A DNA stretch of 63,070 bases, filler included, from Octopus bimaculoides (lineage: Eukaryota): NCBI RefSeq assembly GCF_001194135.2. It is 5 parts of 5 records of this genome, joined end to end, with 100 filler letters (N's around TTAATTAATTAA, not from the genome) between each part and the next. Parts side by side here need not be neighbours in the genome. Positions count along the whole stretch, not along the records: positions 28,534 to 55,426 come from NC_068981.1; 4 more parts are not named here. The stretch is one strand, 5' to 3'. Shown in pieces: positions 1 to 63,070 of this stretch. The translations under genes were made by a program, and so were the position numbers. Each line of letters opens with the position of its first letter. Position 1 is the first letter of the stretch. Under the pieces are notes generated by a model. It made no database searches. It was not told where the DNA came from and saw only the letters and a program-made list of their open reading frames with translations.

Positions 1-402
1 ATATATATATATATATATACTATTTTTGCATTTCCTGATATACTGCATATTAGATTATATTTAGCTCTAGTTTAGAGTATTGAGCTGTTTGTATCTATTA
101 CATAAAAGTATAAAGAGAATCTTGTTGTGACATGTATGTATGTATGTACAATATGTTCTTCGCGGTAGAACTCGAAGTAGATAAAGCTATAAATGATAGC
201 CTGTAAATATTGGGTTAAAAACCCTTTGGATAATAAAAAACGTCGAATGCTGCCCAACTGACTCAAGACATCTCTCACAGTTTCTAAATTCTTATGGTTT
301 AAACAGTATATATATGTTTATATATATATAACAAAATAAGAAGTTGGAAAATATTTTTGGTATTATTTTTTCACCTTTACACATGTTTCATTTACTAATA
401 AG

Positions 403-433
403 AATCGCGAAGTTGTACATGTTGGAAAAACAG
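403..433 (+). CDS. Candidate upstream coding exon (P-loop end, ..VVHVGKT) of the RERG/RASL-type GTPase; 5' boundary uncertain
   Basis: gtt gga aaa aca g|gtaaga encodes V-G-K-T and ends in a phase-1 GTAAG donor. It joins in frame (g+ca = Ala) to the 9627 exon, giving VGKT-AILVRYLTKRF. The first P-loop Gly reads gaa (Glu), the acceptor (taataag at 402) is weak and there is no in-frame ATG. Confidence 0.4.
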
Positions 434-510
434 GTAAGAAACTTCCAATTAGCTATTGTTCAGACAGAAAATCAAATATCTATCTGTCTATCTATCTATC
501 TATCTATCTA

Positions 511-576
<66 letters not shown>

Positions 577-1606
577 CATATATTTACACACACACACACA
601 CACACACACTCGTGTGTGTGTGTTTGTGTATTGTAAGATTCATTTTAACTGAGACTTTAAGTTTTGCATGACGGCTTATTCATCCAAAATTTGGTTCAAT
701 TCACAATCGAGCGAAATTCGAGTCTCCATTTTAGGATTCCTGTAAATTTGACTCTACTTTCAGTATTGAATACCGCATCAGTTAATTCTGTCTGCTGTTT
801 TTCTTAAAATTTCTTTTAAAATAGCAGCCAAAAATATGCACATATACGCGCGCGCGCGCACTTGTAAGAGGAGATTTCTCTGTTCAGATTTTTTTTAATT
901 ATATGATTTTAGGAAGTACATATTGTTTAGATTATCTGAGACAAATGGAAGCGAGCAAGTAGACATGATAAATGCTGCGACATTCAGGTTGTTTCTAAGA
1001 ATATTAGCGACGTGAATCATATGAACTTTTACCAAACCGAGTGTCGATGCCAAGTAGCGATTACGACTCGTCGGTAGTTCACCTTCTACGCAACGAACGA
1101 CGTTGCTCGGCGATATACAAATTACTCGCATTTAATGAAGACACAGTGGCAGTGTTGTTGCTGTTGATGATGGTAGTGGTGATGGTGTTAGTAAGGTAAG
1201 GATGTTGACGATGGCAATGATAATTATAATAATGATGATGATGGTGGTGGTGGTGGTTATGACACAGTATAAAGATGAGAGCTACTAATAGTTTCTTGCT
1301 GTGAATACACGTGGCTAGGCAGGTCTCTTATAGCGTACATGGAGTGTCCAATGGTTCAGAGCCCGAAGATTGCTTCAAGATTCCAGCCACGTGTCTTTAC
1401 AGCAAGAAACTATTAGTAGCTTTTATCTTTATATTATGTACATTAAAGGATATTGAGAACTTGTTATTTTACCTGAACTGAACTGTAAATTATATATATA
1501 TATATGTGTGTGTGTGTATGTGTATGTATATACGAACACAGTATTTATATGTATGTGTATATATGTGTGCATATATATAAATATATATATATATATATAC
1601 ACACAC

Positions 1607-1640
<34 letters not shown>

Positions 1641-1648
1641 GCATATAT

Positions 1649-1699
<51 letters not shown>

Positions 1700-3039
1700 N
1701 NNNNNNNNNNNNNNNNNNNNNNNNNNNNNNNNNNNNNNNNNNNNNNNNNNNNNNNNNNNNNNNNNNNNNNNNNNNNNNNNNNNNNNNNNNNNNNNNNNNN
1801 NNNNNNNNNNNNNNNNNNNNNNNNNNNNNNNNNNNNNNNNNNNNNNNNNNNNNNNNNNNNNNNNNNNNNNNNNNNNNNNNNNNNNNNNNNNNNNNNNNNN
1901 NNNNNNNNNNNNNNNNNNNNNNNNNNNNNNNNNNNNNNNNNNNNNNNNNNNNNNNNNNNNNNNNNNNNNNNNNNNNNNNNNNNNNNNNNNNNNNNNNNNN
2001 NNNNNNNNNNNNNNNNNNNNNNNNNNNNNNNNNNNNNNNNNNNNNNNNNNNNNNNNNNNNNNNNNNNNNNNNNNNNNNNNNNNNNNNNNNNNNNNNNNNN
2101 NNNNNNNNNNNNNNNNNNNNNNNNNNNNNNNNNNNNNNNNNNNNNNNNNNNNNNNNNNNNNNNNNNNNNNNNNNNNNNNNNNNNNNNNNNNNNNNNNNNN
2201 NNNNNNNNNNNNNNNNNNNNNNNNNNNNNNNNNNNNNNNNNNNNNNNNNNNNNNNNNNNNNNNNNNNNNNNNNNNNNNNNNNNNNNNNNNNNNNNNNNNN
2301 NNNNNNNNNNNNNNNNNNNNNNNNNNNNNNNNNNNNNNNNNNNNNNNNNNNNNNNNNNNNNNNNNNNNNNNNNNNNNNNNNNNNNNNNNNNNNNNNNNNN
2401 NNNNNNNNNNNNNNNNNNNNNNNNNNNNNNNNNNNNNNNNNNNNNNNNNNNNNNNNNNNNNNNNNNNNNNNNNNNNNNNNNNNNNNNNNNNNNNNNNNNN
2501 NNNNNNNNNNNNNNNNNNNNNNNNNNNNNNNNNNNNNNNNNNNNNNNNNNNNNNNNNNNNNNNNNNNNNNNNNNNNNNNNNNNNNNNNNNNNNNNNNNNN
2601 NNNNNNNNNNNNNNNNNNNNNNNNNNNNNNNNNNNNNNNNNNNNNNNNNNNNNNNNNNNNNNNNNNNNNNNNNNNNNNNNNNNGTGGTGGTGGTGGTGGT
2701 GGTGGTGGTGGTGGTGGTAGTAGTAGTAGTAGTAGTATGAAGAAGAGGAGGAGAAGAAAAAGAAAAGAAGTTGAAAGAAGAGAGAATAACAAAATCATTA
2801 CAGCGACGATGATGATGATGATGATGATGATGGTTCTCATCATCATAAAGTTAGTTTGAAGGCCATCTTTGTGGGGTGATAGGAATAAAATTGATAAATT
2901 CGCACCTATCTACTGAAGTTGCTTTTTTAAGTTTTATGATCTTTCACTGCACATTGTTTGGAAAGTTTTAAAGGCCACAGCTTTTCAAGATCTTGTGATG
3001 GTGCTCGAGAGTCTACCCTGGGCCATCCGAGTCTGAAGG

Positions 3040-3600
3040 AAATGGGTTGAGAGTATTTAGGAGCAGCATAGCTAGTACAAAATGGAAATGGGCTGAGAAG
3101 TTATTGCTGAAATATCATGCTAAAGTAGTGAATGCATGTGTTACTTCCGTCATTTATTACTTACTGTCTGTCGTAGCTGGTCTCAGTTTTCATCTGATCG
3201 GGAGCTGGAGGGTCTGCACTTTCGCTTCTTATGACAGGGACGCATTCCACTGGACAGAGAATTGATCTGCTGCAATGTCTTCTGAGTGAAGGGCTTCACA
3301 TATCGCCTCATAGTATGTAGGCATGCACTCAGACTACAGAGATTACTGGACGAGGAGAAAGTATGGTGGCTGTTTTATTTCGTGGTTTGTTTCTTTGACA
3401 GAGATGGAGTCATGGATCTGGTGACGGTCAAGACTTCGTTGCCAAATTCCCTACCTATCGGGTTATGTGGTCGGTGGAACTTCCACGTTTGCATTTTATA
3501 AAAAAACTAGTGATAGGAAAGAGTGACTACGTTCTCTGCGACACTTGACGTCTACAAATATCTATCGAGCAGCCTTTCTGGAGTTCTTTCATCCCGGAAA
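3040..3600 (+). mobile_element. Decayed L1/Tx1-clade LINE fragment (region C-terminal to RT)
   Basis: Frameshifted peptides KWAEKLLLKYHAKVVNACVTSVIYYLLSVV, GRIPLDRELICC and RHALRLQRLLDEEKVWW resemble the Tx1-type 'LSLKGRAEV.N..IAS...Y.L' and 'RHALRL' segments as I recall them. Confidence 0.55.
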
Positions 3601-4973
3601 CTATGGACGACTTCTAGAAGTCCCTGACCTGAAGTGCTACCTGGAGGCATTGCTCGTTCGGAATAAAGTGTGTCGACTACAGTGAGCCGAGCTTGGTTGA
3701 AACGTGCACGGAGCTACGAAACTACTCTGTGTGCACTTGTTTAATTACTGAGTTTGGTTAACCTGCGGAGTTATATCGTGTGTAGGACAGAACAGATATG
3801 ACTATCGGATGGGTCCATCGTGATAATCGTCCCTCCGATTGACCGAGAAATATATTTTAGTTCACTTGCTGCAAATGGTTCATCAACTGTTTTATCTTTA
3901 AAAAAAAACCTCTCGAATGTGATATCTGTAAAAACTCTCTTCAATTTTTGTAGAAATAATTCTCGGAGAAACTGAAATATTTTGAATTTTTTTTTACCAT
4001 GACCTTAACAAATACCTTCATAAAACCAAGCATAAGTTGATGAAAATATTTTCTTTGGATCAACTAAGGAACGGATTAAATATTATGTCTTCCAGAAGTA
4101 TATGAAGACCTGGCAGATATAATAATGTACTGGGTGTTTTATTATTAATGTTAGAAAAAATTATGTCCTGCAATGAGCGTGACTCTCTCACAGGCATAGA
4201 AAGCAATAGAAAGCAACAGTACTCGGTGAATCCCACTTACATACCATTTAACATAGTATTTACTTAAAGATCTCCTCAAACATTCCATGAGTAATCGTAT
4301 TCAATTGCATTAAAAAGGATATCCGTATTAGCGTGAGACTCTTTTAAATGCACTGAAAGAGCGATGGAATTGAACAGTTTTTAATTTCCATTGTGCAATA
4401 AAACAACTTTCAAACTTTCAAATCACTTTCGGTATGCCTTTCGGATAAATTTGCAAAAAAATCTATTGTCGTGACAATAACGGAGAGGATTAGACAAAGA
4501 CCTATTGAAACAATGGCTCCAACAAAAGCTGTTCACTGCAAGTCACCAATGCTCCGAAACTGAGCCAATGTATATAGAAAGGTTTCTTAGCTCCGCATGA
4601 ATCTCGGACAAACTCGGTTGACTGCACACCATGTTTGTACTGTTTATCTTGAACCAGCAATGTCTCCCGATAGCACTACCAGACAGGTGCTTCAGAATAT
4701 TCTGGTTGGGCACTAATTTGTAATAATTCTAGAGTAGAGTTTCGATATAAATGTATTACTGTAAATCTGAAGGCACACCATTGAATAGTGTGGGGAGTAT
4801 TAGCGATGGGAATGCTTTCAGGCCAGGGATTTCTAAAAATAGTCCACAGTTTCTGGGATGAAAAGGTTCCGGTAAAGCCTGTCCAAATTTAATGAGGTAC
4901 TTATTGCTTTTCTTGATCATCAAGCTGACAGTCAAAATACAGATTCTTTATCTTTTTAAGTTCTGTTGTAATA

Positions 4974-5557
4974 CGAGGATGTTTTTTTTTTCTTCGCCTC
5001 TTCCACATCAGTAAATTCCATAGCACCAGCTGATGGCCTTCAGAGAAAGGTCTGGATCAACTTCCAACTGTTCTTTCAGTTCATGACATGCATTCAATCA
5101 TGACTGCTTTTGATCTTCTGTGAGCAAGCGAGGCACAAATTTTGCTGCAACTCTTTTCATTCGCAATTCCTCGCTCAAAATTCGTTGGCAGGTGCCCTAG
5201 AACACGCCAATCATATCAACAAGTTCATCAATTGTTCAGTGACGGTCCTCCAAGATCAGTTCATGAATTTTCATAATGTTTTCATTCGTTCGGGAGGTCG
5301 ACGGACGCTCTGAACGAAGTTGGTCTTCAAGTGACCATTCCTAAAATGTATAAACCACTCGTAAGCTTGTGTTTTGCTCATAGCAGCGTCCTTGTAAGCT
5401 GTTTAAAACATGACAACTGTTTCGGCCGCCATTTTCCGCAGCAGAAAACAGAATTTCACGGAATTACTGCATCAAGTGGCTTCTAGCGTTGGAAGCCTGA
5501 ACAACAACGGGCTTGTTCAACAGAGAAAGTTTCCGGTTGCTTTGGGTACCCCCCTCG
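4974..5557 (-). mobile_element. Internally deleted mariner element with transposase N-terminal remnant
   Basis: Minus strand reads TIDELVDMIGV..TCQRILSEELRMKRVAAKFVPRLLTEDQKQS.LNACHELKEQLEVDPDL (mariner HTH and WVPRLL-equivalent motif). Termini TA|CGAGG (4974) and CCTCG|TA (5557). Confidence 0.8.
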
Positions 5558-6439
5558 TATATCGCTGTGGCATTGTATATCTACTACAAACATAGAAAAA
5601 ATGGTCTGAGTGTTTATTTGTTTTTTTTTTCTTTGGCATTAACTTGGCATGTTGATAGTTTAGTTTGTATATGAATATGTTATAAAAGAAAATACGTTAG
5701 TAAAAAGAATATAGTAGTTTATGCATTTATAAGTAACTCAAACCTTAAAGTATAAATTACCTAAGTTTAAGGTAATGGGAATTGCTAAAACAGAAAATTA
5801 AACTAAAATCACCCATGACTTTAGAAAAGACGTAGCGGTAGAGAACAATAGATGCGCATCTCCCTCACCATTATTCGGAGCAGCGCCTTTTCCATTTTGT
5901 CTACTGGGACCATGAGGCGGTCTGACAAACTTTTGTTTAGATATTTCTCTGCTGTGAATTAGACGATATGATGATTTTAGCAGAGCCTTTCACATCATTT
6001 CATTACGCATTATTGTCTAAGACAAACATTCAAAACAGTGCTAACTTAGCAGGGTAACATAGATGAGAGAACGAGCTAGTCAACCGATTAAAAGGAACGA
6101 ACAAAAAGCGTATGCCATACAATGGCTCCATCTGCTATTTCATTCTGGAATCCCATGATTTCTCTGTAATTTCTGTTGTATCATCATAACAGCTATGCCT
6201 CGTTTACTTGTTTACAATTATATTATTATATGCTTTTTTTTTTTTTTATCAATCGATTGACTATCGTATAACCATCACTCACACACACAATAATATGTAG
6301 TAATTAAAAAAAATTGCCTCCTGTATTTTGTAGCATATATATCAACTTAATATCTTTCATTTGGAAATATGTTTCCTAACCTTTTTAACGCTATTTGAAA
6401 TTGTTCGATTCGTGTGTGAAAACTTATTCAGTCAGAAAT

Positions 6440-6642
6440 CCTTCTTTCTATAAAATATTGGTTTCAAGGCCAGCAAGTTCGGTAAACCGTTTACATCGGC
6501 TCCAATGTTCAAATGGTACTTATTTCGGGGTAGATAAAATCTGTTCAAATGGTACTTATTTCATCGACCCCGAAAGAATAAACGACGAAGTCGACCACGG
6601 CGGAATTTGAACTCAGAACACTCAGCGTTTTTCGTCGGTGCC
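6440..6642 (-). mobile_element. SINE family A (GGCGGCGAGCTGGCAGAA-headed) partial copy
   Basis: tggtacttatttcatcgaccccgaaag...gtcgaccacggcggaatttgaactcagaac is the reverse complement of the core seen at 40445, 50740 and 53575. Contains a local ~21-bp duplication. Confidence 0.75.
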
Positions 6643-7137
6643 TTCTTTCTCCAAAATATTATTAGCTATTTAAGTCTAATATAAAGACTCGTAGAAATTT
6701 CTGTTCCATTCAGGTGAAATTGTTACCGCCTGTAAACGTATATCAATAATTGTATTTTGGAGCTAACATTTGCATATCCATTATGGAATATATGAGGGAA
6801 AGAGTCAGACATTGATTGGCATGTTTCCATATTTACATTTCACCACTACTTTACCTATCAACCCAGCCATTACCATATGCAACACCACAACTATTATTTT
6901 AAATAGCAAAATTTCTACAGTTATGTAAAGTATTATATATATTACAACTGTGATATCAAAAAATATATCAAAGACGTGACAGATATGGAATGAAACTATT
7001 GGGCAGGGCTGTTTTGACGCTGGCGATTTGGCACGGCTGTCTGGACATTGGACCTATTTTGACGACTGTACTTTTTCGCATAGTAAAGGCAAACACGCGT
7101 ACGCATGCAGAAAAATATCCATACAAATAGAAAGAGT

Positions 7138-7180
<43 letters not shown>

Positions 7181-7340
7181 AAATACATTACAATATATTA
7201 ATTGAATATGATTGACATAAATACACATAGAGAGAAATATGCTCACACACATAAACAGAAAAAGAGAAAAACAGGGAGGTGGAAGGCAAGAGAAAAAGAG
7301 GAGAGGAAACAAGAGAAACATTAAAACAGAAAAGCATTAA

Positions 7341-7485
7341 AACAAGTGGTGTCAAATAAATCAGCGTCGAATCAGTGACGCCAAATAATTGGAGGTCAAA
7401 GCGTCTCATACGCTGTATGACACTGTATTGGCCCTGACTATTTGACGTCACTAATTCGATGCTGATTTATTTGACATCACACATT
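7341..7485. mobile_element. 145-bp palindromic MITE flanked by TTAA (Kolobok-like termini)
   Basis: gtggtgtcaaataaatcagcgtcgaatcagtgacgccaaata (from 7346) pairs with the reverse complement of 7439-7480 with 4 mismatches. TTAA lies at 7337-7340 and 7486-7489 at symmetric offsets. Confidence 0.65.
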
Positions 7486-7792
7486 TTAATGTTTCTCTTC
7501 GTATTTTGATTTCAAGGTCTTTTGTTTTATCATACCTTTTTTGGGTATGATAAAATAAATATCAATCACGTGCTACCGTCTGATAATAATCAACAGTGTC
7601 CCTCTCCTATATTATGTGGTCATGTGACTGCGATAGATATTGTTATTATCCCTTTGTTCGTGGCGGATGTGATGGTGGATATTATGTTAAACCATATTTC
7701 TACACTCGTTATTCCTTTTGAGATGTCCCTTTCTAATAGGGTCTATGATTGAATGTTTGAGCATGTATGAAGGTGATACGTTGGCATTAAAT

Positions 7793-8009
7793 GGTGGAAA
7801 GCTGGCAGAATCATTACCGAGTCAAACAAAATGCTGAGCGTCATTTCTTCCGGTTATTTGCTTTCTGAGTTCAAATCCCGCTTAGATCACTTTGACTTTT
7901 CATTTATTAGGGGTTAATAAAATCAAATATCAGTCAAGTACTAGGGGCGATGTAATCGACTAACGCCCACCCCATTAAGTTTCAGGTTCTTTTTGCTTAT
8001 ATTTGAAAC
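7793..8009 (+). mobile_element. SINE family A, diverged copy
   Basis: gctggcagaatc...aaaatgctgagcgtcatttc...ttctgagttcaaatccc...ggggcgatgtaatcgact. Confidence 0.7.
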
Positions 8010-8099
8010 AATATAGAAAATATTGATGTGGCGACAGAGTGTCACTCCACATGTCTTAGGATTGCAATTTGGACTTTACTGAACTATACTGTTACAAAC

Positions 8100-8256
8100 T
8101 GAATCTAGTACTTGACAGATACTTTATTTTATCGACATCAGAATGAGGAAAGATACATCTGACGTCGGCAGGATTTGAACTGAGAACGTGTAGAGCCAAA
8201 ACGAAAATTGCAAGGCATTTTATCAGATGCTCCTAACGACTCTACCATTCTACCAC
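8100..8256 (-). mobile_element. SINE family A, diverged copy
   Basis: ttttatcgac...ggcaggatttgaactgagaacgt...gcaaggcattttatc, reverse complement of the family core. Confidence 0.65.
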
Positions 8257-8413
8257 ATTAAGTTATGTTTCTGCACAATGTGTGTTAATGTTATCTGTGT
8301 TTCATACTAAATGTATATACAGCGTTGATAGGGCCAGTTACTGCAGTATTCGTCCTGATAGATTATTAAAACCATGCTTAATATGGTGGACTTTGTAGTA
8401 TTTACTAATCTGA

Positions 8414-8444
8414 ACTAGGTCGTTAACCGTCGCTACGCTGCCGG
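8414..8444 (-). mobile_element. Possible Helitron 3' terminus
   Basis: On the minus strand an imperfect GC-rich hairpin (ccggcagcgtagcgacgg) is followed 8 nt later by CTAG|T, the usual Helitron 3' end geometry. Confidence 0.35.
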
Positions 8445-8690
8445 TAACCATACTTGTTAATCATGCACGTACCTTCATAAACTGTTCAAAGTGAAAGTCT
8501 TTTATTAAAGTTTGTATTGCGTTGTCTACATGTTGAAAGACATACAGAAACACACACACATACACACAAACTATGTTTGTGCTGCGTTGTGTTGACAGAT
8601 TTGCTCTCAAAATTTCCACGTATTTAATTAAAACTTATTAGTTACCAAAGTGACAACACTATCTATTTATATATCTTTTAAACGCGCGCA

Positions 8691-8739
<49 letters not shown>

Positions 8740-8754
8740 TTTCTCTCTCTTTCG

Positions 8755-8809
<55 letters not shown>

Positions 8810-9444
8810 TGTATTTCTCACACAACAGCAACTTTTTCTCCTCCCCTTCCCTTTCTCTACACAGATGTTGTTACGGACTGACAGACAGCTTCTCTTTTAT
8901 AATATAAGAAGATTTGTTTCGTTTTGTATATATTGCTTTTTGCAAAATTCTTGATGTGAACTCGTATGTTAAAGCAGATTTTGTTGTTATATCTCGAGAG
9001 GGTTATTATACAATAATAAAGGCACGAACTGGATTTATTTCACTTCTCTTATTATTAGTCAACTAGTTAAACATTTAACCAATTAGCAAATCGATTATTT
9101 GATGAATAGTTTGGTCAATCAATCAATCAAACAGGTAGGTTCGTCAAAGCTCTTTCATCGCTCTTTGCATACCCCCTCAATGCCTACTAGAAACAGACGG
9201 ACAGACCTGAGATAAACCTGGAGTAGAGGAAGCATATCCTTGTAAGGTCACAAATGACATCGAAAGGATTTTGACGAGCTTAACTGTGGAATTTATTGAC
9301 CGAACGATTAATCCAACAATCGATCAGTTATTTTGGTTAAATAATTAACTCGTTGACTAATAGCAACAAAAGAAATAAAACAGAACCAGTTCGCGTGTTT
9401 GTTATTGACATAATGACCCTCCCAAAATACAACAAAATCTGAAT

Positions 9445-9577
9445 TTATGCTTTCTGAGTTTAAATCCCTTCCAGGGTCAATGAAATAAACTGTCAGTCAG
9501 GGTAAAGGGGTCGATTTAATAGACTAACCTCCTCGTTCCACCAAATTTCTGTATTTGTACCTGAGTTAGAAGCAATC
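9445..9577 (+). mobile_element. SINE family A partial copy, just upstream of the GTPase exon acceptor
   Basis: ttctgagtttaaatccc...ggggtcgatttaatagact...aaatttctgtatttgtacc. Confidence 0.6.
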
Positions 9578-9626
9578 GTTAAAGCCATGATTTTTTTTTT
9601 TTTTTTTTTCATTTTCTATTTAACAG

Positions 9627-9683
9627 CAATTTTGGTGCGATATCTTACGAAGCGATTCATTGGGGACTACCATCCTTTGCTTG
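9627..9683 (+). CDS. Internal coding exon of a Ras-like small GTPase, RERG/RERGL/RASL11/RASL12 family
   Basis: Poly-T tract, then tttaacag|CAATTTTGGTGCGATATCTTACGAAGCGATTCATTGGGGACTACCATCCTTTGCTTG|gtaagt. 57 bp, phase 1 at both ends, encoding (A)ILVRYLTKRFIGDYHPLL. This matches RERG ALVVRFLTKRFIWEYDPTL and RASL11 AMIVRFLTKRFIGDY, whose equivalent exon is also 57 bp as I recall. Confidence 0.9.
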
Positions 9684-9854
9684 GTAAGTACCATATCTTT
9701 TTACTTATATACATACATACATACATACATACATACACACCTATATCTTATTTGTGTAATTACATGCAAACAATCACACTCGTTTTACATAGTGCATTCG
9801 TGTATCTGTGTGTGTGTGTGCGCGCGCGCGCGTGCTTACTGCTATTTTTTATTT

Positions 9855-10079
9855 CTTTCGTTTGTTTCAGTCCTTTGACAGCAGCCTTGCTGGAGCACTG
9901 CCTTGGGGTGTTTTTGTCGAACAATTCGACCCCAGGACTTACTTTTTAAGTCCTAATACTTATTCTAGCGGTCTCTTTGCCGAACCACTAAGTTATGGGG
10001 ACGTAAACACCAGTTGTCAAACGATGATGAGGGACAAACACAGAAGAAAGACACACTGACAGACACATGCATACATACA

Positions 10080-10113
<34 letters not shown>

Positions 10114-10320
10114 ATACACACACACACACACATATATATATAGGACGAGATTCCTTCAGTTTCCGTCTACCAAATCTACTCACAAGGCTTTGGTCGGCCC
10201 GAGGCTATAATAGAAGATACTTTCCCAAGGTGTCACGCAGGGTTCCACATGGTTCCGGGACTGAACCCGAAAACAGGTGGTTGAGAAGCAAGTTTCTAAC
10301 CACACACTCACGTCTGCTTG
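9855..10320 (-). mobile_element. SINE family B (tRNA-like head, central microsatellite, conserved tail), near full length
   Basis: Reverse complement of the intact copy at 56471-56904, with central (TACA)n/(CA)n. Confidence 0.85.
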
Positions 10321-11154
10321 CAGTTATTTCCGTTCTAGTACCAAGTAATTCGGACACAGTGAAATATCTGTCTGTCTAAATTCCTAGAAAGCGGGGTGAA
10401 ACTATGATANNNNNNNNNNNNNNNNNNNNNNNNNNNNNNNNNNNNNNNNNNNNNNNNNNNNNNNNNNNNNNNNNNNNNNNNNNNNNNNNNNNNNNNNNNN
10501 NNNNNNNNNNNNNNNNNNNNNNNNNNNNNNNNNNNNNNNNNNNNNNNNNNCTCCTCGCCCCAACGCCACAAGCAGGTTGACCAAAATTGGTTGTGTTCCA
10601 CCATGAAAAGTTTCTCTGGGAGGCTTTGGGTAGAAGTGCTAAACATTACATTGTGCACTGCGTGACTCTGCGAGTTCACATTGATAAGATTGGTGTTTCA
10701 CACGGGAAAAAATCAGTATTTAATCAAGCTCTTTACATTATATATATATATATATATACATATTACATAAAACTGTGTGTATGTACATATGTGTGTGTGT
10801 GTGCGCGCGCGTGGAGGAATGTAGGTAGTTAACTATATTCATACCACTTAAAACTAAGGAGATATTTACGGAAGTAAGACGTAGAAGCAGAGACGGGAAT
10901 GATGAATCGTCCGGCTGCCCAAATAGACAGAATATTTTGTATATTTTGTAGTAATCAATCAAATGAAATCTGTTGAATCAAAAGGCACGTAGTTCCATAA
11001 ATTATCTGGATTTGTTTCTTGTTATTTTTCTATATGACGACATTTCACTTCTCTGATATACAACGCTTCAAATTTTTTTACAGCAACTTAAAATCTTTCG
11101 GCGTCGTTATAATATATTGTTTTGATCAGATCACTCTTCTACGAGTAATAATTC

Positions 11155-11765
11155 TTTTTTTGCTATAGACACAAGGCCTGCAATTTGGCGGAGGGGTGCT
11201 AGTCGATTACATCAACTCCAGTACTCAACCGGCACTTATTTTTTCGACCCCGAAAGGCAATGTCAACCTTAGCAGAATTTGAACTCAGAACGTAAAGAAC
11301 TGGAAAAAAATGCCGCTAAACATTTTGACCGGCCCAGCACGCTAACAATTCTGCCAGATTGCTGCCTTTCTACGAATGTTAATTCTTTCTACTACAGGTT
11401 AAAGGCCTGAAATTTTTGTGAATTACATCGACCTCAGTATTTGACTGGTACTTATGATATCATCCCGAAATGAAAGGCCAAGTCGTCGCCAGCGGGATTT
11501 GAAGTTAGAACGTAAATAGCCGGAAGAAATGTTACTGAGCATTTTGTCTGACGCGCTTATGATTCTACCAGCTCGCTGCCTTCCTTCCACGAATAATAAT
11601 GATTTCAAATTTTGGCACAAGGCCAGTAATTTCGGGGCAGGGTGAAAGTTTATTATATTGACCCCAGTGATCAACTGATTCTTATTTTATCGCCCCGAAA
11701 GGACACAGTTCCATTGCCGCCCTTGACTTTCTACCTTGCGGCGATAAATAAAGTATCAACCCAGT
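11155..11765 (-). mobile_element. Three consecutive SINE family A copies (~11155-11370, ~11385-11585, ~11600-11765)
   Basis: Each has acaaggcc..aatt...atcgacc(t/c)cagt...cttat..(at)cgaccccgaaa; the first two also have atttgaa(c/g)t.agaacgtaaa. Confidence 0.8.
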
Positions 11766-11834
11766 GCTGGGATTTCTTCTTCTTCTTCTTCTTCTTCTTC
11801 TTCTTCTTCTTCTCTCTCTCTGTCTCTCTATCTC

Positions 11835-11866
<32 letters not shown>

Positions 11867-11870
11867 ATTC

Positions 11871-11903
<33 letters not shown>

Positions 11904-12244
11904 GGATGCGTTCAGGCCTGAAGAGCAACTATGTAAAGGCACTCTCGAGGCTAGTATCGAAACTTTACAACTTCAGCAATTAGGTCCAGGTCACAGGTGA
12001 GGGGACGTGTCCTGGTTTTTAACCAATCACCTTGCTGGAATATCACCCCATATTAGAGAATGTTCTATTTTGTTCCAGTAGATCAACGCGCGTAAACAAA
12101 TCAGAAAGCGGCACTTTGGAAACACAAGCAACAAGCGTTTCAAGTCGACAAGTTTCCTCGGCTGAAGCTCAGCCCCTAATTAACAGGAATCTTCAATTTG
12201 GACGACCAGAGCATTATTCCCGCCTCTCACGTGAAGCTAAATCT

Positions 12245-12530
12245 CTTCTGTTGGCTGGGTTCTCCGTCAGTTATGACGACGAGTGTTCTAGTTGATTCGA
12301 TCAATGGTACAGCCTGCTCGGGCACGCGTAACCTTGACGTAGTTCTCAGAGAGATTCGGCGTGACACACTGACTGTGACATGGTTGGTCCACTGAACAAC
12401 AGGTGCAACTCATATTTGCCAGCTGAGTGGTGTGGAGAAACGTGAAAATGCCTTTCTCAAGGACACAATGTGCCGCCAGGAGTGGAACTCACGACCTTAC
12501 GATCACAAACCGAATATAATTATCAACTAC
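12245..12530 (+). mobile_element. SINE family D copy
   Basis: ctagttgattcgatcaatggtacagcctgctcg...acgtagttctcagagagattcggcgtgacac matches 37985-38335. Confidence 0.7.
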
Positions 12531-13187
12531 ATTCGTCTCTAGCACATCACTTTACACTACTGGCAGGTCGCAATTAAAAATGCAAATATTGTAATAAACT
12601 TCATTTCAACAAATTTCGGAGTTGGTTTATGAGACAACACGCAGCTAAACTTCTTACCAATCAATACACATTCAACCAACCCGAAAATCTCACGCACCTT
12701 AGGGCCACAGTATTCAGCAGTAGGGAGCGATCTGACAGCGATTTGGTTGTTATTTCTAGAAGATGCTCATTTCAAGAATCTACCCCATTTAGTCCAAATC
12801 CCTCATACCCTCTCGCTCTCATTCACTAATTCACTTACTCTCTCTCCTCTCTCTCCCCCCTTTCTCTCTCCCCCAATTCGTTTATGTTAGATCTATAAAA
12901 TGCTTAATGTTCGCATGCATACTTTTACCGTAACGAACGTCGTTACACTTTTAAGCAAAATCGCTATGAATATGTAGGTAGACATTATTTTCTTTTTAAT
13001 TCTTCTATCTATAATTCATCCTCTGGGGAAACAAATACGAAAAAGCGGATATAAATAAACATATAACTTATTAATATTTCCAGGAAGAATTTATCTAATA
13101 ATGTCTACCTTATTACACTTGGTGTTAAGGTTTTTATCTTATAACAGATAAGAAATACTTAAAGTATCATCACATATCACAACTCGC

Positions 13188-13290
<103 letters not shown>

Positions 13291-13665
13291 ATTACTTTCA
13301 AAACTACGTTTATCTTTATAATGTACTTCTAGACATCTAACAATTCATTTATCTACCTAACTGACTATCTTTCTGTCTCCCTATCTAGCTAACTATCTGG
13401 GCAATAACATATTCATTGGGTGTTTGATAGCTTCCTTTTAGCTGTATAAATACCACAGCACAACGGAGCTTGGTACAGCACATTTGGTATAATGTCTTTT
13501 TTGTGTTAATGATGTTTTAGTAACGAGGGTTAGTTCATATATCATAATTATTACAAACGTCAGCGCCGTCAGTTTTGAATAACTAGGACTACTTATTTTC
13601 TCCTCTATTTTTGTATTATCAGTAGCTGATGAAATAACAACAACAATAATAGTAGTAATGATGAT

Positions 13666-15030
13666 GTTAAAACTGTATTGGACTACTGGGGTTTTTTAAC
13701 AATGCAGTTTTAACATCATTAACTGGAATCCTACGGAGATCCAAGGCCTGGACAGGAAGACAACAAAACTACTAGCATCTAAGAAGATGCACCACCCAAA
13801 AGCAGACGTTGATCGTCTGTACCTACTTAGAAGTAATAAGGAAAGAGGATTGATGCAGGTAGAACTGTTTCATAAGACCTCCACAATAGCAGTGAACAGG
13901 TACTTATCTAGTACAGAGGACTGGACGCTACGGGTTGTGTGCAAAATGTCGCATTCTATTGTCAAGGAAGCTTGCAAATTCGCAAGGAAACTTGGCATTA
14001 ACCCTGAATTAGATGAGAAACCTGAAACCACTGTCACCAAACAAGCAAAACGGATCGAGCAGACTGCAAAAAAGAACGGACAGAAACAAATTCAGGAGTG
14101 GTGGAGCCAGAAGCACCTGCATGGACAGTATATTCTTCGGGGTCGAAATGCTGATGTAGACCAAGCAACAACCCGTCAATAGCTGAGAAGTTCAGGACTG
14201 AAAGCAGAGACTGAAGGTTTCGTATTGACGGCACAAGATCAAAGCTTGCTTACCAGAAACTATCAGACTAACGTTCTTCAAAACGGTTTTGACCTTGAAT
14301 GCAGACTCTGCGATACATTCGACGAAACAATAGACCATCTCGTTTCGAAATGTCCTGTTCTAACATCAAACGAATACAAAAATCGCCACGATCGGGTAGG
14401 ACAGTATTTACATTGGAAAGTATGTAAATACTACAAAATCGGCACTCCTGCTTACTGGAACGAACATCATCCTAAGCCAGTCATTGAAGGTAAAAATGTC
14501 ACCATCCTCTGGGATTTTCCAGTCAACACCGACAGAACGATCCAGGCCAATCGATCAGGCATAATTATTAAACAGAGAAGAAAATACTTGTAGACTAATA
14601 AATGTAAGTGTTCCCAGTGATAAAAAATATATCTGTAAAGGAATTTGGAAAAGTAAGTAAATATGAGGATTTGGAAATTGAAATACGAAAGATGTGGCAT
14701 CTTAAAGCAAAAACTGTCTCTGTTATTGTAGGTGCCCTAGGTATGATAAAAAAGGGATGTCAGAAATATCTAGATAACATCCCAGGTGAACCATGTCTCA
14801 GAGAAAAAATTGTGCTGACAAATACTGCCCACGTGCTTAGAAAAACCCTATTCATTTAAATGTCTGTGTTGTATTACATGAAGATATTTCGCCACTGCCC
14901 CTGATAATTTCCCTCCCCAAGCTTTCAGTCATACTGTAGCATTTCTTATCCTTCACTTGCCCTAGTACACTGGGTATGTCTCGGCAAGTGATTGTAACAA
15001 ACATGCAGATTAAAAGTAAATTATAATAAT
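13666..15030 (+). mobile_element. 5'-truncated R4/Dong-type non-LTR retrotransposon (RT C-terminus, CCHC finger, restriction-like endonuclease, 3'UTR)
   Basis: IINW..EIQGLDRKTTKLL..MHHPKADVDRLY; GLKAETEGFVLTAQDQ; CRLCDTFDETIDHLVSKC; RHDRVGQYLHW; LWDFPVNTDRTIQANR; K..KYEDLEIEIRKMW; VIVGALG. Stop at 14859, 3'UTR ending in ataataat. Contains stops and frameshifts. Confidence 0.9.
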
Positions 15031-15121
15031 CCTTTCTACTATAGGCTTGAAATTTTGGGGTAGGGGATTAGTCGATTACATCGACCCCATTGCGTAACTG
15101 GCACTTAATTTATCGACCCCT
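15030..15121 (-). mobile_element. SINE family A 3' half whose tail abuts the Dong-type element
   Basis: cctttctactataggcttgaaattttgggg...gtcgattacatcgacccc...ggcacttaatttatcgacccc. Confidence 0.75.
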
Positions 15122-15292
15122 GAAACATACATATCATACATACGTATATATATATANNNNNNNNNNNNNNNNNNNNNNNNNNNNNNNNNNNNNNNNNNNN
15201 NNNNNNNNNNNNNNNNNNNNNNNNNNNNNNNNNNNNNNNNNNNNNNNNNNNNNNNNNNNNNNNNNNNNNNNNNNNNNNNNNNNNNNNNNNNN

Positions 15293-15538
15293 AAGTTCTG
15301 TCCGAATTTTGAATAAAAATAACAAGTGATCAAATGTTATATTTAATTGAAATTTAATCATCAATGTACTTTCCCTGATTATCTATGACTTCCTTCCATC
15401 TGTTTACAAGCTTTTTAATCTCATCAATGTAAAACTCCTTTGGTTTCAAAGCGAAGAACTCTGAAATGTTAGTTTCGACCTCCTCCTGGCTTGCGAAAGT
15501 TATGTCCTCCAAATGATTCTGTAAACTATGAAACAACG
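15293..15538 (-). mobile_element. Mariner transposase C-terminal fragment with 3' TIR region
   Basis: LFHSLQNHLEDITFASQEEVETNISEFFALKPKEFYIDEIKKLVNRWKEVIDNQGKYIDD* is a typical mariner C-terminus. It is followed by the TIR-like aaaattcggacagaactt next to the gap. Confidence 0.85.
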
Positions 15539-15539
15539 A

Positions 15540-16141
15540 GCAAGGTGATAGCTTGGATCTGTAGTCTTCGAATCAGCTCTTTCTTTTCTGATTTTGATAA
15601 GCCTAATTTCTCAAGATTGGTATTTAGGCAGTGTGTTACATATCCTAGTGCCTCAATAATTAAAGGTATAAACCTGGACTTGTAATCTGGAGAGAGTAAC
15701 TACAGAATTCTCAATAATTCAGCGTAGGTATTCTCTTTCTCACTGATCTTCAGCTTTATGTTAACACCCGCTGGACAGTTGATTTCCACAACTGTACGGT
15801 TTCTCTTCTACGTCCCCAATCATTATATCAGGTCTATTGTGCTTACATTTTATTGAAGTTTTCACTCGGACATTCCACCAGTACTCCTTTTTATTATGAG
15901 TAGTTATGGCTTCCACCACAGTGTGGGCTCTTATTTCTTTGTCCTCGGGGTTATCCTTTCGACAGATCTCGTAATACAGTGTCCTAGTTACAACATCATG
16001 TCTCATTGGTAGATAAAACTGTGATAACATTTTCGGACAACCGCTTTTAGTGTGGGTGATATTTTCGGTATTAACTCCACAAAGTCTGCATCGGTTGTCA
16101 CATTTTACTGCTTTTCCTACATCACTGTCCTTTTTGTGCAT
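15540..16141 (-). mobile_element. Second RLE-type (R2 group) non-LTR retrotransposon fragment: zinc finger and endonuclease
   Basis: CRLCGVNTENITHTKSGC; RHDVVTRTLY; KCKHNRPDIMI; after a frameshift, VVEINCPAGVNIKLKISEKENTYAELL and FIPLIIEALG (PD-D..E..K-type RLE motifs). Confidence 0.85.
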
Positions 16142-16456
16142 GAGGTATGTATGTATGAGTCCTTTTTATTTAGTGAATGTTTCCTGATATTATTTATTTA
16201 AAAAGAAACACGAAAGTTTGTGTGCGTGTGTATGTTATTATTCACTTTTATCTCAAGATTACTTTTATTTTTATAGTCTTTATTTTTATAGTATGTGTGT
16301 GTGTTTTATTCTTATAGTATGTGTGTGTGTATGTATGGTTAACGGCGGGCTAACGGGCATAATGTAATGAACAAAACAATTTTAATCAATAATCTAATTG
16401 AAATTAAACATTTGTTGAAAAGGAAAGAATTCCGAATTATAAACTACTACCTATAT

Positions 16457-16890
16457 AGGTGCATTCATGACCGTATGGTGAGAAGTTTGCTTCCTCTAGC
16501 ACATAGTTCCGGGTTCAGTCCTACTGCGTGACACCTTGAGCAAATATTTTCTACTTAGCCCCGAGTCAATCAAAGCCCTGTGAGTAAATGTGGTAGGCAA
16601 ACTGAAAGAAACCCGTCTTGTATATATATGTATGTATGTATGCATGTATATATGCATATGTGAATTATGTGTGTGTGTGTGTGTCCTTTTGCTTGTGTTT
16701 CTCCCCCACCGCCACTTGACAACTGGTGTTGGTTTGTTTACATCTCTGTAACCTCGCGGTTCAACAAAAATGCCCGATAGAATAAATTCAGGCTTGACAA
16801 AACAAGCACTGAGGTTGATTTGTTCAACTAAATCCTTCAAGGTGGTACCCCAGCTAGGTCGCAATCAATGATTGAAACAAGTAAAAAAAA
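16457..16890 (+). mobile_element. SINE family B, full length, diverged
   Basis: ccgggttcagtcctactgcgtgacaccttgagcaa...(TA/TG)n...gcttgacaaaacaagcact...aatgattgaaacaagtaaaa. Confidence 0.85.
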
Positions 16891-16895
16891 TAACA

Positions 16896-16936
<41 letters not shown>

Positions 16937-16946
16937 NNNNNNNNNN

Positions 16947-16984
<38 letters not shown>

Positions 16985-17520
16985 TGGATCCAAGTAACAT
17001 CATTATTCCGGATAATGGATCCAAGCAACCATCATTATTCTAGACCACCAAGCCCCCAGAAACAGCTGTTGGACTCGTAAAACTACACCCATTTAACTCC
17101 TGATATCATTTATATTCTGTAAGTCGGACTATATTATATTTATACACATGTACATTTTTCTATTAAATGTATTTAACGTTCTGTGTAAATCGACTTGGCT
17201 AACTTGCTTATTATCATTACATTTACTCATCTACCCGCTCAAGTTCATATCGCTTGAGCACTTCGAAGTGTATTCTATATAGAGAACATTTGTCTCTTAT
17301 ATATATATATATATACTTAAAAGCATATATTTTTTTTCTATATTTTAGTATTTACCGAAGATCAGATTCACAGATTTTTGTTAAGTACTAAAATTGATTG
17401 TGTGTTCTAAAATGTTACACTCTTCCACAGAATGTCATTGAGTACTTACTTCCTCAATCCACGGTTTCCGCATCATTTAGCAGATGAAATCTTACTTGGC
17501 ACATTGACAAAAAAAAAAAA

Positions 17521-17566
<46 letters not shown>

Positions 17567-18313
17567 NNNNNNNNNNNNNNNNNNNNNNNNNNNNNNNNNN
17601 NNNNNNNNNNNNNNNNNNNNNNNNNNNNNNNNNNNNNNNNNNNNNNNNNNNNNNNNNNNNNNNNNNNNNNNNNNNNNNNNNNNNNNNNNNNNNNNNNNNN
17701 NNNNNNNNNNNNNNNNNNNNNNNNNNNNNNNNNNNNNNNNNNNNNNNNNNNNNNNNNNNNNNNNNNNNNNNNNNNNNNNNNNNNNNNNNNNNNNNNNNNN
17801 NNNNNNNNNNNNNNNNNNNNNNNNNNNNNNNNNNNNNNNNNNNNNNNNNNNNNNNNNNNNNNNNNNNNNNNNNNNNNNNNNNNNNNNNNNNNNNNNNNNN
17901 NNNNNNNNNNNNNNNNNNNNNNNNNNNNNNNNNNNNNNNNNNNNNNNNNNNNNNNNNNNNNNNNNNNNNNNNNNNNNNNNNNNNNNNNNNNNNNNNNNNN
18001 NNNNNNNNNNNNNNNNNNNNNNNNNNNNNNNNNNNNNNNNNNNNNNNNNNNNNNNNNNNNNNNNNNNNNNNNNNNNNNNNNNNNNNNNNNNNNNNNNNNN
18101 NNNNNNNNNNNNNNNNNNNNNNNNNNNNNNNNNNNNNNNNNNNNNNNNNNNNNNNNNNNNNNNNNNNNNNNNNNNNNNNNNNNNNNNNNNNNNNNNNNNN
18201 NNNNNNNNNNNNNNNNNNNNNNNNNNNNNNNNNNNNNNNNNNNNNNNNNNNNNNNNNNNNNNNNNNNNNNNNNNNNNNNNNNNNNNNNNNNNNNNNNNNN
18301 NNNNNNNNNNNNN

Positions 18314-18368
<55 letters not shown>

Positions 18369-18376
18369 TATACATA

Positions 18377-19394
18377 TTTTGTGCGACTTGAACGCTCGTT
18401 GATTTTCGGAATGGTAGACAAGGAGCTGCTTAATCTTCAAGTTTCCACTCTCATCGGTACAAAGGGCGACTGTTAGCCTATCTTTCATAGGCTTGTGGCT
18501 TGGCATTTCTTTCTCATCTGCATTTATGTAGGTTCTTCTGGGCATTTTTCGTTTTCCGAAAAAGGTCACATTTATTAGTTGAATACCTGTTGTGTGATGT
18601 GCCCCTCGGCTGCGCACGAAATCCTCGGCAGTCTTCGTGTCAGAACTCGCTGCTTCTCCATACCTGACGACACTATAAACACCAGTTCTCTTTTTGAAAT
18701 AATCGAACCAGCCACGACTGGCCTTAAATACGTCTGCTGGCGTCTTCTTCTCCGTTGATGTTCCAGGGTTTTGCTTCAGGAGATCCCCATACAACGCTCG
18801 TGCGTCCTCGCAGATGATGGTCTCCGTAATCTTATCCCCTGCGAGTTGCTTCTCGTTGATCCACAGTAGAACAAATTTTCCATCTCTTCGTGGACAGACG
18901 TGCATTTCCTAGAGATCCTAGAGAGGTCATTTGCTGTTCTAACAGCCTTGATCCCTTTCTTTTTCTTCGGGGTGGTGCTTCGGTTGCATTGACATGCTAT
19001 GTCCACTGCACACACTCCTCTCTCGTGTCTATCAATGATTTCCTTCTTCAATTCTATCGTAATCAGCTTTTTCTTCTCAGCACTGTTCCTTGCACTAACA
19101 ACCTTCTTAGGACCCATGGTTAACCCAACTAATTATCATAAAATAATAGCAACAAAAAAAACGCACAAAACTAAAACAAAACACTGGGAAAAGAAACACA
19201 AGGATGCTGCCACAACGAGATAAACACGCGAACTGAGCGAGCGGAAGCTGCGCTTTTTGGGAAAGCGTGTGCGAGCTCAGAGCTGACTTGCAGTGGTTGC
19301 TTGTATGAAGCTCGTTCGATCTGCCGATTTCTACTCGTAACTTTAAGACCAAAATTCGCACGAGTCTCGGCTCATACAGCAAGAGGTTCTACTG
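18377..19394 (-). mobile_element. Tigger/pogo DNA transposon, 5' half (CENP-B HTH domains and start of DDE), frameshifted
   Basis: TA|CAGTAGAACCTC terminus at 19394. MGPKKV..KKKLITIELKKEII; LLWINEKQLAGD; FKASRGWFDYFKKR; VVRYGEAASSD; KMPRRTYI; KPMKDRLT; KIKQLLVYHSENQRAF (TIGD1/Tigger1-like). Confidence 0.9.
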
Positions 19395-20289
19395 TACATG
19401 CATACACGTGTGTGTGTGTGTGTGTGTAAGTAAATATATTTGTGTGTGTCTAAATAAAATATATTTGTTATTTTATTATATTTGACACAATTTTAAGATG
19501 GCTCATTTTCACAGACAAGTAAATGGTGTGTGTTAGTCAGTCAGTCTTTCTCAAATTTTACTTCCTATCTGATGTCGCTATTGTAAATTTTGTAATGGAT
19601 TTCATAATTCGAGAGAACGAATCTTCTTCCTTCCTTCAATTTAGATACAAATTAGTTATATTTAGCGCTTGAACGGTTACTGCTTAATTTATGAAATTTT
19701 ATTGGGTACATCATCATTATCATTATTATTATCATTATTGTTGTTGTTATTTCTATTACTATTTTGTTGTTTTTGTTGTTATAAATTTTATTATTAGATG
19801 ATATAAAGAAATTATTATTAAGTAAATTATCATTAAATAAATAAGCAATTATCAGATGGCGCAATTATTATCACCATCATCATAATCATTATCATCATTC
19901 ACTAATAGCTGCAATCGTTAAAAAACAGAGGTCGTTTTTGTTTTAATTAATGGCCATGTTCTTAGTATACTAACTCGCGATTTCAAATAAAGCCAGTTGT
20001 AAAAAGAAAAGCAACATTTAATAACATGTATATATNNNNNNNNNNNNNNNNNNNNNNNNNNNNNNNNNNNNNNNNNNNNNNNNNNNNNNATATGTATATA
20101 TATATAACATATGTATATATATATAACATATGTATATATATATAACATATGTAGATATATAACATATATATATGTATATATATATATATATATATATAAA
20201 CATATGTATATATACATACATGTTATACACATATATACACATACATGTTATATATGTACATTTATATAACGTATATATATAACATATTC

Positions 20290-20506
20290 TTTTATCCTTC
20301 TATTTGTTTCAGTCACTTGACTGCGGCAATGCTGGAGCACCGCCTTTAGTCGAACAAATCAACTCCAGGACTTATTCTTTGTAAGCCTAGTACTTATTCT
20401 ATTGGTATCCTTTGCCGAACCGCTAGATGACGGGGGTGTAAACACACCAACATCAGTTGTCAAGCGATGGTTGGGGGACAAACAGACACACACACACACA
20501 CACACA
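20290..20506 (-). mobile_element. SINE family B 3' half, running into a gap at its central (CA)n
   Basis: tttgtttcagtcacttgactgcggcaatgctggagcaccgcctttagtcgaacaaatc...gggggacaaacagacacac. Confidence 0.85.
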
Positions 20507-21826
20507 NNNNNNNNNNNNNNNNNNNNNNNNNNNNNNNNNNNNNNNNNNNNNNNNNNNNNNNNNNNNNNNNNNNNNNNNNNNNNNNNNNNNNNNNNNNNNN
20601 NNNNNNNNNNNNNNNNNNNNNNNNNNNNNNNNNNNNNNNNNNNNNNNNNNNNNNNNNNNNNNNNNNNNNNNNNNNNNNNNNNNNNNNNNNNNNNNNNNNN
20701 NNNNNNNNNNNNNNNNNNNNNNNNNNNNNNNNNNNNNNNNNNNNNNNNNNNNNNNNNNNNNNNNNNNNNNNNNNNNNNNNNNNNNNNNNNNNNNNNNNNN
20801 NNNNNNNNNNNNNNNNNNNNNNNNNNNNNNNNNNNNNNNNNNNNNNNNNNNNNNNNNNNNNNNNNNNNNNNNNNNNNNNNNNNNNNNNNNNNNNNNNNNN
20901 NNNNNNNNNNNNNNNNNNNNNNNNNNNNNNNNNNNNNNNNNNNNNNNNNNNNNNNNNNNNNNNNNNNNNNNNNNNNNNNNNNNNNNNNNNNNNNNNNNNN
21001 NNNNNNNNNNNNNNNNNNNNNNNNNNNNNNNNNNNNNNNNNNNNNNNNNNNNNNNNNNNNNNNNNNNNNNNNNNNNNNNNNNNNNNNNNNNNNNNNNNNN
21101 NNNNNNNNNNNNNNNNNNNNNNNNNNNNNNNNNNNNNNNNNNNNNNNNNNNNNNNNNNNNNNNNNNNNNNNNNNNNNNNNNNNNNNNNNNNNNNNNNNNN
21201 NNNNNNNNNNNNNNNNNNNNNNNNNNNNNNNNNNNNNNNNNNNACACACACACACACATATATATATATTAAAATGAATATTCATATAGATATTATTATT
21301 ATCATTAGCAGTAAATATATAAATAATTAATAATAACAATAACAATGATATTAGTGGCAGCAAGCAATAATGTCGTTAAATGGTTAATGAATACAATTTT
21401 ATAATTAATAAATAATTATAATAGGGGGTACACGAAGATATCAGCTTGCTAGAAATGAGTTAGAATCCTCAAATAAGCCACCAAGCTCACTGAAGAATCC
21501 TAACAGGCCAGCAGAAATCGGGCAAACGAGCGAAGAAAAATTTAGCACATTCACTAAACTGAAAGCTGTAGAATTAGATAATTAGATATACCTGTATCAT
21601 GATTTCGAATTCTGCTCTATTCCTCAATTCTCCTCAGCAGGTCTTACTAGATACCCAGCTTTCAGCTCGGTTAAACATAACAATGTTTAGCAGTTCAAAA
21701 CTGTGAGTAATGAAATGCAGAATTAGGTCGGCTGATCGTGAGAATCAGACATTGATCGCTTCGCTAAAATCTGCAGGTAGTATGGGTTCTTTCCCTTGGG
21801 TTGTTTAAATAAAATATTAGTAATAT

Positions 21827-21876
<50 letters not shown>

Positions 21877-22603
21877 TAGAAGGATCCATTGGAGGAGCCC
21901 TATTATCGATTTTTTCAACAAACTAAGTATGTCACGAGGTTTCATGACATGAGTTCTCACGTGTCAAATAAAGTATAAAAGTGATATTGTCTGCAAAAAT
22001 TAGAAATAGGACACACAAAAAATCAATATTCAAAATAATCGAAAATAAAAATGAAATGGGTTATTTCCCTTGAGTGTTTTAAAATATTGTACAGATGCTA
22101 TGAGTTATTTCCCTTGAGTGTTTAAACAAAAAAAATAGTTATATGAGGTAGATANNNNNNNNNNNNNNNNNNNNNNNNNNNNNNNNNNNNNNNNNNNNNN
22201 NNNNNNNNNNNNNNNNNNNNNNNNNNNNNNNNNNNNNNNNNNNNNNNNNNNNNNNNNNNNNNNNNNNNNNNNNNNNNNNNNNNNNNNNNNNNNNNNNNNN
22301 NNNNNNNNNNNNNNNNNNNNNNNNNNNNNNNNNNNNNNNNNNNNNNNNNNNNNNNNNNNNNNNNNNNNNNNNNNNNNNNNNNNNNNNNNNNNNNNNNNNN
22401 NNNNNNNNNNNNNNNNNNNNNNNNNNNNNNNNNNNNNNNNNNNNNNNNNNNNNNNNNNNNNNNNNNNNNNNNNNNNNNNNNNNNNNNNNNNNNNNNNNNN
22501 NNNNNNNNNNNNNNNNNNNNNNNNNNNNNNNNNNNNNNNNNNNNNNNNNNNNNNNNNNNNNNNNNNNNNNNNNNNNNNNNNNNNNNNNNNNNNNNNNNNN
22601 NNN

Positions 22604-22685
<82 letters not shown>

Positions 22686-23318
22686 TGGGTGTAAAACAAC
22701 TATGCGTAAAAATTAAAAGTGGAAAATTGCGAATGAGTATTGTCCGCACCCTGTACTTAGCTGATGTCAAGTACTCTGACATTGAAAACAAAGTAGCATT
22801 TGTGACATGCGAGAACCGGTCCCCATGATGTTGAGAAGGGAGAGAGACTCAAGATGATGGAAAATATTATTATCTGTTTATACAGGGCTATTAGCCACAC
22901 ACAAACTTGATAAGCAAACAGCACCACTGGTTGAATACACTGCACTATCATTAGAAACATCTCCAATACTGCTTCTTGTTGTTGCTTAGATGCCATATCA
23001 ACCACTACCAAGATGCTCTGTGATCAAAGTCATCCCAACCGTAACCATCCCGTTTATGTTTCTTAGGTTAGTGTGCCTAGGCAGCAATTATTCAATGTGT
23101 CCTTTCTTTTTCAGGGTGGTAGCGTGCCATTCGGTGGAGGTTGGGCTGTTATTTGTAGCAAGTCGATTCAGCTCGTTGAGATTCCTTCAGAACTAGTAGA
23201 AATGACGTTTGTACTATTAGAAGTAATATCAGTAATAGCAGCAGCAGTAGCACCAGAAATACTTCGCGAAATGTACTGTAGCAGCACTATCATCGTAAGA
23301 ATCCTACTCAGATACATG

Positions 23319-23371
<53 letters not shown>

Positions 23372-24344
23372 GTGTATGTATCTATGTATATCTATATATT
23401 TATATGTATATATGTATATGTATGTATGTATGTGTATGTATCTGTCTGTTTATCTATATCTATATATATACAAAATTAAAATATATATATATATACAGTT
23501 ATTAAGGTGGTGCTCCAGCATGACCGCAGTCAAATGTCTGAAACAAAAGAATATATAAGAGAAGATATGAATAATGGTCATTAGAAATTTATTCTTTATT
23601 ATATATATATATATATCAGTTGAATAAACATAGTCTGGTTTTCATGTTTTTTCTTATTATGGTATTTTAGCATTAAAAAATATATTGTAATGTTCATAAA
23701 GTTCAATCAGCGCTTCCATACGTTCGTAGTAATCATCAGATTTCAGAATGCATTTAACTGACAGTTGAGTTCTTGACAACTGTTGTACCACTGTGAACAC
23801 TCCAATAAGCTGAATTTTTGGAATACGGTTTTGACCAATCCGCATGCAGCTTAAACGTCACGGTTGCCAGGCGTACCTATATTACTGGCATAGATCCCGC
23901 CTTTATCTTAACCTTTATCTTGCGGTTTACATGTAATAGTTTTATGAGTGAGCAAACTTAGTTGGTTTCGATCATTTTTATTTCAATTGGTGGGAGTCTT
24001 CTGTAATTTGTTTATATTCATATGTTAAAGATACTTTTTAATCCACATCATTAATTGGTTGTTATATTATTGTTGTTATTTCCGTTAAATACCATAATAA
24101 AAAACGTGAAAACCAGACCATGTTTTAACTTTATTCAGCTGATATATTATTCTATACGCATTCACACAAATTCGGAATATATATATAGTCATAATAATAG
24201 ATTTTGTATTGTGTACTTCCCATTTGACAGTGGGGCTACATCTGTTATCACTAACAGATTATATTAATCATTGCATTTACTCTCTTTTTGTTTATTCTCA
24301 CTAACACCGCCTTTATGTAATAATAATAATAATAATAATAAATG

Positions 24345-24830
24345 CCCTGATGCAGTATCAGGCACTGGCTCTCATAGTTTCTGATCTTAACTGATTGGAA
24401 GTGTTATCATGTACATGTTTTGTCTTGGTATAAAAGATGGGCTACAGTAAATATTCTGCTAAATACCACAGATTTGCTTGTTAGTTGCTTGACCTTAACC
24501 AGTTGGCCATGTCCGTTGGTAGCTGAGAATATGTGCATCTCTGATCACGAGCAGGAGTAGTGGAGGAGCATCATAACCATGTATTGAGAGGAATTATTCA
24601 TGGACCTTTTGAGCGGGATGGGCTACTCGACCTGAAGAAAATTCTGACTGGGCCTACCTGCAAAGTCATGCAAAGTTTATCTTGATATAAGGTCACCATG
24701 TCACGCACATATGGTTGTGATGCACGTGCCTGGTGTACAATTATCAGACGGCAAGTCATGATGGGTGTACTGGGCTTCGTATATTTTACCCTAGTGTCAC
24801 TTCGATGACCTGCACTGCTCTCTCACCCAA
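24345..24830 (+). mobile_element. SINE/retroposon family C copy
   Basis: cagatttgcttgttagttgcttgaccttaaccagttg...atgtgcatctctgatcacgagcaggagtagtggaggagcatcat is shared with 29380-29600 (minus) and 39880-40045. Confidence 0.75.
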
Positions 24831-24849
24831 TAATGATAGTAATAATGGT

Positions 24850-25025
24850 TTCTGATGTAGGCACAATGCCAGCAGTTCTTAGTGGAGAGGGTTAGTCGAC
24901 ACCTTCGGCCCAGTTCAAGACTTGTACTTTATTTTAAGCTGAGCTCTGCGGAAATTTATTAGAAAATAAAAAGCCGGGTAAAAATACCACGAAGTAATTT
25001 TTCCGATGCAGCAAACTAGCTTCGT
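24850..25025 (-). mobile_element. SINE family A, diverged
   Basis: aggcacaatgccagcag...gggttagtcgac...cttgtactttatttt. Confidence 0.5.
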
Positions 25026-25440
25026 CAATGCTGGCTCTAATGTACTGCATGTGCGCCATTGTTGTTGTTGCATTCTCTATGTTTGTTTGTGAGTTTTTAT
25101 GCTTTCTTTTCTGTGTTATTATTGAGAATATTGTGATGGTGTTGTATGTGATTCCCAGTGTTTTGTTATTGTATTTTTTTTTTTTTGCTATGTGTGTGTG
25201 CGCACGCGCGTATCAGTTACTGCTATAAGGAAAAATATGTAATGACCATCACGTATTATTTGAAAGAAACGGGATGTAAAATATGAGAATAAAAATGGTG
25301 TCATCGATAAAATGTGCAGGAAAGCGTGGTCCTGGGTTCCATGCTCATAGATAAAGCCACAATGGTCACGGCTGCAACGCCTTTGATCATGAATTATAAA
25401 ACCCCCAAGCAGCTTAACCGGTTCGTGTGTGACAACGTTG

Positions 25441-25600
25441 CTGCTGCTGCTGGTGGTGATGATGACGATGACGATGACGATGACGATGATGATTTTGCTA
25501 TGAAGGCAACCATAATAATATAGACGAGGAGGAGGAGGAGGAGGGTTGCTGTGGTGATGGAGATGATGATGATGATGACGATGATGATGATGACGATGAT

Positions 25601-25641
<41 letters not shown>

Positions 25642-25662
25642 TGATGACAATGATGATGATGA
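25441..25662. repeat. Compound (GCT/GAT/GAC/GAG)n trinucleotide array
   Basis: Seen directly; no flanking splice or ORF support. Confidence 0.9.
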
Positions 25663-26644
25663 AAAAGAAACTATAGAGGATAAGCTACGGAAGAGATGGA
25701 GAATTTATAGTTGCTTGCAAAGTACTATAACCAACACAAATGTAACTTAGTAACTGCGTTGTACTACTATCACACACGTACGATCACATACAATACAACC
25801 TACAACCATACGTGGATGGGCGTGCGCGTGCGTGGTGTGTGTGTATGTGTGTGTGTGTGTGTGTGTGTTCATATGATCTACGGAGAGTCGCTATTGTAAG
25901 TACATGTATGTGTGTGCGTGAATGCATTACATTTTTCAACTAGTGCAAGAAATGTGTTGTGTTTTTGTCTTTTCCTCTCGACCAACGTTCTGATCTGCTA
26001 TATTTCTACATGGAAATACAATATCTGATGTTCAGCAACGTCACCACACGCGTCTGATGATGGTGTGTGAGGAAGGGTGGCTCGTTAATAATGAGAAAAT
26101 AATTTGGATCAGATTCCTTTTCTTAGTTTTTTTTTTTTCTACTCTTTCCTCTAAAATTTTCTTTTTCTCACTCTCCACCCCCCCCCTCTCTCTCTCTCTC
26201 TCTCTCTATTACTTTCTCTATTACTTTCTCTTACTGAGCTTTAAAGGGAAGCAGCTATATGAGACGACCCGTAGTTGCTTATAATAAGTACTCTCAGCAT
26301 GGCAAACTAATAATGATATAAACTGGTTGACTGTGATAGCTACTTCGTGAATAAGTGAACAAGGTCGTTGAGTATGAAAAGTCTTAATCATGAGCTAAAC
26401 AACACTGAAAGGAAGCGAAGTAGCTGATAGGAAACGTATCATCAATTCTTTAACTTGTATAGTCTGATAATCTATTGACTTGATCACCTGAAGTTCTTTT
26501 ATATGGTTAGTGCTCTACAGTTCAATTCGTAGCAGGCTGCTTGCAAGTTAATTTGTCAGGTATGTCTGAAATTCGTACTGAGCAAATGATACTCCAAAAT
26601 CTAACTTGGCAGACAGTCAAAATAATAATTTTTTTATCATTTTT

Positions 26645-26945
26645 CTTTTACTTGTTTCATTCATTAGACTTCGGCCATACTGGGGCATCGCCATGAAAAA
26701 TTTTTAGCCGAATAAATCGACCCCAGTACTTTTTTTTTTTCTTTTTTGAGTCCGGTACTTATTTTATCTGCCTCTTTTGCTGAATCGTTAAGTTACAGGT
26801 ACGTTAACACACCAACATCAGTTGTCAAGCGGTGGTGGAGTACAAACACAGACACACACTCACATACACGTGTGTGTGTACGACGGGTTTCTTTCAGTTT
26901 CCGTCTACTAAATCCGCTCACAAGGCTTTCATCGGCCCGAAGCTA
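26645..26945 (-). mobile_element. SINE family B, 5'-truncated by the following element
   Basis: cttttacttgtttcattcattagacttcggccatactgg...gacgggtttctttcagtttccgtctactaaatccgctcacaaggcttt. Confidence 0.85.
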
Positions 26946-27283
26946 GGATCTCTTCCTTTTGGCCGGCACATAGAAAAAATAACTTTTTGTAACTAAACAC
27001 TTTCAAATTTCGTATACTGGTAGAATGTGTCATTTAAAACATCATTTACTCTTGGCGTTTTTAAGAAAATTCTTCATTTTCGAAGTTATTTCGAGTTAAA
27101 GTTGTATTTCGGTAATTTCAACCAATCAATGACGTCTATTGAGGTGAAAACAATTACTACTGTGGTTTGTCAACAAGACGTTCTGGCGGTGTAAATTTAC
27201 TTTGTCACTTTTATTTATGACATCGTTCGTGCGTTTGTACTGGTTTTTTGCTTTGGAGTTTTAGGGATCGGGTTTTTTATTTT
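26946..27283 (+). mobile_element. Non-autonomous repeat family with GGATCTTTTCCCTTTGAACGGCA-like terminus (superfamily unassigned)
   Basis: Shares aaacactttcaaa(t/c)ttcgtatact, ggtaatttcaaccaatca.t.acgtctattgaggtgaaaacaatt and ttatttatgacatcgttcgtgcgtttgtactggtttt with 36345-36654; the terminus is shared with 46900-46977 (minus). Confidence 0.75.
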
Positions 27284-27638
27284 NNNNNNNNNNNNNNNNN
27301 NNNNNNNNNNNNNNNNNNNNNNNNNNNNNNNNNNNNNNNNNNNNNNNNNNNNNNNNNNNNNNNNNNNNNNNNNNNNNNNNNNNNNNNNNNNNNNNNNNNN
27401 NNNNNNNNNNNNNNNNNNNNNNNNNNNNNNNNNNNNNNNNNNNNNNNNNNNNNNNNNNNNNNNNNNNNNNGATGATGCAGATGATAGATGTTGCACTCAG
27501 ATGTTTCTTAGACACCAAAAAAAAAAAACAAAAAAAGAAAACAGCTGAGATTATAAGTAAAGCGCTAGTCATGTAAACGGCTGAAAACAGCTTCAAGAAT
27601 TGAAGTCGTGTCACAACTTCAGTTGAGCAAACAGTTTA

Positions 27639-28114
27639 CACTAATCACTCGCCATATCGCGGTTCACCTATCACGCCCTCAGTACATCGTGGATTTTTCT
27701 GGCTAATATATGTAAATTTATATCGCGGTCTCTTCTGTATATCGCGGGTTTCTGCGGCCGGTAGGTATTTATATGTTTTTAGGTTTTAATTATTTCTGTG
27801 GTAAAATAAGCATTTTCACGCCTAAACATTAATAAATTAATATATAAAAATACTGCACTGTACAAACACGGTAATTAAAATTAAGTACCAGTTGCGTACT
27901 GGTGTCGACCTAATCAACTGGCTCCCGGCCCAAAATTTTCGGGCCTAGAGTAGAAAATTTTGCGCCTTGAGAAGAAAAGAATAAAATAGATATATACAAA
28001 TTATAAAAATATTTAAAATATATACATACAGTACAGTACTGTTTCTACTTTTCGGATTTTCACTTATCGGGTGGGGTTTCGGACCATAACTCCCGGAGAG
28101 TCGAGGGATCACTG
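27639..28114. mobile_element. Tigger-derived MITE with TA TSDs and a nested SINE A fragment (~27880-27945)
   Basis: TA|CACTAATCACTCGCCATATCGCGG ... CGAGGGATCACTG|TA; internal tacagtacagtactg motif typical of Tigger-type elements. Confidence 0.7.
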
Positions 28115-28218
28115 TACTCGTTACTCCTCTCTGTATTCTTAAAATTTCGTAATATAATTTACTTTCATAATCGGGAAGTTTATATTTGTAACTGAAGAGA
28201 AACGAGGAAGTTGTGTAC

Positions 28219-28433
28219 TTATATATATATATAACATATAAATATATTATATATATATAACATATAAATATATTATATATATATATATAACATATAAATA
28301 TATTATATATATATATATAACATATAAATATTATATATATATATGACATATAGATATTATATATATATATATAACATATAGATATAATATATATATATAA
28401 CATATAGATATAATATATATATATATAAATATA
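28219..28433. repeat. AT-rich minisatellite, (TA)n-ACATAT(A/G)ATAT units of about 24-29 bp
   Basis: About 8 variable units seen directly. Confidence 0.9.
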
Positions 28434-28723
28434 NNNNNNNNNNNNNNNNNNNNNNNNNNNNNNNNNNNNNNNNNNNNTTAATTAATTAANNNNNNNNNNN
28501 NNNNNNNNNNNNNNNNNNNNNNNNNNNNNNNNNATACTTTTCTTTTTTTTTTTTTTGAAAATTAATATTCATTTCATCGTTTTGCTGAAGCGCCAAGAAA
28601 TTTGATAAACGTTTACTTGTAATTATCGTTTGTATGCCATGTTTCTTGATAGTACCTATGGTAACAAAAGTAGATTTCCACAGTTACCTGTCACACGACG
28701 GGTAACGTGCGCGCGCACGCACG

Positions 28724-28775
<52 letters not shown>

Positions 28776-29379
28776 GATCATTGTTGCTGTTTAATCCCGT
28801 GTTGGCTTTGAATAAAGCAGGCATTTTGATGAATGCCATTAATATTATGAACATTCTGCAGTCAGAGCATCAGCCTCATTATCAAAAGGAGACGGTCTGT
28901 TTTGTTATGGTTGCTGTTGTCGCTGTTGCTGCTGCTGCTGCTGCTGTTGCTGTCGTCATCATCTTGGTGTTGCCTTTGAATCTGACTCCACCGAATATAC
29001 CAATAACCATGGATATTCCAGCCTCGACCATCCCATCGTATTGCATGTATATCAGAAACTGTATTATCCGATGTATATTTTTCAAGTCGGTAGAATGTAA
29101 CTTGACTGAAATTTGGCTGCTTGTTTTAGCAAATCGAGCAACAACGTAGAGGCTCCCTCGCTGGTGAACAATAAAATAGAAATAGCGGATTTGGTGGGTA
29201 TTGGTTTTAATCTGTAATTTTTTTTTTTAAGCAGGTTTCTGGGTTGTTAAAATGGAGTTGGAATAGCGTCTGCCATCTCTATACTTAATTTCAGGTGTGA
29301 GTACAGCCTAAAATTACTACAATGTGTAACACGATTTTTGTCCTTGGATAGCAACTGTTATTTTCTATTTGCTTACCTA

Positions 29380-29600
29380 TAAGATGCATGAAAAATGGCT
29401 AATATTTCCTTCAAACTTTGCTTTTGTTACAAACTCCAAAGAATCGACCTCAACACATAGCTATGATGCTCCCCCACTACTCATGCTCATGATCAGAGAT
29501 GCACATATCGTCAGTCACCAAGGGACATGCTCAAGTAGTTAAGGCAAAGCAACTGACGAGCAAATCTGTGGTATTGAGCAGAATATTTGTTATAACATTA
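29380..29600 (-). mobile_element. SINE/retroposon family C copy
   Basis: gatgctcccccactactcatgctcatgatcagagatgcacatatcgtcag...aagcaactgacgagcaaatctgtggtatt. Confidence 0.8.
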
Positions 29601-31213
29601 TTTCTGCTTCAGTAACTCAATTCTGAATCTGTCTGAAATGTATTGGAAAATAAGTCAGTTTCAAAACATTGATGTCCAGATTATAAAAGCAAAGTTTGGA
29701 GGGAATAGTAGTGATTTCCTTTGATTTCTGGCCAAAGACAGAAAAAAAAACCCATTTTGTTTCACAGTGTTATATTCTGGCAACTTGAGCACTTACATAG
29801 TTCCGTGGACCGTATTCTAATGTTAATGCAGCATGATGTTTGCGAAGATCTTTGCACTTCAATATTCGGCTCATGTCTCAAATTGTATATCTTGCAGGTG
29901 CAACTGGTGAATTCCAAATTGTCGCTTAGAGCTGTTGGAAGCCTGTACTAGTCAACTTTGGAATTTGCTCCAAACAAAAGTAAAATACACCTGCCTAATA
30001 TACATCGTATGATTCACAAGAGTAACTCTTCTGTGTGTGCACCACATCATATCTGGCGATATTCACATCTATGCTTTTCCCTGACATCACACAAAATGCT
30101 ACCATGAAGACGAAAAAGAAAAAAAAAAACAACCTCAAAGCAGGTCCTATTTAAATAGGACGAACAATGTACCTAACTCTTGAAAGGCAGACATGTAGCG
30201 TTCACGTTTGATCATTTATTGGAAAGCCTTCATCTATCCTGTCCCAAAGTTTCCATTTACATTATTACAGCCGGAGAACCAATGAAATCCAACCAGGGAT
30301 GACGTCACATTAAAGCCAAACTGACTACGAAGGAAGTTACTATCAAGAGTGCAGACTTCGTCATCACAACCGGTGGAGAAGAGGAGGGGCACAATAAACT
30401 TCTGTGGACATCACATACTGATAATGAGTATACCAATGATCATACTTTTTTTTTATAACCACAGCCGGTAGAATTGTTGTGGAGGGATGTTGATGTTGAC
30501 TAAAAGCTTCTGGGCATATTCTGCATGCAAATGTAACCGAGTATTCCACTTATTCGTGGCTACAATGGGGTCCCGGTAAATGTATTACCTTCACAATGTC
30601 AGAATTCTCTAAAAATGCATTGTTATCTTTTATTTTTTATCTTTTACTTCTTTCAGTCATAACCCTAACCAACCAACACCGTTGTCAAGAGGTAGTGGGG
30701 GTACAAACGCATACACCAAGACACACACATACACACACTATGTATATATCGGGCGGTTGAGGCACAACGAAGAGTTTTTACTGCATTTTTGACTTTGAGA
30801 AAAGATACATTTTTTACAAATGTTCACCACCTTACAAAAACTATACCAACTAATGAAATGATTCTTGTATACACCCGCTAAATACTTCTGCCAAGTATAA
30901 AATAGTTACTCCACAAATGACTCTTTATTCTCGCCTGAGCTGTCAGACTACTTTCCACTGGGTTGGCCGCTTCTGATTTATGTTGTCTGGTTGAATTTTG
31001 ATGATTTATATTCCTTTGGCAGCACAATGGTTTTTTATTTTATTTTATTCTTGATGATTATTTTTAGGTATATGTTACAAAATAGATCTCCCTTGCTCAT
31101 TGTTATGATATTGAGGCTCCTTCGTTGCTGTGTACTGTATCCTATATCGGCGATTGTGGTGTTGGCGAATTTTGCTTCGTTGAAATGATACTACGAGATA
31201 TTTTTGTCTGCTA

Positions 31214-31294
<81 letters not shown>

Positions 31295-33764
31295 TGAGCA
31301 CGCATGTATGTTTGTGAGGTAGAATGAGAGTTGGTGTATCAGTTGCAATGCAATTGTTTGTAGTAGTTAGGTGCGAAGATCAGAAAGTCACTCCGGTGAA
31401 AAATTAATGTAGTTATCGCGATGTATTCTAGTAATGAGGGTGTTGGCTTTTTTAACATATAAAAAAATTCAGATACGATGTGATTAAATCGTATCTTATG
31501 TTACATGAAAAGTTGTTTGTTTTTTTCTTCTTTTTTTTTTTTTTAGCTTTTGTTGCATGTACATGCAGTATTGCGTTGAACATAAAATAAGTGGGAAACG
31601 TGGTAGTGTTATTTGCTGAAGAAATTTTTTTCAGATCCGCTTGATAGTAAGAAGATTCTGCAAAGCTTGTAAAGGTCATTTTGCTAATGGACAATAAGTG
31701 AGAGTTAACTACAGACAGGGACGTGATAAAGACTAAAAGACCGTGCAATGCACAGAGACAATTCGCTTCCCTGTTGGTAATTTTACAGGAGTTGGGACAG
31801 TATGTGAATACCTCCTCGATGGTAATGACAGATGACTTCCTTCAGGTGCTATATTTCTCACCTGAACAGTCACAGCATAGTTGAATATGATTCACTTAGA
31901 ATTTGCGGCTGAGAGGTTTGGCTGGGTTTAAAAAGTAGTTGAACATACTTCGAAAGATGCTATCAGACATTTGCTTAGTTATCTACGTAGAGGTAAAGCC
32001 TATTCACAGCGTAAGCAGCGTAAAATTGGCATATCTCGGACCACTCAACTGACTTGAAGCAGCTGAGTATTTATGGAACAGAAGTTGTTGTGTAAAATGA
32101 GGATCTGGAATGGTTTACCTCGATTAGGCTACAATAGGTTGATCAGGTGTGCCTTCAACGTTACAACCTTTCTACTTATGAATAAAACAGTTAAAAAGCT
32201 TCTATGAATACGCATAATGGGAATCTTTAATGACCTCACCTTATAATCAACCCCCTCCCCCGCACACACACACACACATTTATTTATATCTGATTATCCC
32301 ACACAGATTTCTCATTATTTGTTTCACATTTTGTTTTGGCAGTTATTCATTTGGTGCTCCGAAAGTTGTTATCGAAGAAGACTGAAAGAGAGAGAGAAAG
32401 AGTGGGGAGAAAAGAAGCTGAAAATGCAAATTAAGAATAAGAAAATTTATTTACAATCACTTAACCGGTTTCATGATTTTCAAAAGGGGTGAAATTTTGA
32501 GAATCCTGGACTATATTGTATTTGAACTAAATTTTTATTGGGCATTTGTCACAGATTGTATGTACGGTATAATTGTAACACATATTCATTATCCAAATGG
32601 ATGCTATTTCTTATATCTGATTCAATGGAATTAAACTTAAATAACTATAAACAATCACCACGATACTTAAAGAAATGTAGGTGTTTGAGTCCGGCATAGG
32701 TTTTGTACAGCCGACTAAAGTTATCTCAATATATTACTGATACTAGTATCGAGTCAATTTGCTACATAATCGTTCAGCTTGCGAGAAATAGCCATAAAAT
32801 CACACTCTTGCATTTTAATCAAGGTATCGAAGGATATTGGAAAATATTGTTCTAGATAAACAATACATAAAGAAAAGACAAGGTAATTACAGCGGGAGCG
32901 AATTTGATCATAGAGCTGCTGAAACAGAGCAGACTTGGAACTTGGCAAAAGCAAGACGAATTGTTAGAAGTATCTATTTTATCGACACCTGGACGGAATG
33001 AAAAATCATAATTGTTTCTAACCTGATTAAAACTTACACAGAAACGAGGTCTATCAAGAATTATGGATGAGATTCTACGCAAATTTGCACCAAATTTTCA
33101 TGCATAATGCATTTGTGAAGAATACAGATAATGAATGGTTCTTTGGAACAAAGGCAAAAACAAAAATACTGAAAGAGAGAAGACGAAAGAGTTAGAGAGC
33201 GTGAAAAAGTGATGATTTTGATCAAAGATTCGACTGGTTTCATATTATCACGATTAAAAGTGAATTTTCAGTGTCACATCGAGTTAATTAAATCAGCTTT
33301 AGTTTCGATCCTGGTAAATATAACATAACACAAACAATAACACATCCCCGACCACCTCTTGGCTGATCTCATGGCAACGCACAGATGATATTTGCCTTGA
33401 CCTATTATTGCAGTTAAAGTAAATAGTATACTGCATTTTAAAATCGGTTACACAGCAATGGCCGATGTTAGTGGGGATGATGGAGAAATAAATAGCTCAC
33501 ACCTCATTATTCTATGAGCAACTCTTGTAAATATTTAATGATTGCGTTGATGAAAGACGTAGAGTTACAAATGGCCGAGTTAATATTGATGTTGGACAAA
33601 GTGTCGGAAGGTTAGGCGGATCATATTCTAGAGCCAGCGCTACAGCTTTCATGGACTTTCATGACCTAAACATTTAAATAACTCGTTCGACAAATTGTAG
33701 TTATTGCATGGCGGTACAGTATACTATATAATGGACTATAGTGTCTAAACTGAGTATTAGATCG

Positions 33765-34048
33765 TATGTATGTATGTGTGCGTGTGTGCGTGTGTGTGTG
33801 TGTGTGTATGTATGTATGTGTATGTATGTATGTGTGTATGTATGTATGCAAGCATGTATGTATGCATGTACGTATGTATGTGTGTATGTATGTATTATGT
33901 ATGTACGTATGCATGTAAGCACATATGCATGTATGTGTGCGTGTGTATGTGTGTGTGTGTGCGTGTGTGTGTGTATGTATGTATGTATGCGTGTGTATGT
34001 ATGTATGTGTGTATGTATGTGTGCAAGCATGTATGTATGCATGTACGT
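33765..34048. repeat. Compound (TG)/(TATG)/(TGCA) microsatellite, continuing into a gap
   Basis: Seen directly. Confidence 0.9.
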
Positions 34049-35816
34049 NNNNNNNNNNNNNNNNNNNNNNNNNNNNNNNNNNNNNNNNNNNNNNNNNNNN
34101 NNNNNNNNNNNNNNNNNNNNNNNNNNNNNNNNNNNNNNNNNNNNNNNNNNNNNNNNNNNNNNNNNNNNNNNNNNNNNNNNNNNNNNNNNNNNNNNNNNNN
34201 NNNNNNNNNNNNNNNNNNNNNNNNNNNNNNNNNNNNNNNNNNNNNNNNNNNNNNNNNNNNNNNNNNNNNNNNNNNNNNNNNNNNNNNNNNNNNNNNNNNN
34301 NNNNNNNNNNNNNNNNNNNNNNNNNNNNNNNNNNNNNNNNNNNNNNNNNNNNNNNNNNNNNNNNNNNNNNNNNNNNNNNNNNNNNNNNNNNNNNNNNNNN
34401 NNNNNNNNNNNNNNNNNNNNNNNNNNNNNNNNNNNNNNNNNNNNNNNNNNNNNNNNNNNNNNNNNNNNNNNNNNNNNNNNNNNNNNNNNNNNNNNNNNNN
34501 NNNNNNNNNNNNNNNNNNNNNNNNNNNNNNNNNNNNNNNNNNNNNNNNNNNNNNNNNNNNNNNNNNNNNNNNNNNNNNNNNNNNNNNNNNNNNNNNNNNN
34601 NNNNNNNNNNNNNNNNNNNNNNNNNNNNNNNNNNNNNNNNNNNNNNNNNNNNNNNNNNNNNNNNNNNNNNNNNNNNNNNNNNNNNNNNNNNNNNNNNNNN
34701 NNNNNNNNNNNNNNNNNNNNNNNNNNNNNNNNNNNNNNNNNNNNNNNNNNNNNNNNNNNNNNNNNNNNNNNNNNNNNNNNNNNNNNNNNNNNNNNNNNNN
34801 NNNNNNNNNNNNNNNNNNNNNNNNNNNNNNNNNNNNNNNNNNNNNNNNNNNNNNNNNNNNNNNNNNNNNNNNNNNNNNNNNNNNNNNNNNNNNNNNNNNN
34901 NNNNNNNNNNNNNNNNNNNNNNNNNNACACACACACACACAGGGGCCATAGTAGGGGGCACTTTCCCAAGATTCAGCACATCGAGACTGAACCTGAAGCA
35001 CAAGGTTGCAAGGCGTGCTTCTTAACTACACAGCCAAGCCATACTTATAACTCTATTAACTCTTTTCTTTTTCCTTTTCCCTCTAAAACGGTAACACAAC
35101 GTTCTCTTGAAGATAGAATTCAAGTAGTCATCTCAATTACGAAATTTGAAAATGATAGCGGAGTTGTGCGACAGCAAAAGAATTTACCACCACCAATCCA
35201 CTAGACTGTCAAACCACCAGTGTTGTTTATTTTGGATTTATTTTAGGTTTAGGGAATGTTGCCAAAAGCTCAGTCAGATCATAATTAGCTGGTGAAAAAT
35301 CTCTTAATATTGTCGACAAACTTGTCGTGGCAACTCATTCAATGTCAGTTTGTAGTTATGCTGCAGCTAAAGGAATGAGTCCGAGCTCATTTTACCACCT
35401 ACTTCTAATGGTCTAATAATAAAATAAATGTTAGTCAAGCTGGTTTGAGTAGTGCTTCAAGTATTCATCCTCGAGGCATTACTTATGAAACATCAAATAT
35501 GTGAAATAACTTTTCTTTTGTAGAGGGTGTGGAGGGAACAGGGTATCTCGAAGCATACATAAGGCTATAAATAATGGCATGTAAATATTGGACCGAAGAA
35601 CCATTTTGGATAGAAAGAGTCGAAGGCTATTCCGTCCTATATCTTTTTCGACGTATTATTTACATGCTATTCTTTATAGCTTTATGTGTGTATCGAGATC
35701 AACTGTCAAAAAAAAAAAAAAGGAAAAAAACAATTATGTCGCGTTCTCTCGAAAGTTCATAAATTTTTATGGCATCAACAACATCAGATATGTGTGTGTG
35801 TGTAGGTAGGTAGATA

Positions 35817-36076
35817 ATACATACATACATACATACATGCATGCATGCATACATACATGCATACATGCATGCATGCATACATACATACATACATACATAC
35901 ATACATACATACATACATGCATGCATACATGCATACATACATACATACATACATGCATACATACATGCATACATGCATACATGCATATATACATACATGC
36001 ATACATACATGCATACATGCATACATATATGCATACATACATACATACATGCATACATACATACACACATACATAC
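35817..36076. repeat. Compound (CATA)n/(CATG)n tetranucleotide array
   Basis: Seen directly; source of the MYVC/HTYI pseudo-ORFs. Confidence 0.95.
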
Positions 36077-36344
36077 AATGTATTTTCAAATTCCGAGTAG
36101 ACTGTAATGGAGGAGGCATATATCTTGTTTCATATTTAACTACGAAGTTTTAAAAAGTCATTCAGAAATAAATATGCTTTGAAGTAAACAATATTTATTA
36201 ACAGTTCATATAATTTTAGATATTTCAGCAAGTATAGGAGACAAGTACTAAACAATTTCGATACTATTATCAACTCATTAGTAAAGCATATCCTTATGGT
36301 TTGACGGGCAACATTTTTCATTAATGTTTTATGTAGTGTTTTTG

Positions 36345-36654
36345 GTACCGAAACACTTTCAAACTTCGTATACTTATCTATTTTGTGTTATAGAACAGAC
36401 AAAAAATTTTGTATTCGAAGTTATTTCATGTAAAAAGTTGTCGTATTTCGGTAATTTCAACCAATCACTAACGTCTATTGAGGTGAAAACAATTAATGGC
36501 GTGGAATGTAAACAACGGTGTTACGGGATCTTTTCCCTTGAATAAAATTAGTCCCGTTGTTTGTCAACATCAACTACCCGTGTTACTCTTATTTATGACA
36601 TCGTTCGTGCGTTTGTACTGGTTTTAGCTTTAGGGTTTTACGGTTAGGGTTCGG
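36345..36654 (+). mobile_element. Second copy of the GGATC-terminus repeat family, ending in TTAGGG-like units at the gap
   Basis: Homologous to 26990-27270; ends ttagggttttacggttagggttcgg. Confidence 0.75.
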
Positions 36655-37350
36655 NNNNNNNNNNNNNNNNNNNNNNNNNNNNNNNNNNNNNNNNNNNNNN
36701 NNNNNNNNNNNNNNNNNNNNNNNNNNNNNNNNNNNNNNNNNNNNNNNNNNNNNNNNNNNNNNNNNNNNNNNNNNNNNNNNNNNNNNNNNNNNNNNNNNNN
36801 NNNNNNNNNNNNNNNNNNNNNNNNNNNNNNNNNNNNNNNNNNNNNNNNNNNNNNNNNNNNNNNNNNNNNNNNNNNNNNNNNNNNNNNNNNNNNNNNNNNN
36901 NNNNNNNNNNNNNNNNNNNNNNNNNNNNNNNNNNNNNNNNNNNNNNNNNNNNNNNNNNNNNNNNNNNNNNNNNNNNNNNNNNNNNNNNNNNNNNNNNNNN
37001 NNNNNNNNNNNNNNNNNNNNNNNNNNNNNNNNNNNNNNNNNNNNNNNNNNNNNNNNNNNNNNNNNNNNNNNNNNNNNNNNNNNNNNNNNNNNNNNNNNNN
37101 NNNNNNNNNNNNNNNNNNNNNNNNNNNNNNNNNNNNNNNNNNNNNNNNNNNNNNNNNNNNNNNNNNNNNNNNNNNNNNNNNNNNNNNNNNNNNNNNNNNN
37201 NNNNNNNNNNNNNNNNNNNNNNNNNNNNNNNNNNNNNNNNNNNNNNNNNNNNNNNNNNNNNNNNNNNNNNNNNNNNNNNNNNNNNNNNNNNNNNNNNNNN
37301 NNNNNNNNNNNNNNNNNNNNNNNNNNNNNNNNNNNNNNNNNNNNNNNNNN

Positions 37351-37419
<69 letters not shown>

Positions 37420-37984
37420 ATCCAGATGTTGACATGAAAATAAGATGTGCTCATAACGTTAGTTATTACCATTATATAAATATTATTGATAGCATACTTC
37501 GAATGAGAATGACTGTTTGCTTATAGGATTCAAACTAAAGCTAGGTTTCGGTGCGTTTTGCAATAGCCACAATGGACGATCAACAGCTATTAACGCATCA
37601 CAATCAGTTCTGGCTGTTATGTTGAAGCCATAAAAATGAGCCTTGCTGTCAATTTTCTTGAACGAATGTGAAAGATGAACAGAAGTAATAAGCTTAGCGC
37701 TAAAGTGGTACAGGAAGTGTTTGTGAATCACTTGTAAAGGCCGCTGGAGTAGCTTTTTTTTATTATTTTATTAATATTGTGTGGCGGTGTCAAACCAGAG
37801 CAAGTCTGAATATTGCCTTAGATCCTTGCATCCTTGCTTTGACTCCCTGCAGTCTTGCACGAACTCGCAAAATTTAATCTTAACATAAACTGTAACCCTA
37901 TACACGCCCCGCTCATTCCACGTTTGTGGTTTTAATTTCACAGAAATTACGTTGTTTCATGATGTATTGATATATCTGCGACAC

Positions 37985-38335
37985 ATTTCCAGTTGATCCA
38001 ATCAACGAAACAACCTGCTCGTGAAATTAATGTGCAAGTGGCTGAGCACTCCACAGACACGTGTACCCTCAACGTAGTTCTCGGGGATATTCAGCGTGAT
38101 ACAGTGTGACAAGGCTGACCTTTTGAATTACAGGCACAACAGAAACATGAAGTAAGAGTGAGAGAAAGTTGTGGTGAAAGAGTACAGCAGAGTTCGCCAC
38201 CATCCCTTGCTGGAACCTCGTCGAGCTTTAAGTGTTTTCGCTCAATAAACACTCATAACGCCCGGTCTAGGAACCGAAACCGCGATCCTATGACCACGAG
38301 TCCGCTGCCCTAACCACTGGGCCATTGCGCCTCCA
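37985..38335 (+). mobile_element. SINE family D copy
   Basis: ccagttgatccaatcaacgaaacaacctgctcgtgaaattaatgtgcaagtggctgagcactccacagacacgtgtaccctc...taaccactgggccattgcgcctccac. Confidence 0.8.
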
Positions 38336-38868
38336 CGGAGGTTAACAGATAAGTACTTTAAATAATATCTTCCTTAGTTTCGCACGTTCTTTCTCATCTC
38401 TTACATTTTAGGTTAAGATTTTCTGTAATTCATCATTTCTCACCATTTCTCACGTACACTAGAGTAGCAAATAGCAAGGACGGTAATTAACCTTGCGATA
38501 GCCCATTGTTTAATTCCGATTAACACAGTCAGAAAGCCCACTCCTTTTGCCGTTACACCAGTGAAGTTACTCAACTAGCCTTTTCTCGCTCATTCTTGTA
38601 AAATTTATTTGAAATATTATTAACCACGAATATGAATTTTAATGCCCAGTGCGCAACAGCTTCACGTTATATCATAGTTATTACTCTTCATTGAAGCTAT
38701 GCTTTATTCAATTATGATCTGAAGAGAGGGAATCAAGGTTGTTATTCGTCAGCTGTAAACAAAAATGGTTACCGTTTTCCTTCTTCCTCCCCAGTTAAGT
38801 TTGTTCAACTTTAATATGCATTATCCACTATATTTCTTATAAGTATCAGATGAGTGCTACTTCACCCC

Positions 38869-38926
<58 letters not shown>

Positions 38927-39879
38927 CTCACTCACTCTTTTCCCACCTATCATATTCTGGATGCCCTACTGGGTCAAGAGTAGGAATACTGATAAGGTTT
39001 CTTATGTTTTACTCGCGCCTCTTAGAGTTCTGAAACAGTTAGCAAAAGCATGGTAGTAGCTACCAAGTTATATTCACTCGCAAATGACTGGATGTGGTTG
39101 TTTGTTTATAGTTTCAGCTTAGAGCTGCGGCCATGCTGATGCACCGCCGTGAGAGAAGTCAAGGAACTGCACACTAGTCTCTATGATGCCTGAAACAAAC
39201 AATAGAACACATCTCATTCTCTAAGTTAGGATCAACGAAGATAAGAATGAACGTGAATGTTAAATCCAGACTAGACTGCAACGGACCTCGTTACTTAACC
39301 GAATAAGTGGAAAAAAAAAAAAAAAGATTTCAACTGATAGATTACTTGATTTTCTTAGTTGTGAAATGCTTGTTATGTTGCTCTCAAACATTATTCCGCT
39401 TCTATTTTGCTGTTCTCTCCCCACCTCAAGAGCAAAACATTCCCACGCTACACTGATTTAATCACCCATCGACCATAATTTCACGTCACAGTCACCATAC
39501 TCACATCGTGTTACTTTAGTCTTCCGATGATAAACATCCATTTTTCGTTGTAAAAGAAGTGAAATAAATTCTACTAAAAAAATGGAGGTAAATTGCGATA
39601 GAAACCGGAAGTTGACGACAACCTCTTACTCACACGTACACTACTTGAATTACAGTGTAATAAATTTATTATTAATACATTTTTTGCGTCTTTGGTCAGT
39701 AAGTGTTATTTCCTATTTGCTTCTATCTAGAAATCAAAGAAAATTACTATTATTCTCTTCACACTTTGCCTTTCTGACCTGGACATCAATGTTTTCAAAC
39801 TGACCTATTTTCCATTACATTTCAGACAGATTCAGTGCTGAGTTGCTGAAGAAGAAATATCGTTATAACAGATACTACG

Positions 39880-40045
39880 CTCAATATCAGAGATTTGCTC
39901 GTCAGTTGCTTGACCTCGACCACTTGAGCATGTCCGTTAGTGACTGACAATATATGTACATCTTTGACGATGAACAGGAGTAGTGGGGGAGCATCATAGC
40001 CATGTGTTGAGGACGATTCTTTGGAGTTTGAATAAATGTACCGAA
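39880..40045 (+). mobile_element. SINE/retroposon family C partial copy
   Basis: cagagatttgctcgtcagttgcttgacctcgacc...gtagtgggggagcatcatagccatgtgttgag. Confidence 0.8.
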
Positions 40046-40124
40046 AGCAAAGTTTGAAGGAAATATTAGCCATTTTTCATACTTTCTAAGGATAAGCAAA
40101 TAAGAAATAACAGTTGCTACCCGA

Positions 40125-40440
40125 GGACAAAAATCGTGTTATAGAGTGTTGTTATTGGCAGAGTCAAATGGCTCTTCTCAAAATAAGGAATTGGCTCATA
40201 TTGTTGTTCCAAGTGAATCCACTGGAACAATTCCACTGTTTCCTGTTGGTTCTTTCTGCAACTCATTAATGGTGCAGGATTACTGCATTGCTCACATGCA
40301 ACTGCATTTGTTATCATGCATCTACATGCAAGCCACTGAATTACCTTCTTAGTAACGTTCTTTGCTGCATATAATGCGTTAAAATGTTGTACTTCAGCTA
40401 CTATTTCTGAAACATTTAATAGATCATTAGAATGGACAAT
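40125..40440 (-). mobile_element. Merlin / IS1595 (ISXO2)-type transposase N-terminal remnant
   Basis: VIQWLACRCMITNAVACEQCSNPAPLM ... FEKSHLTL..TTLY resembles the Merlin 'WL...GL..N...C..C...M.L ... SFFEKSHLTL' pattern. The 5' part of ORF 40117-40500 is SINE sequence. Confidence 0.55.
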
Positions 40441-40444
40441 ACAC

Positions 40445-40660
40445 GCAAGTCGGCAAGCTGGCAGAATCGTCAGCACGCTGGGCAAAATGCTTAGCAGCAT
40501 TTCGTCCGTCCTTCCATTCTGAGTTCAGATTCCACCGAAGTCGACTTTGCTTCTCATCTCTTTGGGGTCGATTAAATAAATGCCTGTTGAACACCGGGGT
40601 CGATGTAATCAACTTACATCTCCCTCAAAATTGATGGCTCTGAGCCAAAATGTGAAATCA
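40445..40660 (+). mobile_element. SINE family A, full length
   Basis: ggcaagctggcagaatcgtcagcacgctgggcaaaatgcttagcagcatttcgtccgtc...ggggtcgatgtaatcaacttac...gagccaaaatgtgaaatc. Confidence 0.85.
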
Positions 40661-40957
40661 ATGTACTATACACGTAAGTACCTGTGAACGTAGTGTAATG
40701 AGGAAATGAATTCTTTATGTTCTGTTTATAAAATTTTGGTGTGTCACTGTCGTTACTTTCAGCTTGTAACGCAATTGACTTCTATTTTTTAGGACAATTT
40801 ACTTTCACTTTTAACGATGACTAACTGAACGTTAACCCGCCCGATTCGACTGTCTAGAAATCCTTGTATTTAAAAGGGAGGTTGTTTTCAGTGTTACAAA
40901 TGCACGTATGCAAACCTGCACATTCAGTCATATGTGTGTGTGTACACACATACCTTG

Positions 40958-41016
<59 letters not shown>

Positions 41017-41412
41017 TCACTTGTATATATCTCTTGAATTTCATTTCTTCACTTCTTATGAACCTCGTATTTTATTCACTTCACATGTGTGCGCGCACAC
41101 GCACACACTGTAACCAACTCGAAATATCACTGCAAACATGATCAACAAAATGCTCCGAATAATAAGGTCACGGAAAATGACTTTCGCCATCTTTCCTAAC
41201 AGAAATTACCTTTCCTTTCTTTCCCCATTTGTCATTGCTTCTTTTTGTTTTTTATTTATTTATTTGTGTGTGTTGTGTTTTGTTCTAACATTTCGGACTG
41301 AGATTTATAAACTGAGAATATTACGAAGTATTATGTATGTATGTATGTATGTATGTATGTATGTATGTTTGTAAAAATGATCGTTGTTGTTGCTGCTCTT
41401 GTAATAATAGTG

Positions 41413-41450
<38 letters not shown>

Positions 41451-41725
41451 TGTTGTTGTTGTTGTTGCTGCTGCTGCTTATCTTCTCTAACTCTAAGTTA
41501 ACCCGTCAGGCAGATCTATGATCGAAGGCGTTCCGGCCATGACTATCCTATTTTTTACAATCATCGCTTAATCTCAGACTACATAATCCAGTATGTTTTA
41601 TAAGACGTTAGAGTGTGATACACGGGAGTCTTTCACCAGACTTTAGTGTCTGCGGGTGCTTCAGAATATTCTTGGCGGGCGCTAATTTGTAATAATGCTA
41701 AAGTGGAGTAAATCTGAGGGTGCAC

Positions 41726-41992
41726 TACTAGCGTAGCTAGAGGAGGGCGGAGGAGCGGAGGGGTAGGGTCCGCCCCGGACAGCCCTTTAATGGGGTCTGC
41801 TATAGGCTGTAAGCCTAAATAGTCTGTATTGAAATCAAATAACAACGGTTTTAATGTCAGCACACGGACACTACTCACAGTCACATGCAACAATCGATAT
41901 AGTCACTGTACAATATGTATATTTTGTGGGGTCCCGGGGGGCGACAAACTGAAGGGCCGCCCCGAGTGGCACACACTCTAGCTACATCACTG
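41726..41992. mobile_element. hAT-type MITE, 267 bp, with 8-bp TSD
   Basis: TIRs tactagcgtagctagag / ctctagctacatcactg (consensus CAGTGGCGTAGCTAGAG); TSD gggtgcac (41718-41725) / ggctgcac (41993-42000). Confidence 0.8.
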
Positions 41993-42344
41993 GGCTGCAC
42001 CATTGAATAATGAGGAGGCAGTGCCGTCCAGTGCACTCCCTTAACGACGAGCATGGCTTCCAGAAATAGTAGCCAAATCTCCCATAAGTCAAATTACATA
42101 GACCCATCGAACAAGTATTGTTGTTGTGCTAGTTTATCCAAATGACTGAAACGACGATAGCGTGGGGTACATTTGGTGTAGAACGTGTCCCTTACTACCC
42201 GGCTGGGTTGGCTGCTCGTGTTGGTCGTCTATATGCCACAAGGTCATGGCAGATGAGGAGATATTTCGCTGAGATGGAAACTAATTGGGACTCTGCTCTA
42301 CAAATCGCCCGGGAGGATCCGGAAATATACCGACGCATTATCTG

Positions 42345-42540
42345 TCATTAGACTGCGGCTATGCTGAAGCAACGTCTTGAATGATTTTTAGTCAAACAAA
42401 TCGACCACAGTACTTGTTTATTTAAAGCCTGGTATTTATTATATTGGTCCTTTTTGCCGAACCGCTAGTTTATGGGGACGTAAATACATTAACATCGGCT
42501 GTCAAACGATGGTGGGAAGGGGGACACAAAGACACGCATG
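42345..42540 (-). mobile_element. SINE family B 3' half
   Basis: gtcattagactgcggctatgctgaagcaac...ttttgccgaaccgctagtttatggggacgtaaatac. Confidence 0.8.
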
Positions 42541-42546
42541 CATATA

Positions 42547-42742
42547 CAAGGTGTCCAAAAAGTCATTAGACAGATAAAAAACTTAAGATTACAACGGAAA
42601 CTAGGTAACATAACATTAATAAAACTATTAATATCATAAAAAAACTTTAATAATAACATCAATATTCAACAAAAATTTAGTTGCCACCTCTAAGATTTTC
42701 CTAATAGCTTTTTGAAATAGTCTAAAGACTGTGGACACCCTG
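42547..42742. mobile_element. Tc1/mariner-type MITE, 196 bp, TA TSD
   Basis: TA|CAAGGTGTCCAAAAAGTC ... GACTGTGGACACCCTG|TA. Confidence 0.8.
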
Positions 42743-43206
42743 TATTCGACAGGTTTCTAGTTTCTGTACCAAATCCTCTCTAAGCACTGCAACGGTGCAT
42801 GCTCCCACACCTGACCTGACCTGAGAACATTGGCGGAAACAGTATTCCACCGACCGTATCAAACATTTATATCACTATTTAGCCCCTTCCACGTTCTGAT
42901 TTCAAATAGAGCCAATCAGAATCAACTTTGCCTGTATTCTCACTTCAGGGACCTCAGCGAAGATTTAAAATAGAATCACAAACTCAGCGGTTGACAGTTA
43001 TGAATAGAATTACTCATATTTCCATTATAGATTCAACTTTAAACCGGTTTTTTTACTAAATGAAATATTAAGAAGTTTCTATGTCGGGAGAACCTTTATA
43101 GTGTCAGGTCGGATTGGTAGTGCATAAAAACTTGTCGAGAAACATCTGTTCTGGGAAAAACGGTGACTCATTTATTTGACTAATTCATAAGTATGACAAC
43201 TACGCA

Positions 43207-43266
43207 ACTTTTGGACCATATAGATTACTTTTGGACCATATAGATTACTTTTGGACCATATAGATT
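43207..43266. repeat. 20-bp tandem repeat x3 (acttttggaccatatagatt)
   Basis: Three perfect units. Confidence 0.95.
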
Positions 43267-43538
43267 AAAACATGAGTTTTTTTCGTATGTTTTTAAAGAC
43301 TTTATCGATGTTTAGTGTTAAATATGAATCGTAGCAAGGTTTCACTATCTGGTAAAAGGTTTTCCTTGCAAGATCTACATGGAGGGTCAACCAGTCAAAA
43401 ATAGCAAATCGCTTCTTAATAGGGATTGAAAAGAAAGAGCATATTGGCCTATATTGTTGTGAGTACATTATGCCCGAAAAAAAAAAAATAAAAAATAAAA
43501 AATAAAAAAATTAACCATCGTGGCTTAAGTACCTTTCG

Positions 43539-43868
43539 CAGTGGCGTACTAACATTGATAGTTCTTAGTACCCAAGAGCAAAGATACTTTTAGTGTCGCC
43601 ACCTTAATTAACTGAAACNNNNNNNNNNNNNNNNNNNNNNNNNNNNNNNNNNNNNNNNNNNNNNNNNNNNNNNNNNNNNNNNNNNNNNNNNNNNNNNNTG
43701 ATGCTGCTAAAGTGTGTCACCCGAAGCAGCTCTTGATTTTTTCGCCTTCTCTCCCGGGTCCCTAAGCCTATATAACTTATACGAGCTTATACAGCAGACC
43801 TGAAAGTACCTCCCTTATAAAAGCATCGTCCGAGGCGCTCTCCTCCCATCACATCGCTTACGCTTCTG
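43539..43868. mobile_element. Possible gapped hAT-type MITE
   Basis: Starts CAGTGGCGTAC and ends cttacgcttctg; subterminal aaaagcatcgtccgag resembles aaaagcgtcgcccgag in the 52941 copy; no TSD found. Confidence 0.35.
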
Positions 43869-44160
43869 ATGCCCCCCCCCAGTACTCTTCAGCCTTGAAA
43901 ATGGCCTGCTCTAAACAATAAATAACTCTACACCTGGTGACGGTGTAATTAAGAAATCTTGTGTTGTGTAAGTGTGGAAATGTGTGTGTGTGTATGCGCA
44001 TGGGCGTTTATGTATGTATGTATGTGTACGTGCGTTTGTGTGTGCGTGCGCATTTATGTGTGCTTATGTTTATAATGGAATTGAAGGTTTATGATACCTG
44101 TGGAGTATCTCCTATTATAATTGCCTTGTAGTTTCAGGGAGCTGGAACGGGTCGCCGATT

Positions 44161-45130
44161 TGTGACGTCCGTGCGAAGCGAGGTGATGAAAATGGCTCCT
44201 TAGTACATCACACGGTAGATACAATAAATATAAATAGAACAATGCATATATGTGCCAGAGGGAAATAAGAGACACAACTGGATAGAATGTTTAAGAGAAG
44301 ATTTATTGGTATGTTAACATGCGTGATTGTGTGTGCATCATATATGCAGAATAATAGATAGGCCGTCATAAGAATAATATGTATGCGTGTGTATGTAGGC
44401 ATAGACGTATGCGTGTGTATGTAGGCATAGACGTATGCGTGTTAAGAACATACAAGGATGACGATGAAGAAGAGACAGTGAAAGAGTCTATAGCCATCGA
44501 AGTGAGGAGTAAGTTCATAGACACAAGAATGATAAACATCAGTTCGTAGTTAATTGTACATAATAGTTAAAATACTGTATCAAGAAGTTGTGGCGAAGAT
44601 GCAGAGCCGGTTGCAGTACGTGTTGTACGTGAAGTTGTGGCTGTGATGCTACTACCTAGGTCACTTGGTACAGGAGTTCTCGCAGGTTGTATATTCGCTG
44701 TTGATCCATGGTGAAGTAATTCACGAACAGTGCAGTGTTGTAACCAGCGCGAGTACGTAGAGAGATGTTGACGTTAGGACGAATGGTGACGACGGAGATG
44801 GAGCTCGCTGAATGCCATTGGACGAAATTGGTGAGTCTCTACGTGGCTACTGTTATGTTGTCGCTGGAACTGGCGGTGTCTTGTGTGGTCAGTGGCCAGA
44901 CCTTAAAAGGTCTGGAACCGAAAGACATCGAGACGAGGAGAAGCTAGGGTTTTTATAAGGAGTTGTAGGCTCAAAGCTGAGTAGAAAACAGGCTGTCACA
45001 CGTGACCTTATTTGAAGGCTGCGATTGGTTGGGTTGCATATTGGCGCGAATAGAGCAAGAGACAAATTGCGCCAATACCAACCAATCAGAGTAGTGGACA
45101 CAACAGGGTCCAAAAATGCGGCTAAAGGCT
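44161..45130 (-). mobile_element. Solo-LTR-like unit, copy 1 (promoter end at right; inner boundary uncertain, about 45130-45290)
   Basis: Inverted homologue of 45675-46648. Minus-strand end ...cttcgcacggacgtcACA; four CCAAT/ATTGG boxes, CACGTG at 44999 and TATAAAA (minus) at 44951-44957. Confidence 0.65.
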
Positions 45131-45674
45131 AGCTCCTTTCTGGTTGCTATTCTTTCTTTTTATTTGATTATCTTATTGTTTCTTAAACTTTCTTCCCTAA
45201 CGATTTATTTTTACTGATTGAATTTTCTCACGACCGTCTTTCATTATAATAAAATTCAATAGGTTATAAATAGATATAACCCACGTGTGATTATATGAAG
45301 CATAAAAATACTGTAAAGAAAAGTGACTCACATAGTACAAAACAATGTAGATATAAATCTACACAAAACTGTATTAATAGCAAAAATATCTATAAATATC
45401 TTCAGTGGAATGAGCGTGCTTGTTTCTTTCGACATAATACGTCCTACTGTAGTTTGAAGTTTGTTACTAATGGAAGGGGCATTCAAGCCTACAGCAAGCT
45501 AGGGAGAGTGACACTGATGGGCGAGCAAGCGGACGATTATATGAGCGAGATCAGAAGGTTGGATGTAAGCAGGGTTTACGGAGTAGAGATGGTGTGGATT
45601 GTGAAGTTGGCTTTTGTGACCAGATTCCCTGATTATATCTGTAGCGTACGACTTTAGGGAAATTCCTCTCTTTC

Positions 45675-46648
45675 TGTTATATAAACGTAAATACGGACGT
45701 AGTAGATAACAGCTAACTTTCGTCCGCCTGTTTGGACCCTGCTGTGTCCACTACTCTGATTGGTTGGTATTGGCGCAATTTGTCTCTTGCTCTATTGCGG
45801 GCCAATATGCAACCCAACCAATGGCAGCCTTTAGATAAGGTCACATGAGATAGTCTCTTCTAAACTTCCGGTGAGTCGACTGCATGCTATAAAACTTCAG
45901 CGACACAGCGAGTCGATGTCTTTCGGTTTCAGACCTTTTGAGGTCTAGCCACTGACCACAAAGCACACAACCAGTTCCAGCGACGACACAACAGCAACCA
46001 CATGGAGACTCATCAACACACTTCCAACAGCATACGGCAATCTCTTTCTTCATCGCCTCCATCTTCTTGACGCCAACATCATCTCTCTACGTACACACCA
46101 ACCAGCAACGCTCGCACAGGTTTCAATCTCCACACTGTTTGTGAATTACTTCACCATGGTTAACAGCAAATACAACCTGCGACAACCTTCTGTAACAAGA
46201 GACCGGCTCTGCATCGTAGCCACAACTTCTTATACGACAGTACCTCAACCGGCTCTGCATTACAGCCACAACTTCTTGATACAGCATCTCAGCTATCGTG
46301 TACACTGACTGCGAACTGGTATTTATCATCCTTGTGTCTGAACATTCTTCTAACGTCATATTATAGACTCTTTCAATGCTCTGTACTTATCGCACACGCA
46401 TGCATTCATGTTTGTACACACATACTTTGTATACATGACGGCCTGTTTATTATTATGTTCATATGATGCATACACAGACACATGTTAGCCTATATATAAA
46501 AATCTTCTCTTAAACATTCTACCCGGTTGTGTCTCTCTTTTTCTTCTGGCACTTATATTCTTTATCCTTTTCATATTTTATTTGTATCGACCGTGCGCTG
46601 TACTAAAGGAGCCATTCTCGTCACCCTTCCTTCGCACGGTCGTTTACA
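45675..46648 (+). mobile_element. Solo-LTR-like unit, copy 2, 974 bp, TGT...ACA
   Basis: Starts TGTTATATA and ends cttcgcacggtcgtttACA. Flanks tttc / tatc could be a 4-bp TSD with one mismatch. CCAAT boxes, TATAAAA at 45888; no long ORF. Confidence 0.65.
45737..45894 (+). promoter_or_regulatory. Pol II promoter core: 2 ATTGG + 2 CCAAT, GGTCACATG (USF/E-box-like), ACTTCCGGT (ETS), TATAAAA
   Basis: Motifs read directly at about 45739-45822, 45839-45847, 45864-45872 and 45888-45894; mirrored in copy 1 except the ETS site. Confidence 0.55.
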
Positions 46649-46899
46649 TATCTCATGACATTTGCAGCAAATGCCGGACATCGAAACGAAGTCTATAGGA
46701 GAACAAGTATTGACGCAAAACAGCACCATGCTGGAGCCCCGCCTTGTTGGGTTTAGTCGAAGAAATCGATCCCAGTGTAGGGCAGGATTCATGAGAGACG
46801 AACTGTAGATAGGAACTTCGCTGCGGGCTAACTAGGAAGTTGGTCAGCAGCGAAAGGAACTTCCGGTGGGAGAAGAATAAAAGAATGTCAGCTGGGTGT

Positions 46900-46977
46900 T
46901 AAACGCATCCGAAGTTTGAAAGTGTTTAGTTACAAAAAATTAATTTCTTGATCTGCCGTTCAAAGGGAAAAGATCCA
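46900..46977 (-). mobile_element. Terminal fragment of the GGATC-terminus repeat family
   Basis: gaagtttgaaagtgtttagttacaaaaatt...ctgccgttcaaagggaaaagatcc is the reverse complement of the 26946-27010 type sequence. Confidence 0.7.
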
Positions 46978-49394
46978 GTTTTTCCTTTATAACTTTTAGG
47001 AAAATGGGGTTTTTTCAATGAAATTTTATAGAAATACCTTTGAAACGGCATACATTACGATTATAAAGTAATTTGTGTGGAAAATCTTTTCCAAAGAGTG
47101 GGGAGAGGNNNNNNNNNNNNNNNNNNNNNNNNNNNNNNNNNNNNNNNNNNNNNNNNNNNNNNNNNNNNNNNNNNNNNNNNNNNNNNNNNNNNNNNNNNNN
47201 NNNNNNNNNNNNNNNNNNNNNNNNNNNNNNNNNNNNNNNNNNNNNNNNNNNNNNNNNNNNNNNNNNNNNNNNNNNNNNNNNNNNNNNNNNNNNNNNNNNN
47301 NNNNNNNNNNNNNNNNNNNNNNNNNNNNNNNNNNNNNNNNNNNNNNNNNNNNNNNNNNNNNNNNNNNNNNNNNNNNNNNNNNNNNNNNNNNNNNNNNNNN
47401 NNNNNNNNNNNNNNNNNNNNNNNNNNNNNNNNNNNNNNNNNNNNNNNNNNNNNNNNNNNNNNNNNNNNNNNNNNNNNNNNNNNNNNNNNNNNNNNNNNNN
47501 NNNNNNNNNNNNNNNNNNNNNNNNNNNNNNNNNNNNNNNNNNNNNNNNNNNNNNNNNNNNNNNNNNNNNNNNNNNNNNNNNNNNNNNNNNNNNNNNNNNN
47601 NNNNNNNNNNNNNNNNNNNNNNNNNNNNNNNNNNNNNNNNNNNNNNNNNNNNNNNNNNNNNNNNNNNNNNNNNNNNNNNNNNNNNNNNNNNNNNNNNNNN
47701 NNNNNNNNNNNNNNNNNNNNNNNNNNNNNNNNNNNNNNNNNNNNNNNNNNNNNNNNNNNNNNNNNNNNNNNNNNNNNNNNNNNNNNNNNNNNNNNNNNNN
47801 NNNNNNNNNNNNNNNNNNNNNNNNNNNNNNNNNNNNNNNNNNNNNNNNNNNNNNNNNNNNNNNNNNNNNNNNNNNNNNNNNNNNNNNNNNNNNNNNNNNN
47901 NNNNNNNNNNNNNNNNNNNNNNNNNNNNNNNNNNNNNNNNNNNNNNNNNNNNNNNNNNNNNNNNNNNNNNNNNNNNNNNNNNNNNNNNNNNNNNNNNNNN
48001 NNNNNNNNNNNNNNNNNNNNNNNNNNNNNNNNNNNNNNNNNNNNNNNNNNNNNNNNNNNNNNNNNNNNNNNNNNATATGGATAGATACAGAGAAAGAGTA
48101 ATAACGAGTGAATGAGAATAACGACGAAGGGTTAAAAAATGTAAAAATAATTGAAAATGAAACAAAATTGAAGCCAAAACACTAAAAATACATGCGGAAA
48201 AAATATTCTATTTGCTTAGTTTCATTTTAGGCTTTCATTTCATTTTCACTTTTAATTTCACTTTTTAACACTAAAAAGTGAATCAGGTTTAATATTGGCG
48301 AAGGAAAAACGAATAAGCGGCAATTAAGCTTACATGCTGTGTTATGGTTAAAAGCCGAAAGGTGGCAAACAAGCTTCATTCACAAGCAAGTATAATTACT
48401 AAAACTTAAGGTAACGCTGTTTATATCGGTTATAGTGTAAACACAAACGTAGAATGGTTCTAGCGGTAATATTTTTCTTAGAGAAACTTCTCTTTAAAGA
48501 TCTTGTGTGTTAAACACCCATACCACTCAGAATGAGGATAAGGTAAATATGTTAATAGTTACCAGGGTAGCAAAATTCACAGATAAACTGGGATATTATA
48601 CATATTTAAGAGGTAGAAATTCCATGTTAAAGTGATGTATTTTGAGTTTATATAATAAAGAATAAATGGAGAAAAACGCATATAATAAATAAGTTCCTTT
48701 AATTCCGACACATGTTTCAAAAATTACATGCACTCTATTCCAAAGGAATAAAAGATGTTATTATAAATGTAATTATATATATATATATATATAATGAACG
48801 ATGTTACCATCATTATTTTAATCTAATGCTGTTTCATGTGCATATATTCCATCTGTCCATCTTCGTCCGCTATTCCTAAGAGGAACAATACTGCAGTAAC
48901 TGGTCTAGCGATAGTGTGTATTACATAAAGAATGATGCATAGATGGCTACTTAAATACTGGTTAGAATACTCCAGATAATTTTAAAAACTTAATTTGATT
49001 TATAGCTACTCTGCCAGGTGAATGCTTACATTTACAATGTTAGATCTGGTTAGCAATTAACTGATGTAGCAAACTAGTACATAACTGAAAGTAAGACTCA
49101 TGGTACCAAGTGTGGCAGAACACAATAGCTAGTATGCTACATTTCATTATAAAAAAAATCGACGTCCATTATATTAAACTCACAAAAAATGTGCTAATAA
49201 CAAGCTATAGAAACGTTTTGTTCGTAAATGCTCGGCTGCACAATCGACAATGATTTTGCAGTAATTGGTAACCTTTATATCTCTTCACTGAAAATTGAAC
49301 AAGTAAAGAACAAAGACAGCTTGTTCTATTTTCATTCAGTTTTCATTCCCTATATGCATTTTATATTTTAACGATAAATATTTTCATTCTTTTT

Positions 49395-49570
49395 TCTTTC
49401 TTTTACTTGTTTCATTCATTGGACTGCAGCTATGCTGCGGCAACGCCTTGAAAGATTTTAAGCTGGACAAACCGACCCCCCCCAGTACTGGTACTAATTC
49501 TATTGGTCTCTTTTACCAAACCGCTAAGCTATGAGGAAATGAACAAATCAACACCAGTTGCCATGCGTTG
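49395..49570 (-). mobile_element. SINE family B 3' half, running into (CA)n and a gap
   Basis: ttttacttgtttcattcattggactgcagctatgctgcggcaacgcc...aaaccgctaagctatgagg. Confidence 0.75.
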
Positions 49571-50218
49571 GTGCGCACGTGCACGCCCACACGTATACAC
49601 ACACACACACACACACACACACANNNNNNNNNNNNNNNNNNNNNNNNNNNNNNNNNNNNNNNNNNNNNNNNNNNNNNNNNNNNNNNNNNNNNNNNNNNNN
49701 NNNNNNNNNNNNNNNNNNNNNNNNNNNNNNNNNNNNNNNNNNNNNNNNNNNNNNNNNNNNNNNNNNNNNNNNNNNNNNNNNNNNNNNNNNNNNNNNNNNN
49801 NNNNNNNNNNNNNNNNNNNNNNNNNNNNNNNNNNNNNNNNNNNNNNNNNNNNNNNNNNNNNNNNNNNNNNNNNNNNNNNNNNNNNNNNNNNNNNNNNNNN
49901 NNNNNNNNNNNNNNNNNNNNNNNNNNNNNNNNNNNNNNNNNNNNNNNNNNNNNNNNNNNNNNNNNNNNNNNNNNNNNNNNNNNNNNNNNNNNNNNNNNNN
50001 NNNNNNNNNNNNNNNNNNNNNNNNNNNNNNNNNNNNNNNNNNNNNNNNNNNNNNNNNNNNNNNNNNNNNNNNNNNNNNNNNNNNNNNNNNNNNNNNNNNN
50101 NNNNNNNNNNNNNNNNNNNNNNNNNNNNNNNNNNNNNNNNNNNNNNNNNNNNNNNNNNNNNNNNNNNNNNNNNNNNNNNNNNNNNNNNNNNNNNNNNNNN
50201 NNNNNNNNNNNNNNNNNN

Positions 50219-50261
<43 letters not shown>

Positions 50262-50439
50262 ACTCACTCACTCATTCTCGAATGCTAAACATACTGATTT
50301 AGCTAGTGAACAGGTTCATGGTTATTTTTATCACTTCCCTTTTCTGGTCTTCAAAAATACAGAGAAGTTGGCAGCTGAAATACTACAATAATTTCCTGTT
50401 CTTGTTCATACAGAAACAACGGTAACAGTATTAATGCTC

Positions 50440-51170
50440 TACTGGGTGCTAAATTTGCATGAAGAGGTTCCGGATCTTTATGTTCTGAGTTCGAATTCCG
50501 GTGAGGTCAACTTCGACTTTCATCTTTTCGGAGTCGATAAAATATAATACCAACCAAATGGTGACATCTTTACTTGTTATTGGTGTGTGGGATGGTGTTT
50601 TAGTGTCGGATGTCGATTATATAAGCGTATATGATCTTATTTTACTGGGTGGTGCTTATGTGTGGGTTAAGTTATATTCAGTAGAATGTGTTGTGTGAAT
50701 AAGAAAAACAATAATAATAGTAATTGCTGTTATTATTATGGCGGCGAACTGGCAGAATAGCTACTGCGCCAGACAAATTGCTTAGAAGCATTTCGTCAGT
50801 CTTTATGTTCTGAGTTCAAATACCACCGAGGTCGACTTTGCGTTCCATCCTTTTGGGATTGATAAATTAAGTACCAGTTGTGGACTCTGGGGTCGATGTA
50901 ATCGACAAGCCCCTCCCCAAATTTCAGGCCTTGTGCCTATTAGTAGAAAGGATAATCATTATCGTTGTTGTTAGGGTGGGGAGCTGGTAGAATCGTTAGA
51001 GAGCCGGAAAAACGCATTACGGTGTTTCTTGCAGTTCTTTACGTTCAGAATTCAAATCCAGCTAAGCTCAACTTTGTCTTCCATCCTTTTGAGGATCGAT
51101 AAAATACAGTACCAGTCAAGAAATGGGATCAATGATATCGCCTCCCTTCGAAATTGTTGTCGAGTGCTCA
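50440..51170 (+). mobile_element. Cluster of three SINE family A copies (~50440-50550 partial, ~50740-50955, ~50972-51170)
   Basis: Repeated atgttctgagttc(g/a)aat...gaggtc(a/g)act..., with ggcggcgaactggcagaat and ggggagctggtagaatcgttag heads. Confidence 0.85.
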
Positions 51171-52704
51171 GAATTCTCTCCTCCAGACGGGCAAAACGGT
51201 CGGTTGCTTGTCAATCATTGGAATCTATAAAAGATTAGAGGTGGTCAAGAGCGACTATATCCTCATGGAGACTAGGCGTCGACAAAGATAAAATTAATAG
51301 TATATTCTTTATGACCTTTAGCCTGAGATCTATGGACAGTTTCTCGATATCCCAAGCTTGGCAGTGAGACCGAGAGGCATTGCTGGTTATTAACTGACCT
51401 GGAAATCCTGTAGACGACTGAAGATCATTCCGCCATCTTTCTTGATCAGGAAGGCAAGTAATTTTTTTCTGTCTGCTTGCTATTACGAAAGAGGTTGAGT
51501 AGTGGACAGTACTGAATGAACTGAGGGCAGTTACTTTCCTCTTCGATAAGTCCCCATCAACTTCCTCAAGCAACACTAGTAAAGGAAGGTAAGAGCGAAG
51601 GAGGAGGGGGAAATGCTGCATTGCAGTAAATTTGATGAAAGGCGAATAAAAATGGTAAAACTCGAATGAATGAACTTACTTTCAAAATGCACCTTTAAGT
51701 TGGTGAACGCAGCTAGTCGAGGGCACTTGCACTGAGCAGCAAGGGTAAACCTAGACCTGAAGGGTAACTAAATTGGTCCCAAGTGAATGTTCTCCTAGAG
51801 GCATGCTTCATCTCATTTCCTTTTGTATTGCATCTTCATATTTAATTCTATGTAACCCCTCCCTCCGTTTTTGCGATATCACCTATCTGTCAACCTTGTG
51901 GTGAGTCAAAGAACAATTATGAGTAATAATGTAGTAATTATGATTTACAACATGGACAAAATACAGAGAAGAAAAAGAGTTCCTCAACATATTGAGATAC
52001 CATTCCTGTATGTACTAGAAGGCTTCATAGTAATTTTAGTTTTTACTTTCAATTTTCATTGTCAGGAAACTTTGCTGTGTTGTTTATAGATGATGACTGC
52101 ATTGGTAGGGCTGCCGGCTGAAATTTACTTAACAAAGAGGTTAAGCAAACGATAGTTCAATCCACCTCAGAAAAGAGCGTTAGTCTTAAAGTTAAATACC
52201 CGACATAGCATTGACGCATTCCCAATAGTTATTTCAACTAAGCTGATTAAAATACACGCGAATCATCTAAAGTGGATTTAACTTAAGACTTGTGAGCTAG
52301 GGATCCAACAATTCACATATTCACTTACTTCCTGAGAAATTTATCAAGTTTCAGAGTCGCTGTTGGTCAGCTGGGATTGCCCACTAAATAAATATTCCAC
52401 AGTTTGTATAGTAATATTTCAATTCCAGTTTATAGAAGAAAAACTGCAGAAGTTTTTATATCCGTGACATGAAAATACTGGAACCCATGCTCAGTATGAA
52501 AATTATGCAATCATCTAATAAATAAAAGTTTTAATTGGCTACTTATTATCAGATTTTGGAACTAATAGGTTTATAACAACCTCGAACTTGATCAATTCAA
52601 AATGAAACTAAGTATAGAAATCAATACTTGTAAAGAAATATCATTCTGCTTGATGGAATGTGTCTTGATGATCTCAAAATAAACTGCATTCACTGTGTTA
52701 AACA

Positions 52705-52820
52705 ATGAAGCTATCATTGTCGCCTACGAAACTGTTCACGTGATAAACGAATATATGATGTCAAAATTTCCGGGAGAAGAAAACAGAATATATTTCACTC
52801 GACACTATTGTTAAGTAGCC
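52705..52820 (+). mobile_element. Possible Helitron PIF1-helicase remnant
   Basis: AIIVAYETVHVINEYMMSKFPGEENRIYF, then DTIV after a frameshift; resembles the Helitron helicase 'AIL.P.NE.V..INE......PGE...Y.S.DT' segment. Confidence 0.4.
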
Positions 52821-52940
52821 GTCAGTCAGAAATCCTATCAATTTATCCATCACCTATAAACAACACAGTAAAGTTTCCTGAATATGAAATCTGAACCTAA
52901 AATTAAGTTGAGGTAAAGTTTTCTGATACATACTCGATTG

Positions 52941-53084
52941 CACTGGCGTAGCTACACTGTGTGCTGTTCGGAGTGACTATTGAGTGCCCCCACTCCACAA
53001 CACAGCAGACACAAAAGTGCCACGCCTATAAAAGCGTCGCCCGAGAAGTGCCGTCTCCATCCCACCCCATTAGCTATGCTACTG
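52941..53084. mobile_element. Short hAT-type MITE of the CAGTGGCGTAGCTA family
   Basis: cactggcgtagctacactgtgtgc ... tagctatgctactg; matches the 41726 element ends; no TSD recovered. Confidence 0.6.
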
Positions 53085-53574
53085 CAACACTTGTATTCTA
53101 ATACATTGAAGAACTCTTCTTCTCATTTCGTCTATCTGTTGTACATTATGATAATTACTAATACTCGTTCCTTGATTTTCCACAAGGATACAGCTAAAGA
53201 AACATCAAAAGAACAAATTACAAAAATGGAGAGGATTTACATACAATTAATTATTATTCTGCGGCGTTTCTAAAACAGTCGCACGCTTCAAACCATTTTT
53301 TTCATATCATTTCAAAAAGGAATATAACATATCATTATTATTGAGATATCTTCAAAATGAACAGTTGCATAAACGCAGGGTGAAAGCAAAGTAAACCGTT
53401 GCACATTTTATACGATCAGTTCATTAAGGTGTCAAATGGAAAACGGAGAAATATTAGAGACAAAAATTGCTGTTCACCAGGAGCGTTCATATAATTTAGA
53501 TACATGGAAGTTAAGTTTCTTTTACGGGCGCAGACAGAAAACAAGGATGAAATAATTCTGTTCTTGTAAAGAAG

Positions 53575-53790
53575 GCAGCGAGTTGGCAGAATCGTTAGCA
53601 TGCCGGGCAATATGCTTAGCAGTATTTCATCCGTCTTAACGTTCTGCGTTCAAATCCCGCCGAGGTCAACTTTGCCCTTCATCCTTTCAGGGTCGATAAA
53701 TTAAGTACCAGTTGAGCGCTAGGGTCGATGTAAACGATTTACCTTCTTCCCCGAAATTACTGACCTTGTGCCAAAATGTGAAACCAATAT
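53575..53790 (+). mobile_element. SINE family A, full length, well preserved
   Basis: ggcagcgagttggcagaatcgttagcatgccgggcaatatgcttagc...ttcaaatcccgccgaggtcaactttgcc...ccttgtgccaaaatgtgaaacc. Confidence 0.9.
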
Positions 53791-54422
53791 ATGTTGTAAA
53801 GAATTGCTTTGTCTTATGTCTGGTACTGGAAAGAACAGGAAACAAAGATTCTTTTAGATAACGGCAAAAACTTCACTAACAATCTCAACAAAAAGATTTT
53901 GTAAGATTGCTTACTCTCTTTTCTATGTTTCTTAATGTTTAAATTTTATATCTCCCATTTGATATTGCTCCAAATCTGACTGATACTTTTATCTATCTAA
54001 CAACACTGCTTACATATAACGCATTATCTAAAAACCGTTCCTTGTCTCCGAAATGGTTACCAATTAAAACAACTTTCTGAGACAATTCGAAACTTATGGA
54101 GAGCAAAAAAAAAATAGAAGTGAAAAAGAAAATTATATAAAGAAACCAATTTGGCAGAAATATATGATGAAAATGTGTTACGTGTAATGCAGGAGAGGTT
54201 GTAAACGCTTCTATGAAATATTAGAAATATCTAAAGTGCAAAGATAGTCGTCTCGGGAAATCGGGGAAGTGGAAGAGATAAGAGAAGTTCAGACAGTTTA
54301 TTAGAAACTACAGTATTAAAATAGTAACATCGGCTTTTTTTTTTTTGTGTTTTCGTCTTAGCAAAAGCTGTTTGATTTACCGATTGATCCCGGAGTGTGA
54401 CAGCATTGTGAATATATAAATA

Positions 54423-54565
54423 TAGGCGCAGGCGTGGCTGTGCGGTAAGAAGCTCGCTTCCCAGCCACACGGTTCCGGGTTCAGTCCCACTGTGCAGCAC
54501 CTTGGGCAAATGTTTTCTACTATAGCCCAGCGCCGACCAAAGCCTTGTGAGTGTATTTGGTAGAA
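54423..54565 (+). mobile_element. SINE family B 5' half
   Basis: aggcgcaggcgtggctgtgcggtaagaagctcgcttcccagccacacggttccgggttcagtcccactg. Confidence 0.85.
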
Positions 54566-56470
54566 TAAACAAGGAAACCTCTACGCGATACCAGCCAAAA
54601 CCTCTCTAATGATGATAGGGAACACAGCATAATATAGTCCTAGAAAAACTATAGAAGAGAAAACGTGGGGACGGTCATGGTTGGAATGCGTTTGATCATA
54701 GGTTTCCTCGAGTGAAAAACTGATTTGAGTCGCAACAACGAACCTGATAAACGGTGGATGATAATCTTTTTATCGAGATTTTACATTGTATGCTTCATGT
54801 CGCTTACGCACATAGACGCACGTACACACGCAGCGCGCGCATACATATTCAGAACAAAATATGATCCAGTTATGATCATATTTATTACACTTAATACCCT
54901 GCTACTTGTCAGATAAGTATGTTTGGAGTTATACTTCATCTATTATGTAGAAATCTATTACTTTCTTTTCTATTTATTATTTTATTACTCATTAATACGA
55001 TTTATTCCCGAACATGTTAATAATTTTTAAGGAATGCACGATTTGTGTACAAAAACCCACACCGAAAGCCGGAAGAAAAACATCCAGCAAATTATATCGA
55101 AAGAAAATCATCCAGATCCTACTAAATACGCGCTAGACAAACAAACAGTTTGGTCGATAATTTAGGCGATATGGGCGTAGGTGTTATATCAGCACGTTAA
55201 AATGATATATGAACAAACCAAAATATGCAATGCTGAGACAGGCCACTCTATTTGTGGGCAGCACAAGTACTTCTTATACGAATCATACCAATACTGCTCC
55301 TTCAGAGTACGAACACTAGTAGCAGATCATATATATTTTTTTAGCATTTAGAGCTAAACGGCAGTAGTGTGTTCCCTTCTTGGGATTGTCACATTAAGTT
55401 GACAATACACTACAACTTTATATATTNNNNNNNNNNNNNNNNNNNNNNNNNNNNNNNNNNNNNNNNNNNNTTAATTAATTAANNNNNNNNNNNNNNNNNN
55501 NNNNNNNNNNNNNNNNNNNNNNNNNNATATATATATATATATATATATATACCATCGGAAAAATCAATGATCAATGCTGCTGTCAACTTGTTTCTGGGTA
55601 GAGGTGATGTAAGTACATAAATATATGAAAATTTACTTTCAAAGACACTTAAACATACACACTCACTTACACACACACATACACGCACACCCACACACAT
55701 AATGATTGATAGATTGATAGATAGATACATACATACTAACATACATACATGCATACATATCTGCGTACATACATGGAAACATACATACATACATACATAC
55801 ATACATACGCATACAAAACCAATCCAATTAGGGAAAGGTGTATTTTTTTCATGAAAATATGAAATAGCGTTGACTGTAATATAGAAGTGTACAACCTCAA
55901 ACTTTAATTAGTGCCTTTCCCATCATCTTCATCGTTATCATCATCATCAGTAACCACACCACTGCCACCACCACCACCAATACCATTACCATCATCATGA
56001 ACAACATTGCTAGCATCATCTGCAACAGCAACTGCAAAAAATTCAAGCTACCATTTTCACTACCCTGCACTAATTCATCCACGAACTCAATTATCCTTAA
56101 CGCAAAAACTATTAACACGAACGAGCTAACGAAGAGGTAATTACATGATCAAATCTCCAAGAAATAGCAGCCCAAATTTCCCTTAATTCAAAACTCGCAG
56201 TCTTAAAGAATGAAGAGCACATAGAGGAAATGTAGTCCTGAACATCCCTAAATAGTCGAGATGGTAACATTAACATCACCACCAATATCAACTCAACACC
56301 AACACCACTAACACCAATATCAACACCAACATTAACACCAAATAGAACAGGCAAACCTCCCTCAAATCACATCTTACTGCTTTAAATTGGACACATTTGA
56401 TAATATAATCCTAGATGTACTGTGCCTGAATAAAGGATAAAATGACAACAGATGGAATGCATTTAATTAT

Positions 56471-56633
56471 AGGCGCAGGAGTGGCTGTGTGGTAAGTAGC
56501 TTGTTTACCAACCACATGGTTCCGGGTTCAGTCCCACTGCGTGGCACCTTGGGCAAGTGTCTTCTACTATAGCCTCGGGTCGACCAAAACCTCGTGAGTG
56601 GATTTGGTAGACGGAAACTGAAAGAAGCCCGTC

Positions 56634-56703
<70 letters not shown>

Positions 56704-56904
56704 GTATGTGTGTGTGTTTGTCCCCCCAACTTCGCTTGACAACCGACGCTGGTGTGTTTACGTCCCCGTAACTTAGCGGTTCGGCAAAAGAGACCGATAG
56801 AATAAGTACTAGGCTTACAAAGAATAAGTCCTGGGGTCGATTTGCTCGACTAAAGGTGGTGCTCCAGCATGGCCGCAGTCAAATGACTGAAACAAGTAAA
56901 AGAG
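56471..56904 (+). mobile_element. SINE family B, intact reference copy with Pol III A/B boxes and central (TA)n(TG)n
   Basis: A-box-like tggctgtgtgg (56482), B-box-like ggttcagtccc (56525), (TA)~32, tail ending aaatgactgaaacaagtaaaagagta. Confidence 0.92.
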
Positions 56905-57300
56905 TATACGAGATCTTCTAGATTAGGGCTGATCTAGAAATAAGCAATTGAATCACAACAGGAGCAATAAGAACAGTAGAACTCGGGGTGCTTTTACGGG
57001 ATCGATGAAGCTGCGAGAAGCAGCAGCGGAAATCCCCCTCAATTGCATTCCCTGTCATCTTGAAAAAAGACAGTACATTATATAATGTAGCTCGAAGTAT
57101 ACTATTCCTTCTGGAATAAAACAATATGAGCACAGTTGGAATATCATAGACCTGCTAGAACAGAGTTGATCTGGAGCTAAATGTCAGCAACATCAACAGC
57201 AAGAGAAACACCTGAGGGCTTTACATGAGGGGCCCGCCATCCTTACCAAACTTGGCTGCCGTACGTGTTTTGGACGTCGTTTCGTGCGTGGTGAACTTAC

Positions 57301-57550
57301 CCCACTGGACGCGTGGCAATGTCCACTTTAAAAAACAGTACCGGCTCCGACTGCTCAGATGTACCCTCGATGGACTCGAATGAGTGTGGTAATCGATTGT
57401 GACACGTGTCTCGTGTCCGCGACTGAGGATTGCTATTGATGAGTTGCGGTGGGATTACAGGAAAGATGCGGTATCTCACTCGTGAGCAATCGAAAGATGC
57501 GTTATCCCACTCATGAGCAAGTGAAAGATGTAGTATCACAATCGCGAAAT
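57301..57550 (-). other. CpG-rich candidate exon on the minus strand ending in a consensus donor (GG|GTAAGT)
   Basis: Minus strand ...acgcgtccagtggg|gtaagttc; local CpG enrichment; open frame ..SEPVLFFKVDIATRPVG; 5' boundary undefined. Confidence 0.3.
57461..57547. repeat. 31-bp imperfect tandem repeat x~2.8 (gaaagatgcg..tatc.cactc.tgagcaa)
   Basis: Units start at 57461, 57492 and 57523. Confidence 0.85.
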
Positions 57551-58201
57551 AATTTCGAGAATTGCTAGCAATACTTTCCAGTCGTGTGTAGTTCCTTTAA
57601 TGGTAGCAGATAATACAAGGGAGATCACCACTTCTTCATAATATTTGTTGGGATTAAGAATTTTGAATTTAAAACCGAGGAATATGCTTAGGATTCATAC
57701 AAGATATTTTTGCTTACTTTTTGTTCACTTATCACTTATTACGAAGTTTTTAAATTTTCTCTCATTCAACACGCAATGTATGAGATTTACTGCTTCTGTT
57801 TACAATTCCATTCACTTTATTGTACAAAAGAGTCAATCAATGGTATATGCTGAGAAATCACGAACAATGGTTTGTTGCCATAAAAAAAAGTTATGTCTGA
57901 ATATTACTTTCGGTTAGAAATACTTGGCGACATTCGAGACATAATGTCGCCTTGGAACAAATCAAACACTCATACATCGCTCCGAACACATGTTACAATG
58001 AAGTAGAGAAATTTGAAAAGACAACACGAAACCAGTTATTTCTCCAAATACAATGTTTATATACCAAAAAAATTTTATAACATTTTTCTGACATAATTTA
58101 AATATATACTTTAACCATGTAACACAAGCCTTCTGTAGTTTTTCACTCTTATTATCTTTTATACATCCAACCACGTGCTTTCACATACCAACTTTCTCAC
58201 C

Positions 58202-58238
<37 letters not shown>

Positions 58239-58338
58239 NNNNNNNNNNNNNNNNNNNNNNNNNNNNNNNNNNNNNNNNNNNNTTAATTAATTAANNNNNN
58301 NNNNNNNNNNNNNNNNNNNNNNNNNNNNNNNNNNNNNN

Positions 58339-58386
<48 letters not shown>

Positions 58387-58533
58387 GTATGTATATAAAT
58401 ACATATATATATATACATATTGATATGCATATGTATATATATACATATATATGCATACATACATACATACATACAGACAGACAGACAGACAGACAGACAG
58501 ATATATACACATATACATGTACATATGTATATA

Positions 58534-59416
58534 CAGGGTGCAATGGGTAAATTGCTGCCATTGTATATTTCTAATTTTGCTCCTGCACATTGTTTGCTTT
58601 TGATTTTGTCAACTACACAGTCTAGTAGGGTCATTTGGGCACCATCTGTGAGAAAAACAGCACCGTGACACTACTCACTCTGCCAGATATTTGGAAATGA
58701 CAGGCTGTACTACTTGGCATTCACACCTGGAAGCTCCAATATGAACATTTCAGAGTGTTTGGGTGTCAATCTGAGGACTGTGCAATCTGAGGACATGTAC
58801 CAAGACTGATAAAAAGCAAACATCCAGTCAACATCATGGTGTTTGGATTGATCACTAGTGATGCCAATGTTATGCCTTCATTCATCTTCCCACGGCCTCA
58901 GACTCAACACAGAGGCCAACATCAAGTGCCTGGAGGAGGTAGTGCTGCTCTGGGTCAAGACAGTGGATGCTGGAAGACCCTATGTCTGATAACAAGATTC
59001 TGCATTATGCCACACAAGCAGAAGAACCCAGTCATGGCTGTCAGACAATTTCTGCACCCACATCACACACAATATCTGATCACCTAACTCCCCAAAATGC
59101 AACTCCCTTGATTATTATGTGTGGGGCACAGTTGAGTGAGAGACCAACAAAACTCCTTGTAACACACCAAAGATGAACTGAAGGCAAAGATTATGGCAGC
59201 CTTGACTAACTTAAAAAGGAGACTGTTCAGAAGAGGTGGAGGAGATTCTGAAGTCGTCTGGAAGCCATAGTTGAAGCCAATGGCGATTTTATAGAATAAA
59301 TTTACTCATTAGATGATGATGATGATGATGATGATTAGTATTTCAAGATATCTTTATGCAATTTTGATAAATATATCTGTTAAAATGAGATATCAGTGTT
59401 ATTTTCATTTTTGTGT
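58534..59416 (+). mobile_element. Internally deleted DD37D (maT-type) Tc1/mariner element
   Basis: TA|CAGGGTG start; KHPVNIMVFGLITSD; YV**QDSALCHTSRRTQSWL...SPNSPKCNSLDYYVWG with exactly 37 residues between the last two Asp; right end probably in the gap. Confidence 0.88.
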
Positions 59417-60419
59417 NNNNNNNNNNNNNNNNNNNNNNNNNNNNNNNNNNNNNNNNNNNNNNNNNNNNNNNNNNNNNNNNNNNNNNNNNNNNNNNNNNNN
59501 NNNNNNNNNNNNNNNNNNNNNNNNNNNNNNNNNNNNNNNNNNNNNNNNNNNNNNNNNNNNNNNNNNNNNNNNNNNNNNNNNNNNNNNNNNNNNNNNNNNN
59601 NNNNNNNNNNNNNNNNNNNNNNNNNNNNNNNNNNNNNNNNNNNNNNNNNNNNNNNNAATTGTAGTGTAGTTGGCTGTGTATACCACAGATACATGCACCC
59701 TAAATATAATTACTCAAGCAGAATCGACTTGATATAATGTATGACATGGCTGGGCATTTCAATTATGGTTATGGTCAAGCAAGTGCTGGGTCAACCATTA
59801 AGCAAAATAAGTACATACTTAGGGCATCAATGGAAGGTAGGGGTAGCACAGAAATGGTAAATAGTTTATGGTACAAAAGAAATAATTTTAGCATTGCTAA
59901 GATAATATTCAAAGTGGATTACATAACAAGGAATATAATTTTGGAGTGTTCAAAGTGTCATAGTAAAGATCTGGTCAAAGACTTTGCAATTAAAATGGAG
60001 AAATTTTTCAAATACAAATGAAGTAGAAGTATACAAAAATAAACCTCATTTCCCATTTAACAGTTAGTTTTGCTTCATCTTAAAAATTAAAATTTATTTC
60101 ATTGTTTATTATTGTTTATATTTTGAATACAGAGGCACCAAAATCTTTTAAGTGCTTAGGATTTCTATGGATATTAATTTGGCATTGAGTTGATTCAACA
60201 GGCTTCAACATAATGAGATTTGATCCAAGAACTTCTGATTGTGAAATGAAATTAGTTACTCAGTCATGCCTGTGCCCAGGTTCATACATATTTATACACA
60301 TCCATACATACATGATGGGTCTAAACGATCATGGTGGTTCTGAATAAAGTGTCTCATATATATATATATATATATACATATATATACCACAACATTGTCT
60401 CCTTCATTGGACATGAAAC

Positions 60420-60818
60420 TCAGCTTGCAAAGATCTGTTGGGGCAAGCAAAAGCGAAATCATGATGACACCTGTGCCCAGCGTCGCCTTTCTGGCACTTG
60501 TGCCCATGGAAAGTGTAAGGACTTTCGAGCAAGATCGTTGCAAGTGCCGCTGGACTGGCTCTTGTGTGGGTGGCACATAAAATACACCACTTTGAGCATG
60601 GCTGTTGCCAGTACCGCCTGACTGGCCTTCGTGCCGGTGGCATGTAAAAGCACTCACTACACTCTCGGAGTGGTTGGCATTAGGAAAGGCATCCAGCTGT
60701 AGAAACTCTGCCAAATCAAATTGGAGCCTGGTGTAGCCATCTGGTTCACCAGTCCTCAGTCAAATCGTTCAACCCATGCTAGCTTGGAAAGCGGATGTCA
60801 AACGATGATGATGAACGA
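60420..60818 (+). mobile_element. Retroposon family E (RTE-like 3' tail) ending in (GAT)n
   Basis: gtggttggcattaggaaaggcatccagctgtagaaactctgcc...aacccatgctagcttggaaagcggatgtcaaacgatgatgatg. Confidence 0.75.
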
Positions 60819-60827
60819 TGATGATAT

Positions 60828-60878
<51 letters not shown>

Positions 60879-61021
60879 CATTTATAATGCATATATGTAT
60901 ATATATATATGTGTAGTATATNNNNNNNNNNNNNNNNNNNNNNNNNNNNNNNNNNNNNNNNNNNNTTAATTAATTAANNNNNNNNNNNNNNNNNNNNNNN
61001 NNNNNNNNNNNNNNNNNNNNN

Positions 61022-61881
61022 ACCCTTAACCGTGAAACGTCGTACCCAATTAACTAAAGGCAGGTTTGTTTGTACTCTTCTCTTCTGTTTTTTGTTCTGT
61101 GTGTACCATAAATATAGATATCAATTAGAGAAAAATGTGTAGTTTTGGAATCAGTAGTTCTTTGGCTGCTATTTCTGAATTCTCAGTATGTTGGAGAAGC
61201 AGGATACTGCTAATCCCTATATATTTATGATTATAAATGGTGTAAGCGATAAGGTTTTTTCATACTGAGCTACCCGGCAAATTTGTTAATTATTAATTTT
61301 ATTACTAATTGACGATTCCCTGCCCTATATATCTATATGTTTAGTAATACCTCTAAGGTAGATAACTAAACCGCAACAAGTCGTACGGGACTTTTTTCTA
61401 TGCGGGACTATTTATGACACGCACTGAATTAAATTCATTGGGGTGAGAGATTTTAAACTCACTGGCCGATAAATTTCTTAATGTCTGCCTCACGTGTTCT
61501 TGATGTCACATGATCAGAATTAACGTGAGTTATTTAGACATTGGCAAATTTATTAGAATATTTGGCTGAAGATCGGAATGGGGTAATTCATACCCTTAAC
61601 CGTGAAACGTCGTACCCAATTAACTAAAGGCAAGTTTGTTTCTACTCTTCTCTTCTGTTTTTTGTTCTGTGTGTGCCATAAATATCGCTATCCATTAGAG
61701 AAAAAATTGTAGTTTGGAATCAGTAGTTCTTTGACTGCTATTTCTGAAATCTCAGTATGTTGGAGAAGCAGGATACTGCTAATCCCTATATATTTATGAT
61801 TATAAATGGTTTTACCGATAAGTTTTTTTCATACTGAGCTACCCGGCAAATTTTATTACTAATTGACGATTCCCTGCCCTA
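61022..61881. repeat. Direct duplication with 570-bp period (61022-61327 matches 61592-61881), bounded by gaps
   Basis: acccttaaccgtgaaacgtcgtacccaattaactaaaggc... repeated with scattered SNPs and a ~17-bp indel. Confidence 0.9.
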
Positions 61882-63036
61882 NNNNNNNNNNNNNNNNNNN
61901 NNNNNNNNNNNNNNNNNNNNNNNNNNNNNNNNNNNNNNNNNNNNNNNNNNNNNNNNNNNNNNNNNNNNNNNNNNNNNNNNNNNNNNNNNNNNNNNNNNNN
62001 NNNNNNNNNNNNNNNNNNNNNNNNNNNNNNNNNNNNNNNNNNNNNNNNNNNNNNNNNNNNNNNNNNNNNNNNNNNNNNNNNNNNNNNNNNNNNNNNNNNN
62101 NNNNNNNNNNNNNNNNNNNNNNNNNNNNNNNNNNNNNNNNNNNNNNNNNNNNNNNNNNNNNNNNNNNNNNNNNNNNNNNNNNNNNNNNNNNNNNNNNNNN
62201 NNNNNNNNNNNNNNNNNNNNNNNNNNNNNNNNNNNNNNNNNNNNNNNNNNNNNNNNNNNNNNNNNNNNNNNNNNNNNNNNNNNNNNNNNNNNNNNNNNNN
62301 NNNNNNNNNNNNNNNNNNNNNNNNNNNNNNNNNNNNNNNNNNNNNNNNNNNNNNNNNNNNNNNNNNNNNNNNNNNNNNNNNNNNNNNNNNNNNNNNNNNN
62401 NNNNNNNNNNNNNNNNNNTATATATATATATATAAAGAGAGAGAGAGAGAGAGACAGAGAGACAGAGACAGAGAGAGACAGAGAGGGGGGAGAAAGTGAG
62501 ATTAAAATGTTACATATGCGATATGAGATTTTTCTATTTCTCTCGTAGCATGTCCATCTAATACATATCGTCAGAAGAAAAAGTGCGATGTTGTAATAAG
62601 ATGGCAACGATTCTGATACTTCTAAATTTCCCAAAAGTACAGCTTGCATTGACAGCTTTGCCATTGATATTTTGCAACTACCATCTTTAATAATCAAGGC
62701 AAGACAACAACAGTAAATACTTCGAGAAGAAATCGGGAGATATTGAAAGAAAAAATAAATCCTTAGCTTTATATGTGATATATATTTCATACGTAACTAA
62801 AGGAGTGCTTAAAGACACAAACGTACGACAACAGTAGACAACACAGCTATTCTTAAATATACATAGTCAAATACATAGAAATATCCATCCATCCATACAT
62901 TCATCCATCCATCTATCGATATATACCTACATACAAATATATATACACACCTATGAATATATTTACATATAAGCGGTGCGTGCCACTAGATGTACTTGCA
63001 TGTACACACACACACACGCAGACACACACACACTCT

Positions 63037-63070
<34 letters not shown>

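What the first reader, a model, noticed from the sequence alone, without database searches (positions are those of the whole stretch)
44161..46648. Two ~1-kb LTR-like units arranged head-to-head as a large imperfect inverted repeat
44161-45130 is the reverse complement of about 45720-46648 along its whole length (by eye roughly 70-75% identical), with a ~550-600 bp unique spacer. The outer ends read TGT...ACA. Each arm has a promoter end facing the spacer and a C/A-rich downstream part, and no shared long ORF. Readings: (a) two related solo LTRs inserted back-to-back; (b) one fold-back or long-TIR element with TG..CA ends (no common TSD seen: gatt vs tatc); (c) an old inverted duplication of a non-coding gene. 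In any case it would be a bidirectional transcription unit. Read-through across both arms could form long dsRNA in a lineage with heavy A-to-I editing (inference). This is the strongest candidate for an undescribed system here.
Basis: partly seen in the sequence, partly recalled or inferred. Interest (0 to 1): 0.7.

Follow-up and report, generated by a model that had tools for sequence, protein, structure and literature searches.

The report
Old inverted pair of LTR-like units
Two diverged copies of a roughly 0.95-kb non-coding, promoter-to-poly(A) "LTR-like" unit sit head-to-head in octopus DNA; the repeat is real, but it looks like an old duplicated or mobile relic rather than a new system.

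Summary
Positions 44165-45134 are the reverse complement of 45711-46643 (73% identity with gaps, 77% without, E about 1e-154), separated by a 576-bp unique spacer. No symmetry continues into the spacer or the outer flanks.

Each arm, read outward from the spacer, has the anatomy of a self-contained RNA polymerase II unit:
- four CCAAT boxes arranged two plus two in opposite orientations
- ATAAGGTCACRTG
- TATAAAA
- a conserved start block with a 6-8-bp hairpin
- a G-poor body of about 600-650 nt with no shared reading frame
- a poly(A) hexamer followed by a GU-rich element
- a tail of about 120 bp ending in ACA

The arms are non-coding: 21 of 24 indels are not multiples of three, there is no codon periodicity, and no protein or Pfam match was found. 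The promoter module is 95% identical against 68.5% elsewhere.

The two outward RNAs would be paralogous, not complementary. Double-stranded RNA needs read-through from an outside promoter.

LTR hallmarks other than this internal anatomy were not found: no 5' TG, target-site duplication (TSD), primer-binding site (PBS) or gag-pol. Fold-back transposon, Penelope and coding-gene readings are disfavoured.

Copy number, synteny and expression could not be tested, because no octopus genome was reachable. The finding is ordinary to mildly interesting.

The parts
44165..45134 (-). Left arm: copy 1 of the ~0.95-kb unit; sense orientation is the minus strand, running leftward from the spacer
   Evidence: blastn 73% over 1000 columns, E 5e-154; global alignments; nhmmer score 1131
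45711..46643 (+). Right arm: copy 2 of the unit; sense orientation is the plus strand, running rightward from the spacer
   Evidence: nhmmer score 1084
45135..45710 (.). Unique 576-bp spacer with no internal symmetry. Its 125-codon open frame (45280-45654) has no Pfam or protein match
   Evidence: left half vs reverse complement of right half, z 1.8; Pfam none; 5.8-billion protein search none
45024..45086 (-). Left arm CCAAT module: 2 ATTGG plus 2 CCAAT in a near-palindromic arrangement (NF-Y-type boxes)
   Evidence: Together with its right-arm counterpart it is the only cluster of 3 or more boxes per 80 bp in the 23.7-kb piece. It lies in the block that is 108/114 identical between arms
45759..45822 (+). 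Right arm CCAAT module (2 ATTGG plus 2 CCAAT)
44999..45011 (-). Left arm ATAAGGTCACGTG: extended nuclear-receptor half-site (AAGGTCA) overlapping an E-box (CACGTG)
   Evidence: motif assignment from general knowledge of these sites, not tested
45835..45847 (+). Right arm ATAAGGTCACATG (same element, E-box weakened to CACATG)
44951..44957 (-). Left arm TATAAAA, 71 bp after the last CCAAT box
45888..45894 (+). Right arm TATAAAA, 70 bp after the last CCAAT box
44896..44931 (-). Left arm conserved start block TCGATGTCTTTCGGTT (begins 26 nt after the first T of TATA), followed by hairpin CCAGACCT-TTTA-AGGTCTGG
   Evidence: hairpin present in the MFE and centroid folds
45913..45948 (+). Right arm conserved start block and hairpin AGACCT-TTTG-AGGTCT (6 bp; the two outer pairs seen in the left arm are lost)
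44706..44732 (-). Left arm block CACTGTTCGTGAATTACTTCACCATGG (Kozak-like ATG), followed by only a 17-codon ORF
   Evidence: 26/27 identical between arms; the ORFs after it differ
46133..46159 (+). Right arm block CACTGTTTGTGAATTACTTCACCATGG, followed by a 50-codon ORF with no homologue
46202..46277 (+). Right arm internal tandem duplication (about 46-nt period; ACCGGCTCTGCAT...GCCACAACTTCTT twice). The left arm has the same at 44582-44649, so it predates the split of the arms
   Evidence: (D4, I5, I8, I10)
44268..44307 (-). Left arm putative 3'-end signal: AATAAA (44302-44307), a 21-nt block identical in both arms, then GU-rich GTTGTGTCTCT (44268-44278)
   Evidence: about 37/39 identical between arms; function inferred from the canonical metazoan poly(A)-site layout
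46495..46536 (+). Right arm putative 3'-end signal: variant hexamer TATAAA (46495-46500), the same 21-nt block, then GTTGTGTCTCT (46526-46536)
44381..44442 (.). Perfect 26-nt x 2.4 tandem repeat found only in the left arm; it accounts for the 44-column gap in the alignment
   Evidence: (D1)

Best explanation
This is an old head-to-head (inverted) pair of copies of one ~0.95-kb non-coding unit. The unit has the anatomy of a long terminal repeat, which is also the anatomy of a self-contained RNA polymerase II transcription unit.

Anatomy of each copy, reading outward from the spacer:
- an enhancer-promoter: four CCAAT boxes, an AAGGTCA/E-box element and a TATA box
- a conserved start region with a short hairpin
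- a G-poor, unstructured body of about 600-650 nt with no reading frame
- a poly(A) hexamer followed by a GU-rich element
- a tail of about 120 bp ending in ...ACA

Most likely origin: two relic solo-LTR-type repeats, or a local inverted duplication of one such repeat. The arms split roughly 40-55 million years ago and have since mostly decayed. Only the ~114-bp CCAAT/promoter module has stayed nearly identical, either through constraint or through arm-to-arm gene conversion.

How it would work: if the promoters still fire, they fire away from each other and give two paralogous, same-sense RNAs, not complementary ones. A long imperfect RNA hairpin forms only if an outside promoter reads through both arms.

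Shown: the repeat, the motif anatomy, the lack of coding capacity, and the uneven conservation. Inferred: promoter activity, RNA ends, mobile origin, and age.
For: - Repeat and sharp boundaries. Homology does not continue into the spacer or the outer flanks.
- Promoter anatomy at the same spacing in both arms: ATTGG x2, CCAAT x2, ATAAGGTCACRTG, and TATAAAA 70/71 bp after the last CCAAT. Within the 23.7-kb piece the CCAAT cluster occurs only in the two arms.
- Conservation resumes 26 nt after the first T of TATA with an identical 16-mer plus hairpin.
- The only poly(A)-type hexamer downstream of the start in each arm lies at the homologous position. It is followed by a block that is about 37/39 identical and contains a GU-rich element.
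- Non-coding: only 3 of 24 gap runs are multiples of three and there is no codon-phase bias. ORFs differ between arms. No Pfam domain. No hit in 5.8 billion proteins for all six frames of both arms, nor in 1.84 billion representatives for the longest sense frame.
- Uneven identity: chi-square p 3e-4. The promoter block is 108/114 identical against 68.5% outside the blocks.
- Age: JC distance 0.27 overall and 0.41 outside the blocks. On the published octopus repeat clock, JC 0.12 corresponds to 33 My (the LTR burst) and JC 0.2 to 56 My (PMC13282606).
- Octopus origin: a dispersed repeat at 38094-38252 matches an O. bimaculoides gene model at 88%. Octopus genomes are reported to be about 66% repeats (PMC13282606, abstract).
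Against: - LTR hallmarks beyond the internal anatomy are missing. The upstream homology boundary (AGCTA...) has no TG, and the nearest TG lies 18-25 bp inside.
- No target-site duplication flanks either arm or the whole unit.
- There is no primer-binding-site-like TGG after the ACA ends. Only the left arm has a short purine run (AGAAAGGAG) abutting its start.
- No gag/pol remnant in the spacer, the flanks or the 18 kb around the repeat.
- The R-like segment (about 600 nt) is unusually long relative to the U3-like segment (about 200 nt).
- No third copy or fragment in the other ~21 kb of the piece.
- Two independent insertions within 600 bp are unlikely a priori.
- A single duplication followed by purely neutral decay does not explain the 95%-identical promoter block.
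Confidence: 0.5

Rival explanations
1. Host non-coding gene pair. A local inverted duplication of a ~0.6-kb intronless, polyadenylated long non-coding RNA gene together with its NF-Y/TATA promoter. Both copies are kept by selection and transcribed divergently.
For: - Complete promoter-to-poly(A) anatomy in both arms.
- Conservation is concentrated in functional-looking modules: promoter 108/114, start and hairpin about 45/49, ATG block 26/27, poly(A) block about 37/39, against 68.5% background.
- No transposon hallmarks: no TSD, PBS or gag-pol.
- No other copy nearby.
Against: - Outside the promoter block the heterogeneity is only marginal (my recount of the bins gives p about 0.04), so one gene-conversion tract could explain most of the signal.
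- Neither RNA has a significant fold (z -0.5 and -1.2).
- The hairpin shows no compensatory change, and the right arm has simply lost two pairs.
- There is no evidence of expression or of orthologues.
Confidence: 0.25
2. One composite element or hairpin-RNA locus. The whole 2.5 kb is a single fold-back or long-TIR element, or a hairpin-RNA locus. Its read-through transcript folds into a long imperfect duplex that feeds Dicer or ADAR.
For: - A read-through RNA of either strand would fold arm on arm: MFE -1246 (plus strand) and -1200 (minus strand) kcal/mol against -676 for shuffles.
- That fold has 741-777 inter-arm pairs and uninterrupted helices up to 54-62 bp.
- The outer ends read TGT...ACA.
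- Pairing of nearby inverted repeats is the conventional way of forming long dsRNA substrates for A-to-I editing (PMC9989829).
Against: - No TSD around the unit, and no transposase or any coding remnant in the spacer.
- The outer termini (about 81% over the last 43 columns) are less conserved than the inner ends (95%).
- The only promoter-like elements point outward, so neither reads through the other arm.
- The arms are old and mismatched (77%), whereas editing mainly targets young repeats.
Confidence: 0.1
3. Decayed protein-coding gene pair. The arms are two pseudogenised copies of a small intronless gene: a 222-243-nt G-poor leader, then a perfect Kozak ATG (CACCATGG), then a short ORF.
For: - The 27-nt block ending in ACCATGG is 26/27 identical between arms.
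- It lies 243 nt (right arm) and 222 nt (left arm) into the predicted RNAs.
- The first indels after the ATG sum to three, so YNLR is shared in frame.
Against: - ORFs of 50 and 17 codons that diverge at once, and 7 frame-breaking indels downstream.
- No codon periodicity.
- No homologue in 5.8 billion or 1.84 billion proteins, and no Pfam domain.
Confidence: 0.07
4. Penelope-like or DIRS-like retroelement remnant. In both families the terminal repeats can lie in inverted orientation.
For: - Penelope-like elements are abundant in octopus and had a burst at JC 0.2 (PMC13282606).
- Their pseudo-LTRs can be inverted (general knowledge).
Against: - No hammerhead ribozyme: Rfam at E up to 1 gives none, and the core pattern CTGANGA...GAAA is absent from the whole window.
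- No RT, GIY-YIG or tyrosine-recombinase remnant.
- DIRS terminal repeats carry inward-facing promoters, whereas here both face outward.
Confidence: 0.04

Closest known systems
Solo LTRs of LTR retrotransposons (U3-R-U5)
   Same: A unit of about 1 kb with sharp boundaries. It has upstream CCAAT and TATA promoter elements, a conserved start region with a hairpin, and a poly(A) signal with a GU-rich element. A short tail ends in CA. The unit is non-coding. The per-arm divergence (JC about 0.14-0.2) falls in the range of the published octopus LTR and Penelope/LINE bursts.
   Different: No TG at the upstream boundary, and no terminal inverted repeat beyond TGT/ACA-type triplets. There is no target-site duplication and no adjacent PBS, PPT or gag-pol. 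The R-like part is about 600 nt against a U3-like part of about 200 nt. Copy number is unknown.
Hairpin-RNA (hpRNA) loci of Drosophila and young plant MIRNA genes made by inverted duplication
   Same: Two inverted arms of about 1 kb with a short spacer. A read-through RNA would fold into a long imperfect duplex.
   Different: Those loci are transcribed across both arms from one upstream promoter, and their arms are usually far more similar. Here the only promoter-like elements sit inside the arms and fire outward, and the arms are 77% identical. No target gene is known.
Divergent (head-to-head) paralogous gene pairs, e.g. the inverted Hsp70Aa/Ab pair of Drosophila
   Same: Inverted duplication of a promoter plus its transcription unit, with CCAAT/TATA promoters facing away from each other across a short spacer. 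The leader before a Kozak-type ATG is G-poor and unstructured.
   Different: No conserved reading frame and no homologue. Each unit is only about 0.6 kb.
Large genomic palindromes with arm-to-arm gene conversion (e.g. primate Y-chromosome palindromes)
   Same: Inverted arms separated by a unique spacer. A stretch of much higher arm-to-arm identity (95% over 114 bp) could be a conversion tract.
   Different: Far smaller, and far more diverged overall. The high-identity stretch coincides exactly with a promoter-like module, which fits constraint equally well.
Penelope-like element pseudo-LTR pairs
   Same: Promoter-bearing terminal repeats that can lie in inverted orientation. The family is abundant in octopus.
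   Different: No hammerhead ribozyme motif and no RT/GIY-YIG ORF next to either arm.

Membership tests
LTR (solo LTR of an LTR retrotransposon) | Internal U3-R-U5 layout: promoter/TATA upstream, transcription start, poly(A) signal, short U5 | tested here: met
   At motif level only. CCAAT x4, TATAAAA, a conserved start block, AATAAA/TATAAA and a GU-rich element lie at homologous positions in both arms.
LTR (solo LTR of an LTR retrotransposon) | 5'-TG...CA-3' termini with a short terminal inverted repeat | tested here: inconclusive
   Both units end in ...ACA (44161-44163 on the opposite strand; 46646-46648). The upstream homology boundary reads AGCTA..., with no TG; the nearest TG is 18-25 bp inside. 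Boundaries are uncertain at 77% identity.
LTR (solo LTR of an LTR retrotransposon) | 4-6-bp target-site duplication flanking each copy | tested here: not met
   No matching flanks for either arm at any plausible boundary. At this age a TSD could have decayed (inference).
LTR (solo LTR of an LTR retrotransposon) | Some copies joined to PBS/PPT and gag-pol; many dispersed copies | not testable with these tools
   Locally there is no PBS, only a short purine run beside the left arm, and no gag-pol remnant. No third copy in 23.7 kb. No octopus genome or repeat library was reachable.
Fold-back / long-TIR DNA transposon | Target-site duplication around the whole element | tested here: not met
   Flanks are gatt / tatc, and there is no repeat at alternative boundaries 44141 / 46668.
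Fold-back / long-TIR DNA transposon | Outer termini are the conserved, functional part of the TIR; transposase in autonomous copies | tested here: inconclusive
   The outer 43 columns are about 81% identical, against 95% for the inner 114. The spacer encodes nothing recognisable. Autonomous relatives could not be searched for.
Hairpin-RNA / ADAR-substrate inverted repeat | Arms able to form a long RNA duplex | tested here: met
   MFE -1246 against -676 kcal/mol for shuffles; helices up to 54-62 bp.
Hairpin-RNA / ADAR-substrate inverted repeat | One transcript spanning both arms; derived small RNAs or clustered A-to-I sites | not testable with these tools
   No expression data. The intrinsic promoter-like elements point outward, which argues against self-driven read-through.
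Penelope-like element pseudo-LTR | Hammerhead ribozyme motif in the repeat; adjacent RT + GIY-YIG ORF | tested here: not met
   No hammerhead family in Rfam at E up to 1. The core pattern is absent from the window. No RT/EN remnant.
Divergent paralogous gene pair | Two outward-facing promoters, each with its own transcription unit | tested here: met
   At motif level only. Transcription itself is not testable here.
Divergent paralogous gene pair | Conserved product (ORF or structured RNA) in both copies | tested here: not met
   No shared ORF and no homologues. RNA folds are not better than shuffles. No Rfam family.

The most novel reading that the evidence does not exclude
The pair is a selectively maintained octopod locus: two divergently transcribed, G-poor ~0.6-kb non-coding RNA genes driven by near-identical NF-Y/TATA promoters. 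When read through from a host gene, their inverted arrangement also yields a ~1-kb imperfect RNA hairpin that is processed into small RNAs or hyper-edited by ADAR.
Probability: 0.1. Interest if true: 0.5.

Novelty: new member of a known kind. Interest (0 to 1): 0.25.

Why it matters
As it stands this is a well-delimited example of an old inverted pair of promoter-bearing non-coding repeats in an octopus genome. It is useful for repeat annotation and as a candidate bidirectional promoter, but it is not a new kind of system. It would matter more in two cases. In the first, the pair proves to be single-copy and conserved across octopods, which would make it a lineage-specific non-coding gene pair whose promoter logic can be dissected. 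In the second, read-through hairpin RNA from it is edited or diced, which would give a concrete substrate in a lineage known for heavy A-to-I editing.

Tried and rejected
**Searches that found nothing**
- Rfam at E up to 1 over the whole piece gave nothing in the arms. The only hits were sub-threshold mir-297/mir-466-type matches to CA/TG microsatellites elsewhere.
- No tRNA genes.
- A composite six-frame query of both arms against 5.8 billion proteins gave no hit.
- The same approach on 37.4-55.4 kb outside the arms gave one hit. It is a repeat-derived stretch of an O. bimaculoides dynein gene model, which names the taxon but not the locus.
- The same approach on the spacer and immediate flanks gave no hit.
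- Pfam on the ten longest open frames gave none.
- The 119-codon sense frame of the right arm gave 0 hits against 1.84 billion representatives.
- An attempt to fetch octopus DNA through the one protein hit found no record.
- Exact-pattern scans of the metagenome and viral collections with three conserved blocks gave 0 matches.
- An nhmmer profile of the two arms against the rest of the piece found no third copy.
- Tests for symmetry continuing into the spacer or outer flanks were negative.

**Readings rejected**
- Penelope-type reading: no hammerhead core pattern.
- Coding reading: no codon periodicity and the indel lengths do not fit a frame.
- CpG-island reading: CpG observed/expected is 0.9-1.0 in the arms against 0.81 for the piece, which is not distinctive.
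- Structured-RNA reading: single-arm folds are not better than shuffles. One of three short-fold requests failed on length.
- Assembly-artefact reading: the 23% divergence between arms rules it out.
Full report

Yes. blastn of the left arm against the reverse complement of the right arm gives one alignment, 44165-45134 vs 46643-45711. It spans 1000 columns at 73% identity with 97 gap columns, E about 5e-154. The repeat finder splits the same pair into 13 collinear inverted blocks of 70-96%.

A global alignment has 724 matches in 1036 columns, or 77.1% over ungapped columns, with 126 transitions and 89 transversions. The unique spacer is 45135-45710 (576 bp).

Homology stops sharply:
- The two halves of the spacer are not inverted copies of each other (z 1.8).
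- The 450-bp outer flanks, up to the N gaps, share nothing (z -0.1).

No third copy or fragment exists in the remaining ~21 kb of readable sequence (self-blast; nhmmer profile). With 23% divergence between the arms, an assembly artefact from collapsed haplotypes is excluded (inference).

**2. Where is it?**

The piece has 23,678 readable bases and five N gaps. It is 38% G+C and rich in microsatellites.

It holds no recognisable gene:
- no Pfam domain in the ten longest open frames
- no tRNA
- no Rfam family above noise

A composite six-frame query of 37.4-55.4 kb found a single protein, UniRef A0A0L8HIS0 of Octopus bimaculoides, a dynein-heavy-chain model. It is 88% identical over about 50 residues to 38094-38252 on the minus strand.

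That stretch is the non-dynein N-terminus of the model, so it is a dispersed repeat. It identifies the taxon as Octopus but does not identify the locus.

The inverted repeat therefore lies in intergenic or intronic, repeat-rich DNA.

**3. Anatomy of an arm**

Both arms were oriented outward from the spacer: left arm on the minus strand, right arm on the plus strand. They share the following features at homologous positions (right / left coordinates):

| Feature | Right arm | Left arm |
|---|---|---|
| First ATTGG | 45759 | 45082 |
| Second ATTGG | 45769 | 45072 |
| First CCAAT | 45802 | 45040 |
| Second CCAAT | 45818 | 45024 |
| ATAAGGTCACRTG (AAGGTCA half-site overlapping an E-box) | 45835-45847 | 44999-45011 |
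| TATAAAA, 70/71 bp after the last CCAAT | 45888-45894 | 44951-44957 |
| TCGATGTCTTTCGGTT, identical 16-mer starting 26 nt after the first T of TATA | 45913-45928 | 44916-44931 |
| Hairpin AGACCT-TTTR-AGGTCT (8 bp in the left arm, 6 bp in the right) | 45929-45948 | 44896-44915 |
| C/A-rich stretch (C+A 0.63-0.69) | 45949-46130 | 44734-44896 |
| CACTGTTYGTGAATTACTTCACCATGG (26/27 identical) | 46133-46159 | 44706-44732 |
| Internal ~46-nt tandem duplication | 46202-46277 | 44582-44649 |
| Variable microsatellite zone | about 46393-46422 | includes a perfect 26-nt x 2.4 array at 44381-44442 (left arm only) |
| Only poly(A)-type hexamer downstream of the start | TATAAA 46495-46500 | AATAAA 44302-44307 |
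| Identical 21-mer AATCTTCTCTTAAACATTCTA | 46501-46521 | 44283-44303 |
| GU-rich GTTGTGTCTCT | 46526-46536 | 44268-44278 |
| About 120 more bp ending in ...TTCGCACGG(N7-9)ACA | to 46648 | to 44161 |

The two ATTGG and two CCAAT boxes form a near-palindromic module. A cluster of three or more such boxes per 80 bp occurs nowhere else in the piece.

The hexamer, 21-mer and GU-rich element follow the standard metazoan poly(A)-site layout of hexamer, cleavage zone and GU-rich element (established knowledge).

The predicted RNAs are about 600 nt (right) and 640 nt (left). Both have the same striking composition: A 0.28, C 0.29, G 0.14, T 0.29. This layout is equally that of an LTR (U3-R-U5) and of a small intronless polymerase II gene.

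**4. Coding or structured?**

Neither. The evidence against coding:
- Only 3 of 24 indel runs are multiples of three, and no ungapped block shows a codon-phase bias in mismatches.
- The ORFs that follow the Kozak-like ATG are 50 codons (right) and 17 codons (left) and diverge at once.
- All six frames of both arms have no relative among 5.8 billion proteins.
- The 119-codon sense frame of the right arm has none among 1.84 billion representatives scored without a word filter.

The evidence against a structured RNA:
- Each predicted RNA folds no better than its shuffles (z -0.46 and -1.18).
- The 5' hairpin is the only shared structure. It shows no compensatory change, and the right arm has simply lost the two outer pairs.

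**5. Conservation pattern and age**

Identity is uneven (chi-square over 50-column bins, p 3e-4). The block from TTTGGACCC through the CCAAT module to AAGGTCAC is 108/114 identical (binomial P 3e-7 at the mean rate). Within it, 64 of 65 consecutive columns match. Outside the conserved blocks identity is 68.5%.

Shorter blocks stand out less strongly:
- start block plus hairpin, about 45/49
- ATG block, 26/27
- poly(A) block, about 37/39

With the promoter bins removed, my recount of the bins gives only marginal heterogeneity (p about 0.04). The robust signal is therefore the promoter module. It fits three scenarios:
- purifying selection on both copies
- selection at the level of a mobile-element lineage, if the arms are independent insertions
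- one arm-to-arm gene-conversion tract near the centre of the palindrome

These cannot be separated without orthologues.

The Jukes-Cantor distance between arms is 0.27 overall and 0.41 outside the blocks, which is 0.14-0.20 per arm. On the clock used for octopus repeats, JC 0.09 is about 25 My, JC 0.12 is about 33 My (the LTR burst) and JC 0.2 is about 56 My (the Penelope/LINE burst) (PMC13282606). That places the split of the arms at roughly 40-55 My. This is before or around the O. vulgaris / O. bimaculoides divergence of 13-33 My given in the same paper. The age estimate is an inference.

**6. What the arrangement can and cannot do**

The promoter-like ends abut the spacer, so transcription driven by them runs outward. 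The two RNAs would have the same sense and be paralogous, not complementary. The divergent unit therefore makes no double-stranded RNA by itself.

A transcript reading through both arms from an outside promoter would fold arm on arm:
- MFE -1246 (plus strand) and -1200 (minus strand) kcal/mol, against -676 +/- 8 for shuffles
- 741-777 inter-arm pairs
- uninterrupted helices up to 54-62 bp

That is enough in principle for ADAR or Dicer. [quoted passage not shown] These arms are old. No expression data could be consulted.

**7. Comparison with known kinds**

*LTR.* The internal layout is met. The 3' CA is met. The 5' TG is not at the homology boundary (AGCTA...). No TSD was found, and there is no PBS-like TGG after the ACA. 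Only a short purine run (AGAAAGGAG) lies beside the left arm. No gag-pol remnant was found. The R-like segment is unusually long. Copy number is untestable. The unit is therefore LTR-like in how it would work, but membership is unproven.

*Fold-back or long-TIR transposon.* No TSD and no transposase. The outer termini (about 81%) are less conserved than the inner ends. This reading is disfavoured.

*Penelope-like pseudo-LTRs* (which can be inverted and are abundant in octopus). No hammerhead motif and no RT/GIY-YIG. Rejected.

*DIRS-type inverted repeats.* Their promoters face inward, whereas here both face outward, and there is no recombinase or RT. Rejected.

*hpRNA locus.* Duplex potential is met, but promoter geometry argues against it. 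The rest is untestable.

*Divergent paralogous gene pair.* The geometry is met, but there is no conserved product.

**8. Verdict**

The dsRNA and 'undescribed system' ideas are not supported by anything in the sequence.

My best reading (confidence about 0.5) is an old inverted pair of relic LTR-type, promoter-bearing non-coding repeats. They arose either as two insertions or as a local inverted duplication of one. Since then they have largely decayed, except for a promoter module kept by constraint or gene conversion.

The main rival (about 0.25) is a host non-coding gene pair under selection.

Everything decisive needs an octopus genome and transcriptome: genome-wide copy number, synteny in other octopods, CAGE and RNA-seq, small RNAs and editing. 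None of these was reachable with the tools here.

Noticed in passing
window 40440-40670, 50700-50940, 50960-51120, 53535-53795 (all + strand): Four copies (70% mean column identity) of a ~210-bp dispersed repeat. Its head looks tRNA-derived: TGGCAGAATCG is box-A-like and GAGTTCAAATCCC is box-B-like. It is probably one of the abundant octopus SINEs. ARAGORN calls no tRNA there.
   Followed up: partly
window 38094-38252 (-): This stretch is 88% identical at protein level to the first ~80 residues of the O. bimaculoides dynein-heavy-chain model A0A0L8HIS0. Those residues precede the dynein domains. It looks like a dispersed repeat that was annotated as a first coding exon of that gene model.
   Followed up: partly
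window 29312-29729 and 39729-40156: A second, unrelated inverted pair: 428 bp at 84% identity, about 10 kb apart. It has no protein or Pfam match and is probably two copies of another unclassified repeat family.
   Followed up: no
window 43207-43267: Three perfect head-to-tail copies of a 20-nt unit (ACTTTTGGACCATATAGATT), about 900 bp left of the left arm.
   Followed up: no
window 44381-44442: A perfect 26-nt x 2.4 tandem array (GTATGCGTGTGTATGTAGGCATAGAC) inside the left arm only. It is a recent expansion that accounts for the largest gap between the arms.
   Followed up: yes
window 33770-34045, 35790-36120, 40930-41000: Long CA/TG- and CATA-type microsatellite tracts give many sub-threshold Rfam hits (mir-297, mir-466, mir-3149 and others). 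All are below the gathering scores, so these are composition artefacts, not miRNA genes.
   Followed up: yes
window 41500-42500: A local G+C rise (0.45-0.49 against 0.38) with protein-like open frames on both strands, for example 42133-42348 (+) and 41636-42093 (-). They have no Pfam or database match, and their origin is unknown.
   Followed up: partly
window 45913-46522 (+) and 44282-44931 (-): The sense strands of both predicted RNAs have an identical, strongly G-poor composition (A .28, C .29, G .14, T .29) despite 23% divergence. The asymmetry is therefore either maintained or inherited from the ancestral unit.
   Followed up: partly
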